64,000 nucleotides of DNA from Squalus acanthias (taxonomy: Eukaryota), in assembly GCA_030390025.1 (NCBI GenBank), contig CM059432.1, forward strand, positions 6,386,001 to 6,450,000. Reading direction: 5' to 3'. Shown here one piece after another: positions 1 through 64,000 of this stretch. The position numbers were made by a program, and so were the translations under genes. Within the stretch, counting starts at the first letter, position 1; each line of letters begins with the position of its first letter. Under the pieces are notes generated by a model that worked only from the letters and a program-made list of their open reading frames with translations, was not told the origin of the DNA and did not search any database.

Positions 1-157
1 AGGAGTTAGATATATTTCTTAAGGCTAAGGGGATCAAGGGATATGGGGAGAAAGCAGGGACAGGGTACTGAATTTGGATGATCAGCCATGATCTCATTAA
101 ATGGCGGAGCAGGCTCGAGGGGCCGAATGGCCTACTTCTGCTCCTATCTTCTATGTT
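1..157 (+). mobile_element. CR1 LINE 3' end
   Basis: CR1-type 3' UTR ggccgaatggcctact...ctatgtt, shared with other CR1 copies in the window. Confidence 0.8.
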
Positions 158-634
158 AAAAGAAAGATGGGATTAAGAGCGATAAAAGAGACAGAAATAA
201 AAAGTTAAAAAAATCATTTTTAGTTTAATTAACTTTTAAAATCTCCAACTATAATTAAAATCTGAAGAAATGAGACTCCACACTTGTAAAAGTTCATTTT
301 CAGTGCCAGAGAGGTTGTCTGGCAGTAATTAAGACTTATCACACCGTTAAAAATTCACTTAGATTTGACAAGCCCTAACTTTTTCTGGCATGATTAGTGG
401 GTATCCAGTGGCTTTGTACCCCAACGCTCATGCCCCTCGTGTTTGAATGCCGACTCTCTCGGCGAGGTACCGGTGTAGCGAAGCTTGTGGAGGAGCAGCG
501 TATCCTGGACAGCAACTTTCTGATTTCTGTGTTTAACTGCACATATGCGTACACCAGAAGTTGTTGTCCGATTTACTCCATAATAACGGTGAGTGCTGAT
601 AGCCTCACCGTATTCTTATCGCAAAATCCGGGCT
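158..634 (+). mobile_element. Right part of a PIF/Harbinger-like MITE (family A)
   Basis: Homologous to 24936-25694 (gaatgagactccacactt...) and, inverted, to 15387-16295; ends in TIR gcaaaatccgggct. Confidence 0.65.
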
Positions 635-1107
635 CATGTGTCGGAATAGTTTTTGGGTTCATGGAACTAGTTACAATCTCTACCTCTGTGATTCATCGCA
701 AGTGTAAAGACTAAGCATAATGTTGAAACTGAAATTGTGGCAGTTAGACAGTGGTGATAGATTGTATATTCTATTTTTAGTGCCCGCTTACATTAAACAA
801 ATATTTGTGGCCTGTGGACCAACCTGTCATCTATTTCTGGTGTTGCAGCTTTTGATAATTTTGACATACAAACTGTTTCTGAATGATTCTTGTAGTTTAT
901 TTTCAGTTTTTTCTGATGAATTCCCACAGTTTAGTACTATTCCTAATAATCTTTACTGTGCTTTTTTTACAATAAGACTTCCCAACATTATTTCCCCAAA
1001 TCTCATGATTCTTTCAAGTCTCATGAGACCTGGTTCTACGTGCCTCTTTAGCCACTTCAATAGAGTTCACGTCTGGTGTGATCTGTAGTTTTTGTGACCT
1101 CCCATCT

Positions 1108-1210
1108 ACATAGAATTACGGAGAATTTACAGCACAGAAACAGGCCCTTCGGCCCAACTGGTCGTGCTGGTGTTTGTGCTCCACACGAGTTTCTTCCCAC
1201 TCCTCTTCAT
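1108..1210 (-). mobile_element. CR1 3' tail fragment
   Basis: acagcacagaaacaggcccttcggccc tail motif. Confidence 0.6.
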
Positions 1211-1273
1211 GGAAATGTATGAATACATTTCTCCTCTGCTCGCCGCTTGTTCACTCTTTCCCCCTCACTTGTA

Positions 1274-1603
1274 AAAAAAAATAATAATTTTCGAGATGTG
1301 GGCGTCATTGGTGGTTGGCATTTATTGCCCATCCTTCGTTGCCCTGAGAACAATGGAGTGGCTTGCTCGGCCACTTAACATTCAACCATGCTGGTGTGGG
1401 ACTGGAGTTGAATGTCGGCTAGCCCGGGTAAGGATGGCAGGTTTCCCTCCAAAAACCCAAATGAACCAGTTGGGTTTTTACAACAATCTGACAATTTCAC
1501 GGTCACTTTTACTGATAGTAACTTTTTAAGCTGAATTCAATTCTCAAACTGCCATGGTGGGATTTGAGCTCATGTTCTCTGGATTATTCCAGGCCTCCAG
1601 ATT
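1274..1603 (-). mobile_element. tRNA-derived SINE (family 2), degraded
   Basis: gcatttattgcccatcc tail and body similar to the other family-2 copies. Confidence 0.7.
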
Positions 1604-1605
1604 AT

Positions 1606-1966
1606 GGGGGAAAAATTCAGTTGGTTGCGCCTCCCGTTAGCGCCTTAAGAGGGCGCTAATGGGGCGCAAAGCAACTAGCGCCCGGGCACGGTGATGTTTG
1701 CGCCGCTCGCAAAATTAACTAGACATTTTGCGGTGGCGCTAAACACTACCGCCACTATCTCCTGCGCCGGCAGATCGTGACGTCAGTCGAGGGGTTTTAA
1801 CAGCGTATTGACTGCTAAAACAAAGGTTAAGGGCCTGGAAAACTAATTTTAATTGTGTGCAGTGTGAAATTTGTCCATTTTAATAAAAATAATGTTTTTT
1901 AAGAAACTGTACTTCGGGGCTAGCAGCGAACGCCTTCACTTTGCTGCTGACTGCAAATTCCGGACC
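1606..1966. mobile_element. Short GC-rich Harbinger-like MITE
   Basis: Imperfect TIRs gggggaaaaattcag / ctgcaaattccggacc; internal hairpin ttagcgcc...ggcgctaa. Confidence 0.5.
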
Positions 1967-2336
1967 AATGTGTCTGATCTTCACTAGGGAAAACTATCAA
2001 AGCTCGTAAGGTTTGTTCTACTTGTTAATATTAACGCTGGGTACCTATCTGCCTGTATCTTTGTAATGACAGAATATGGCAGCCCTATTTGGAAGACTGT
2101 ACGGTAAATCTGCTGTTTCCTCCTTGACGCTATATGGACCAGTGCACTTGATGTACACAGTCCATGCTCTTCAAAATTAGGGAGATTTCACCAACATTTA
2201 GCAAAGCACTGTACATGCATCAAGTACTTGTGTTCAGTTGTCTGATTTTAAAAGCGGTGCAAAGCTGGCAGAAGAATTGGTCAAGCAAGTATCTACGTAT
2301 GTAGCCGTTGCGGAATAGAAAATAATAGCCCGTGAT

Positions 2337-2491
2337 CAATGTTCCCGTTAAGCTGCGTAGTGGCCTGGAGGTCCCATGCAGGCCTCTCGCCGGCTTTACA
2401 ATGGAAAAACCGCGCATGCACGGAAATTTGAATGGGCCGCGCAGCCCGTTGAAGGGGGCTACGCACCCAAAAAAAATTAGCGGGAACATTG
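2337..2491. mobile_element. hAT-type MITE, 155 bp
   Basis: 15-bp TIR caatgttcccg(t/c)taa; perfect 8-bp TSD CCCGTGAT at 2329-2336 and 2492-2499. Confidence 0.9.
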
Positions 2492-3484
2492 CCCGTGATG
2501 TCTTTCAACTATTGTTCATTAATTTATTTTTTGCATTTCTAATACTGAATATTACATGGTGCAAAAATCGTGGAAAATAACTTAATGTGTTTTAATTTTG
2601 TTTCATTTAGTTATGCTACAGTCTTTCAAGGGCTGTAACAAGGTTGATTTGCTCAGCGCTGAACTGTATTGCCCCCCACATCAGTGGTTGTTAGTTTAGT
2701 ATGAGGGGTGGAGAATTGCATGTTAATGGTGCATGTTAATATTACTTGAGGCTGCAGTTACTTCATTGCCTTTCTTTTAAACACAGATATAATCCTCAGG
2801 GAATTGACTTAATGTGGTTTATTTAGCTTTTCCTTGTTTGGAGACATTTACTGATAGATTATGTTTTGCTCCTAATTGATGTAACTATCGCGTCCAGTTA
2901 ATGCAGTCTGATGTCCCTCGTATTCCTTCAGCAAACTGGCACAGACTCAGAAGATGAGCAGTCAATCACTATCTGTTTGTTTATTTTGGGATGTGTTTGC
3001 TGTTCTAAGAGTCTGACAGAGTCTCTTGCTTGGTGGGGCAGTTCAATTAGCCCCGATGGAGGGGACACGACTGACTTGTTTGAGTTGTTGGAGATTGTTT
3101 TGTGAGCAAACTTGTAGACTAATTTGAGCGTGGATAGAGTTTCTGATGTTTTATTTAACAAGGCTACAGTTTACCCTGGTCTAAAGATGCTTGGGTCAGA
3201 AACTGCTGCCATTTTTGGTAATGTAGTGTTCTTATTTGTATTCTGTGATTATTTGGTTAATTCATTTATATAAAAAAGGGTCTTGATGACATGGAAGACA
3301 AATGCATTCCTGTTGGTTTTGTTCCTCCAGCTAAAACTTTGAATCATTTTTAGTGTATTGAAGGAACATTTTGGATTTCTAATGGAAGATTTCAATATTT
3401 TATTAAATATTTACAGATGTCTGCCTGAGAGAGGATCATGAAGCTCAGTTAAAGTTTTGCATCTATATAAAAATGATGCCTTCA

Positions 3485-4666
3485 AGTTCCTAAGACTGCA
3501 TACATTATATTCTTCCAACATTTTTTTTAAAAAAGGAACTACCAATGACTGTAACCTTCCAGTGTTTGGAGTTGCTGCTAACTTTGTTGAGGTATTTTAG
3601 TAATGTTCATTGTGAGCGAAGTTCTTCATTGTTCATGAATGTCGTCTGAACCACAAGTCTGTATTAAAGTTTGTAACTCACTCCGTTACTGTGTATGCTA
3701 GGTAACATAACAGTTGATCTTTGAGCAAGAATTCTCAGAGACTTTATTAATCATATTGAAATATTCAGTTGTACTTAAAGGCAAAGGGACGTCTAGGGGA
3801 GCACTTCTTAATTTCCTAGTAGTGATCTGCCATTAAGTATCTCCATGTCTTTATGGGTACTGCAATGACCTAATTGATGGGGAGAGACAACAACTTGTGT
3901 TTATATAGCGCCTTTAACGTAGGAAATCGTCCCAAGGCGCTTCACAGAGGTGGAATCAAACAAAAATTGACAATGAGCCAAACAAGGAGATATTAGGATG
4001 GGTGACTTAAAGCTTGGTCAAAGAGGTAGGTTTTAAGGAAGGTCTTAAAGGAGGAAAGAGAGGTGGGGAGACGGAGGTTTAGGGAGAGAATTCCAGAGCT
4101 TAAAGTCTAGACTGCCGAAGAGGTTCGGTAACATAGTGGTAATGTTACCGGACGAGTAATCCAGAGGTCTGGGCTAATAATCAGGTGACAAGAATTCAAG
4201 CCCCACTACGGCAGCTGGGGAATTTAAATTCAGTTAATTAAATAAAAATCTGGAATAAAAAGCTAGTATCAGTAATAGTGACCATGAAACTACCAGATTG
4301 TCATAAAAACCCATCTGGTTCACTAATGTCCTTTTGGGAAGGAAATCTGCCATCCTTACCTGGCCTGTATGTGACTCCAGAACCACAGCAACCTGGTTGA
4401 CTCTTAACTGCCCTCTGAAATGGCCTAGCAAGCCACTCAAGGGGAAATAGGGATGGGCAATAAATGCTAGCTTTGCCAGCGAAGCCTGCATCCCTTGAAC
4501 GAATAAAAAAAAAAGTTACCAATGGTGGGGCGAAGTGAGTGGGAATTCACAAGAGGTCAGAGTTGGAGGAAAGATTAATTCCTTAAGGGGGGGTTGTAGG
4601 GCTGGAGGAGGTTGCATAGATGGGGAGGGGCGAGGTCATGAAGGGATTTGAACATGAGGATGAGAA
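3485..4666 (+). repeat. Donor copy (A) of a local inverted duplication
   Basis: Reverse complement of 12996-14753, including ~350 bp of non-repetitive sequence. Confidence 0.95.
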
Positions 4667-5185
4667 TTTGGAGGCTGGCCAAGAGAGCATTGGAATAGTT
4701 GCGTCTGGTAGTGACAAAGGCGTGGATGAGGGTTTCATCAGTAGATGGTTTGAGGTAGCAGTGGAGATTAGCGATTTTATGGCAGTGGAAGAAGGCAGTC
4801 TTTGTGATGGAGAGGATATAAGGTTGGAAGCTCCGCACGGGGTCAGAGATGCTTAGATTGCGAACAGTCGGCTTCAGCCTGAGACAGTGGCCAAGGATGG
4901 AGATGGGATCAGAGGTGAGGGTACAGAGTTTGTGGTGAGGGCCGCAAATGATGGCTTCAGTCTTCCCACTGTTTAACTGGTCGAAATAGCAGCTTATTCC
5001 GGGCTGGATGTCGGACAAGTAGGCTGGTAAGAAAGAGGCAGTGGAGGGGTCGAGACAAGCGGTGGAGAGATAGACTGGGTCTCATTGGCCTACTTATGGA
5101 ACCTGATGCCATGTCTTTGGATAGTCACGGAGGCGCAGCATGTAGATGAGGAGAGGGGGCCAAGGATAGATTCTTGGGGGACTGG
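3886..5185 (-). mobile_element. L2 LINE 3' portion, interrupted by a SINE
   Basis: L2 tail (ttatatagcgcctttaacgt...cccaaggcgcttcac); ORF remnant ETLIHAFVTTRRNYSNALLA. Confidence 0.85.
4121..4514 (+). mobile_element. tRNA-derived SINE (family 2) nested in L2
   Basis: tRNA-like head (ggtaacatagtggt...ttcaagcccc); gggatgggcaataaatgct tail followed by an A-run. Confidence 0.85.
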
Positions 5186-5437
5186 AGTGGCTGTATTGAA
5201 TTTAATGGGTGTCATAACTTTGGACTGTTCTGGGAGCTGATCCACAGTTATTCAACTTTTGGGAATACACAACACAATTTAACAATGTGGTAACAAGAGG
5301 TGAACAATCTTGTGACACCTGTTATTGCATCTGGTACTTTGTCGTTTGACAATATGGGGATTATACCCCATAAAACGCTATGCTGACTAACTCCATTAAA
5401 GCAAGAGCTGGATGAGCACCAGAATGGGATTGAAATA

Positions 5438-5792
5438 CAGGAAACTCTTTATTAACCGGGACCGGCGTGGTGCCGGTTAATCAAAAAGTCCGGATAACGG
5501 AGAGTTATATCTCCCAACGTACGAGAGCCCCGTACACATTGACATGCGCCTGCATTCGGAGCTCCGTCTCCCCGGGGACCGCCAGCTGACCATCTGTCGT
5601 GTCCGCTGCCTACCCGGGCTGCACATTCCCCTCCCAATCTACACGCTCCGATACAAGGCAAACGCCTCGGGGTTTTTTTTAAAGTTAATTTTAAACGAGA
5701 GATGAAGGAAAACCCCGGTTACCTACTCAAGAATTTTGCCGGTTAAGAGAGATTTCCGGATATTTGGGTGCCGGTTAATAAAGAGTTTCCTG
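5438..5792. mobile_element. Tc1/mariner (pogo/Tigger-like) MITE, 355 bp
   Basis: Perfect 22-bp TIR caggaaactctttattaaccgg flanked by TA on both sides; repeated subterminal ccggttaa motifs. Confidence 0.9.
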
Positions 5793-6342
5793 TATGTTAA
5801 TGAGAGATCGGGATGATTAGCTGCTGTACAAATCATGATCCAGCTTGAGATCATGGGAATGTCATCATGGAGTTCAACTGCTCAGAGTTGCATTGTGGAG
5901 ACCATATTACCTTGGAGCTTTTATTCGACTATCTTTAGCCGATCTTGGGGACAGTCATGATTAACATGGCCATGTGCCATGATCTGAATTTTCTAAATGG
6001 AGTTATTGCACTTCATTGAGGCAGCACATTTTCATTTAATGAAATGAAAACCGAATTGTAGTGACTCCAGATGTTCAACAAAACTTTTAGACATCTGCCT
6101 TGCACATAATGTGATCCAAATAAGAACCACTCTTCACTTATTTTCAAGTTTGTATAAGCAGTGAGACAAAATAATAATTCAATGGAAACCACTTCTTTGT
6201 TCTAATTGAAGATGAAAAAAAAATTCTAATCCAGTTCAATTTAAAGGTTGTGCAATATGTGTATAAATGCATGCAAATGTTTCGGTTGTTGCAAACAATG
6301 TTCCCTTGGTGTGGCTTATCCAGATTTGTTGTTGTTTTGCAG

Positions 6343-6463
6343 GATGATCACGAGAGCTGTGGCTCCAGTTCAACAAACCGCAGCACGACAGAGAGCATCA
6401 AATCATCAGCTAAAACTCGCCGCATCCAGCAAGTGACCTCAACTGACCCCGACTTACCCCCGG
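6343..6463 (+). CDS. VPS13B: VPS13B coding exon (human exon 4 equivalent), DDHESCGSSSTNRSTTESIKSSAKTRRIQQVTSTDPDLPP-G
   Basis: ttttgcAG acceptor and GTgagt donor; 121 bp; peptide matches recalled VPS13B DDHESCGSNSTNRST...DPDLPPG; its phase-1 end joins the next exon. Confidence 0.96.
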
Positions 6464-7089
6464 GTGAGTGACGAATGAAGGGATGTGACCGGGGGTGGGG
6501 GGGCATTTGAAATGTTTGTGTGTGATGATGCATATTTAGATAATAGATATATAGCCATTCATAATCTAGAAAATATTGACAAGAAAAGGTGCAATGATAA
6601 TACTATGGTGATCAGGTCTGACTCTTAGATGCCCGAGAGACAAAGTTTTCAATTACATTTGTTTGTTGACTGACACTGAGATAGGCAAGAAGTGTTTACC
6701 CACTGTCTCTTGTGTGTAAGCTTATCTTCCTTGTATCTCTTTTCTACCCTCTCCCCTGAACTGAATAACACATTTTACACAAAAGGAATTTCGCCACAGC
6801 TAGTTGTACTAACATAGGTCTGACCCACCTGGTATCAAATGTAGGCCATTACAATGCACGTGAAGACAAGTGTCTGAAATAGGACTGATAGCCAGACCAT
6901 CTCCTATTGGCGAAATGCCTTAGTGCTGAGGTAGCGCACTGTTTTATAAGTGCAACTCGTCAATTAAATAGAATCATATATTCATTCAATGCTGTGCATA
7001 CAATGCTGCACTCTGTCAAACATAGTTTATTATAAGATGTGTGACATCTAAGAAGTAGTCTTGTACTAACTCCTTCAGTAGCTGATGTA

Positions 7090-7650
7090 CTTCACTCTGC
7101 TGAAACCCTCATCCATGCCTTTGTTACCTCTAGACTTCACTATTCCAACCCACATTCTACCCTGCATAAACTTGAGGTCATCCAAAACTCTGCTGCCCCG
7201 TGTCCTAACTTGCACAAAGTCCCGTTCACCCATCACCCCTGTGCTCGCTGACCTCCATTGGCTCCCGGTTAAAATTCTCATCCTTGTTTTCAAATCCCTC
7301 CGTGGCCTCATCCCTCCCTATCTCTATAATCTCCTCCAGCTCCACAACTCTTCGAGATATTTGCGTTCCTCTAATTCTGGCCTCTTGAGCATCCCTGATT
7401 TTAATCGCTCAACCATTAATGGCCGTGCCTTCATCTGCCTAGGCTCTAAGCTCTGGAATTCCCTCCCTAAACCTCTCCGCCTCTCTTTCCTCCTTTAAGG
7501 CGCTTCTTAAAACCTTCCTCTTTGACCAAGCTTTTGGTCATGTGCCCTAATTTCTCCTTATGTGGCTTGGTGTCAAATTTTGATTTATAACACGCCTGTG
7601 AAGCACCTTGGGACATTTTACTACGTTAGAGGCGCTGTAGTTGGTGGTGG
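7090..7650 (+). mobile_element. L2 LINE 3' fragment
   Basis: PITPVLADLHWLPV...RYLRSSNSGLLSIP...GRAF...KLWNSLP followed by the L2 tail. Confidence 0.88.
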
Positions 7651-8217
7651 TGTTGTCCCATATTAGTGTGGCCCCCTTGCAACTAAAGAAATACAATTGC
7701 TCGGTCATAAAATTCAAAGAAACAAAGGTGTATTGAAACAAGAGTTAAAATTACTTAGTAAATGCAATATATTTGTTTTCTGTTTATGAACAGTCAAGAA
7801 TATAAATTTAGCAGTAAGATCATTAACTGAACTATATGGCTATCAGATAGCATTTGTGATCCTGTGGGTATCCTATCAACCGATTACATTTATCCATTGC
7901 TTCCAAACAGAAGCACTGAAGTGAAAATGATCTTTTATTGCTGCGTATCCTCCAATGAGTTCTGAATTATAAACTGTAATTGGGTAATTTAACCTATTGA
8001 ATGTGCAGCTTTTTAGAGTAGGTGTAAAACACAAAACTGAATGGCACTTTTGAATTCGGAATAACAATTGGGTTCCAGAGAGTGGTGGTTTTAAATTTGC
8101 TTGATGTGGTATTCTCAGCTGTGGGTTGGTGTGCTGAACTCCTAAGTATTTTGAATGGTTGCTGGGATACAATGATTGAATTATTTTGAAGTCGAGACCT
8201 CAATGTGGGACTCGCGA

Positions 8218-8410
8218 CCACATGGCGTAGTTGAGGCGAATAGTATAGATGCCTATAAGGGGAAGCTAGATGAGGGAGAAAGGAATAGAAGGATATGCTG
8301 ATGGGGTTAGGTGAAGTAGGGTGGGAGGAGGCTCGTGTGGAGCATAAATACCGGCATAGACCTATTGGGCCGAATGGCCTGTTTCTATGGTGTAAATTCG
8401 ATGTAGTTCT
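8218..8410 (+). mobile_element. CR1 3' tail fragment
   Basis: gttgaggcgaatag...gggccgaatggcctgtttct. Confidence 0.7.
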
Positions 8411-8802
8411 GTCTAAAGACCGTCCTATCGGGGCCTCTTAATTAAGTATATGCAAAAAAAAGTGAGAAAAGACCATCGGGCCCATCAAGCTTGCCCATCC
8501 AGACAATCGTACAACTACATACACCATTAACCCACCTGCTATCTATGTAAACTCCAGCACAAGAAATTTTGCAGGTTCTGTAGCTCGGGAAATGCTATCA
8601 GCATTGAAGAATTCAATTGAAATTCTTGTCAACTTCTAGGATGTTTATCAAGCGGCTGTCTGTTGTTGTGGTCATACTCAGCTTCAGTACTTGCACGTCT
8701 GCACCTTGATCTGGATATCTGGGTTTTCTCTGCGGAGATGCTTGGATTGCTGTCCAGAGGAATTCAGTGTTTTGGGATCAGACTTTTCTATTTAATAAAG
8801 GA

Positions 8803-9122
8803 TGCTTTCGAATGAGACGTTAAACTGAGGTACCTTCTCCTCTTGCCGATGGACCTAAAAATCCCATGCACTATTTCGAAGAAGAGCAGGGGAGTTATCC
8901 CCGGTGTCCTGGCCATTATTTATCCCTCAATCAACATTACTAAAAAACAGATCATTTGGTCATTATCTCGTTGCTGTTGTGGGAGCTTGCTGTGCGCAAA
9001 TTGGCTGCCGCGTTTCCTACATTACAACAGTAACTATACTTCAAAAGTACTTCATTTGGCTGTAAAGCGCTTTGGGACATCCTGAGGTCGTGAAAGGTGC
9101 TATATAAATGCAATTCTTTTTC
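8803..9122 (+). mobile_element. Deu-domain SINE (SacSINE1/AmnSINE1-like), 5' truncated
   Basis: Deu core gatgagacgttaaac...ctatttcgaagaagagcaggggagtt; L2-like tail. Confidence 0.85.
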
Positions 9123-9289
9123 TCTAAATCTTTCTTGAGCAGGAAAGTCTATTAAAGTTTTCTTCTCCTAGTCCACTGGAGTCTGCTCAGCTTTGCCACT
9201 TTTTCCTGCTTCCATTTCTTCCTGTCTTAATCTCACCCCCACCTGCTCTATTCCCGTGTTCTCTGTATGTCGTTAGTATCTGTAATTTC

Positions 9290-9482
9290 TCTCATTATGC
9301 TGCCTATCTCATGTCGGTATATTTTTTCCCATCCCTCTTCCCATTGTTCTGTTCCTTTGTAAATGCTGTTCTTTCTTCCAGTTTTGACAAAGGGCCAACA
9401 TGTGACACATTAACTCGTCTGTTCTCACCACAGAAGCTGACTGATCTATTGAGCGTTTACAGCATATTTGGTTTTTATTTAA
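9290..9482 (+). mobile_element. Degraded Penelope-like terminal fragment
   Basis: ttgacaaagg...ttaactcgtctgttctcaccacagaagctg...gagcgtttacagca resembles the reverse complement of 58001-58130. Confidence 0.45.
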
Positions 9483-9824
9483 AGTTTTCTTCAATGCGGT
9501 GGCAGCCATTGCTACAGTTCAGGATTGGAGACTTCTTTGTGAGCTCCTGAAATTAGCCTCCGGTCCTAGTTACCAACCTGGAGTTGTCATGCTCTGCAAT
9601 TAGACCAAGCTTTTAGTAGTGGACCACAACATTTTGTTGCGGAATCTCCCTGCAGAATGACAAGGTCCAAGGTATTTAGACACCAAAGGGCAGTTTATTG
9701 GTTGGATCGAGGAACAACCCTATGGGTCTAGGTGACCAATTTGTTTGATGGACCATCCAGCTGTAAATGGTTTTATAAACTATCAAGGTGAGATCCATTC
9801 CTGAGTGCTTTGTTTTTGTTTATT

Positions 9825-10567
9825 GGCCCAGAAATTGATCTCGCTCTGTTCCCGCGGGGGTAAGGCTTTCCCGCGATCTCTCACCTCGCTTGTGCTTTTT
9901 CAGATCCAGCTCGCACGAACTTGATGTTCTAGAGATCAGCTGGGCAGTGCTTGCGTATCCCAGCGGCGTAGTGAATTCGTGCGAGCTGTGGGATCACGTG
10001 ACTCAGAGCCAATGGCAGCACACCATCTTCCATTCATAAGTTTCACAGCACGGCTGTTAAATCTATGAATCTTACAACCCCCCAAAATAACAGCTAAACC
10101 TCAATTAAATAAAAAAAAAAAACCATCACATTAATAAAATAAGTATAGTTAATTAAATTAACCATTTTAAATAAAAAATTAAATTTTTGAAAAAATTTAA
10201 AATCTTTTAAAAAGTTATAAAAATAAACTTACCTGTCTTTAAAGTCTCTAAAAAAGATATACCTGTTAAAAAAAAAAATTCAAAAAAATACTTAATTCAC
10301 TACTTACCTTCTTAAAAGTGGGTCTTACTCCTCCTTTTTACATTTCCAAAATCTTCCGTACTTACCTGCGCGTCCAAAGCATGAAGTGCACAGCGTGCGC
10401 GCAGCCTGTAGCGCGCACGCGATGCACCGAGGACCCGCCCCCTTTTCTGAAGAGCAATTGCCGGTTTTCAGCGCATGCGCAGGGCATGCAGAAAACCGGC
10501 AATTGGAGTGGGAATACGCGAGAGTACGCAGTGCGTACTCTCGCGTCCTGGGATCAATTTTCGGCCC
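9825..10567. mobile_element. PIF/Harbinger-like MITE (family B)
   Basis: TIR ggcccagaaattgatc / gatcaattttcggccc; 3-bp TSD ATT/ATT; GC-rich hairpin ends and an AT-rich centre. Confidence 0.8.
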
Positions 10568-10570
10568 ATT

Positions 10571-10983
10571 ATTTATTAGTTCATGGGATGTGGACGCCAC
10601 TGGCAAGGCCGACATTTATTGCCCATCCCTAATAGACCTTGAGAAGGTGGTGGTGAACTGCTGCGGTCTTTGTAGTGCTGACTTTGTCGTCATAGTGGTT
10701 TGGTATATTGCTGTGGGTCTGGAGTCGCATATAGGGCAGACCGGGTAAGGATGTCAGAGATGGCACAAAAGACATTAGTGAACCAGTTGGGTTTTTATGA
10801 CCATCTGGTAGTTTCATGGTCACCATTATTGATACTAGCTTTTTTAATTCCAGATTTATTTTATTAACTGAATTTAAATTCCCCACTGCTGCCGTGGTGG
10901 GATTCGAACACACATCTTCGGATTATTAGTCCGTGCCTCTGGATTACTAGTCCAGTAACATAACCACTATGCTACTGTACCCC
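10571..10983 (-). mobile_element. tRNA-derived SINE (family 2)
   Basis: Complete head-to-tail match to family 2 on the minus strand. Confidence 0.85.
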
Positions 10984-12282
10984 TGTCTCTAATGACATTT
11001 GGAATGATTTCTGGTACTGGCACCACCACAATGGGAAGAGACAATTTTGTTGCCATTCCCACTTCCCCAAAAATGACTGTGTGAAGGCCAATGAGAGGAC
11101 ACTTTGGAAATTAGGCAGTGTCTTTCCAGCTCTTCAGATAACTTTGCTAAATCCAGGTTGCCTTGTTTTAGGAGTATGGACTTGAGTGCAATCTGTGGGT
11201 ATTTGTGTCTCTTTGGGGAGTACCCGTTTGCTATGACTTCTTTCAACGGCTGCTACATAACCCTTGAGTACTCGAAGATGTGTGTGGAGGGTGGAAATGA
11301 ATCCCTCCTTATGGTTTGGGGAGGTGTGGTTTTCAGAAGACCAGTGACTTTGTGCACCTGATCGGATATCGCTTCACTCATAGGATCTTCTGTCGCAACC
11401 GAGAAACGGATGTAGTTCCCAAACCAGACATTGTCTCATAAAGAGCCTAGTTGCTGCTTTCTTAAAGGATTTTCATGATCTGGAATTCAGCTGGTAGTTA
11501 ACAGTTCATTTTTCTGTAATTAATAACAGTTCTTCATTTGTGTAGTTTCCACACAAGAGGCCTTGTTTTGGATTCTTTCCTCGTAACTTTTCTCGTGTTA
11601 GCTGCAGTGTTTTTCTTTATTCTTTAGCTGTTATATACACGGCCCTTTGCTTTGATAATTTTTATTAGTTTAGTAGTGTGCTTTACATCTGAAGTCTTTT
11701 TCTTTGCTACAAAGTTCCTGTGGTTTTTCAGTATTTTTTCTTTTGCCTCTAGTCCCCCATTCCTGTCAGTTGCATTTGGTGAGAAATGCATCTATCGGGT
11801 ATTATTATCCTGATTTGAAGTTTCCATCCTTGTCTCTCTGCCAACGGCATAAATCCCTTGCGGTGGCTGAATTTAATTACTGCACATCTGCCATCAGGCC
11901 CTTTCAGCACAAGGCTGTCACCAATAGTGTCTGCGCTGTCTTCACACATTGCACAACTTAAACCGCTTGGCATGTTCCAGACTTTGAAGAAGGCGAATGT
12001 TTGTTACAAAATATTGATCCTGAACGAAAGGAAATCATTGTGTGATGGCGTCACATTGTACTAGTATGTTACAGTTCACTTTGCACTTGAAATGCAATGC
12101 TGTGCATGCATCAAGGGCATGGTAGACTGAAGTATAGGACATGATAGCTAGTTTACTTCAAACATGCCAACTGGATTTGGTTCTGCATTCATTCATAGGA
12201 TTGGGATGCACATACATTCCCTGGCCATTATCTGAGACCATTAAAGCTACCTTACAGCTGGAGCAAAGGCCACTTTTTCATC

Positions 12283-12518
12283 TTTTGGATGAGACGTTAA
12301 ACCGATGACCTGTCTGCCCTCTCGGGTGGACGTGAAATATTTATCCCTCAATCAACATCACTAAAAGCATTATCACATTGCTGTTTGTGGGACATTGCTG
12401 TGCACAAATTGGCTGCCGCGTTTTCTATCCAACAACAGTGACTACAGTTTAAAAGAAAAAGTACTTAATTAGCTGTAAAGTGCTTTGGGACGTCCTGAGG
12501 CGCTATATAAATGCAATT
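12283..12518 (+). mobile_element. Deu-domain SINE fragment
   Basis: ggatgagacgttaaacc core and tail, with an internal deletion. Confidence 0.8.
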
Positions 12519-12995
12519 CTGCCGCCTTTAAGGATTCAGACATCAGCTTTGGGTTGATCTGCAACGTAAGTATCTTCGATTTATACTTCATTAAAAAGGG
12601 GTGTTGCCTGCGGAGTTGAGACACCCAGTGCTGTCCTTCTGTACTAGCTGCAAAATATTGGCTGAGTCTTCAGTTCTGGAGGAAGCCATAGACTTCAGTC
12701 TCCAGTTGTGGTATCAGTTTCAGTTTTGATGAAAACTGACCTGGAATGATGCAGGTTTTGAGTCTCCTGAACAGGAGGTCCAGATTTTTTTAATTTATTC
12801 ACGGGATGTGAGCATCGCTGGCTCAGCCAGCATTTATTGCCCATCCCTAATTGCCCTTGAGTGGCTTGCTAGGCCATTTCAGAGGACAGTTAAGAGTCAA
12901 CCACTTTGGCGTGGGTCTGGTGTCTGGCGTCCCATATAGGCCAGGTAAGGATGGCATATTTCCTTCCCTAAAGGACATTAGTGAACCAGATAGGT

Positions 12996-14753
12996 TTCTC
13001 ATCCTCATGTTCAAATCCCTTCATGACCTCGCCCCTCCCCATCTATGCAACCTCCTCCAGCCCTACAACCCCCCCTTAAGGAATTAATCTTTCCTCCAAC
13101 TCTGACCTCTTGTGAATTCCCACTCACTTCGCCCCACCATTGGTAACTTTTTTTTATTCGTTCAAGGGATGCAGGCTTCGCTGGCAAAGCTAGCATTTAT
13201 TGTCCATCCCTATTTCCCCTTGAGTGGCTTGCTAGGCCATTTCAGAGGGCAGTTAAGAGTCAACCAGATTGCTGTGGTTCTGGAGTCACATACAGGCCAG
13301 GTAAGGATGGCAGATTTCCTTCCCAAAAGGACATTAGTGAACCAGATGGGTTTTTATGACAATCTGGTAGTTTCATGGTCACTATTACTGATACTAGCTT
13401 TTTATTCCAGATTTTTATTTAATTAACTGAATTTAAATTCCCCAGCTGCCGTGGTGGGATTTGAACTCTTGTCACCGGATTATTAGTCCAGACCTCTGGA
13501 TTACTAGTCCAGTAACATTACCACTATGTTACCGTTCCCTCTTCGGCAGTTTAGACTTTAAGCTCTGGAATTCTCTCCCTAAACCTCCGTCTCCCCACCT
13601 CTCTTTCCTCCTTTAAGACCTTCCTTAAAACCTACCTCTCTGACCAAGCTTTAAGTCACCCATCCTAATATCTCCTTGTTTGGCTCATTGTCAATTTTTG
13701 TTTGATACTTAATGGCAGATCACTACTAGGAAATTAAGAAGTGCTCCCTTGGACGTCCCTTTGCCTTTAAGTACAACTGAATATTTCAATATGATTAATA
13801 AAGTCTCTGAGAATTCTTGCTCAAAGATCAACTGTTATGTTACCTAGCATACACAGTAACGGAGTGAGTTACAAACTTTAATACAGACTTGTGGTTCAGA
13901 TGACATTCATGAACAATGAAGAACTTCGCTCACAATGAACATGACTGAAATACCTCAACAAAGTTAGCAGCAACTCCAAACACTGGAAGGTTACAGTCAT
14001 TGGTAGTTTCTTTTTTAAAAAAAAATGTTGGAAGAATATATTGGCCCGTATTTTCCAGTCGCAGGCCTCCCGCGGGCAGAGGCCTGCGATCTGGAAAAAT
14101 CTACGCCCCTACCTGAGGGCTCCCGGGACGCGCACGCTTCTGCTCCTGGGCCTCTCCAAACTCCAAGTGCGCAGGGCCCACGTATCCCAGGGGCGCATGT
14201 AGTTCGCAGCGTCTCTGGGATCACGTGGGCCATGGGGAGCCAATCACAGAAGGGAATCTCCCTTCATACATTTGACAGGATGACCTAGTAAAACTTTAAA
14301 TAAATTTTTTTTTAAAAATCACATTTTTAAAATGACTTGAAATTGCAATAAATTAAGTATTTTAAACAAAATTTAATTTTTTGAAAATAATTTACGGGGC
14401 TAAAAATAAACTTACCTTTTTTTAAAGTATTTTTAAACGATAAATCAGTGAAATTTTTTTTTTTACTTTTTTGAACTCTCATCCTGGTAAAAGCAGGCCT
14501 TACGCTTTTGCAAGGATAAGAATTGTAAGGGTTTTCTGCGGGCGGAGGGTCTCCAAAAAGCGGAACTATCCGCCCGCAGAGGCCCTTCTCCAGTGCAGCC
14601 AGAGCATCTGTCAAGACCATTCTTGACCGATCGGAAATGCTGGTTTTCAGTGCATGAGCTGTGCATGCCTGAAACCGGCATTTCCGATGTCCCTACGGGT
14701 ACCCACCCGTAGGGATCGGAATATCTGGGCCAATGTATGCAGTCTTAGGAACT
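12996..14753 (-). repeat. Inverted duplicate (B) of 3485-4666, with a 116-bp deletion and a later MITE insertion
   Basis: Direct reverse-complement match; carries copies of the nested SINE and L2 pieces. Confidence 0.95.
14043..14731. mobile_element. PIF/Harbinger-like MITE (family B) inserted in duplicate B
   Basis: TIR ggcccgtattttcc / ggaatatctgggcc; flanks ATT/AAT; the empty site in copy A carries a single AAT. Confidence 0.88.
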
Positions 14754-15386
14754 AGTTTCACACTCGCTTTTTATTCCAGATTTATTTAATTAACTGAATT
14801 TAAATTCCCCAGGGATTTGAACTCGCGCCTCTCGGATCATGAGTCCGGGCCTCTGGATTGCTAGTCCAGTAACATAACCACTATACTACTGTACCCCTGA
14901 AGAATCATCTCTTCAAAACCTGTTCAGAGAAAACGTAACCAGTGTCTGATTCAGAACAGGAGTCCTATGACTGATCCTCCTGACAGAATCCAAGATTGGA
15001 AGCTTGTGAGGCGGGTGGGGAGGGAAAGTATTTGTTTCTGTCACTTTACGAACAAGAATGATGGCTTATCAATCAGTGGATATGTTTGTCCGCCAAGTGG
15101 CGTAGATTAACTCTTCACTAAGACAAACAGATGATTCTGTATGGGATAACTCGCTTGCATCTCTGCATTAAGTGCCGTTTGCTGAATTTTGCGAACGACT
15201 GCAATTTGCTATCCATGCCTTGAAAGTGGAGATTTGGCCTGTAGCCTCTGGTATATTTCTCTGCAAGTACACCTGGTTCAGAATCTTGGGTGATGGTTGA
15301 ACGAGAGGTGGAGTTTTAAGAATTATTTACGCCTTTTGAACTCCCAAGCTGCTCTCTTAGCAAGATTTTTTTGAGTGCATTACAAT

Positions 15387-16295
15387 GACCCAGATTTTTC
15401 TGTCAAAATAACGGCGAGGCTAATGGTGCTCACTGTTATTGATGCGCAAATGGTGCAGCAACTTCAGGCAAGGGGCAGATGTGTGGTTAAACTCAAATAT
15501 CCAAAAGTTACTGTCCGAGTTGCGCTGCTCCGCCATTACCTTCGCGAAAACGGCATCTCGCTGTCTGGCTCACCATTGAAATGCACGGAACGGCATGAAG
15601 TTGCTGTGTTTGCGCGGTAGAAACAAACTAAACTCACCACAGAAAGTTGAGTCTTGTCCATTCCAGTCTAAGTACTCTTTTAATGATGTGATAAATGTTA
15701 ATTACTACCAATCAACCTCTGACACGGAAAATTAACTTTACAATTGTGTAGTCTCATTCCTTCAGGTTTTAATTGTTGGAGATTTTAAAAATGCAAAATT
15801 TAATTTTTTTTTTTACTTTTCCTTTCTGTCAATTTTTTCTCTCTCAGTCCAATCTTTTTTTCCCTCTCTCTTTCTGTACCTGATTTTGACATGAAATTTC
15901 ACCCACTCTAACTTATACTTCCTTCTCCGTTCTTGTGCTGTTAATTTCACAATCCTTCATAGGATTACGTAGGATATACGGCAGAGAAACAGGCCATTCG
16001 GCCCAACCAGTCTATGCCGGCGTTTATGCTCCACACGAGCCTCCTCCCATCTTTCCTCATCTAAATCTATCAGCATAACCCTCTATTCCCTTCTCCCTCA
16101 TATGCTTCAATCTGATAGGCTAAGGAGATACACAGTTGCTTGCCCTGTTCACTCAGGTCCCAGATGCGCGATTTCCCCTTTGCTGCGCACTTACATTTTT
16201 TGCTTGGCAAGTTGCTGTAACAGCCTCACCGTGCAGGGGCAAGTCTGACTAACAGCAGAGGATGATCGATGCCCTGCCACGGCAACATTTGGCCC
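15387..16295 (-). mobile_element. PIF/Harbinger-like MITE (family A) with a nested CR1 tail (~15959-16107)
   Basis: Ends gacccagattttt / aacatttggccc; flanks AAT/ATT; homologous to 158-634 and 24936-25694. Confidence 0.75.
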
Positions 16296-16949
16296 ATTAA
16301 GTTTCATAGAGAGCAGCAAATCTTAGGTTTTTGAGATCAAAATATATGTTTTAATGGACTTGAACGGAAGTGCTACTGTACCATGTAATTTTACTTTCGT
16401 GGTATAGTTTATTTGTGTTGAGGGGGAACAGTGTAGCCTGAATATATGATGTATTGACAGCTTCACAGCAAAGATTTAAGTTTAAAAATATTTTAAAGGG
16501 CAATTTTCCATTTGACTTTTTTTTTTAGAAGTGTTATTCAGGGGTGCACTGAATGGTGGAGGCATTCTTGTATTGCTGAAAGGATAATTAAGTGACAAAA
16601 GATGCCATATGCTTTCACCTCCAGAATCACAATATCATGCTTAGTTCCGCCTCTCCCCCCTCCCCCCCAGTAAATGAGAAGAACAAACCATGAAATGTAT
16701 TAACTGAGAACAGTGGATGGGAATGATTTCAAGAAAAATATTATCAAGGAGTTCTCATTGATGTGTCAAACCACAAAAGGAAGCATTTCAGTACAGGAAT
16801 AGAAAAGTAAAAAATAGCTTCCTATTTCTGTATCTCTTCTGACATCAAGCTGTGTAGTTACTGAAAGTAAAGTGGAAGGGATTGGCCAAAAACTTTATTA
16901 TACCAAGGCTTGGATTTAAAAAAAATGACAGTGCTGTATCTTAGTTATA

Positions 16950-17372
16950 TAGCTGTCGGCTCTCATTTCTGAATTAGAAGGTCGTGGGTTCATGCCCCAC
17001 TCCAGGACCTGAGCACGAAATGTTGGTTGACACTGCAGTGCAGTATTGCAGGTGCCGTCTTTTGGATGAGTTGTTAAACCAAGATCTCATCTGCCCTCTC
17101 AGGTGGATGTAAAAGATCCCATAGCACTGTTTGCAGCAGAACAGGGGAGTTCTCCTCTCGGTGACCTGGCCAATATTTGTCCCTCAACCAACACCACTGA
17201 AACAGTTTAATTGGTCATTTATAGCATTGCTGTTTGTGGGATCTTGCTATGCGCAAATTAGCTGCCGCGTTTCCCTCCATTACAACCGCACTTGAAAAGC
17301 CGTTAATGGGCTGTGAAGTGGTTGGAGACGTCCTGAGTTCAAGAAAGGCGCTATATAAATTCAAGATCCTTT
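16950..17372 (+). mobile_element. Deu-domain SINE
   Basis: tRNA-like head remnant, Deu core and tail ggcgctatataaat. Confidence 0.85.
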
Positions 17373-17384
17373 TTTTAAAAATTC

Positions 17385-18115
17385 CCTAATGGATGTTGTG
17401 AGATTGTCATAGCCAGTAACTGGTGCATCAGTTTTTTTTAACCGTGGTCTCTGTGGAATTTCTTGGCCTGGTTTTAACTGAACAGCTGGGCTGTGGTGGT
17501 ATGGCATGCCTTGTGGCACTGGCCCATGCAGTGCATCGCCTGTACCCAAACAAACTAAGTGCCTCCATAGGTGGGTTCACGAGTCCATACCAACATCTGT
17601 CTTAAATGCACTGCAAAATGTAGTAGTCCATTCAGATTCATCAATGTTGATGTTCATTGCATACAATACTTTTTTGCTTGTAGGTGATACTGCAGCTTGT
17701 AAAGTTTTTCTCTTGGGATCTCGAGATACACATGAAGCAGCCTGCACTGTGGTTCCAGCCTTATTTAGAATATGATGGTCAAACACAACAGGCTTAAGAA
17801 ATCCAGTCACATCTAGTTGGTCACACCAAACTCACATTGGTGCCAAGGATTTGAGAAGTTTAGTTGATGCTGAGACGATTCCAGCACCAGTTGGCCCTCC
17901 GTGCGACCCCTCAGTGCTGATGGCTCATTGGCACTGATCGGTAAAACAACATGGGCACTGAATTGTATGTAAATCAAGGGCTGATTACACCTGATCTCTC
18001 AGAGGAGGTAGCTATCAGTCCAGCAACATGGGATTCTATTGAGAGAGTTTTTGGTATAGCTGGAACTGCGACGCTGAAGCAACCGTGTAATGATCAGGAT
18101 CGGCTATACTAAAGT
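17385..18115 (+). mobile_element. Possible fossil hAT transposase (C-terminal dimerisation region)
   Basis: Frameshifted reading ~Y-PDLS...LSVPATWDSIERVFGIAG (about 17985-18063) resembles hATC YPxLxxxAxxYLSxPATSxxxERxFSxAG; a weak upstream ATxLDPRF-like remnant (AACTVVPALF). Confidence 0.4.
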
Positions 18116-20742
18116 TTATACTCCTTTGAGGATTGTTAAATAAAATGTACATATGCCCCTGGAGGACATTGGAAGGCCTTCCAAAGCATAATTGTAAAAA
18201 TATCTCAAAATGAGCCCAATTTGTGCTTCCTCATACTTTGAGGGATGGGTAATCCACCTCCACTTGCATGGTTTCTGTCTGCATTGTTTCCTTTTCCCTC
18301 TGAAACATCAACATACTCCTGGGCAGGAAGATTTGTGAAACACAAGTGAATCTGACATTGTTCACCAGCCATGCTGGGAACCACAGAGAACTGATTTGAC
18401 TCCTTGAGCAAGATGGTCACAGCAGAGCAACCTGAATCACGACAGTGAGAAGAGACTCAAAGGGTGGGTTTAGAATGTTCTCATCTACCTGTGGGCAATT
18501 GACAACAGGACGTCTGAGGGTGAGGAGGGAAGATGGTGACAATGATACGATTGATAGCCTCCACATATCACAAACCCACCTATTCATCCCTGCTAACCTT
18601 GCAGGTGTATCGTTTGTAGTAGGTTAATGTTAAGTGGTCGTTTTTCCACTTAACTTCAAGTCTAGACCAACTGGCACAATGGTACAGATTCTAGGGCTTT
18701 ATATTACTCAAGAGCAGTCGAACACATGCGTCACCACCTGCCTGCAATGTCGGGATATTTTCACACGCGTGCTCAGCGCATGATTTCTGCAGAATCTATC
18801 CGATAGTGTGTGGAGAATGTTGAACATTCAAATAATGAAGACGCCCTTACAAGTCTAGATGATCTCTTACTTAACTGAGCCAAAAGCAATGATCCTTTCA
18901 AAAGGGCAGACAGCACTTCTGTAAGATTTTCACAAGAGGCAATATAACAAGGATGGTTGAAAGTACATATTTTTGGTGACATAAATGGGAAGTGAAGCTG
19001 GTACATATTCATCTATAACTTCTACTGTTGTTGCTCAATTAAGCAGTTATTAAGTAGAAAAATTTGATTTGCATTCCCTTGCAGTACACATTTCAGCATG
19101 TTGTCATCCACTAGCCAGGACTTCAATTAAAGAGATTCCTCATCTTGGTTCCAAATTAAACCAATCACTCAATTTTGATGCTTTATAAACTCATATGTTC
19201 ATCATTAAGGTCTACAGCCACATGTGCGCTACAATTCTCTTGGAGGATGGCCCGTCTCATCTTTATTACCTCTGCAAGGGAATCAGTCAACTGTTAACTC
19301 TTAGTTACAGATTCTTCTTGCGGAAAGTTTTCAGTGATAGAGTTACCATGAGTTCAGTTCCTAAGGTCTTTCCATAGGGAGTTTCTGATTTCCTTATTAG
19401 TGCAATGGGAAGAAACTTCTTGCTATAGATATAAAAATCGTTCTGCACAACAGAACTTTTTGGCATTGTATACTTATTGGTGACTGTGGAGGAGAAAAAA
19501 AGCACTTGGCGGGTATGATATTTCACTCCTGGATTTTGCAGATGATGGCGTTTACTACGCGCTGGGAATGCATAATGGAGTTCGTTTTTCCAGCTATGAT
19601 ACGGTTGAACAATTTTAAATAGGTTTCTTCCCAGTAGGCTGTTATGCAGGTGCTGACTGTGTCAATTGTTGACACAACTCAAGTCTTTCTGCTTAATAGA
19701 GAGTGCAGTGTAGAACACCAGTATGCTGGCCTTTACAAATTAGATCCAGAAATAAAAATAACAGGAGGTTAAATGTTAGCTTACATTTTTTTTTGCAGTG
19801 GTGGGTGGGGGTGGGGGGGCAGTGGGGGTGGGAGAAGAACTAATGGGAGCAAAATTCATTTCAAAACCTCACGAGAAGACACTTAAAGTATTGAATATGC
19901 TTATTTGGTATCTAGATTATTTAACTATTAGTGCTTAAGCAGCTTGAGCCACAAAACAAATTTAATACAAGGGTTCAATCTGTTCGAGCAGAAACTTTTT
20001 AAGCAAGCTCAATTTGTGAAAATAGTTTATTTTCTAGTCCAGCATCGTGACGCTCTTCAAATACTGAATCTTCCTGAAACAAATTACTGCAAACAAATTT
20101 AACTGCACCCTCAGTGAGAAAAATAAAAATAATTCAATATAGGTGGCAATAAAAAGTTGGACGTGAAATGGAAACTAAAGCAAAGGTAATTTGCTAAAAT
20201 TAGAACAAAATGGTAGTTTGCAAATTAAATATTTTTGAACCTGCACATTTTCCCTTGCCTTAATTTTTATCAATCCACTTCTGTTGTTTCCTGTCTCTCT
20301 CTCTTCGTGGTTTCAGTTAAGTATTTTACATTGCGTTTAAATGGAGCCCATTTATATATTTTTAAAAAACTATAACTTAATAAAATATTTTAAAACCTCA
20401 ATATTTCCAGTTTTATCGGTGATTGCTAGTGTGATTTCTACCTCCAATTTTACAATTTCTTTTCATTGTTTTGTGCAAGCTGAGATGGTGGGGAGGGCGA
20501 ACTCTAGAAAACCGGTTGTGCGTAAGGACGGTGATGTTGTTCTGGGATGTTCTGGCCCACTTTTTTCAGTGCTACCATTGACGATCGTTGAAAATAGTTA
20601 ATTGTGATGGTCGTGCAGTAGTTCTGGTGCCGCTGGACGGAATCAACAGGAAGTCTCCACAATAGATTTCTTTGTGTTACAAAGACTTGCTGTGCAGAGT
20701 TGAGTGATATTAATTGTGTCTTGCTCTTTTATCCTGCTGTAG

Positions 20743-20910
20743 GTTATGTACAGAGCCTGATTAGGCGTGTTGTGAACAATGTAAACATTGTAGTAAACAA
20801 CCTCATCTTGAAGTATGTGGAGGACGACATTGTGCTGTCAGTCAACATTACATCAGCAGAATGTTACACAGTGGATGAGTTTTGGGATCGAGCCTTCATG
20901 GACATCTTAG
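20743..20910 (+). CDS. VPS13B: VPS13B coding exon (exon 5 equivalent), YVQSLIRRVVNNVNIVVNNLILKYVEDDIVLSVNITSAECYTVDEFWDRAFMDIL
   Basis: ctgtAG acceptor and GTgagt donor; 168 bp; near-identical to the recalled VPS13B N-terminal region; phase 1-1. Confidence 0.97.
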
Positions 20911-21067
20911 GTGAGTGAAATAGATCCTTTTCCTCATTTCCGCTTCCGCAAGTGTGAGAATGCAAAATGCATAAGAAAATTATTTAATAAAGCAGTGTAT
21001 TTGAGAATGAAATGGAAGTTTTTAAATTTGTGAATAATAGTTAAGAATTTGTTTTATAGCATCTTAG

Positions 21068-22786
21068 AACAACAACCTGCATTTATATAGTGCCTTTAAC
21101 GCAGTACAAATGTCCCCAGGTGCTTTGCAGGAGCATTATCAGACACAATTTGACACCGAGCCACGTAAGGAGATATTAGGACAGGTGACCAAAGGCTTGC
21201 TCAAAGAGGTAGGTTGTAAGGAGGAGAGAGAGGTAGAGAGCAATGTTCCCTTTAAGCTGCGCGGTTGCGTAGCGCTCTGCAGCTCTCGTGCAGCCAGCTC
21301 ACCAGCTTTTTAAATAGGAAAAACCACCCATGTATTTTGAATGGGCCGCGCACTCAAAAAAAAAAAAAAAAAAAAAAAAATTAAAATGAACATTGGCAGA
21401 GAGTTCCAGGGCTAAGAGCCGAGGCAGCTGAAGGTACGGCCGCCGATTGTGGAGCGATTAAAATTGGGGATGCGCAAGAGGCCAGAATTAAATGAGCTCG
21501 GAGATCTTGGAGGGTTGTATGGCTGGGGGAGGTTACAGAGATAGGGAGGGGCGAGGCCATGGAGGGATGAGAATTTCAAAATCGAGGCGTTGTCGGACTG
21601 GGAACCAATGTAGATCAGCGAGCACAGGGGTGATGGGTGAATGGGACTTGGTGCGAGTTAAGATACAGGCAGCAGAGTTTTGAATGAGATCAAGTTTATG
21701 TAGGGTCGAAGATGGAAGGCCGGCTAGGAGAGCATTGGATTAGACTAGTCTAGAGGTGACAAAGGCATGGATGAGGGTTTCAGCAGCAGATGAGCTGAGG
21801 CAGGGTAGAGTCGGGCGATGTTACGGAGGTGGAAATAGGCAGTCTTGGTGATGGCGCGGATATGTGACCGGAAGCTCATCTCGGGGTCAGATACGACACC
21901 AAGATTATGAATGGTTTGGTTCAGCCTCAGACATTTGCCAGGGAGAGAGAGATGAAATCGGTGCCAGGGAATGGAATTTGTGGTGGGACTGAAGACTATG
22001 GCTTTGGTCTTGCCAATATTCAGTTGGAGGAAATTTCTGCTCATCCAGTACTGAATGTCGGACAAGCTGTGTGACAAATCCGAGACAGTGGAGGGGTCGA
22101 GAGAGATGGTAGTGTGGTAGAGCTGGGTGTCGTCAGTGTACATGTGTTTTCGGATGATGTCGACGAGGGGCAGCATGTAGATGAGAAATAGGACGGTGGA
22201 TAGATCCTTGGGGGACTCGAGTACCCCAGTGCGGGAGTGGGAAGAGAAGCCATTGCAGGTGATTCTTTGGCTACGACTGGATAGATAAGAATGGAACCAG
22301 GCGACAGAAGTCCCACCAGCTGGACGATGGAAGAGAGGCCAACCATCTCATAAGGCTGAAGACAGGCCGAGAAGGATGAAGGGGGATAGTTTACCTTTGT
22401 TACAGTCACATAGGATGTCATTTGTGACTTTAAGAGCTGTTTCAGTACTGTGGTGTGGCGGAAACCTGATTGGAGGGATTCAAACATGGAGTTACGGGAA
22501 AGATGGGCATGGATTTGGGAGGCGACAATAGATTCAAGGACTTTGGAGAGGAAGGGGAGGTTGGAGATTTGTCAGTAGTTTGCAAGGACAGAGGGTTCAA
22601 GGGTGGTTTTTTTTTGAGGAGAGGGATGATGATGGCAGATTTGAAGGGGAGGGGAACAGTACCTGAGGGGAGGGAACCATTAATAATATCAGCTAACAGA
22701 GGGGCCAGGAAGGGAAGTTGGTTGGTCAGCAGTTTGGTGGGAATATGGTTGAGGGAGCATGAGGTGGGTCTCCTGGACAGGATGAG
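21068..22786 (-). mobile_element. L2 LINE, long degraded fragment including the RT region
   Basis: FESLQSGFR, HMYTDDTQLY and WMSRNFLQLNIGKTK motifs; L2 tail near 21070. Confidence 0.9.
21241..21395. mobile_element. hAT-type MITE (same family as 2337-2491) nested in L2
   Basis: caatgttc...gaacattg TIR; 8-bp TSD gtagagag / gcagagag. Confidence 0.85.
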
Positions 22787-22975
22787 CCCACACCACTGAA
22801 ACAGTTTAATTTGTCATTTATCGCATTGCTGTTGTGGGATCTTGCTGTGCGCAAATTGGTTTCCACATTCCCCTCCATTACAACTGTGATTGTAATTCAA
22901 AGGTGAACAATGGACTGTGAAGCGCTTTGGGATGTCCTGAAGTCGTGAAAGGCGCGATATAAATGAAGTCTTTTC
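22787..22975 (+). mobile_element. Deu-domain SINE 3' part
   Basis: Matches the 3' half of the 16950-17372 copy. Confidence 0.75.
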
Positions 22976-23681
22976 CCTTTATTAAAAACTTAACCAAGGT
23001 CCATTGTACTGTCGGAACAGCTCAAGTTTATAATTGAAGTGTTTAAAAAGTTTGCTTTGCACCAGTTGCAATTATACCAAGGGTTTGATATCAAGGTGGT
23101 ATGGCACTACATCTTCAAGGTGGTCTGATATCCAACACTGAAACTTAAACTGATGCCAGTTTGGCAGCTGTTACTGGAAATGTTGTATTGCTATGAAGCA
23201 AGATGTTCAGTATAATTGGCCAATAAATGCTGGTATGAGTGCAGTGCTTTTCATGGTGTTCTTAATTGGGAATCATGCCCACTGGTATGCAGACTAGAGG
23301 AATTGTGTTGGTGAATAAATGTACATTTTTAAATGGGGTGCAGATCTTTTATGGTATGCACAGCTGTATGTGGCTTTCATCTCTTCTATGCTTTACAGTG
23401 GAATAAACAGCACTTCAAGCTGCTTTAACTAGTGTGCATGCCGGTTCGATGAGAGTTTTCCTTCAAAACCAGGAGCAATTTCATATTCTGCATATTTGTA
23501 GCATGGCCATTGTATTGAAAGCAATAGAGTCAATTGTATAGTTAACCTAGTCTCAATCATGAAACGAGAAAATGCATGAAGGTAGTGTACTTGAGGCAGT
23601 CCAGTTCTTCACATTGATTTTGCAGTTTTACAGATTACTGCCAGTAAGTGAATATAGTCCATGTTTCATAACAGTTGTTAC

Positions 23682-24150
23682 GTGTCAGCCGCGGCTCAGT
23701 GGGTAGCACCCTCGCCTCTGAGTCAGAAGGTTGTGGGTTCAAGTCCCACTCCTGAGACTTGAGCACATAATCTAGGCTGACACTCCAGAGTAGCACTGAG
23801 GGAGTGCTGTACTGTCGGAGGTGTCGTCTTTCGGATGAGACGTTAAAACGAGGCCCCGTCTGCTCTCGGGTAGATGTAAAAGATCGTATGGCCACTATTT
23901 CGAATAAGAGTAGGGGAGTTATCCCCGGTGTCCTGGGGCCAATATTTAACCCTCAATCAACATCACAAAAACAGATTACCTGCTCATTATCACATTGCTG
24001 TTTGTGGGAGCTTGCTGTGTGCAATTGGCTGCTGCGTTTCCTACATTGTAACAGTGACTGCACTTCAGAAAATACTTCGTTGGCTGTAAAGCGCTTTGGG
24101 ACATCCTGAGGTTGTGAAGGGCGCTATAGAAATGCAAGTCTGTCTTTGTT
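23682..24150 (+). mobile_element. Full-length Deu-domain SINE
   Basis: Pol III A box (ggctcagtggg) and B box (ggttcaagtcc), Deu core, L2-derived tail. Confidence 0.92.
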
Positions 24151-24157
24151 TTCTTTT

Positions 24158-24345
24158 TAGGGATGGGCAATAAATGCTGGCCTTGCCAGCGACACCCACA
24201 TCCCGTGAATGAATGAATTAGAAATAATTTAGTAGAGTCCGGTGATGTCTGATGAAGGGCTATGCCTGAAACATCAACATTGTTCCTTTCTTTACAGTTG
24301 CTGCCTGACACGCTGAGCGTTTCTAGAGTGATATGTTTTTGTTCC
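24158..24345 (+). mobile_element. Family-2 SINE/LINE tail followed by a Penelope-like fragment
   Basis: gggatgggcaataaatgctgg...gaatgaat, then ctgatgaaggg...cctgaaac...gctgcctgac. Confidence 0.6.
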
Positions 24346-24935
24346 TGTGATGTCTTTTGTGTTTGAAATCAGCAGGGTACATTATTTGGAGAACCTACGT
24401 GTGATATTAATGCATACGGGGAATAAAATTAAGGTCTACAACACTGCTTGAAACTGTTACAGTTCAAACGCTGAAACAACACTAGCTCTTATTTACTTTC
24501 AAATAAAGCTGGCATTATTCATATCTGAGAAGAAGGTTAATTTCACTGAAATGACTCTGCATGTTTTGCGTTGTGAATTGAATTTTTTAAAAAGGACAAA
24601 TCAGTTAAAATGCTTGCTGGAAAATTATTTTATCTGCCATTTTTTCCTCGATAACTGAAATTTTGAATGGGCAACATAAGGCCTTCAACAAAATTAATTC
24701 AAAAAATTTAATTTGTTTGCTCTAGCGCAACCAAGTTTACTAATTAAATTGTCTTTAGTGTCTTTAAATGCTTTCATTAAAGTTTTTACTTGGAAGGTTT
24801 CAGCTTCTTGTAAAAGCCTGCGTTGGGACTTGATAGTTGTGAGTGACTGTGTTTAGGTGAATGTAGACCCAGACATGTGCACTCTCCCCAATTTCCTAGG
24901 ATGCCGTGTCACCAACTGAAGTGCTGGAATATATT

Positions 24936-25694
24936 GGCCCAGATTTTGCGGGAGTGCCGCATCTATCGGCGTGCCCTGTCAGTTAGACTTGCTTGTGCAC
25001 ATTTAGGCTTTTAAAATATTTTGCCCACGAAGTTGCTGGAAGTGCAAGCTGATAAAGGCACAGGGAGGGCAACGGGGCATCTGGGACCTGTGTGAACAGG
25101 CCAACCAACAGTGTACCACCTTAACCAATGAAATTTAAGGATTGAGAAAGAAACGGAGGAAGGACTGAGAAGGAGGGTGAATTAGAGTGGGTGAATGCAA
25201 TGTCAAATCAGGTACAGAAAGAGAAATAAAGAGAAGGAAAGAAAGCTTGGATTAAGAGAGAGAGATGAAAAAAAGAGACGGAAAGGAAAAGTAAAAAAAA
25301 TTCTTAAATTTGACATTTAAAAAAAAAATCAGGACCTGAAGGAATGAGACTCCACACTTTTAATTGTTCACTTTCTGGGCCAGGAGGTTGGTTAGCAGTC
25401 ATTAACAATGATCACGTTGTTAAAAGAATGCTCATGCTGTTAATTACTAGTCTTAACTTTTTGTGGTGAGTTTAATGGGCAATTAACGTGCAAATGTAGC
25501 AACTTCATGAAAGTCACGGGGAGGTTAAGGGCGAGATGGTGTTTTCATGAAGCGAACGGCGCATATTGTCCAGCAACTTGTGACGATTCGCAATTCATGG
25601 GGTATCGCTTCCTCGCCATAAGTTGCTGGACGATTCAGCTAAATAACGGCGAGCGTCGTTCACACGCTGTAATTTTTTCAGCAAATTCTGGGCC
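24936..25694 (+). mobile_element. PIF/Harbinger-like MITE (family A), complete
   Basis: TIR ggcccagattttgc / gcaaattctgggcc; flanks ATT/AAT. Confidence 0.85.
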
Positions 25695-25848
25695 AATATT
25701 TTAGCGTTTAGCAATTTCTGCTCCGTTATTTCAAGATGGACTGTGTTGCTTAGAATTGATTTTACGCCTGTCGTAATTCTAATTTGCGTTCATTTTTGGT
25801 AAACAAATGTTGAATTTTAAAGCAAACAGAAAGCCTCTAATTATCACT

Positions 25849-28472
25849 CTAATTAGAACAGTACAGCACAGTACAGGCCCTTCGGCCCTCGATGTTGTGC
25901 CGAGCATTGTCCGAGACCAAGATCAAGCTATCACACTCCCTATCACTCTGGTGTGCTCCATGTGCTTATCCAATAACCGCTTGAAAGTTCCTAAAGTGTC
26001 CGACTCCACTATCACAGCAGGCAGTCCATTCCACACCCCAACCACTTTCTGAGTAAAGAATCTACCTCGGACATCCCTTCTATATCTCCCCCCATGCACC
26101 TTATAGTTATGCCCCCTTGTAACAGCTGCCTCTACCCGAGGAAATAGTCTCTGAACATCCACTCTATCTATCCCCCTCATCATCTTATAAACCTCTATTA
26201 AGTCGCCTCTCATCCTCCTCCGCTCTAAAGAGAAAAGCCCCAACTCCCTCAATCTTTCCTCATAAGACCTCCCCCCAAACCAGGCAGCATCCTGGTAAAT
26301 CTCCTTTGCACTCTTTCCAATGCTTCCACGTCCTTCCTATAGTGAGGTGACCAGAACTGCACACAATATTCCAAATGTGGTCTCACCAAGGTCCTGTACA
26401 GTTGCAGCATAACCTCACGGTTCTTAAACTCAAACCCTCTGTTAATAAACGCCAACACACCATAGGCCTTCTTTACTGCTCTATCCACTTGAGTGGCAAC
26501 CTTCAGAGATCTGTGGATATGAACCCCCAGATCCCTCTGCTCCTCCACGTTCCTCAGAACCCTGCCGTTGACCCTGTAATCCTTATTCAAATTTGCCCTA
26601 CCAAAATGAATCACCTCGCACTTATCAGGGTTAAATTCCATCTGCCATTTTTCGGCCCAGCTCTGCATCCTATCAATGTCTCTTTGCAGCCTACAACTGC
26701 CCTCCACCTCATCCACTGCTCCACCAATCTTGGTGTCATCAGCAAATTTACTGATCCACCCTTCAGTCCCCTCCTCCAAGTCATTGATAAAAATCACAAA
26801 CAGCAGAGGACCCAGCACCGACCCCTGTGGCACACCGCTGGTAACTGGTCTCCAGTCCGAAAATGTTCCATCCACCACCACCCTCTGCCTTCTATGAGAT
26901 AGCCAGTTACTTATCCAATCGGCCAAATTTCCCTCTATCCCACAACTCCTTACTTTCTTCATGAGCCGACCATGGGGAACCTTATCAAACGCCTTACTAA
27001 AATCCATGTATACGACATCAACTGCTCTACCTTCATCTACACACTTAGTTACCTCCTCAAAGAATTCAATCAAATTTGTTAGGCAAGACTTACCCTTCAC
27101 GAATCCGTGTTGACTATCCCTGATTAAGTTGCCCCTTTCCAAATGGTCATAAATCCTATCCCTCAGGACCTTTTCCATTATCTTACCAACCACCGAAGTA
27201 AGACTAACCGGCCTATAATTACCAGGGTCATTCCTATTTCCTTTCTTGAAGAGAGGAACAACATTCGCCACTCTCCAGTCCTCTGGCACCATTCCCGTGG
27301 ACAGTGAGGACCCAAAGATCAAAGCCAGAGGCTCTGCAATCTCCTCCCTTGCCTCCCAAAGAATCCTAGGATATATCCCATCTGGCCCAGGGGACTTATC
27401 GACCCTCAGGTTCTTCAAAATTGCTAAAACATCTTCCCTCAGAACATCTACCACCTCCAGCCTATCCACCTTTATCACACTCTCATCCTCAAGAACATGG
27501 CCCCTCTCCTCGGTGAACACTGACGAAAAGTATTCATTCATCACCTCTCCTATCTCTTCTGACTCCATGCACAAGTTCCCACTACTGTCCTTGACCGGCC
27601 CTACCCTCACCCTGGTCATTCTTTTATTTCTCACATAAGAGTAAAAGGCCTTGGGGTTTTTCTTGATCCGACCCGCCAAGGACTTCTCATGCCCCCTCCT
27701 AGCTCTCCTAAGCTCTTTTTTTAGCTCATTCCTTGCTACCTTGTACCCCTCAATCGACCCAACTGGACCTTGTTTTCTCATCCTTACATACGCTTCCTTT
27801 TTCCTCTTGACTAGACATTCAACCTCTTTTGTGAACCATGGTTCTCTCACTCGGCCATTTCCTCCCTGCCTGACAGGGACATACCTATCAAGGACACGCA
27901 GTAATTGCTCCATGAAAAAGCTCCACTTTTCGTTTGTGCCTTTCCCTGATAGTTTCTGTTCCCATCTTATACTCCCTAATTCTTGCCTAATCGCATCATA
28001 ATTACCCCTCCCCCAATTATAAACCGTGCCCTGCCGTATGGCCCTATCCCTCTCCATTGCAATAGTGAAAGTTACCGAATTGTGGTCACTATCTCCAAAG
28101 TGCTCTCCCACATACAAATCAAACACTTGGCCCGGTTCATTACCCAGTACCAAATCCAACGTGGCCCCAGCTCTTGTCGGCCTATCCACATATTGTGTCA
28201 GGAAACCCTCCTGCACACACTGTGCAAAAACTATCCCATCCGAACTGTTTGACCTATAAAGGTTCCAATCAATATTTGGAAAGTTGAAGTCACCCATGAC
28301 AACTACTCTGTGACCTCCACACCTATTCATAATCTGCTTTGCAATTTCTTCCTCCACATCTTTATTACTATTTGGGGGCCTGTAGAAAACTCCTAACAAC
28401 GTGACCGCTCCTTTCCTATTTCTAACTTCAGCCCATATTACCTCAGACGGCAGATCCCCCTCGAACTGCCTT
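25849..28472 (-). mobile_element. Young 5'-truncated CR1 LINE with near-intact ORF2 (endonuclease C-terminal part plus reverse transcriptase)
   Basis: 716-aa open frame with [37 protein letters not shown] and FADD motifs; one frameshift near 26270; the ORF continues in 25923-26252. Confidence 0.97.
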
Positions 28473-29302
28473 TGTTGACTGAATTATGTTGACAGAAAAT
28501 ATAACTTTCTAATGAGTGATACTAGTGCAACAGCGAGAGGGAGAGAGAGAGAGACACGGACATAAATAGTGAATGTTTTTTCTCATTTTAATTTTAGTTT
28601 TTAGAATAAAAACATAGTTTACTTTTGAAAGCAGAATACCTCCACTTATCACATGATTATTACCTACATATTGTTAATAGTTAAAAAAAAATTAGTATGT
28701 GGGCACCACTGGCAAGGTTGGCATTTATTGCCCTTCCCTAGGTGTCCTGAGAAAGTGGTGTGGAACCATCTTTTTGAACCACAGTAGTCCATGGTAATAA
28801 CATGTATTTAAGTTTTATCCCTTGTCATTTTACAATCGGAGAATACACAGTCAGCTGATGTGCAAGGTGCAGTAGTTGAAGGTAGGTATCTGGTATGTAG
28901 TAATAATAGAGAGGGGACTGGAGTTTAGTTGCACCTGGGGATATTTGTTGGGTGGGGGTGGGGGGTAGTCCTAGACTTTGATAACGCTGAAGGGTGGTCC
29001 TAGGCTTTGGTTGCACTCATGGCTTCTTGGTGTCTGTCAGCTGTGATGGAAGGAGGGTGGGGGGAAGGGTTACACATGCCTGATAGCACTGGGTGGAAGT
29101 GAGGTTCTCCCATGTCTGACAGTACTAGTTTATTTTCAACTTTTTAGAGATCTCTGCATGGTGTTTTGTAATTCATTCTTTGGGGTGTATGGCTGTGTCG
29201 ATTGGTGTATTTTTTCTTTTTTTCTCTCTCGCTTTGTTTTCTTTTCTCTCTCTCTCTATTTTGTTTCTCCTTTTCTTTTCCCCTCTATCTTTCTCTTTAT
29301 TA

Positions 29303-29500
29303 TCCCTCAATATTCATCCCTCAATCAACATCACTAAAACAGATTATCTAGTCATGATCACATTGCTGTTTGTGGGGCCTTGCTGTGTGCAAATTGGCTG
29401 CCGCGTTTCCTACATTACAACAATGACTACACTTCAAAAGTACTTCATTGGCTGTAAAGTACTGAGGTCATGAAAGGCGCTATATAGGTGCAAGTCTTTC
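29303..29500 (+). mobile_element. Deu-domain SINE 3' half
   Basis: atccctcaatcaacatcactaaaacagatt...ggcgctata. Confidence 0.8.
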
Positions 29501-30017
29501 TCTCTCCTTTCTTTCTCTTTCGATGACTATTCCCCCCCCCCCCCCCTCCCACTTTCTCTCCCATTACTGCTTTTGGCAGAAGCTGAAACCACAAATAAGA
29601 ACCTTAATGAACATATTACGATACAGGACAATTCACTGGATAAATTTAATGAAGTTACTGTAAAATATGTAATGTTTTGATTTTTAAAAAAGAATTGTGG
29701 TTAATATTGTAATTTGCACATGAAAATGTCAGAAAAATAAGCAGACATCAACAAACTGACAGCAAAATGTTAACATTTTCCTATAGAGTTTTCCCATTAT
29801 AAATGGTAGCGTGGGTAGTTTCAATGTTAAATCTTCACATAAAAATCTTAACTCAGAAGTAAGGTTTGTGAACATGCAATAGGCAAGATTTTAAAATTAT
29901 ATATCGATGCATCAATCTGTACACACAGTATGTGTGAGCTTTCTGTTTTGGATAATTGCACAATGGTGCTGTCGTTCGTATTTTTATAATAATTTCAATC
30001 TACTGCATGCTCTTCAG

Positions 30018-30199
30018 CTCCAGAATTGGTATTGAGGAAGGTGATCAACTTTTCTGATTGCACTGTTTGCCTGGACAAGCGAAATGCAAGTGGAAAGATT
30101 GAGTTTTACCAGGACCCTTTGCTCTACAAATGCTCCTTCTGCACCCGATTGCACTTTACCTATGACAACCTCAACTCTAAAATTCCATCCATCATCAAG
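30018..30199 (+). CDS. VPS13B: VPS13B coding exon (exon 6 equivalent), APELVLRKVINFSDCTVCLDKRNASGKIEFYQDPLLYKCSFCTRLHFTYDNLNSKIPSIIK
   Basis: cttcAG acceptor and GTacgt donor; 182 bp; phase 1-0; strong match to VPS13B. Confidence 0.97.
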
Positions 30200-30768
30200 G
30201 TACGTATCTAAGAGCATTTTGTATTCGTAGGGCGGGGCAGACTGAATTATTATTGGGGAATGATTGCAGAAGAGTTTAAGTAGGTGTTAATGGCCAGTTT
30301 TCAAGTACCAAATGTATATGTCACAGCACTTCATCAGTTTTGTGCATCTTGAGATAATACATTTTCAGAAATATGACTTTTCAACATGCTGATTGTACAA
30401 TGTCATTTTTAAGAATATTTCTGTAGAGCTGTGTATACTCTTAAAATGTAAATAAATATGCAAACTCGTTGCATCTAAAAACCTTTAAAAAAATTACATG
30501 CAATTTTTTCCAGTGGAAGAAAATGTTGTTCAAATGGAGTGTGTTTAATCTTCAGAAACATCTTGCATAAATCCTGTTGATGGTCTTCTTTCCTGTATCT
30601 TAAATTTGAAATTAGTTAAGTTGATGATGTGAGTATGGCACAGTGGGATCCCAGGAATTCTTTCTGATAAGATTATGTGGAATGCAGGTGGGTAATGGAA
30701 TTCAGTTACCTTTGAATTCGGTAATATTTCATGAATGAAGGAATCAGTCAAAGCAAATACAGACTTCA

Positions 30769-31190
30769 AGTGTCAACTGTGGCTCAGTGGGTAGCACCCT
30801 CGCCTCTGAGTCAGAAGGTTGTGGGTACAAGACCCAGTCCAGGGATTTGAGCACCAAAATCTCGGCAGTACTGAGGGAGTGCTGCACTGTCGGAGGAATG
30901 GCTTAGCTGGCGCCTCACTGCCCTCTCTGGTGGACGTAAAAGATCCTATTGCACTATTTCGAAGAAGAGCAGGGGAGTTATCCCCGGTGTCCTAGCCAAT
31001 ATTTATCCCTCAATAACATCACTAAAATAAAACAGATTATCAGGTCATTATCACATTGTTGTTTGTGGGAGCTTGATGTGCGCAAATTGGCTGTCACGTT
31101 TCCGACATTAGAACAGTGACTACACTTCAAAAAGCACTTTAGGACGTCCAGTGGTTGTGAAAGGAGCTATATAAATGCAAGTCTTTCTTT
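30769..31190 (+). mobile_element. Deu-domain SINE carrying a foreign internal patch
   Basis: A/B boxes, Deu core and tail; 30894-30924 replaces part of the consensus. Confidence 0.9.
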
Positions 31191-31359
31191 TTTTCTTTTC
31201 TTTTACACATAGTTTTTTTCTTTCACACCATTCTGTGTTCGCTCTTGAAATAACCAGAGATTTTTATACAAGGCAAGTTGATGGTGAACAATTACAAATG
31301 CGAATTTAGTGTTACTAGAAGTTTGTGATGCAAATTAAACAAAAGAATAGAGGATTTTT

Positions 31360-31726
31360 AAAAATTCATTTACGGGATGTGGGCGTCGCTGGCAAGGCCA
31401 GCATTTATTGCCTGCCCCTAATTGCCTTTGAGAAGGTGCCACCATTTAAGATTCAACCACATTGCTGTGGGTCTGGGGTCACATATAGGCCAGACTGGGT
31501 AAGGATGGCAGATTTCCTTTCCTAAAGGACATTAGTGAACCAGATGGGTTTTTTGCGACATTCCGGTAGTTTCATAGTTACTGACACTAGCTTTTTTTTA
31601 AATTCCAGAGTTAATTAACTGAATTTTAAATTCCCCAGCTGCTGTGGTGGGATTTGAACTCCTGTCTCCGGATCATTCGTCCAGGCCTCTGGATTACTCG
31701 TCCAGTAACATAACCACTATGCTACT
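31360..31726 (-). mobile_element. tRNA-derived SINE (family 2)
   Basis: Family-2 consensus on the minus strand. Confidence 0.87.
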
Positions 31727-31939
31727 AGGCATATCTTTTGCCTGGCAGTTGTACTTCATCAATATCTTCACTGGTGAGAGCGACCAGTTAATTACTGATG
31801 CCAATAAATTATAGCGGACCTGCCTAGATATTTACTACATGTCACTGTTGTCCATGAAGCATTTACGCATATGTTTTTAAATGCTTTTAGTGATTTCTTG
31901 ATGACCAGCTGCTGAAATGAAGCTGTAACACAGCAGTTA

Positions 31940-32055
31940 CCCAGAGAGTGGTAAGAATATGGAACTTGCTACCATTTGGACTAGTTGAGGCGAATAACAT
32001 AGATGCCTTTAAGGGGAAACCAGATAAGTACATGAGGAGAAAGGAATAGAAGTAA
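31940..32055 (+). mobile_element. CR1 3' fragment
   Basis: cagagagtggtaagaatatggaac...gttgaggcgaat (QRVVRIWN). Confidence 0.6.
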
Positions 32056-33519
32056 ATGCAAAAAAAGGCATACACTGTACTTTTCAAGTGCGTACAGGCG
32101 TATTTCTTCACCAAGGCTGGTCATCCTTCAATCATTTTATCTATTCTCAATTTTCAAGTGCAGTCGAAGTGTTAATTAATCATGTCAGAGAATATTTTAG
32201 AATTACCCTCCCTCTTATTTCCCTTCCCCAACATACATAATCATTCAGACACAGTCTTGCTGCCAAAAGTCTCTAAATGCTGTTCTGTAACTGTGACAAA
32301 AATAAGTCACTTTTGTCTAGGATTTGGTTTGGTTTGGTAGCTGTCCCTTTAAACCCAGTTATATTGGTCCTGAATTTCCTGGAGACTTGCACCATTCTAA
32401 TTGTGCTTCGATGTAATTGGACAGATGGAGCAAGTTGCCCAATGCAGAGCAAATTTTAAGCATCATTTTTCTGTGCACACAAGAAATACTCATGTGGAGG
32501 AACCAGAACTAACATAGTCATGGACAACTTTATCTTGCTTAGATCTCCCCTACAAGCATTCCTAATACAGGATGAATCAACTCCCCAATTATTCACATCT
32601 TCAGTTCTGAACATAATTTATAAGATATATAAAAGAGGTCATGTAACATTCTTGTATATTTCCCCTAATTGAGCTTTCTGCCACAAAGAAAAACTATTCT
32701 AGTCAAGTAACCTAAAAGGGAAAACCCTTTATGCAAGTGCTCGGAAAATAATTTTTTGGGGGGACAGATACCAAGTGTCTTTTTCACCAGGATGTTACAT
32801 ACAAGCATAACCATGATGCATTTTGACAGTGTCATTGCATTAGTGTTGAAATGTTTTCCCAGAAGACAATGTCCCTTCAATGCATGTCAAGCACAAGTAA
32901 GTAGATAAGAAATATATAAAGACACTTGATGATGTGACCTTCACTTTCCATTCTTGAATTGGGTACAATTCAATTCAGTACTGATGGGATGAATATCAGC
33001 TTTGTGCAACTATAAGTATAATGACGCTCTAATCTAGTTACTAATGAGTGTGAATACATCACAAAACTATCAATCATTAGTGGTCTCTGCTTTTGAGGTG
33101 GGAGTTAAACCACACTTTTGGGACAATATAGTATCCTGTGTCGTACCTGACATGGGAGGGCTTTCTGCACTGAATGCAAAAGGTGATAAATGTTCCTCTG
33201 CCCAGCATTAATATTGCTCAAATTGAAGGGGAAAAAAATCCAAAATATTGAGGGGGACAAAAGCATAAAGTACACAGCTACTCTCCAGTTTTTTCATTGC
33301 CATGGGGGTGAATAAAAAATCTAAACCTGTACAATTACTGATTGAAATAAAAATTTAAAAGAACTCTGAGAAATTTGAAATTAGCATGGCTATCTCGTCA
33401 GTGGGAAACTCTGCTTAAGAGAGGTTAGTAATTCGGGGTTGTAGTTCAATACTATGATAAACTTAAGGTGCAACAACATTTTGGAAAAAAAATAAAATGA
33501 CGATCAACTCGCATTCATC

Positions 33520-33818
33520 ACACAGATTCAATGAGATTTGCAAAAGAACCAAAGACGACATGAGGAAAAACTTTTGTTCGCAGCGAGTGGTTAGGATTTG
33601 GCATGCACTGCCTGAAAGGGTGGTGGAGGCAGACTCAATTGTTGCTTTCAAAAGGGAATTGGATAAGTACCTGAAGGAAAAAAGATTTGCAGGGCTACGG
33701 GGAAAGGACGGGGGAGTGGGACTGGCTGAAGTGCTCTTGCAGAGAGCCGGCACGGGCTCGACAGGCCGAATGGCCTCCTTCTGTGCTGTAACCATTCTAT
33801 GATTCTGTGATTCTATGA
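33520..33818 (+). mobile_element. CR1 3' end
   Basis: QRVVRIWHALPERVVEADSIVAFKRELD followed by an (attctatg)n tail. Confidence 0.9.
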
Positions 33819-34781
33819 CTACTGACCAAGATCACATAAATTGACCATTTTATAAGGTTAACGGAGAATAACCTCGGAACCTAATAGGATCACTTCTACC
33901 AATTTTAATAAGAAGTTCTGGCCATGGACACCAAATACAAAAATTTAAATGGAAACTGTGAAAGATGAAAAAAAAATTGGTTCTTTCTGCATGGAACAGT
34001 TGAATAAGGATTAAATAAACCTAACTTGGATAACTGGCATTTTTGATAACTAGACATCTGTGAGTGGTGTTTCTGATCTTTGAACGTGAGACCAAGATTT
34101 CTCCCCTTGAAATTTCAAATCAGGCAGAAAACCATAACTCCGAAATCTGGAGAGCACTGTATCCAGAGGAGACTAAAAGATAACTGTTGATCTTTCTCAC
34201 AGCTTCCTCCCCCCCCCCCCCCCCCCCCCGGCTCCAGGACCTGGAGTTAACATAACCTCTAGTTACGAAGGGGGAATGTCGATGAACATTTGCAGTTAGT
34301 AATTCTTTGGCAAGGGAAATCCATTCTTCCCTCAATATCTGAATTTATACAATACTGTAATCAGGTATCCCGAGGCTTTTGTCCTTGTGCACCAGAAAAT
34401 AGATTATAATGGTGATATCCTTTCAACAAGTCAGTGAAAGATTTTGGGTGGGGAGACATCAAGCAGAACCCTGCAGCTGCTTCCCCACATTAAAGAAAAT
34501 AAATCATAAAATAAAGGGAAAATAGCCCTAAGCTGCTCCTGTGCAACTTGTTCCAGCAACTTCAAGCATTAGTGGAAGTCTGGGAGTATGTTGGCCATTG
34601 CTGGTCGGCCTTGGGCAATGGAAAATAAAGGAACTTCTGTCTTCAAGAAGTAAATACATTTAAGAAGGTTATGAATGCTGTCCAAAACTGCGCTCAAAAT
34701 ACATTTGCACATTTATTGCAAATCACTTCAGTGGCATCTAGTTCAATTCTAGTACTTAATACTAGGTTGATATCTGCATAC

Positions 34782-35921
34782 TGAACATATGAACAGAAGA
34801 AATAGGAGCAGGAGTAGGCCATTTGGCCCTTCGAGCCTGCTTCGCCATTCAATAAGATCATGGCTGATCTTCTACCTCAACTCCACTTTCCTGTGCTATT
34901 TCCCATATCCCTTGATTCCCTTAATATTTACAAATCTATTGATCTCTGCCCTGAATATACTCAACGACTGAGCCTCCACAGCTCTCTGGGGTAGAGAATT
35001 CCAAAGATTCACCACCCTCTGAGTGAAGAAATTTCTCCTCATCTCAGTCCTAAATGGCCGACCCCTTATTCTGCGACTGTGACCCCTGGTTCTAGACTCC
35101 CCAGCCAGGGGAACATCCTCCCTGCATCTACCCTGTCAAGCCCTGGAAAAATTTTGTATGTTTCAATGAGATCACCTCTCATTCGTCTAAACTCTAGGGA
35201 AATATAGGCCTAGTCTACACAATCTCTCCTCATAGGACAATCCCCCAATCCCAGGAATCAGTCTGGTGAACTTTCGTCACACTCCCTCTATGGCAAGTAT
35301 ATCCTTCTTTGGGTAAGGAAACCAAAACTGTACACACTACTCCAGGTGTGGTCTCACCAAGGCCCTGTATAATTGCAGTAAGACGTCTTTAATCTTATAC
35401 TCAGATCCTTTTGTAATAAAGGCCAACCTACCATTTGCTTTCCTAATTTCTTGCTGTACCTGCATGTTAACTTTCAGTGATTCATGTACAAGGACACCCA
35501 GGTTCCTCTGAACACCAACATTTCCCAATTTCTCACCATTTAAAAAATACTCTGCTTTTCTATTTTTCCCTACCAAAGTGGATAACTTCACATTTCTCCA
35601 CATTATATTCCATTTGCCACATTTTTGCCCACTCGCTTAACCTGTCTATATCCCCTTGAAGCCTCTTTGCATCCTCCTCACAACTTACATTCCCACCTAG
35701 CTTTGTATCATCAGCAAACTTGGATATATTACATTTGGTTTCCTCATCCAAATCATTGATATAGATTGTAAATAGCTGAGGCCCAAGCACTGATCCTTGC
35801 GGTACCCCACCAGTTACAGCCTGCCAACCTGAAAATGACCCGTTTATCCTTACTCTCTGTTTTCTGTCCGTTAACCCATCCTCAATCCATGCTAGTATAT
35901 TACCCCCAATCCCATGAGCCC
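34782..35921 (-). mobile_element. CR1 LINE 3' ~1.1 kb
   Basis: LGPQLFTIYINDLD...[10 protein letters not shown] and [13 protein letters not shown]1 3' UTR. Confidence 0.92.
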
Positions 35922-36232
35922 TGAGTCACAAACTGTGTATACACACTGAACCACCCTGATCTCAATAACATGCCAAAATATTTCACTAAAAACCCAAGCA
36001 TTTGTCAATAATTTGATGAGGGAATTTCCAAAAATGTTGGCTTTAATTAGTGAGCGAGCAAGTTGGAGAAAATTCCCCAGTCGACTACCTTCAAGATGGT
36101 GGTGGGGGTGGCTCGTGTTGAACATGAAGACTGGCGTAGACCAGTTGGACCGAATGGCCTGGTTCTCAGTAAATTCAATGTAATTCAAAGTTAGTCATGT
36201 GATGTCATATACCTCAGATTTGACATTAATAG

Positions 36233-36675
36233 CGGGTACGGTAACATAGTGGTTCTGTAATCCAGAGACGACGAGTTCAAGTCCCACCACAGCAGCTGGG
36301 AAATTTAAATTCAGTTCAATAAATCTGGAATAAAAAGCTAGTATCAGTAATGGTGACCATAAAACTACTGGATTGTCGTAAAAATATGCAATGTAAATGT
36401 CAGTAGAACCCCATATTGAATTACAACCGTAAACTCAATTGCAGTAGTAAATGTACTTTTGGGAAGGAAATCTGCCGTCCTTACCTGGTCTGGCCTACAT
36501 ATGACTCCAGACCCTACAGCAATGTGGTTGACTCTTAACTGCCCTCTGAAATGTCCCAGTAAGCCACTCAGTTGTCAAGAAGGTGGCTCACCACCACCTT
36601 CTCGAGGGCAATTTGGGATGGGCAATAAATAAAATTCCCAGCGGCGCCCACATCCCGTGAATGAATAAAACAAAA
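36233..36675 (+). mobile_element. tRNA-derived SINE (family 2) with a foreign internal insertion
   Basis: Family-2 consensus; ~36385-36450 is not SINE sequence. Confidence 0.87.
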
Positions 36676-37844
36676 ATCCTCTTTAGTGCCCTATCATCTA
36701 CATTGCACTTTTTTCTATGGCACTGGATATCTTTTGAATAATAGAAAGGATGCTACAAACCAGCGTTTTTAGAAAAAAGGAGAAAAAAGAGACATAATTC
36801 CCTGAAATCCAGTACAGAAGTTGTATCTTGACGCATGTATTTCTGATCTATGATCCTGGGGTACAGCTTACAGACCAGTATGAACAATTTGATGCCTTTG
36901 GTGTATGAATCACTGATGTAACGTTTGCGTCAGTTTTTATGGTAGCTGCAATTGAGTAAGGCTGTAATTCATTCTGGGGTTCTGCTGACGTTTATAAACT
37001 GCTCAAGCTTCACTCTTGCAGTTGGACATATCAGAACTGCTTGATTGAATTACTGCGACGTAACGTGTTGCCAGCTATGAATTAACCTATATGTAATATT
37101 TAATTCCAGTGGTATGTCATCCCATTAGTGCAATAAATCATTTTTTTTGGTTCCATGTCGATATTGTAGAAACGTTGTTAAGAGTTTCGGGTTCCTGGCC
37201 CATTAACCCTTTCCACTCTTAAATTCCGAAAGATTCGACGTGACCATTATTGGTGACAGACTATTTTTATTCAGTAGAAGCGAGACTTAATACATTACAG
37301 TATCGGTCTTGTTCTGCTAGGACTGCTGCTGATGTCTGCCTTTTAATTTTAGTCAAGGAAGGCCCAGCACTTCGGTTTCTTCCATTTTAAAATCTAACCG
37401 GGTCCACTCAGGGCATATTACACAAGTTTAAAAGTATGATTATTCAAGAATCGTCGTGCAACAGTTACATAATACAAACTTGAACCTATAACTAATAATA
37501 CTTATTTCATTTAGACCATTTTAGTTCTTGGGGAGAATCCGAAATGGAGACATCCCAGGATTCTCACAATGTGTTTCTGTACTATTATACTGGAAATGCC
37601 TGTTAAGTTTAGGGTCTTTTCTCAGCATATTTTTCACTGGTTCACTGTCTCAGACCACTTGTAAGTGAGCCCTGCTTTTGACCCAGAATGCGTCTTTACT
37701 TGCTCAATGTCTAGGTACCTTGCAGCAAGGCCAAGGGTTGAACAGAAAACTCTTAACTGAATTTCAGCTATATAGTTATATGATGTGATCTCGTGATCTT
37801 CCTTGACTTCAGGGGACAGTCGAATAAATACTTCATTAGACTGT

Positions 37845-39590
37845 CGACTACAAACAGACCAGTCGTGTTACTGCAATGCTGAAAGCCCGAGAGTGGGAAA
37901 TGCTTGAGAAGAGGAGGAGGGACTCTAGGCTCCACTTGGTGTATCAAATTATCAGTGGACAAACTGGAATCAGGATGGAAAGTGTGCTACAACCTGCACA
38001 GAACAACAGATCAACAATAGGGAATAGCCAGAAACTAATAAGGTGACTGCTCAAGAAAGACGAACCGCTGTACATGGCCGCCTTTGATCTCACAAAAGCC
38101 TTCGACACTGTCAACCGTGAGGGATTATGGAGTGTCCTCCTCAAATTCGGCTGCCCTCAAAAGTTTGTCACCATCCCCCGCCTGCTTCACGATGACATGC
38201 AAGCCGTGATCCTGACCAACAGTTCCACCGCAGACCCAATTCACGTACGAACCGGGGTCAAGCAAGGCTGTGTCATCGCAACAACGCTCTTCTCGATCTT
38301 CCTTGCTGCAATGCTCCATCTCACCCTCAGTAAGATCCCCACTGGAGTGGAGCTAATTTACTGAACAAACGGGAAACCGTTTAACCTCCGTCGCCTCCAG
38401 TCCAGATCCAAGGTCGTCCCATCCTCTGTCGTCGAATTACAGTATGCAGATGACGCTTGCGTCTGCGCTCACTTGGATGTCGAACTCCAAACCATCGTCA
38501 ACACCTTCACCGAAGCGTACGAGAGCATAGGCCTTACACTAAACATCCGTAAGACAAAGGACCTCTACCAACCTGCCCCCGCCACACAGTACTGCCCCCC
38601 CGATTATCAAAATCCATGACAAAGCCTTGGACAACGTGGACCACTTTCCGTACCTCGGGAGCCTACTGTCAAGGGCAGATGTCGATGTCGAAGTCCAACA
38701 CCGCCTTCAGTGTGCCAGTGCAGCCTTCGGTCACCTGAGGAAGAGTGTGTTTGAAGACCAGGACCTCAAACCCGGCACCAAGCTCATGGTCTACAGAGCA
38801 GCAGTGATACCCGCCCTGCTGTATGCCTCAGAGACATGGGCCATGTACAGCAGGCACCTCAAAGCACTGGAGAGGTACCTCCGCTGCCTCCGCAAGATCC
38901 TGCAAATCCATTAGCAGGATAGGTGCACCAACGTCCGTGTTCTCGCTCAGGCCAACATCCCCAGCATCGAAGCTTTGACCACGCTCGATCAGCTCCGATG
39001 GATCGGTCACATTGTCCGCATGCCTGATACGAGACTCCCAAAACAAGCGCTCTACTCGGAGCTCCGGCACGTCAAGAGAGCCCCAGGTGGGCAGAGGAAA
39101 CGCTTCAAGGACACCCTTAAAGCCTCCTTGAAAAAGTGCAACATCCCCACCGACACCTGGGAATCCCTGGCCCAAGACCGCACAAAGTGAGGAGAAGCAT
39201 CCGGGAAGGTGCTGAACACCTCGAGTCTCTTTGCCGGGAGCAAGCGGAAGTCAAGCGCAGGCAGCGCAAGGAGCGCACATCAGCCCAAGCACTGTCTGCC
39301 CCACCTGTGACAGAGACTGTAGGTCCCGCATTGGACTCATCAGTCACCTGCGAACCCATTTTTAATGTGGAAGCAAGTCATCCAATTGTTTTTCCCCCAC
39401 AAACAATTGTCGACTGGAACCAGTTGGATAACTAAATAGTAACAGCAAGCTCACTAGACACATTTCAACATAAACAGAAGAATTTGAATTAGTAAGTTCA
39501 CTGTTGCGCTTGCCCAGTGACTTCACCCCTTACAAAGTTGATGGGAGTACAGCTAGACGGCATATGCTGACTCAACCGAGACAAGACAAG
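37845..39590 (+). mobile_element. Old LINE 3' end (CR1/L2 group, a subfamily different from the shark CR1s) split by an RTE insertion
   Basis: SRVTAMLKAREWEMLEKRRRDSRLHLVYQII...GNSQKL before the RTE; FPxQTIVDWNQLD after it; gacaagacaag tail. Confidence 0.65.
38061..39382 (+). mobile_element. RTE-clade LINE, 5' truncated and frameshifted
   Basis: FDLTKAFDTVNREGLW..L.KFGCPQKF, GVKQGCVIA, YADD, FPYLGS and QLRWIGHIVRMPDTRLPKQALYSEL motifs. Confidence 0.92.
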
Positions 39591-39809
39591 TCTGTGGCTT
39601 GGGCTATAAATGACCAGATATTGATCCATTTTTTTTGAAAGATGTTATGAATCCTTCTTCACCATTGTTTCTAGTAGGACATTCCATGTCCTAACAGCCC
39701 TCTGTGTTACATAAATAAATCTCCTGACCTCATTCTTTGTTCTTTTGGAGATCTTAAATTTTCCCCTCTGGTTTCCAACTCACTTTTTACATTTTTTTTT
39801 TCCTTGGGC

Positions 39810-40040
39810 TGTGCGCAACACTAGCACAGCATTACTTATTGCCCATCCCTAGTTGCTGTAAGGACATGAAGGGTCAACCACAAAATGTTGGTCTGTAGGC
39901 CAGATCAGGTATGTGTGGCAGGTCCTTTACCCTGAGCGGCATCAGTGAACCAGTTGGGTTTTTATAACAGCTTATATGGTCATTTATTTCTGGTGTCAGC
40001 AACAAATTAGCAGATTTATTGAATTCATTTTCTTAATATG
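39810..40040 (-). mobile_element. Degraded family-2 SINE
   Basis: ttattgcccatccctag...agtgaaccagttgggttttt. Confidence 0.6.
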
Positions 40041-40589
40041 CCAGTACCCATGACCATTAGGCTAATGGAAAGTTTAGTAAGAACCCCCCTGGCTTTTCTA
40101 ATCTTACCTCATAACTAAAACCTGGTATCATCTTGGTAAATCTTTTCCATATCTTCCCAGCCAGTTGCATGGTTTTCTGTGGTGCCATGCCTCCACATCA
40201 GATCTCTGGCTTGTCCAAAGTTTTAGCCCCATGTTTTTTTCCCTCATCAGTTGTCTCCCCTCCATTCTGCACCTATCCTCTGTCGCTGGCGTTGATTCTT
40301 TGTTTGGGTGAGGTGCCATGGCACCTTGCCCAAGTGACCATTATTCATACGAGTAATGTGGCAGTCATTTTGACTACTGGTGGCATTACAGCTGAGCCCG
40401 ATACTTTCCTTACCCAACTTCTGTACATGCATTTCCTGAAGTGGTTGCGAGATAGTGAGCAGGAATTCTGCCTTGAGTTTTCTCCTGGGGTGTGACGGCC
40501 AACTGTAACATTTCCACTGCTTCCTCAGCTGAGATCAGCACAGATTAGGCTTTGAACCTGGGAGGTTGTGTGTATGCTCAGCAAAACTT

Positions 40590-41112
40590 GTTGAGCCATA
40601 CTCTCCACTTGCCTGGATGAGTGCAGCTCCAACAACACTCAAGAAGCTTGACACCATCCAGGACAAAGCAGCCTGTTTGATTGGCACCCCATCCATCACC
40701 TTAAACATTCACTCCCTCCACCACTGGCGCACCGTGGCTGCAGTGTGTACCATCTACAAGATGCACGGCAGCAACTCGCCAAGGCTTCTTTGACTGCACC
40801 TCCCAAACCTGCGACCACTACCATCTAGAAGGACAAGGGCAGCAGGCGCATGGGAGCACCATCGCCTTCAAGTTCCCCTCCAAGTCGCATACCATCCTGA
40901 CTTGGAAATATATCGCCGATCCTTCATCGTCGCAGGGTCAAAATTCTGGAGCTCCCTCCCTAACAGCACTGTGGGAGTACCTTCACCCCACGGACTGCAG
41001 CGGTTCAAGACAGCTCACCACCACCTTCTCGAGGGCAGTTGGGGATGGGCAATAAAGGCTGGCCTTACCAGCAATGCCCACACCCCAGGAACGAATAATA
41101 AAAAAAAAAATT
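40590..41112 (+). mobile_element. LINE 3' end (CR1/L2 group), putative partner of family-2 SINEs
   Basis: YSPLAWMSAAPTTLKKLDTIQDKAACLIG...HSLHHWRTVAAVCTIYKMH; tail shared with SINE family 2. Confidence 0.85.
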
Positions 41113-42002
41113 GGTGACCCTGAATCCTCACTTCCAGTGTAATTTATCGATGAGGCAAGGGTGATGTCACAGCATTGTCCAGCAGGGAAGGGTACCCAAC
41201 CAGGGGGTCTAAATGCAGCTCAGAAAATTGAGATTTTCTAAGTGTAGCATTTTTCTCTATGAAATGGGAGACTGCTTTGAACAAAAGTACTTGTGGACTT
41301 CACTTCTTTAAGCCTCAGCAAATCTCCAATTACTGCAATGTCTTCCTCTTCCTCCCTCAGCTGAATGTAGGCAGCTGCAAACTTATTCCCTTAGTCAGAA
41401 ACAATCCCTTTTCTCCTGCTGGAAACAACTTTAAAAAATAAATACAGGGATGTGTAAAATATTTATTTTTCTCTGCGTATTCCTCTTAACACGGTCTCTA
41501 GGTAGAAACACGATGAAGTGTTGAGTAAATGAATTGAGTAAAAATAATTTGAATTCAGAAAACGACTTCAACTTAAATTGTGAGGGTAGGACAGTTTAAA
41601 ACTGGTAAAGGCAAATTTAGAAATGATGTCAAGAAATTTTTCATGTGCAGATCAATGCATGGAATAAAGTAGCGCAGCCAAAAATCCTGAAATCATTTAA
41701 GAAGTGGTTAGTTAGATTCTGTGATGTAGGACTTTAGATTCTTGATGAATAGATGAGTTCAGATGGACCAAATGTATCTATCTTCTGAATTGAAATGTAA
41801 ATTGCTGCAGTGTAAAAAAGATTAAGTGCTGTGTTGCAGTGTAAATGGCAAGAATAGAGGATATGGATGAAGCAATTTCTATTGAATTGATTTGAATTTG
41901 ACATTAGTCTGATTGTATCCCAGGCTGTTAATTGTACCTCATAATGTAAGACTTCCAAAATTAAGTAGAAATAGTTTAATTTCTATTTTTTTCATTCCAC
42001 AG

Positions 42003-42177
42003 ATCCAGGCTCTTGTTGAAAGTTTGAAACTCTCCATCACAGACCAACAACTTCCTATGCTTATCCGTATAATTCAGCTTGGCATTGCACTCTACTATGG
42101 TGAAATTTGCTCTTACAAAGATGTAGAAGTGGAAGAAATAAGTTCCAATGCAAAGGAGACATCCATTACTCAAATGG
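42003..42177 (+). CDS. VPS13B: VPS13B coding exon (exon 7 equivalent), IQALVESLKLSITDQQLPMLIRIIQLGIALYYGEICSYKDVEVEEISSNAKETSITQM-G
   Basis: Polypyrimidine tract plus ccacAG acceptor, GTaggt donor; 175 bp; phase 0-1; matches VPS13B LVESLKLSITDQQLPM. Confidence 0.96.
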
Positions 42178-42241
42178 GTAGGTAGAAAATATTGAGGTTC
42201 TAATTAGTGCTGCTGGAGATGTTTAATATTGGAGTAAATTA

Positions 42242-42640
42242 GTCCGCTTGATCGGCACCTCACCCACTGGCTTAAACATCCCGCCCTCCACTACTGGTGC
42301 GCCGTGGCTGCAGAGTACTATCTACTGGATGTACTGCATCAACTTGCCAAGGCTGCTTCGTCAGCATCTCCCAAACCTCCATCACCTAGAATGACGAGGG
42401 CAGCAGGTGCATGGGAACACCATCACCTCCACGTCCCCCACCATCCTGACTTGGACATATATCGCTGTTACTTCATTGTCACTGGGTCAAAATCCTGGGA
42501 CGCCCTAACAACACTGTGGGAGCACCTTCACCACACAGACTGCAGCAGTTCAAGAAGGAGGCTCACCACCACCTTCTCGAGGGCAGTTGGGGATGGGCAA
42601 TAAATGCTGGCGTTGCCAGCGACGTCCACATTCCATGAAT
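42242..42640 (+). mobile_element. Second copy of the same LINE 3' end
   Basis: Collinear with about 40670-41100. Confidence 0.82.
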
Positions 42641-42850
42641 TTTTTTTATTATTAATCACTCAAAAGGGCTGCAAAACATCATCTTTTAGTGCTCCAAGTC
42701 ATTGGTAGCAACATAATGTATCAAGTTTTCATAGACAGTGGCTTAGTTACATAAGACATTGGTACATGGTAGGACATACACTTACAATTGCCTTTGTGAC
42801 AAGATTTCATTAATTGGGATATGGAGTCCAATACAGACTGCTTTCATGCA

Positions 42851-43275
42851 CCAGGTTGGAGAAGCTGGATTTGTTTTCATTAGAGCAAAGGAGATTGAGG
42901 GGTGATTTGATAGAGGTGTACAAGATTATGACGGGTTTGGATAGGCTAGATGGGGAAAGGCTGTTTCCACTAGTTGATGGTACAAGGATTAGGGCGACAC
43001 AGATTTAAGGTTTTGGCCAAGAGATACAGGGGGGATGTGAGGAAAAACTTTTTTACGCCGCGAGTGGTGATGACCTGGAATTCGCTGCCGACGGATGTGG
43101 TGGAAGTGGAAACACTCAATGTTTTCAAGGGGAGACTGGATAGGAACTTGAGGGAAATAAACTTGCAGGGCTACGGGGATAGAGCAGGGGAATGGGACTG
43201 ACTGGATTGCTCTACAGAGAGCCGGCACGGACTCGATGGGCCGAATGGCCTCCTACTGTGCCGTTATGACTCTAT
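42851..43275 (+). mobile_element. CR1 3' end
   Basis: RLEKLDLFSLEQRRLRGDLIEVYKIM; ggccgaatggcct tail. Confidence 0.9.
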
Positions 43276-44162
43276 GACCTCTTCCCTTGTGCCAGTTCAC
43301 CTGCATGAGATGGGAAATGGTTCATAGTGTAGGGGGTTATGGGGAAAGAGGATGGGAAATGCTTTCCTTGAAAATTTTGGGGAAAATTGTGAAATCTGAC
43401 ATAACTCCTTTGCAGCTTCATGACAGCTGTAGTTGAAATTGTTGTAATACAATTCAAGTATCGCAATGAGGTAGCACATCGTAAATCTCCAAACCAGGAA
43501 ATGGTTGTAATTCTGATTCCTAAAGTACCGTAATTATGTTGTCTTTATAACAATTATATTGATTATGTAGTTTATTGGCCACAAGTGCTGTACGATTAAA
43601 TCTCGTTTTACTTGTGCTCAAGATGGCTCTAACAGAAGGAGGAACATTTACGCACCTGGAGTACGATCTAAGATTCATCTAATGTTGGGGGAACTAGTTG
43701 TAAAACAACGAGTAAACTATCTTGTAGACAAAGGATTATTGTACCCCAGGTGTGTTTTTTTATATATAGAACCTATGTTTTATTTTCTCAGAGAGGAAAT
43801 AAAATTATGAATGTTTTCTTTTCGCCAGAAATGCAGTACAGTTTCCTGTAATGACACAGCAGTGTGTGTCTCTGTAGCCTTTACAGCAAAGTACAGGTAC
43901 TGTACTTTAAGTGTAGTCACTGCTGTAATGCTGGTGATAAAAAAAAATTGAACTGTGAACTATTGTTCGAAGTGTGTGATAGTGTTTGATGGTATATAGG
44001 TAAACATTTATTCAATTCTGTTACGTGAATTCTGCTCTGTTATCTTGCCTGCACACAACGTTTAATACAGATTTAAAAAAAAATCTTTTCCAGAAAAATA
44101 CAAACCTTATTGTTCTATTTTATTGACGCCTCTATACCTGATAAGGTAATAATCTTGAGCAG

Positions 44163-44630
44163 ACAGCTATGGCTCAGTGGATAGCACTCTTGCCTCTGAG
44201 TGAGAAGGTTGTGGGTTCAAGTCCCACTCCAGGGACCTGAGCACAAAATCAAGGCTGACACCGCATAGCAGTTCTGAGGGAGCGCTGCACTAACAGAGAT
44301 GCTGTCTTTCGGATGAGATGTTAAACCGAGGCCCCATCTGCTTTGTCAGGTGGATGTAAAAGATCCCATGGCACTATTCGTAGAAGAGCAGGCGATTTCT
44401 TCCCGGTGTCCTCCCAATATTTGTCCCTCAACCAACATCACTAAAACAGATTATCTGGTCATTATCACATTACTGTTTGTGGGAGCTTGCTGTGTGCAAA
44501 TTGGCTGCCGCGTTTCCTACATTACAGCAGTGACTACACTTCAAAAGCACAGTACCTGTACTTTGCCTGTAAAGCGCTTTGGGATGTCCTGAAGTCGTGA
44601 AAGGTGCCATATAAAGGTGTTTTCTTTCTT
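44163..44630 (+). mobile_element. Full-length Deu-domain SINE
   Basis: A/B boxes, Deu core, tail. Confidence 0.9.
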
Positions 44631-46063
44631 AACTACAAGTCAACTTAAGAATTTTCTAGGCTGGAATTTGTAAATACTTAAAATTTCAAGACTTCAGTTA
44701 TTTTAATCTCTCTTCACCTCGAGGTGCTGATTTTTGTAGAATTCTAATCCGATGACTTCATTGGGATGTGAAGCTTGATCAGCATGGGATGTGGAGCTGA
44801 AGCGCAAGTTCCAGAAGGTCATGGTAATTTATTTGGAGGAATACTGGGTAGTATGATCTGTAGAAACTGCTCGAAACCTAAGCAATTAGTGTTGGCTGGC
44901 ATGAATAGCATTCTTCATTCAGCGCCAGATGTGCAGTTTGTTGTCATGCTGCTGCTATGTGGAACCATGCAAGTGAATTAGTAGTCTATCAGAAAAATAT
45001 ACAAGTGGGATTAGCTGCTGGAACAGAAATTTCAAATTGCTGATATAAATGGTACGTCTTGTGGAATTCAGGTTTTCATCGCTTTAAAAGTAGCTTGCTT
45101 GCTACTGTTGATCTTAATTTTTTTTCAAAAGCTGCAATATCTTTTGGTTAAACAAACCAAACCTTTAAAGTGTACTCTCGAAGTGCATTCCCCTAATATA
45201 TTTCTCTCTAACCTCCCCAATCTTAGCTTTTGTCAGCTTTCTGTCTTCACACAGAACGGGAGGAGGAACTGGCTGAGGCACAGCCTTTATCCATTACAGT
45301 CGTAACCACTGGAATGTGGTGATCCAGCCACTGTATGTTAAGGTTGTAATAGCAAGCCGTTATCAAAGCTTTATTTCACTTTATCTCCTTGTTTTAGGTT
45401 TTTCCCCGTTTGTCCGAAGTTAGCTCCATCCCCTGTATTACACATCATTTAACAAGCATGAGAGACTATAGAGCGGTGGGAGGATGATGGCAAGTATTCT
45501 GCCTGCTCTGAAATGCCACCAGTGTATTTACTCATGCAGAACTACCCGTATTCCAACAGAAAATGGTCCTTGGGTCCTCTCCGGTCCAAATAACTCCCAT
45601 GACCAGAGCTGCCTGCCAAAATATGCCCGGGGTCCCTTCCAAGTATGAACAACTATCTTGATGTGTCCCTGAAAAATACTGTCTGAACAAAGCATGACCC
45701 AACCACCCAATATATATTAATATATTAATGAAGGTAATCTTTAAGTCTTTCATTGTGAAATTCAAGTGCATTTTGTAAAATTTCAATATTAAATTTGTGC
45801 TAAAATGGTGTGAAATGTTTTGCACAATAGATAAGACGCCTATTGGCACTTAGATTGTAAATAGGTAAGAAAAATATTCCAAGAATAAAAAAGTGGAAAA
45901 GACGAATAGAATAAGGAAATAGGAAAAAAAAATTGAAGGGAGCAGTGTAAGAAAAGCTTGTTTAAGGTGCTGAAGCAGATGTCCTCAGAAAATTTCAGCA
46001 TATTAGAACATCGCACAGCAAAGATTTATTCTTGTATAATTGGCTGTAATTTTGCTGAGACTT

Positions 46064-47512
46064 CATAGAATGGTTACAGCACAGAAGGAGGCCATTTGGC
46101 CTGTCCAATTCCCCTTTGAAAGCCAAGATTGAATCTGCCTCCACCACCCTCTCAGGCAGTGCATTCCAGATCCTAACCACTTGCTGCGTAAAAAAGTTTT
46201 TCCCCATGTCGCCTTTGGTCCTTCTGCCAATCACCTTAAATCTGTGTCCTCTGGTTCTCGACCCTTCCGCCAATGGGAACAGTTTCTCTCTACTCTGTCT
46301 AGACCCCATCATGATTTTGAACACCTCTATCAAATCTCCTCTCAACCTTCTCTGCTCAAAGGAGAACCCCAGCTTCTCCAGTCTAGCAAAGTAACTGAAG
46401 TCCCTCATTCCTGGAACCATTCTTGTAAATCTTTTCTGCACCCCCTCGAAGGCCTTCACATTCTTTCTAAAGTGCGGTGCCCAGAATTGGACACAATACT
46501 CCAGTTGAGGCCGAACCAGTGTTTTATAAAGGTTCAGTGTAACTTCCTTGCTTTTGTACTCTATGCCTCTATTTATGAATCCCAGGATCCCGTATGCTTT
46601 TTTAACTGCTTTCTCAACCTGCCCTGCCACCTTCAACGATTTGTGCACATATACCCCCAGGTCTCTCTGTTCATGCACCCCCTTTAGAATTGTACCCTTT
46701 AGTTCATATTGCCGCTCCTCATTCTTGCTACCAAAATGTATCACTTTGCATTTTTCTGTGTTAAATTTCATTTCCACGTGTCCGCCCATTCCACCAGCCT
46801 GTCTATGTCCTCTTGAAGTCTATCACGATCCTCCTCACTATACTTCCAAGTTTTGTGTCATCTGCAAATTTGAAATTGTGCCCTGTACACCCAAGTCCAA
46901 GTCATTGATATTTATCAAGAAAAGCAGTGGTCCTAGTACCGACCCCTGGGGAACACCATTGTATACCTTCCTCCAGTCCGAAAAACAACCGTTCACCACT
47001 ACTCTGTTTCCTGTCACTTAGCCAATTTTGTATCCATGCTGCCACTGTCCCTTTTATTCCATGGGCTTCAACTTTGCTGGCAAGCCAGCACTTTATCAAA
47101 TGCCTTTTGGAAGTCCATGTACACCACATCAACCGCATTGCCCTCATTAACCCTCTCTGTTAACTCATCAAAAAACTCAATCAAGTTAGTTAAACACAAT
47201 TTGCCTCTAACAAATCTGTGCTGGCTTTCCTTAATTAATCCACACTTGTCCAAGTGAGTGTTCGTTTTGTCCTGGATTATTGTTTCTAAAAGCTTCCCCA
47301 CTATCGAGGTTAAACTGACTGGCTTGTAATTGCTGGGTTTCTCCTTGCACCCTTTTTTTGAACAAGGGTGTAACATTTGCAATTCTCCAGTCCTCTGGAA
47401 CCACCCCTGCATCCAAGGAGGATTGGAAGATTGTGGCCAGTACCTCCGCAATTTCCACCTTTACTTCCCTGAGCATCCTAGGATGCATCTCATCTGGTCC
47501 TGGTGACTTTAG
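46064..47512 (-). mobile_element. CR1 LINE fragment (RT to 3' end)
   Basis: KSPGPDEMHPRMLRE, DFQKAFDKV and LVRPQLEYCVQFWAP motifs; several frameshifts. Confidence 0.92.
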
Positions 47513-47529
47513 CAACGCCAACAGCATCT

Positions 47530-47930
47530 TGCATTAATGTTGAAAAACATCTCGAGGCATTTCACCGAGGAACGAAGGGGAAAAAAAACCAGATGTTGAG
47601 CCACAGAAGAGATTGGGAGGTGTGACCAAGATCTTACTTGGAGAGGTGCATTTTAAGGAGGGTCTTAAAGGAAGAGATAAAGGTGGTGAGGCAAAGGGGT
47701 TTGGCTCTGAAATTCTAAAGCATGGGGCCAAGGCAGCTGAAGGCACAGCTGCCAATGGTGAGGTGAATTTTTAATTTATATTATATATTGGAGGGTGGGT
47801 GGAGACCCAGGGGACCATGTAGGTGAGCAAGGATCAGGTTGATGGGTGAACAGGACTAGGTGTAGGTTAGGATATGGGCAGCAGAGTTTTGGATGAGCTG
47901 AAGTTTAGAAAGTGGAGGATGGGAGGCCAG
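47530..47930 (-). mobile_element. Old L2 fragment
   Basis: ttttaaggagggtcttaaagga...gcagctgaaggcac...gcagagttttggatga. Confidence 0.7.
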
Positions 47931-49044
47931 TGAGGATTTTCACATGAGTCTATCCCATTAATGGAGTCAACATGCAAATAAATGCTACTGTCATGCACTT
48001 TCAACCTCAGTGCAAGGCACAACCTGTGCAATATTTTACAGTTTTTTGAGCACCTTGCCTTTCTTTGGCATTAAATCCAGTATATAACCTAAAGCAAAAT
48101 ACCTGTTGCTTTTATTACTGCATTTCAGGCTAAGTTGTTGGAGAATCACCACTGAAACCTGTTTAAGAACACAATGCACAAATACTTTTGTCCTATAATT
48201 TATTCCGTGAAAACAGCTTTTACTCTCCAACTTTTAAATTGCCTCAGCAGAGCACACATTTACACCTCCTTTCTGCATCCAAAGATTCTCCTTTCTGTAT
48301 CTGGACTCAATTTAAGACTTGTCTAACTCTTTGGCTGTAGACATATATATATTTACATTACCTTACCTGCCCACTATTTTGATCCAAATTGCAGCCATTA
48401 AATTTATAGGTCACAACAAGCGCGCTTACTAAACAATATATATTTTGCTGGCAAAAGTAATATTTTTGTTGGTTATGGAAGTTTATTAAAGTGCAACATA
48501 TTGCACGATACTCAATAGTATTATTGGTTTAAAATGTTCAACAATTGCTGTGATATTAAAGAAAAAACGTGGCCATTATCCAACAGTACAGAATTGTCAG
48601 TCCATGTGTTTGTTCTCCGAGACTAAATGTTAAGGGAATATAGCGTTTTAGAAAACTGTTCTTCTTGGGTGTGGTTTTAAATCAGTCCCAATAGATGAGA
48701 CAAAGTCTTCTCTCTAAAGGCTATTAAGGATCACAAGTACAAAGCGTTCTGGCAGTCTCGATCCAGTTCTCTGTGGACATGAGATAACAGCATAAAAATT
48801 CTTTAAATTTATCAGTATTATTTGAGGTCACAAGGACTGTATAAAGCAATACTAAGATATTTTGTGCATTGCTAAACACTTTTTTTGAAGTTGAGGTGCA
48901 ACTGCAGCAGAGAATGAGGCAGTAAACCTCAGTTTTACCTAACCTGTTCATTTTGTTCCCCTTGCTGAACATATATACACAAGGTTTAATCATACTTGGC
49001 TGTTGTATGCTCATAGAGATCTAGAAAGTAATTCTTATCAGGGT

Positions 49045-50300
49045 TTCAGTTTTGGACAAGTTTAAGTTAGTGGAGGATGGGAGGCCCACCAGAAGGGCAT
49101 TGAAATAATCGAGTCTGGAGGGGAGAAAGGCATGGACGAGGGTATCAGTGGCAGATGGGTTGAGAGAGGGGCAGAGGCAGGTGATTTAAAAATGAATTGT
49201 CTGGATGTGGCCAGCATTTATTGCCCATATTGGTCTTGCCAGCGACGCCCACATCCCAGGAATGGATTAAAAAAAAATCTCCAGTTGCCCTGAGAAGGTG
49301 ATGGTGGGTATTGTGGTTTGATTCAACTGTGTGGCTTGCTCGACCACTTCAGAGGGCAGTTAAGAGTCAACCACAATGGTGTGGGACTAGAGTAACACAA
49401 AGGCCAGGCTAGGTAAGGACTTTGGTGAACCAGTTGGGTTTTTACGACAATCCGACAGCTACATGGTACACTTTTTACTTGTATCAGCCTTTCATTTCCA
49501 GATTTAAACTGAATTCAAATTCTCAAACTAGCATGATGGGATTTGAACTGACGTTCTCTGGATTGTTGTTCCATGCCTTTGGCTTACTCGTTGGGTAACA
49601 TAACCACTATACTACCGTGTGCGTTATGGAGGTGAAAGTAGGCGGCCTTTGTGATGGGTGAGGCTATGGGATCAGAGGTTCAGCTCGGAGTTGAATAGGA
49701 CGCAGAGATTGCTAACGAGATTAGCATGAGACAGTGGCTATGGAGGGGGATGGAATTAGTGGCAAGGGCACGGACTTTGTGTTTGAGCGCTGGAGACAAT
49801 GACTTTGGTCTTCCCAATGAGGAAATTGCAGCTCTTTGGCTTTAGTCAGATGGATGTCAGACAAGCGGTGGAGGAGTTGAGCGAGGTAGGGGGAGGTTGG
49901 ATTGGGTGTCATCAGCGTACATGTGAAGCTGCCTGCATGTCTGCAGATGATGTTGCCAATGGGTGAGAAAAGGGCCAAAGATAGCTCCTTGAGGGACTCC
50001 AGAGGTGATGGTGCAGGGACAGGAAGAGAAGCCATTTCTGGAGCCGATCTGGCTATAATTGGATTGGTAAGAGTGGAACCAAGTGAGGGCTCTTCAAGTG
50101 AGCTGGACAGTGGAAGAGAAACCTTGGAGGAGAATGGAGTGATCACTGTGACAAAGGCTATAGAATGGGTGATGAGAGATAATGCATCATGGTTACAAGG
50201 ACAGAAAATGTCGTTTGTGACATTGTTTAGGAATGTTTCAGTGCTGTGACAGGAGTGGAAACCTCATTGGAGAGATTCGGAGGTTTGGCTTGATGGGCAA
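49045..50300 (-). mobile_element. Old L2 fragment with a nested family-2 SINE (~49195-49617)
   Basis: L2 RT remnants (gtcatcagcgtacatg = MYADD on the minus strand); SINE body inside. Confidence 0.75.
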
Positions 50301-50489
50301 GGGGGAAGCAGGAGAGGCAGCTGAATGGGTGGTCACAAATAAATTCATGAGCTCCTTTCCCTTGTTGTGAGAGGTGAGGGATTTAAGGAGGCACTTAATA
50401 GTGGAGAAAAGAAGCTGGGAGTTATCTTGACTCTCGTGGAATAATGGGTGGTTTTGGCAGAGTAGAGTGAGGCTTGACAGTGCTTTATG

Positions 50490-51115
50490 TGATGCAGCTG
50501 GATCTGAACCCCATTTACCTTATTAAAAGTCCTCAGAATTTTGAACACCTCTGTCAAATCTTGCAACTTTCTCTGCTCTCCTAATAACTAAAGTGTCCCG
50601 TACCTGATATTGTCTTAGTGAATCTCTTCTGGGCCCAATCTGTGGCTTGATGCTCTTCCTAAACAGATTTAAGGTGATTGGCAAAAGAACCAAAGGTGAC
50701 ATGAGGAAAAACGTTTTTACGCAGCGAGTGGTTAGGATCTGGAATGTGCTGCCTGAAAGGATGGTGGAGGCAGACTCAATCGTAGCTTTAAAAAGGGAAT
50801 TGGATAAGTACCTGAAGGAAAATAAATTAGCAGGACAACGGGGAAAGGACGAGCAAGTGGGACTAGCTGAAGTGCTCTTGCAGAGAGCCGGCACGGGCTC
50901 GACGGGCCAAATGGCCTCCTGTGCTGTAACCATTCTATGATTCTAAAGTAAGATGTCAAAGATGGGGCATAATATTCTAATTGGCATTTAACCAGTGATT
51001 TGTACAGGTTTAGCATTACCTTTTTACTTTTGTACTGTATGCCCCTATTTATAACATCTAGGATTTCCATATGCTTAAAGCTTTTTCAGTTTGTCCTGTC
51101 ACTTTTTAAGATTTA
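50490..51115 (-). mobile_element. Old CR1 fragment with a younger opposite-strand CR1 3' end nested at ~50663-50943
   Basis: Minus strand INRGIQYKSKKVMLNLYKSLV...LEY; plus strand QRVVRIWNVLPE...ccattctatgattct. Confidence 0.8.
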
Positions 51116-52019
51116 TGTCTTGAAATAAGAATGGGGAGACGGGCAATGCTTTACGACATTAAATCTCTTATGAAGTTACTTCAGAAGCTCCTGTTTTAAA
51201 CTCCTTACAGGTGTTTTAAAATCCTTACGTGGAGGCAATATCATTTTAAGCGTTTGTCTTTTCCACACTTGTTTGGCTGTGGTGACTGGGGCTTTCCAGG
51301 ATAACTGTATTTGGAAATGAGGTGAAAGGCTACACTATTACGGGCTTTTAGGCAGAATCAAGATACTTTTTCCATGCTGAAGAAGATTTGTTGCTCCTGG
51401 ACTGAAGTGTTATACCCAGACTCAGCCCAAGGTGGCCAAAAGAATATACTGTTATAATTTGACATGGACATGCAGTTGTATGTGCCAGTGAAGTAACAAA
51501 ACCAATGGAGACTATCAGAGTTTATGCCAACACTTGAAGTGCACCGTCACAAATCAGAAATGATGTATAATTGCTTACCATGTGGTGTATCATGGAGAGG
51601 AAGAAAAGTATGTGTGTCTTAAGATTCTTAACACCTATGATAATTAAAGCATTGCTGTAAAGAGGACAAGTTAAGAATGCAAGATGCTCACTTTAACATG
51701 ATATGAGAAGAGCAGGCTTAGGTAACTGATTTAAAGGTGTAGATATAAACAGCTGTTAGGATGAACATTGAAATCTGGCTTAAGGCTTAAGCAGTAGCAA
51801 TGTTTGTCCAGCTGCTCCGGTCATAATCTTGTAGACAATTGATGGCATGACAACATCCCTTCAATGCTGTGGAATATATCATCTGTTGTAATTCAAATGC
51901 TGTCCAGATACTACTTCTCATACTCAATGTGAAGAATTACTTCCATAAGCAAACCTATGAAACTAAAATATGACCTTGTCTCTCTGAAGTAATCTGATGA
52001 GTAATGTACCCTGGGTGAA

Positions 52020-52378
52020 AGAAAGAGAGACTTGCATTTATATAGCGCATTTCACGACCACCGGATATCCCAAAGCGCTTTACAGAAATTAGGTACCTTT
52101 TGAAGTGTAGTCATTGTAATGTAGGAAACGTGGCAGCCAAGTTTTGCACAGCAAGCTCCCACAAACAGCAATGTGATAATGACCAGATAATCTGTTTTTT
52201 TTTAGTGATGTTGATTGAGTGATAAATATTGGCCAGGACACCGGGAAGAACTCTTCTTCGAATAGTGGCCACGGGATCTTTTACATCCACCTGAGAGAGC
52301 AGACGGGGCCTCGGTTTAACGTCTCATCTGAAAGACGGCACCTCTGACAGTGCAGCACTCCCTCAACACTTCACTGGA
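52020..52378 (-). mobile_element. Deu-domain SINE, cut by an adjacent CR1 tail
   Basis: Reverse-complement Deu core and tail. Confidence 0.88.
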
Positions 52379-52660
52379 ATAGGAACATAAGAAATAGGAG
52401 CAGGAGTAGGCCATACGGCCCTTCGAGCCTGCTCCGCCATTCAATAAGATCATGGCTGAAGTTTTACATTAACTCCAGTTTCTTGCCCTATCCCCATATC
52501 CCTTGATTTTCTTAGTGCCCAAAAATCTATCAATCTTAGTCTTGAATATATTCAACGATTGAACATTCACAGCCCTCTGGGGTAGAGAATTCCAAAGATT
52601 CACAATCCTCTGAGAAGAAATTTCTCCTCATCTCAGTCCTAATTGGCCAACCTCTAATCC
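52379..52660 (-). mobile_element. CR1 3' end
   Basis: gaacataagaaataggagcaggagtaggcc...cttcgagcctgctccgccattc. Confidence 0.85.
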
Positions 52661-53129
52661 TGTTTGTCATCACGATTGTAAACTGGAAACAGTAAGTGCA
52701 AATATCTGACTCATGGACAATAATGCTTTGACCAACTGGACGTCTCAGGTTACAACTCCCAATCAGCTTTTTTAAGAAATAAAATTAGTTGAAGCAATAG
52801 TCAAATAACAGGAGATAGATAAATAACTGACTGATTTAGAAAATCTGTTGCAAAACAGTACAAGTCCAAAACCTTTGCCAGTTTGCTGCAATGCTTAAAA
52901 CCCATTTCAGAATAATAAACTTCTCTCAGCTTCCTAATAATTCTTCGAACTTGGGGGGAAAAAAAAATCTGTGAAGTAAAACTTATAAATGAAATGGCAT
53001 GTTAAGAGTGTTTCCAATCGCCCAAGCCTGTTTAACTGCCTGGTGAAATGGCAATTCACTCACCTTGAATTGCTTTGAAGCCTAAGCTAGGACAAAGGAG
53101 AATTGAAGGGATACCTTCACAATGGACAC

Positions 53130-53560
53130 AAGAACATAAGAATTAGGAGCAGGAGTCGGCCATACAGCCCTTCAAGCCTGCTCTGTCATTCAATAAGATC
53201 ATGGCTGATCTTCGACCTCAACTGTACTTTCCTGCCTGATCCCCATATCCCTTGATTCCCCTAGAGTCCAAAAATCTATCTATCTTCCTCAGCCTTGAAT
53301 ATACTCTGACTCTGCATCCACAGCCCTTTGGGGTAGAGAATTCCAAAGATTCACAGCCCTCTGAGTGAAGAAATTTCTCGTCAGTCTTAAATGGCCGAAC
53401 CCTTATCCTGAGACAATGCCCCCTAGTTCTAACCTCACCAGCCAGGGGAAACAACCTCCCAGCATTTACTCTGCCCACCCCCCTCAGAATCTTGTATGTT
53501 TCAATGGGATCCCCTCTCATTCTTCTAAACTCCAGAGAGTACAGGCCCAATCTACTCAAT
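53130..53560 (-). mobile_element. CR1 3' end
   Basis: RLGLYSLEFRRMRGDPIETYKIL. Confidence 0.88.
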
Positions 53561-54149
53561 AGCTGTCAATTGAATGGCATTCAGCTGCAAAGAGATTACC
53601 CAACAGGTTTTCTTTATTTAATATTTACACCTATAGGTCAGCATCTCTAGTCAATGAGTTGATCAGCAATCGCAAATGTTTAGCTTTACCTTCTTCTCTC
53701 AACCTTCTTTATCAATGTTAACTGTCTCTAACAACCAGGGTGAACTTTGCATTTAATACTTGTTAAGCAGTCCATCTTGACAGAAGTAACTCATCCCCCC
53801 TGGTGGCAGTCTGCATACCAGTCAGCACCTTGGATTCCTTCCAACACGGAAAAATCATGATGGATAAAGCTGTCAATTGAAACAGAGTTGAAAGACACCA
53901 AAATTACTTGACAGGTTTTTGTGATTGATGTTTACACCTGTAGTGTGAGTGTGAGTGTCATCACAGGACAAAGGACAGCGACATCATATGTGTCAGCTTA
54001 TTGTACGTTGTTTGTGTTGCACATTTGCCGCAGTAGAATTATATTTTTATTTTAAAGAGGATATATGATAGGACCATTCTAAAAATCAGAGACTGAAGGA
54101 GATTATGATTATTATTAAACGTTTTCCCCCTCCAGTTTGGTTCACCCTT

Positions 54150-55160
54150 TCTTATCTCTCTAATTCCTCCAGGCCTACAACACACCGCCCCCCCCCCCCC
54201 AAACTCTCTGTTCTTCTGTGCATCACCGCTCCGTTCACCTCACCATTTTGGGGTGCCTGGGCCCCATGCTTTGGAATTTCCTTTTGAAACTCCTCTGTCC
54301 GTCCACCTCCCTCCTCCTTTAAGAGTCTTTTTAAAAAACCGCGTGTTTGACCAAGCTAAAATGAAAGCGCATGGAATTGCAGACACACTTGCAACATGGA
54401 TTGGAAATTGGTTAGGAGTCAGAGTAAGGATAAAGGGAATGTTCTCTGATTGGTGGAATGTGACAAGTGGTGTTCTCCAGGGATCTGTACTGGAGCCTCA
54501 GCTTTTCACCATATTTATAAATGATTTGGATGAAGGAACCCTCATCCATGCCTTTATCACCTCTAGACTTGACTATTCCAACGGACTCCTGGCTGGCCTC
54601 CCTTGTTCTACCCTCCACAAACTTGAGGTCATCCAAAACTCTGCCACCTGTGTGCTAACTCGCACCAAGTCTTAGTAATAGAACGGATATGAAGTAGGGG
54701 AGCTCAATTCGTCCTGCTCACCCATCTCCCCTGTGCTTGCTGACCTACATTGGCTCCCAGTTAAGCAATGCCTGAATTTTAAAATTCTCATCCTTGTTTT
54801 CAAATGACTCCATGGCCTCCACCCTCCCTATCTCTGTAATCTCCTCCAGCCCACGATCCTCGGAGATATCTGCTCTCCTCTAATTCTGGCTTCTTCAGCA
54901 TCCCTGATTTTAGTCGCTCAACCATTGGTGGCCGTGCCTTCAGCTGCCAAGGCCCTACGCTCTGGAATTCCCTCCCTAAACCTCTCCGCCTCTCTTTCCT
55001 CCTGTAAGACACTCCTTAAAACCCACCGTTTCGTCATCTGCCCTAATTTCTCATGTGGCTCGGTGTCAAATTTTGTTTTGTAACGCTCCTGTCAAGTGCC
55101 TTGGGACGTTTTACTCCGTTAAAGGTGCTATACACATGTAAGTTGTTGTTGTTGTTGTTA
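54150..55160 (+). mobile_element. Mosaic of L2 fragments with a CR1 RT fragment (~54357-54537)
   Basis: CR1 [26 protein letters not shown] fused to L2 [23 protein letters not shown]2 tail near 55140. Confidence 0.8.
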
Positions 55161-56325
55161 AATCTGCTTCCATTACCCTTTCGGGCAGTGCATTCCAGCA
55201 CTTGTATCTATCTCTCCTGCTCCAACTTTGGTGACAGCCTTTAATTGGTTTGGCCTCACACGGTGAAATTCTCTCAAGTTTTCCACCTGCCAACTCTCCT
55301 CTTTTAAAAGCCTGCTCAAAATCTACCTCTTTAAATTAGGATTGCCTTAATACTTCTATGACTGCTCAGCGTCCATTTTTCACCTCTGTGAGACACGGTG
55401 GTATGTTTTCCCTAAAGGTGCTGTATAAATGTGAGAGGTAGAAGTTTGTCGAGTTTGTATAGCCGTCTTAAAAAAAAAATGTGTGCTGTTAGACATAAAA
55501 CAGTAACACAGTTGCAGTAATGCAGTGGATTGAACAGCTAATAGAATGGAGCATTTAAAATCCTCATTTGGAAAATTCAAGGGTGCGTGGGAGTAACTTG
55601 AATGCTGACGATAGCTATAGCCAAAATAAATAGAATTTGGGAACAAGGGCAGCCCTGTCGAGGACATTCACTAAAAGCATAAAGGGAGAGGAAAGATGGC
55701 TCATTTGTAAGCTGAGATGATTCTATTAAGCAGAAAACCAAGAGATAAAATTAAACTTGAACGCAGACTGAGTTAAATAAGGCAACTTAATTGACTCTTT
55801 ATCAAACCCATATAGCCATTTAACTTCAACCAGCAGCATGGGTGAAAAGTTTAGAATCAAACTTTTCTGTGTCCGTCCCATCTATTTTTAGAGTAAATTT
55901 GTTAAGTAGCCAGAGAGATATACAACATTCACACAACATAATCACGACTGACTTCTGTTTGCCAACTGAAATTGAGCTAAAATTTGCACACTCTGGGTCA
56001 GTAGAAAAGATGTAGGTGATGTTTCCCAAAATTTGCAGAGGTGACTGACTTAACCAAGTAACCAGTCACGCTGAGTAAAACCATTTAGGATGAATAAGCA
56101 GCTATCCACTGGTGCCTCTGTCTGAGTAGAATTAAATTACTTCTGACAGCTCCTATCTTTTCTAGGCTTTTGACCCTGACTTGAACAGCCACAGCTGCTA
56201 ATATATATTTAACTACTAAAACACATCTCTTCAAAAGGAGCTGACTTGCTTTAGGGCTTGATGAATGTTAACAAAATTGTAGAGCAACGTTTTATAATGT
56301 AGGGTTCACGTTGACCCTTAAATCC

Positions 56326-56650
56326 ATCTTTCGGATGAGCCGTTAAACCGAGGCCCCGTCTGCCCTCAGGTGGACGTAAAAAATCCCATGGCGCTATTTC
56401 GAAGAAGAGCAGGGGAGTTATCTTGGGTGTCCTGGCCAATATTTATCCCTCAATCAACATCACTAAAACAGATTATCTGGTCCTTATCACATTGCTGCTT
56501 GTGGGAGCTTGCTGTGCGCAAATTGGCTGCCGCGTTTCCTACATTACAACAGTGACTGCACTTCATAAAAGTACTTCATTGGCTGCACAGTGCTTTGGGA
56601 CATCCGATGGTCGTGAAAGGCGCAATATGAATGCAAATCTTTCTTTCTTT
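56326..56650 (+). mobile_element. Deu-domain SINE, 5' truncated
   Basis: Deu core and tail. Confidence 0.88.
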
Positions 56651-57269
56651 GAAACAGCGCCACATTACGTAGACTTTTCCTCTAAATCAGTTTGTGTTAC
56701 TGACCAGTGATACGCACACATTAAATCCAAAAACAATATAAAAATAAAAAATATGTGTAATGTCCTGGAAAAATTCTATGCATTCTGCCCAATGAAGAAA
56801 CTTTCCTCGTGTTAATATGTTTTAAATTTCCTTTTTGTTGACTTTAGAGATGGATGCAGTTATAAACTCAACTACAACCAAATAGTTACTACCCACTAGC
56901 CCTTATTATTTTTTAGGAAGGCAGAGTAATCAGACCATGAAGTTTGCCATGATGGTAGCCAATTCTCTTTCACAAATGATTAAAAAGATGAAATTGAGTC
57001 CCACTTTTGAGGATTGTTATCCAGCCATCACAAGGTGCTCATCGACATGTGTTAACGTTTTGGGTGTAGATCCTTTGTCAGAAGTCATTTATTTTAAAAA
57101 GAGAGTATTATAATTAGAAATGGTGAGGAAAATGAGTTGCTGGAAGTTTTTAATATATTTTTGATAGGCCTAAATTATCATTGTTTCCTTGGACTGCGAA
57201 GTAAAAGTATTGTTAATATACACACATTGAAGGTTTGGAATGGAGCCTTTTTTGTACACTTTAAAAAAA

Positions 57270-57557
57270 AAAAGGTCAGCATTTATTGCCCATCCCGACT
57301 TGCCCTGAGAAGATGGCAGTGGACCTACTTGAACCGCAGCAGTCCATGTGAAGAAGGTGATTCTTGTTATTCTTTGTAGAGGTTTGATGAAACTGAGTTG
57401 CTTGACAGCGTCGTCGTCACTTTTATTAATACCAGCTTTTTTTCTCCAGATTTTTAAAACTTAATTCAAATCCTCAAACTGCCATGGTGGGATTTGAACT
57501 TTGGATTATTAGTGCAGTTACTGATCCAGTAACATAACCTCTACACTACCGCTCCCG
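57270..57557 (-). mobile_element. Degraded family-2 SINE
   Basis: cagcatttattgcccatcc...ccagtaacataacc. Confidence 0.7.
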
Positions 57558-58000
57558 TTATAACATTACACTTGTACATTGGAAGGATTTTTTTTTCTCT
57601 GTGAAGCATGGGAAATCAAATTGAAAAATGTGATGGGAAAACTTTGAGCTTTTAAACTGACAAATGAAGTGTCGTACATTGAGCCACCTGTATACCTTGT
57701 CATAGAATAGTGGAGGTCAGATTGGGTTTTTCCCTTCCTGCCCCCACAATCTGAACACTTTTTTTCTGTACTGCTTTGGAGAGAGGGACGAGATATTTGG
57801 TCCTACACTACCTCCTCATTCTCGTAGCAGCTGTATTAGCATAACACTGGATGAAGTCTGGGATGATGTGTCATCTGCTTTCTTGGTTGCTGTCGTGTGT
57901 GGCTTGGGGAGAAACAGAGGCGTGTTATACTCTCAAAAATGTCTTTTATTCTCCTCATCGTTGTGGAAAGGAAATGCTCCCAATTATGATATATTTTATG

Positions 58001-58166
58001 ATAGCAAAATACTGCGGATGCTGGCAATCCGAAATAACAACAGAAAACGCTGGAAAAACTCAGCAGGCCAGGCAGCATCCATGGAGAGAGAAACAGAGTT
58101 AACGTTTCAGCTCGAAGACCTTTCGTCAGAACTCTGACGAAAGGTCTTCGACCTGAAACGTTAACC
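58001..58166 (-). mobile_element. Short Penelope-like insertion with an inverted end and a 15-bp TSD
   Basis: TSD atgatatattttatg at 57986-58000 and 58167-58181; 68-bp palindrome at 58098-58165. Confidence 0.75.
58097..58165. ncRNA. Candidate minimal type-I hammerhead ribozyme cores, one per strand
   Basis: CUGACGA-(A)-AGGUC/UUC/GACCU-GAAAC-GUU on +; AGUU-CUGACGA...GAAACGUU-AACU (4-bp stem I) on -. Confidence 0.5.
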
Positions 58167-59595
58167 ATGATATATTTTATGTTCTGTAACTTCGTTGTTT
58201 TACTGTTTTCTAAATATTGCACATGCTACCAATGTTCCAGTCCAACCGTAGCGCTCATTTTGTGGTTTATATCTCTTATCCTTACAGACAATAGGTCTGC
58301 AGAGCTGATTCTTCACAAGTTCCACGAAATTAAAATTGTCAATTTGTAATTTAACGCGATTTATAATTTAGTTTGCTGAAAGGCGTTATATTGTGGCTCG
58401 AGTGTCACATCTTACACTAGTTATAAAAGGAATGGCTTAGCTGACGCCTCACTGTCCTTTAACCTAGCAGAGCTAATGATGGCCGTTTCATTTAGCCAAG
58501 GAATACTATTTGTTGGTAACTTTAAAGCAGATTTAACCTGAAATTCTTTTTTGTTTCAGTCCTCGGGTCATAGAGAGGTTTGATATGAATATTTAATTTA
58601 ACACTGAAATGTTCAAGCTGTGCATCTCCACAGGCTCGTTATTTACAAAAATGGCATCACTTTTGCTTCAGATAATTCTTGTCAAGAATGAGGCAAACGA
58701 GAACCATCATTAGAACATCTGAAAATGCAACGAGGGCAAGATTATATTTTCTTTTGGTGGAATGTTTAGGAGGTTCTCGAAAGAGCTTTCTTTGCGAAAT
58801 GTTTCTTCATTCTAATATATTTATTTTAATGCTCATTAGCGGAAGTGATCTCAGTTCCCATTTATTAGAAGTGTGATTGGAAGCATATATTTTTGAAATA
58901 GAAACCTGTGTTTTATTAAGACTGATCTGTAAAAAGAAGCTAAGAATGAGCAGAGTTGTGTTTAACAGCTGGTCTTAATGCTGGAAAACGTTCCAGGCAG
59001 CAATTATTTAATAGATTGGGGGGGGGGTGGGGAAGCGGGGGAAAGGGGATGTGTTCCATCTGCCAGACAAAATAGTCTATTTGTAAGAAGAGATGAAGGG
59101 TAATGGAAAACTATTAACTGAGATAGCAATTTAAGTTAGTTTGATGCAATCTCTTCTGTTTAGTTGACCAAACTTGGTAACTTGTAATAATCATACCAAA
59201 AATGCTGATGGCAATTTGTTTGGGTGAGCTAAGTGTGTCACATACTTTAGATGGTTGATTCAATTACGAGCTCTGAAGATTGCAAGATATTTGGCTCATC
59301 TTAGTTCATTTGTGCAGAAAAATCCTGAAATTTTCCCATTTGAACAATCCAATTGCTTCAAAAAAGATTCCAGGGTTTTTTCCCTTCACTACTCTTCCTG
59401 GAAGTATATTCTGTACATTGATCACTCCTTGTGTATTGAATTTTCTAACACCAGTCTAATATTTACCTTTGTACTAGTTTGTATCTATGATCTTTACCCT
59501 TCTCTTGCTATTTAACTTAAAGTAATTTCCTAGGTTTACCTTTTATCATTTTCTTAACCATCGTACAAACATAAATAAAATAATTTCTTTCGAGG

Positions 59596-60110
59596 CTGAA
59601 AAGCCCTGGTTTCTCCTGTCTTTCCTCATAATTTTGACACTAGGGATCATTCTTGTGGCTCTTTTCTGCACTGCCTTCAGTGCTCGAATGCCTCCTTTGT
59701 GTCCCGGTGACCAGAACTGGATGCAGTACTCGAGGTGCGGTCTGACCAGGGCACTTACACTTTACTTCCGACTTCTGACTTGTATTCGACTGGTTAACCC
59801 AGTGGCTTTGCTGATTGCTCTTCATGGGCTAGAAATAATTGAGCATTGAGTCTACTAAGAATCCTCCGTCACTTTTGGCTTCATCCGTAGCTTTTTCAAC
59901 ATCATTGATGGAGTACATTTGTTTCTCCCCGCCCCCCCCCCCCCCCCCCCGCCCCAATCCCCCCATATATGCAGTACTTCACATTTCTCTGCATTCAACT
60001 TCATCTGCCATTTTTCTATCCACTTACATATTCTATTCAGCTAATTCTGTCATTTCTGAGCTGCCTCCTCTGATTCCATTGCCCCTTCCAGTTTGGTATC
60101 ATCTGCAAGC
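59596..60110 (-). mobile_element. Old CR1 fragment
   Basis: ccagaactggatgcagtactcgaggtgcggtctgaccagggc = [14 protein letters not shown] on the minus strand. Confidence 0.75.
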
Positions 60111-61414
60111 TACTGTACTTTATAAAAAAAAAAACTGTTCTCCGGAGATTTTTTTTTCAGCTGTTGCAATATTAGCAACTATACCACATTCCCAGTATAC
60201 CAATTGTTATTTCCAAATATTTCTAGTCAGTAAAGGTGATAAAAGCAACTAGGAGTTAATCAATTGAATGTTATTGCAGTGGCATTCATACATGACTTTA
60301 TCTCATCTTAACCTTAAATGAATTTGCGGCCTTCATAGCATGGCCTTGTCAAGGGAATTAATGTGTTTTTGGTTTGTACAATTTCAGGTTTGCTCCATTG
60401 TGTAATCCTAAATTGGCCCAATAAAGTACTGATCCTAAATTCTACTTCCAAGTTACTGGGAAAGCTTTGGAACTTAACAGTTGCCATTTCTGTGAAAACA
60501 ATATGTAATTTGCAAAATATTTTGCAGTACTTCAATTGTCTCAGTTTTAAGGTGGTCATATGGAATGTCAGAGGGATCAATCATCGCATTAAGTGGTGAA
60601 AAGTTAGCTTTTATAAAGATGGAAAGGGTCCAAATTGCTTTCTTGGATTTAAGTAATTTTATGCTACTGTAACTCAGGTTTGTTTTGGAAACCCAAAGGT
60701 TTCCGCTGACTACACTCTTTCCACAACTTTAGCGCATATTAATGACTTTGGACATGACAATCTGGACACTTCATTATTCATCACATCCAGCCTCTAATTT
60801 TTCTTTCATTAATCTTCCCAGTGAACGGTAGCAGATGTTTGGTGTAACTCCTTTTGGGTTCGAAATTAATCAAATTAGGGGAAAACTGGACTGAACAGAA
60901 TTTCTTTTTCTTTTTCCCATCATCTGCATCTGAGAAGAGTGGTGGTTGATTTTATTCTGCATCAAATTACCTTCCTAAAATTCTGGCTGACTGAGAGGGA
61001 TGTTTTGTTCTGTTTCAATATTATATAAAGGATACTTCGATTGACTTGTTAAATGTGTGTGGTCCAGATAAGGTTAACCCTAAACTAACTTGACCATTTG
61101 TTATTTCTGAGACATCAAAATGAAGTAGTAGGGAGGAAATGTCATTGTGTGTTAGATCCTAAATGGGACACATGCTGAGCCTTCAATGTTGGGATTCACT
61201 AGGGGAGAAGCAATTGAATAATATGGAAGAGTTTTGTTGTGAAGCAACTGGAACTAGCCACCTTTGATCGAATTTGATATCATTAAGGCTTTCTTAAGAG
61301 GAAATGGTGAATTTTAAGTCAACTTCTTTATGCTTTTGATCAAATTGATTTTAGAATGAACATGTTTTTCGGTTTTAACAGTCATATGAAAGATGCGCAC
61401 TAGCTGTAGAATAT

Positions 61415-61670
61415 GATACCAGTATTCAAAAAGGGTGACTAAACAGGCACAGGCAAATAGAGACCCAACAGCCTCGCCTCCATTCTGTGGAAAATAATGG
61501 AACAGGTTATCAGGAGTGAACTTGAGAATGATCTGTGTAATAATAACCCAGTAAACAGCAGTCAGTACAGATTCTGTAGGAGAAGATCCTGCCTGACCAA
61601 CCCCCTCAACTTCTTTGAAGGAAGTGATTCAGAAATTCAATGCAAGGTGAAATTTGTAGATGATATCAAA
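61415..61670 (+). mobile_element. Old CR1 RT fragment
   Basis: PVFKKG, SQYRF..RRSCLTNPLNFFE and KFVDDIK motifs. Confidence 0.65.
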
Positions 61671-61707
61671 GTGTCCGCCTTGGCTGAGTGGTAACGTGCT
61701 CCCCTCT

Positions 61708-62675
61708 ATCATAGTCATAGTCATAGAGTTATACAGCACAGAAAGAGGCCCTTTGGCCCATCGTGTCCGCGCCGGCCATCAAGCCCTATCTATTCTAATC
61801 CCATTTTCCAGCACTTGGTCCGTAGCCTTGTATGCAATGGCGTTTCAAGTGTTCATCTAAATGCTTCTTGAATGTTGTGAGGGTTCCTGCCTCTACCACC
61901 CTTTCAGGCAGTGAGTTGCAGATTCCAACCACCCTCTGGGTGAAAAAGTTTTTCCTCAGATCCCCTCTAAACCTCCTGCCCCTTACCTTGAAACTATGCC
62001 CCCTGGTTATTGACCCCTCTACTAAGGGGAAAAGTTCCTTTCTATCTACCCTATCTCTGCCCCTCATAATTTTGTACATCTCAATCAGGTTCCCCCTCAG
62101 CCTTCTCTGCTCCAAGGAAAACAACCCCAGCCTGTCCAGTCTCTCTTCATAGCTGAAGCGCTCCAGCCCAGGTAACATGCTGGTGAATCTCCTCTGCACC
62201 CTCTCCAATGCAATCACATCCCTCCTATAGTGTGGCGACCAGAACTGCACACAGTATTCCAGCTGTGGCCTAACTCGCGTTTTGTACAGCTCCATCATAA
62301 CCTCCCTGCTCTTGCCTTCATTAGCCGAGGCATAGAATATAAGTATCCCATATGCCTTTTTAACCACCTTATCTACCTGTCCTGCTGCCTTCAGGGATCT
62401 ATGTACATGCACACCAAGGTCCCTCTGATCCTCGGTCCTTCCTAGGGTCCTACCATTCATTGTGTATTCCCTTGCCTTGTTAGTCCTCCCAAAATGCATC
62501 ACCTCACACTTTTCAGGGTTAAATTCCATTTGCCACTGTTCTGCCCATCTAACCATCCCGTCTATATCATCCTGTAGCCTGAGGCTTCCCTCCTCGCTAT
62601 TTACTACTCCACCAATTTTCGTGTCATCTGCGAACTTACTGATCATACCTCCTACATTCATATCTAAATCATTAA
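61708..62675 (-). mobile_element. CR1 3' ~1 kb inserted in a SINE head
   Basis: 288-aa ORF from ISKFADDTKIGG to the C-terminus; (atagtc)n tail. Confidence 0.93.
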
Positions 62676-62709
62676 TATCAGGAGGTCATCGGTTCAAGCC
62701 TCTCTCCAG

Positions 62710-64000
62710 GCCGATAAATCCCCAGGGCCTGATAATCTACATTCTAGGGTACTTAAGGAAGTGGCCCTAGAAATAGTAGATGCATTGCTGGTCATCTTCC
62801 AAAATTCTATAGACTCTGGGAACAGTTCCCATGGATTGGAGGGTAGCTAATGTAACCCCACTATTTAAAAAAGGTGGTAGAGAGAAAAGGGGGAATTATA
62901 GACTGGAAAACCTGACATCGGTAGTGGGGAAAATGCTGGAGGCCATTATAAAAGATGTAATAGCAGAGCACTTGGAAAACAGTGACAGGATCGGACAAAG
63001 TCAACATGGATTTACAAAAGGGAAATCATGCCTGACTAATCTACTGGAATTTTTTGAGGATGCAACTGGTAAAATAGATAACGGAGAACCAGTGGATGTG
63101 GTGTACTTGGACTTTTAGAAGGCTTTCGATAAGGTCCCGCATAAGAGATTAGCGTGCAAAGTTAAAGCACATGGGATTGGGGGTCAGGTACTGACTTGGA
63201 TAGAAAACAGGTTGGCAGACAGGAAGCAAAGAGTTGGAATAAACGGGTCTTTTTCCGAGTGGCAGGCAGTGACTAGTGAAGTCCCGCAGGGATCGGTGCT
63301 AGGACGCGTTATTCACAATATATATTAATGATCTAGACGAGGGAACTAGATGTAATATCTCCAAGTTTGCAGACGACACAAAGCTGGGTGGGCGTGTGTG
63401 CTGTGAGGAGGATGCAGAGAAACTCCAGTATGATTTGGACAGGTTGGGTGATTGGGCAGATGCAGTATAATGTGGATAAATGTGAGGTTATCCACTTTGG
63501 TGGCAAAAACAGGAAGGCAGATTATTATCTGAACGGCAATAGATTGGAAAAAGGGGAAGTACAACGAGACCTGGGTGTCCTTGTGCACCAGTCACTGAAG
63601 GTAAGCATGCAGGTGCAGCAGGCGGTTAAGAAGGCAAATGGTATGTTGGCCTTCATAGCGAGAGGATTCGAGTACAGGAGCAAGGATGTCTTGCTGCAGT
63701 TGTACAGGGCCTTGGTGAGACCACACCTTGAGTATTGTGTGCAGTTTTGGTCGCCTTATCTGAGGAAGGATGTTCTTGCCATGGAGGGAGTGCAGCGAAG
63801 ATTCACCAGACTGATACCTGGGATGGCAGGAATGACGTATGAAGAGAGATTGGGTCGATTAGGCTTATATTCGCTAGAGGTTCGAAGAATGAGAGGGGAT
63901 CTCATTGAAACTTATAAAATTCTAACAGGACTAGACAGACTAGATGCAGGAAGGCTGTTCCCGATGGCGGGGGAGTCCAGAACCAGGGGTCACAGTCTAA
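62710..64000 (+). mobile_element. CR1 RT region running off the window
   Basis: DWRVANVTPLFKKG, QHGFTKGKSCLTNLLEFFE and FADDTK motifs; a stop and frameshifts. Confidence 0.93.

What the first reader, a model, noticed from the sequence alone, without database searches (positions are those of the whole stretch)
30894..30924. 31-bp patch inside a Deu-SINE copied from unique sequence 27.5 kb downstream
Seen: aggaatggcttagctggcgcctcactgccct replaces about 38 nt of SINE consensus and matches 58428-58458 (aggaatggcttagctgacgcctcactgtcct) at 29/31 positions in the same orientation. Microhomologies AGG and CTG(C/T)CCT flank it. Inference: a long-range templated insertion. SINE, donor and gene are all sense, so a template switch onto nascent VPS13B pre-mRNA during SINE reverse transcription, or RNA-templated repair, is an alternative to a DNA loop contact.
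Basis: partly seen in the sequence, partly recalled or inferred. Interest (0 to 1): 0.72.

Follow-up and report, generated by a model that had tools for sequence, protein, structure and literature searches.

The report
Small repair patch inside shark SINE
One copy of a common shark-type repeat lost 38 bases and gained 21 bases copied from a site 27.5 kb away in the same gene, a real and old but ordinary scar of error-prone DNA repair or copying, with no sign of function.

Summary
30894-30924 matches 58428-58458 at 29/31 on the same strand. The foreign part is only 21 nt (30897-30917, 20/21 to the donor). It replaces 38 nt of SINE consensus and has 3-nt microhomologies at both ends. About 1e-6 such matches are expected by chance in the window. 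A related species carries the patch in a contig of single-copy depth, and other SINE copies leave the sequence at 30896 and rejoin at 30918. An assembly error or a common subfamily variant is therefore unlikely. No whole genome was held, so a rare third source is not excluded. The RNA reading is possible but unsupported: 9 of 10 SINE copies here are sense, so the orientation argument is worth at most twofold. The window holds two more private copy events (donors 0.6 and 8.3 kb away). Both are inverted, and one is much younger than its host repeat. Best reading: microhomology-primed, out-and-back DNA synthesis from a distal template in cis (a delins, or class-2-type templated insertion), about 0.6. 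A reverse-transcriptase switch onto host pre-mRNA gets about 0.15. Its one support is that 3 of 6 truncated copies start at the left junction.

The parts
30897..30917 (+). Foreign 21-nt core (templated insert) replacing 38 nt of SINE consensus
   Evidence: 20/21 to 58431-58451; next-best window hits 16/21. Family contigs leave at 30896 and rejoin at 30918. Replaced length.
30894..30896 (+). Left microhomology AGG, shared by SINE consensus and donor
30918..30924 (+). Right microhomology: CTG exact, one mismatch (SINE base kept), then CCT
   Evidence: The donor core also matches the consensus upstream of this anchor at 11 of 21 positions, which about 1% of random 21-mers reach.
30770..31195 (+). 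Host SINE copy: full length, with A box at 30780, decayed B box, T-rich end, and two further private deletions (14 and 18 nt); 92% identical to the window consensus on both sides of the patch
   Evidence: Orthologous in organism G, where a flank contig runs from 30562 into the head to 30816.
58428..58458 (+). Donor, intact, in non-repeat intronic sequence. The neighbourhood is CpG-retaining (o/e 1.37 at 58100-58400 and 0.86 at 58300-58600, against 0.43 for the window).
   Evidence: No hit to the SINE profile among 26 nhmmer rows up to E 54.
20743..20910 (+). VPS13-family exon (context; fixes gene orientation)
   Evidence: Pfam VPS13_N E 4.5e-16; borders
30018..30199 (+). VPS13-family exon just upstream of the SINE (context)
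   Evidence: Open frame found with recalled short peptide motifs; AG/GT borders; not scanned against Pfam
42003..42177 (+). VPS13-family exon between patch and donor, so the two lie in different introns
   Evidence: weak Pfam VPS13_N match, E 0.019

Best explanation
A germline break or stalled fork inside an already inserted SINE was repaired by microhomology-primed DNA synthesis that left its own template, copied 21 nt from an intact site 27.5 kb away on the same chromosome, and returned 38 nt further on. The result is a delins with a distal template in cis, of the kind made by polymerase-theta end joining or MMBIR/FoSTeS-type switching. The most economical direction is bottom-strand synthesis. 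A 3' end complementary to the right anchor annealed to the donor, helped by looser similarity beyond the anchor, which would explain why the SINE base is kept at the mismatch. It then extended 21 nt and re-annealed at AGG. Shown: the delins, the donor, both microhomologies, single-copy depth in a relative, and an age older than the split from that relative. Inferred: DNA rather than RNA template, timing after insertion, direction, and the enzyme. No function is implied.
For: Anatomy and statistics. Shared with organism G in an 88-nt contig of depth 13.3, against 11.7 for the unique flank. Two more private copy events lie in the same 64 kb and both are inverted. (a) 3485-4666 was copied into 12996-14753, splitting an older repeat; the copy is 98% identical to its donor while the host arm is 87% to paralogs, so it post-dates its host. 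(b) 43879-43930 was copied from 44520-44574 (alignment score 86, against at most 42 for the other 9 SINE copies). Copying over kilobases in cis therefore occurs here without sense orientation. The host copy has two more private deletions. C. elegans POLQ delins: inserts mostly under 25 bp, primed by 1 bp, about 3% from sites over 1 kb away (PMC5068794, passages). Class-2 templated insertions show microdeletion and microhomology, without TSD or poly(A) (PMC5110952, parts 1-2 of 4).
Against: No species with the SINE but without the patch was found. Organisms I and B gave no cover of the left flank next to the SINE and no listed bridging piece, so timing after insertion is not shown. 3 of 6 truncated copies begin 3-7 nt from the left junction (chance 3e-4 for a given 10-nt window, 0.03 for any; window chosen after seeing the data), which hints at a retrotransposition-linked breakpoint. 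The same orientation is what an RNA template predicts. Onozawa and Aplan argue that most experimental class-2 inserts come from RNA. The two parallel events are longer or closer and need not share the mechanism.
Confidence: 0.62

Rival explanations
1. Made at insertion. The partner LINE's reverse transcriptase, copying SINE RNA 3' to 5' at this site, jumped at the right anchor onto nascent host pre-mRNA (or nearby DNA), copied 21 nt and jumped back to the SINE RNA at AGG.
For: Same orientation. The direction implied by the kept SINE base is that of cDNA synthesis. 3 of 6 truncated copies start at consensus 153-157, next to the left junction at 150. Double template jumps in LINE reverse transcription are reported (PMC2104539, passages). 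So are same-orientation two-RNA insertions (PMC11702581, section 7) and templated patches inside L1 insertions, 22 instances, typically within 15 bp of the site (10.1101/2024.08.27.596794, passages).
Against: Orientation is worth at most twofold, as 9 of 10 copies are sense. The replaced stretch folds no better than shuffles in two intact copies (z -0.57 to +0.96), so no stall structure is shown. The tripartite chimeras in the passages read join three different RNAs and do not return to the first. The two parallel events are antisense to the gene.
Confidence: 0.15
2. Repair after insertion using RNA. A break in the SINE was bridged by synthesis on host pre-mRNA, or on a cDNA fragment of it.
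For: The donor lies in the same transcription unit and in sense. Experimental class-2 inserts were enriched for transcribed sequence and fell more than threefold with RT inhibitors (PMC5110952).
Against: The insert has no splice junction, poly(A) or editing mark. Experimental inserts were 73-414 bp and came from all over the genome, not 21 nt from the same gene. Proximity in cis fits a DNA template equally well.
Confidence: 0.13
3. The true source is a third, unseen site (a low-copy repeat or paralog of the donor), or the match is coincidence after a deletion plus point mutations.
For: No genome-wide search was possible. Contig tables list only 8 pieces per run out of about 330,000, and exact-word contigs would miss diverged paralogs. 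The donor core resembles the SINE consensus at 11 of 21 positions, and the patch core resembles another abundant repeat at 16 of 21.
Against: About 1e-6 matches are expected in the window, and 0.02-0.05 in a 3-Gb genome. 11 substitutions in 21 nt at 8% divergence has p 1.4e-7, and 1.3e-4 at 16%. 16/21 is a normal chance best hit (425 of 1500 controls reached 16 or more). The donor does not score against the SINE profile, and its flanks are not repeated in the window.
Confidence: 0.08

Closest known systems
Polymerase-theta delins with templated inserts, distal class (PMC5068794; passages read)
   Same: Deletion with a short insert under 25 nt, microhomology at both ends, at most one error in the insert.
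   Different: Most such inserts come from the immediate flank; only about 3% map over 1 kb away. POLQ dependence cannot be tested here.
Class-2 templated sequence insertions, TSI/TSIP (PMC5110952; parts 1-2 of 4 read)
   Same: Intact distant donor, microdeletion, microhomology, no TSD or poly(A) at the patch, germline.
   Different: Much shorter than the 73-414 bp experimental inserts, donor in cis in the same gene, shared between species, and RNA origin not shown.
MMB-TI and short-range template switches (PMC8421209, passages; PMC7954356, passages)
   Same: Short germline templated insert between microhomologies, replacing sequence.
   Different: MMB-TIs are defined as inverted copies of a template within 100 bp. 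This one is direct and 27.5 kb away. PMC7954356 states that small-scale non-local switching remains uncharacterised.
LINE reverse-transcriptase chimeras and templated patches in L1 insertions (PMC2104539, PMC11702581, 10.1101/2024.08.27.596794, PMC13174262; passages or one section each)
   Same: Foreign sequence within a retroelement copy, in the same orientation.
   Different: In the passages read the partner is another abundant RNA, or DNA next to the site. An out-and-back jump of 21 nt to an intron of the host gene was not among them. Origin at insertion is unproven here.
SacSINE1-type Deu-SINEs of sharks (host element; PMC5499810 and PMC4824008, passages)
   Same: tRNA-type head with A box, body, and a 3' tail shared with LINE fragments in the window.
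   Different: The Deu domain could not be aligned to the published consensus; the family name is recalled.

Membership tests
Class-2 templated sequence insertion | Donor is distant and remains intact | tested here: met
   Donor 27,534 nt away, in unbroken non-repeat sequence
Class-2 templated sequence insertion | Microdeletion and microhomology at the junctions; no TSD or poly(A) on the insert | tested here: met
   38 nt deleted; AGG and CTG microhomologies
Class-2 templated sequence insertion | Insert maps to a single genomic locus | tested here: inconclusive
   Unique in the window, single-copy depth in organism G, but no genome held
Class-2 templated sequence insertion | RNA-derived template (proposed by the authors) | not testable with these tools
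   Intronic 21-mer with no RNA-processing mark
Polymerase-theta delins | Short insert (under 25 nt) with microhomology at both ends | tested here: met
   21 nt; 3 nt on each side
Polymerase-theta delins | Template in the immediate flank of the break (majority class) | tested here: not met
   Best hit 27.5 kb away; no other window site above 16/21. It fits only the distal class of about 3%.
Polymerase-theta delins | Genetic dependence on POLQ | not testable with these tools
   Ancient germline event
MMB-TI (MMBSearch definition) | Inverted copy of a template within 100 bp | tested here: not met
   Direct orientation, 27.5 kb; definition
LINE-RT template-switch chimera | Parts in the same orientation | tested here: met
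   weak, since 9 of 10 copies are sense
LINE-RT template-switch chimera | Foreign part arrived together with the element | tested here: inconclusive
   G has both SINE and patch; I and B gave no informative cover. Divergence 1/21 (95% CI 0.1-24%) against 8% for the SINE.
LINE-RT template-switch chimera | Whole unit flanked by a target-site duplication | tested here: inconclusive
   Longest shared word in the flanks searched was 5 nt; a TSD would not date an internal patch
SacSINE1-type Deu-SINE (host) | tRNA-derived head with A and B boxes | tested here: inconclusive
   A box at 30780; the B-box pattern was not matched in this copy. ARAGORN and Rfam found nothing in the window.
SacSINE1-type Deu-SINE (host) | 3' tail shared with a partner LINE | tested here: met
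   Profile positions about 350-420 hit the ends of LINE-like fragments at 3880-3948, 7588-7636, 21068-21131 and 55088-55147. The LINE clade was not determined.
SacSINE1-type Deu-SINE (host) | Deu domain aligning to the published consensus | not testable with these tools
   No repeat library; the supplement of PMC5499810 was not readable

The most novel reading that the evidence does not exclude
A LINE-type reverse transcriptase inserting a SINE into an actively transcribed intron made an out-and-back jump onto the host gene's own nascent pre-mRNA, 27.5 kb downstream, using 3-nt microhomologies. SINE copies would then record which RNA was tethered at the insertion site, and a hotspot near consensus position 150 would mark where the enzyme lets go.
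Probability: 0.13. Interest if true: 0.6.

Novelty: new member of a known kind. Interest (0 to 1): 0.22.

Why it matters
As one event it is a neutral scar. Its value is as a specimen of a poorly catalogued class. Very short, non-local templated replacements are normally invisible, and PMC7954356 calls them uncharacterised. Inside a high-copy repeat the consensus gives the ancestral state, and this 64-kb window alone holds three private copy events. A genome-wide census in shark SINEs could measure donor distance, orientation and transcription bias, and so test DNA against RNA templating in a vertebrate germline. If the nascent-RNA reading were right, it would add a route by which retroelements sample their host gene.

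Tried and rejected
Whole-genome search: no genome held.

Assembly error: rejected, since organism G bridges the patch. No bridging piece was listed for the window's own species; that run was about 55% read and also lacks the right flank, so the hole proves nothing.

Common subfamily variant: rejected. Of the other 9 window copies, the 7 that reach this region lack it. 404-603 loose ends per run pile up at 30896, and depth in bin 30897-30926 is 13- to 181-fold below neighbouring bins although 9 of its 30 positions are consensus.

Organisms I and B: no informative cover. 4 of 24 listed runs were laid.

Origin from the other abundant repeat (HE1-like, name recalled; 16/21): chance level.

Deletion plus point mutation only: p at most 1.3e-4.

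Structure-driven stalling: neither the replaced stretch nor the donor folds better than shuffles. Pseudoknots are not modelled by that tool.

Viral or microbial source: 0 exact matches in viral and metagenome contigs. tRNA or Rfam RNA: none. PDB search for the exon: 0 hits.

Donor as a conserved element: untested. The paper search listing showed nothing on this site, and there were no look-alikes among earlier findings.

Searches (listings; two papers opened) showed no description of an out-and-back switch onto host pre-mRNA inside a SINE. That is a limited search, not proof of absence. bioRxiv supplements and that of PMC5499810 were not seen; they bear on template distances and on the SINE's name.

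Notebook entry 3 wrongly calls 3842-3954 a later insert; one search shows it is a deletion in the copy.

Full report
Observation. The 31-mers at 30894-30924 and 58428-58458 match at 29 positions on the same strand, and their flanks do not match. The self-BLAST E-value, which covers all pairs in the window, is 1.3e-5. A pattern search with up to 3 mismatches found only these two sites. Against the other SINE copies the foreign part is 21 nt (30897-30917) and replaces 38 nt of consensus; AGG on the left and CTG(C/T)CCT on the right are shared by SINE and donor. The core matches the donor at 20/21. About 1e-6 such matches are expected in 128 kb. None of 1500 sampled control 21-mers reached 20; they were drawn from 33,398 after dropping repeat-masked and low-complexity ones. 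The next-best hits, 16/21 in another repeat family, are at chance level.

Context. The host is a full-length SINE (30770-31195, +) with an A box, a decayed B box and a tail shared with LINE-like fragments. It is 92% identical to the window consensus on both sides of the patch and has two more private deletions. I recall it as a SacSINE1-type Deu-SINE; the published consensus could not be seen. The gene is VPS13-family on the + strand; the B paralog is recalled. The exon at 42003-42177 lies between patch and donor, so they are in different introns. The donor does not score against the SINE profile. Its neighbourhood retains CpG, which may mean a regulatory element; this is untested.

Is it real and single? 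No genome was held. I laid 4 of 24 listed runs, all contigs, on 30447-31346. In organism G one contig runs from unique flank into the SINE head (30562-30816, depth 11.7, 8 other letters and 3 gaps). Another bridges the patch (30865-30954, 88 nt, depth 13.3, 4 other letters and 2 gaps, 32 and 37 letters on either side). An unpatched copy would need about 17 more letters. So the SINE is orthologous in G, and the patch is there at single-copy depth. Of 68,000-106,000 contigs laid per run, 404-603 loose ends pile up at 30896 and 5 of the 32 listed pieces begin exactly at 30918. That confirms the borders and shows the family at large lacks the patch. Limits: only 1 of the 32 listed pieces bridges the patch, and about 330,000 pieces are not shown. 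No bridging piece is listed for the window's own species (run about 55% read) or for organisms I and B. Diverged low-copy paralogs are not excluded.

Timing. The patch is older than the split from G (about 3-4% flank divergence) and no older than the SINE insertion (8% from consensus). One mismatch in 21 gives a 95% interval of 0.1-24%, so the patch cannot be placed at or after insertion.

Parallel events. A scan for near-exact matches with few partners gave 17 rows. By my reading against, 10 lie inside longer family matches, 2 are segments of a repeat family, 1 is a pair of inverted element ends, and 4 rows make three private events. Besides the patch these are: (a) 3485-4666 copied in inverted orientation into 12996-14753. 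The copy splits an older repeat, is 98% identical to its donor while the host arm is 87% to paralogs, and has a 113-nt skip at an ATC microhomology. Paralogs show that the upstream segment is the original. (b) 43879-43930, an inverted copy of a private variant of the SINE copy 590 nt away (score 86 against at most 42 for the other 9 copies). Copying in cis over kilobases is thus not rare here, and two of three events are antisense to the gene.

Mechanism. Best reading (0.62): microhomology-primed DNA synthesis left the SINE, copied 21 nt from the distal site and returned 38 nt on. The SINE base is kept at the mismatch in the right anchor, and the donor resembles the consensus beyond that anchor at 11 of 21 positions (about 1% of 20,000 random 21-mers do as well). 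Both suggest priming from the right, on the bottom strand. This is inference, and a later mutation in the donor would undo the first point. That direction is also the direction of SINE cDNA synthesis, so it does not separate DNA from RNA. For the reverse-transcriptase reading (0.15): 3 of 6 truncated copies start 3-7 nt from the left junction (chance 3e-4 for that window, 0.03 for any window, chosen after the fact). Against it: the replaced stretch is no more structured than shuffles. RNA-templated repair after insertion (0.13) cannot be told from DNA for one event. A third source or coincidence gets 0.08.

Comparison. It works like a polymerase-theta delins of the rare distal class (about 3% in C. 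elegans; PMC5068794, passages) and like a class-2 templated insertion (PMC5110952, parts 1-2 of 4). It fails the definition of MMB-TI, which requires an inverted template within 100 bp (PMC8421209, passages). Double template jumps and templated patches in LINE insertions are described (PMC2104539, passages; PMC11702581, passages and section 7; 10.1101/2024.08.27.596794, passages; PMC13174262, passages). An out-and-back jump onto host pre-mRNA was not in those passages or evident in the listings of searches. PMC9457163 was opened (passages) and not used. Earlier notes of this scan report similar patches in other genomes; they are unchecked and are not evidence.

Verdict. Real, old and apparently single-copy; a new member of a known kind of repair or replication scar, with no sign of function. 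Interest 0.22. The most novel reading not excluded has probability about 0.13 and would deserve about 0.6.

Noticed in passing
window 3485-4666 and 12996-14753: Inverted copy of about 1.07 kb (98% identical) placed 8.3 kb downstream inside an older repeat. The copy has a 113-nt skip at an ATC microhomology and a roughly 690-nt element with inverted ends (14044-14731) that the donor lacks. The donor LINE fragment has an internal deletion of about 120-180 nt three bases past the end of the copied stretch, which suggests one coupled rearrangement.
   Followed up: partly
window 43879-43930 and 44520-44574: 52-nt inverted copy of a private variant segment of the SINE at 44164-44615, 590 nt away.
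   Followed up: partly
window 8805, 12281, 56324: 3 of 6 5'-truncated SINE copies begin at consensus 153-157, at the foot of a small predicted hairpin and next to the patch's left junction. This may be a truncation or RNA-processing hotspot.
   Followed up: partly
window 30864-30896: In all four runs laid, some contigs go back 33 nt from 30896 to 30864/5, and depth there is the highest of the stretch. A 33-nt SINE segment seems to exist as a tandem repeat elsewhere in these genomes.
   Followed up: no
window, ten SINE copies: 9 of 10 copies are sense to the host gene (p 0.02); unexplained.
   Followed up: no
window 58100-58600: AT-rich non-repeat intronic stretch that retains CpG (o/e 0.86-1.37 against 0.43); candidate conserved regulatory element around the donor.
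   Followed up: no
window 23822-23859 (intact copy of the replaced stretch): By eye, the hairpin loop of the consensus could pair with bases just 3' of the stem, giving an H-type pseudoknot wholly inside the 38 nt that the patch removed. Not tested.
   Followed up: no
window 26249-28483, minus strand: Stop-free 744-codon frame with endonuclease and reverse transcriptase domains, a young LINE fragment.
   Followed up: no
window 5435-5795: 25-nt perfect inverted ends about 310 nt apart; probably a small non-autonomous DNA element.
   Followed up: no
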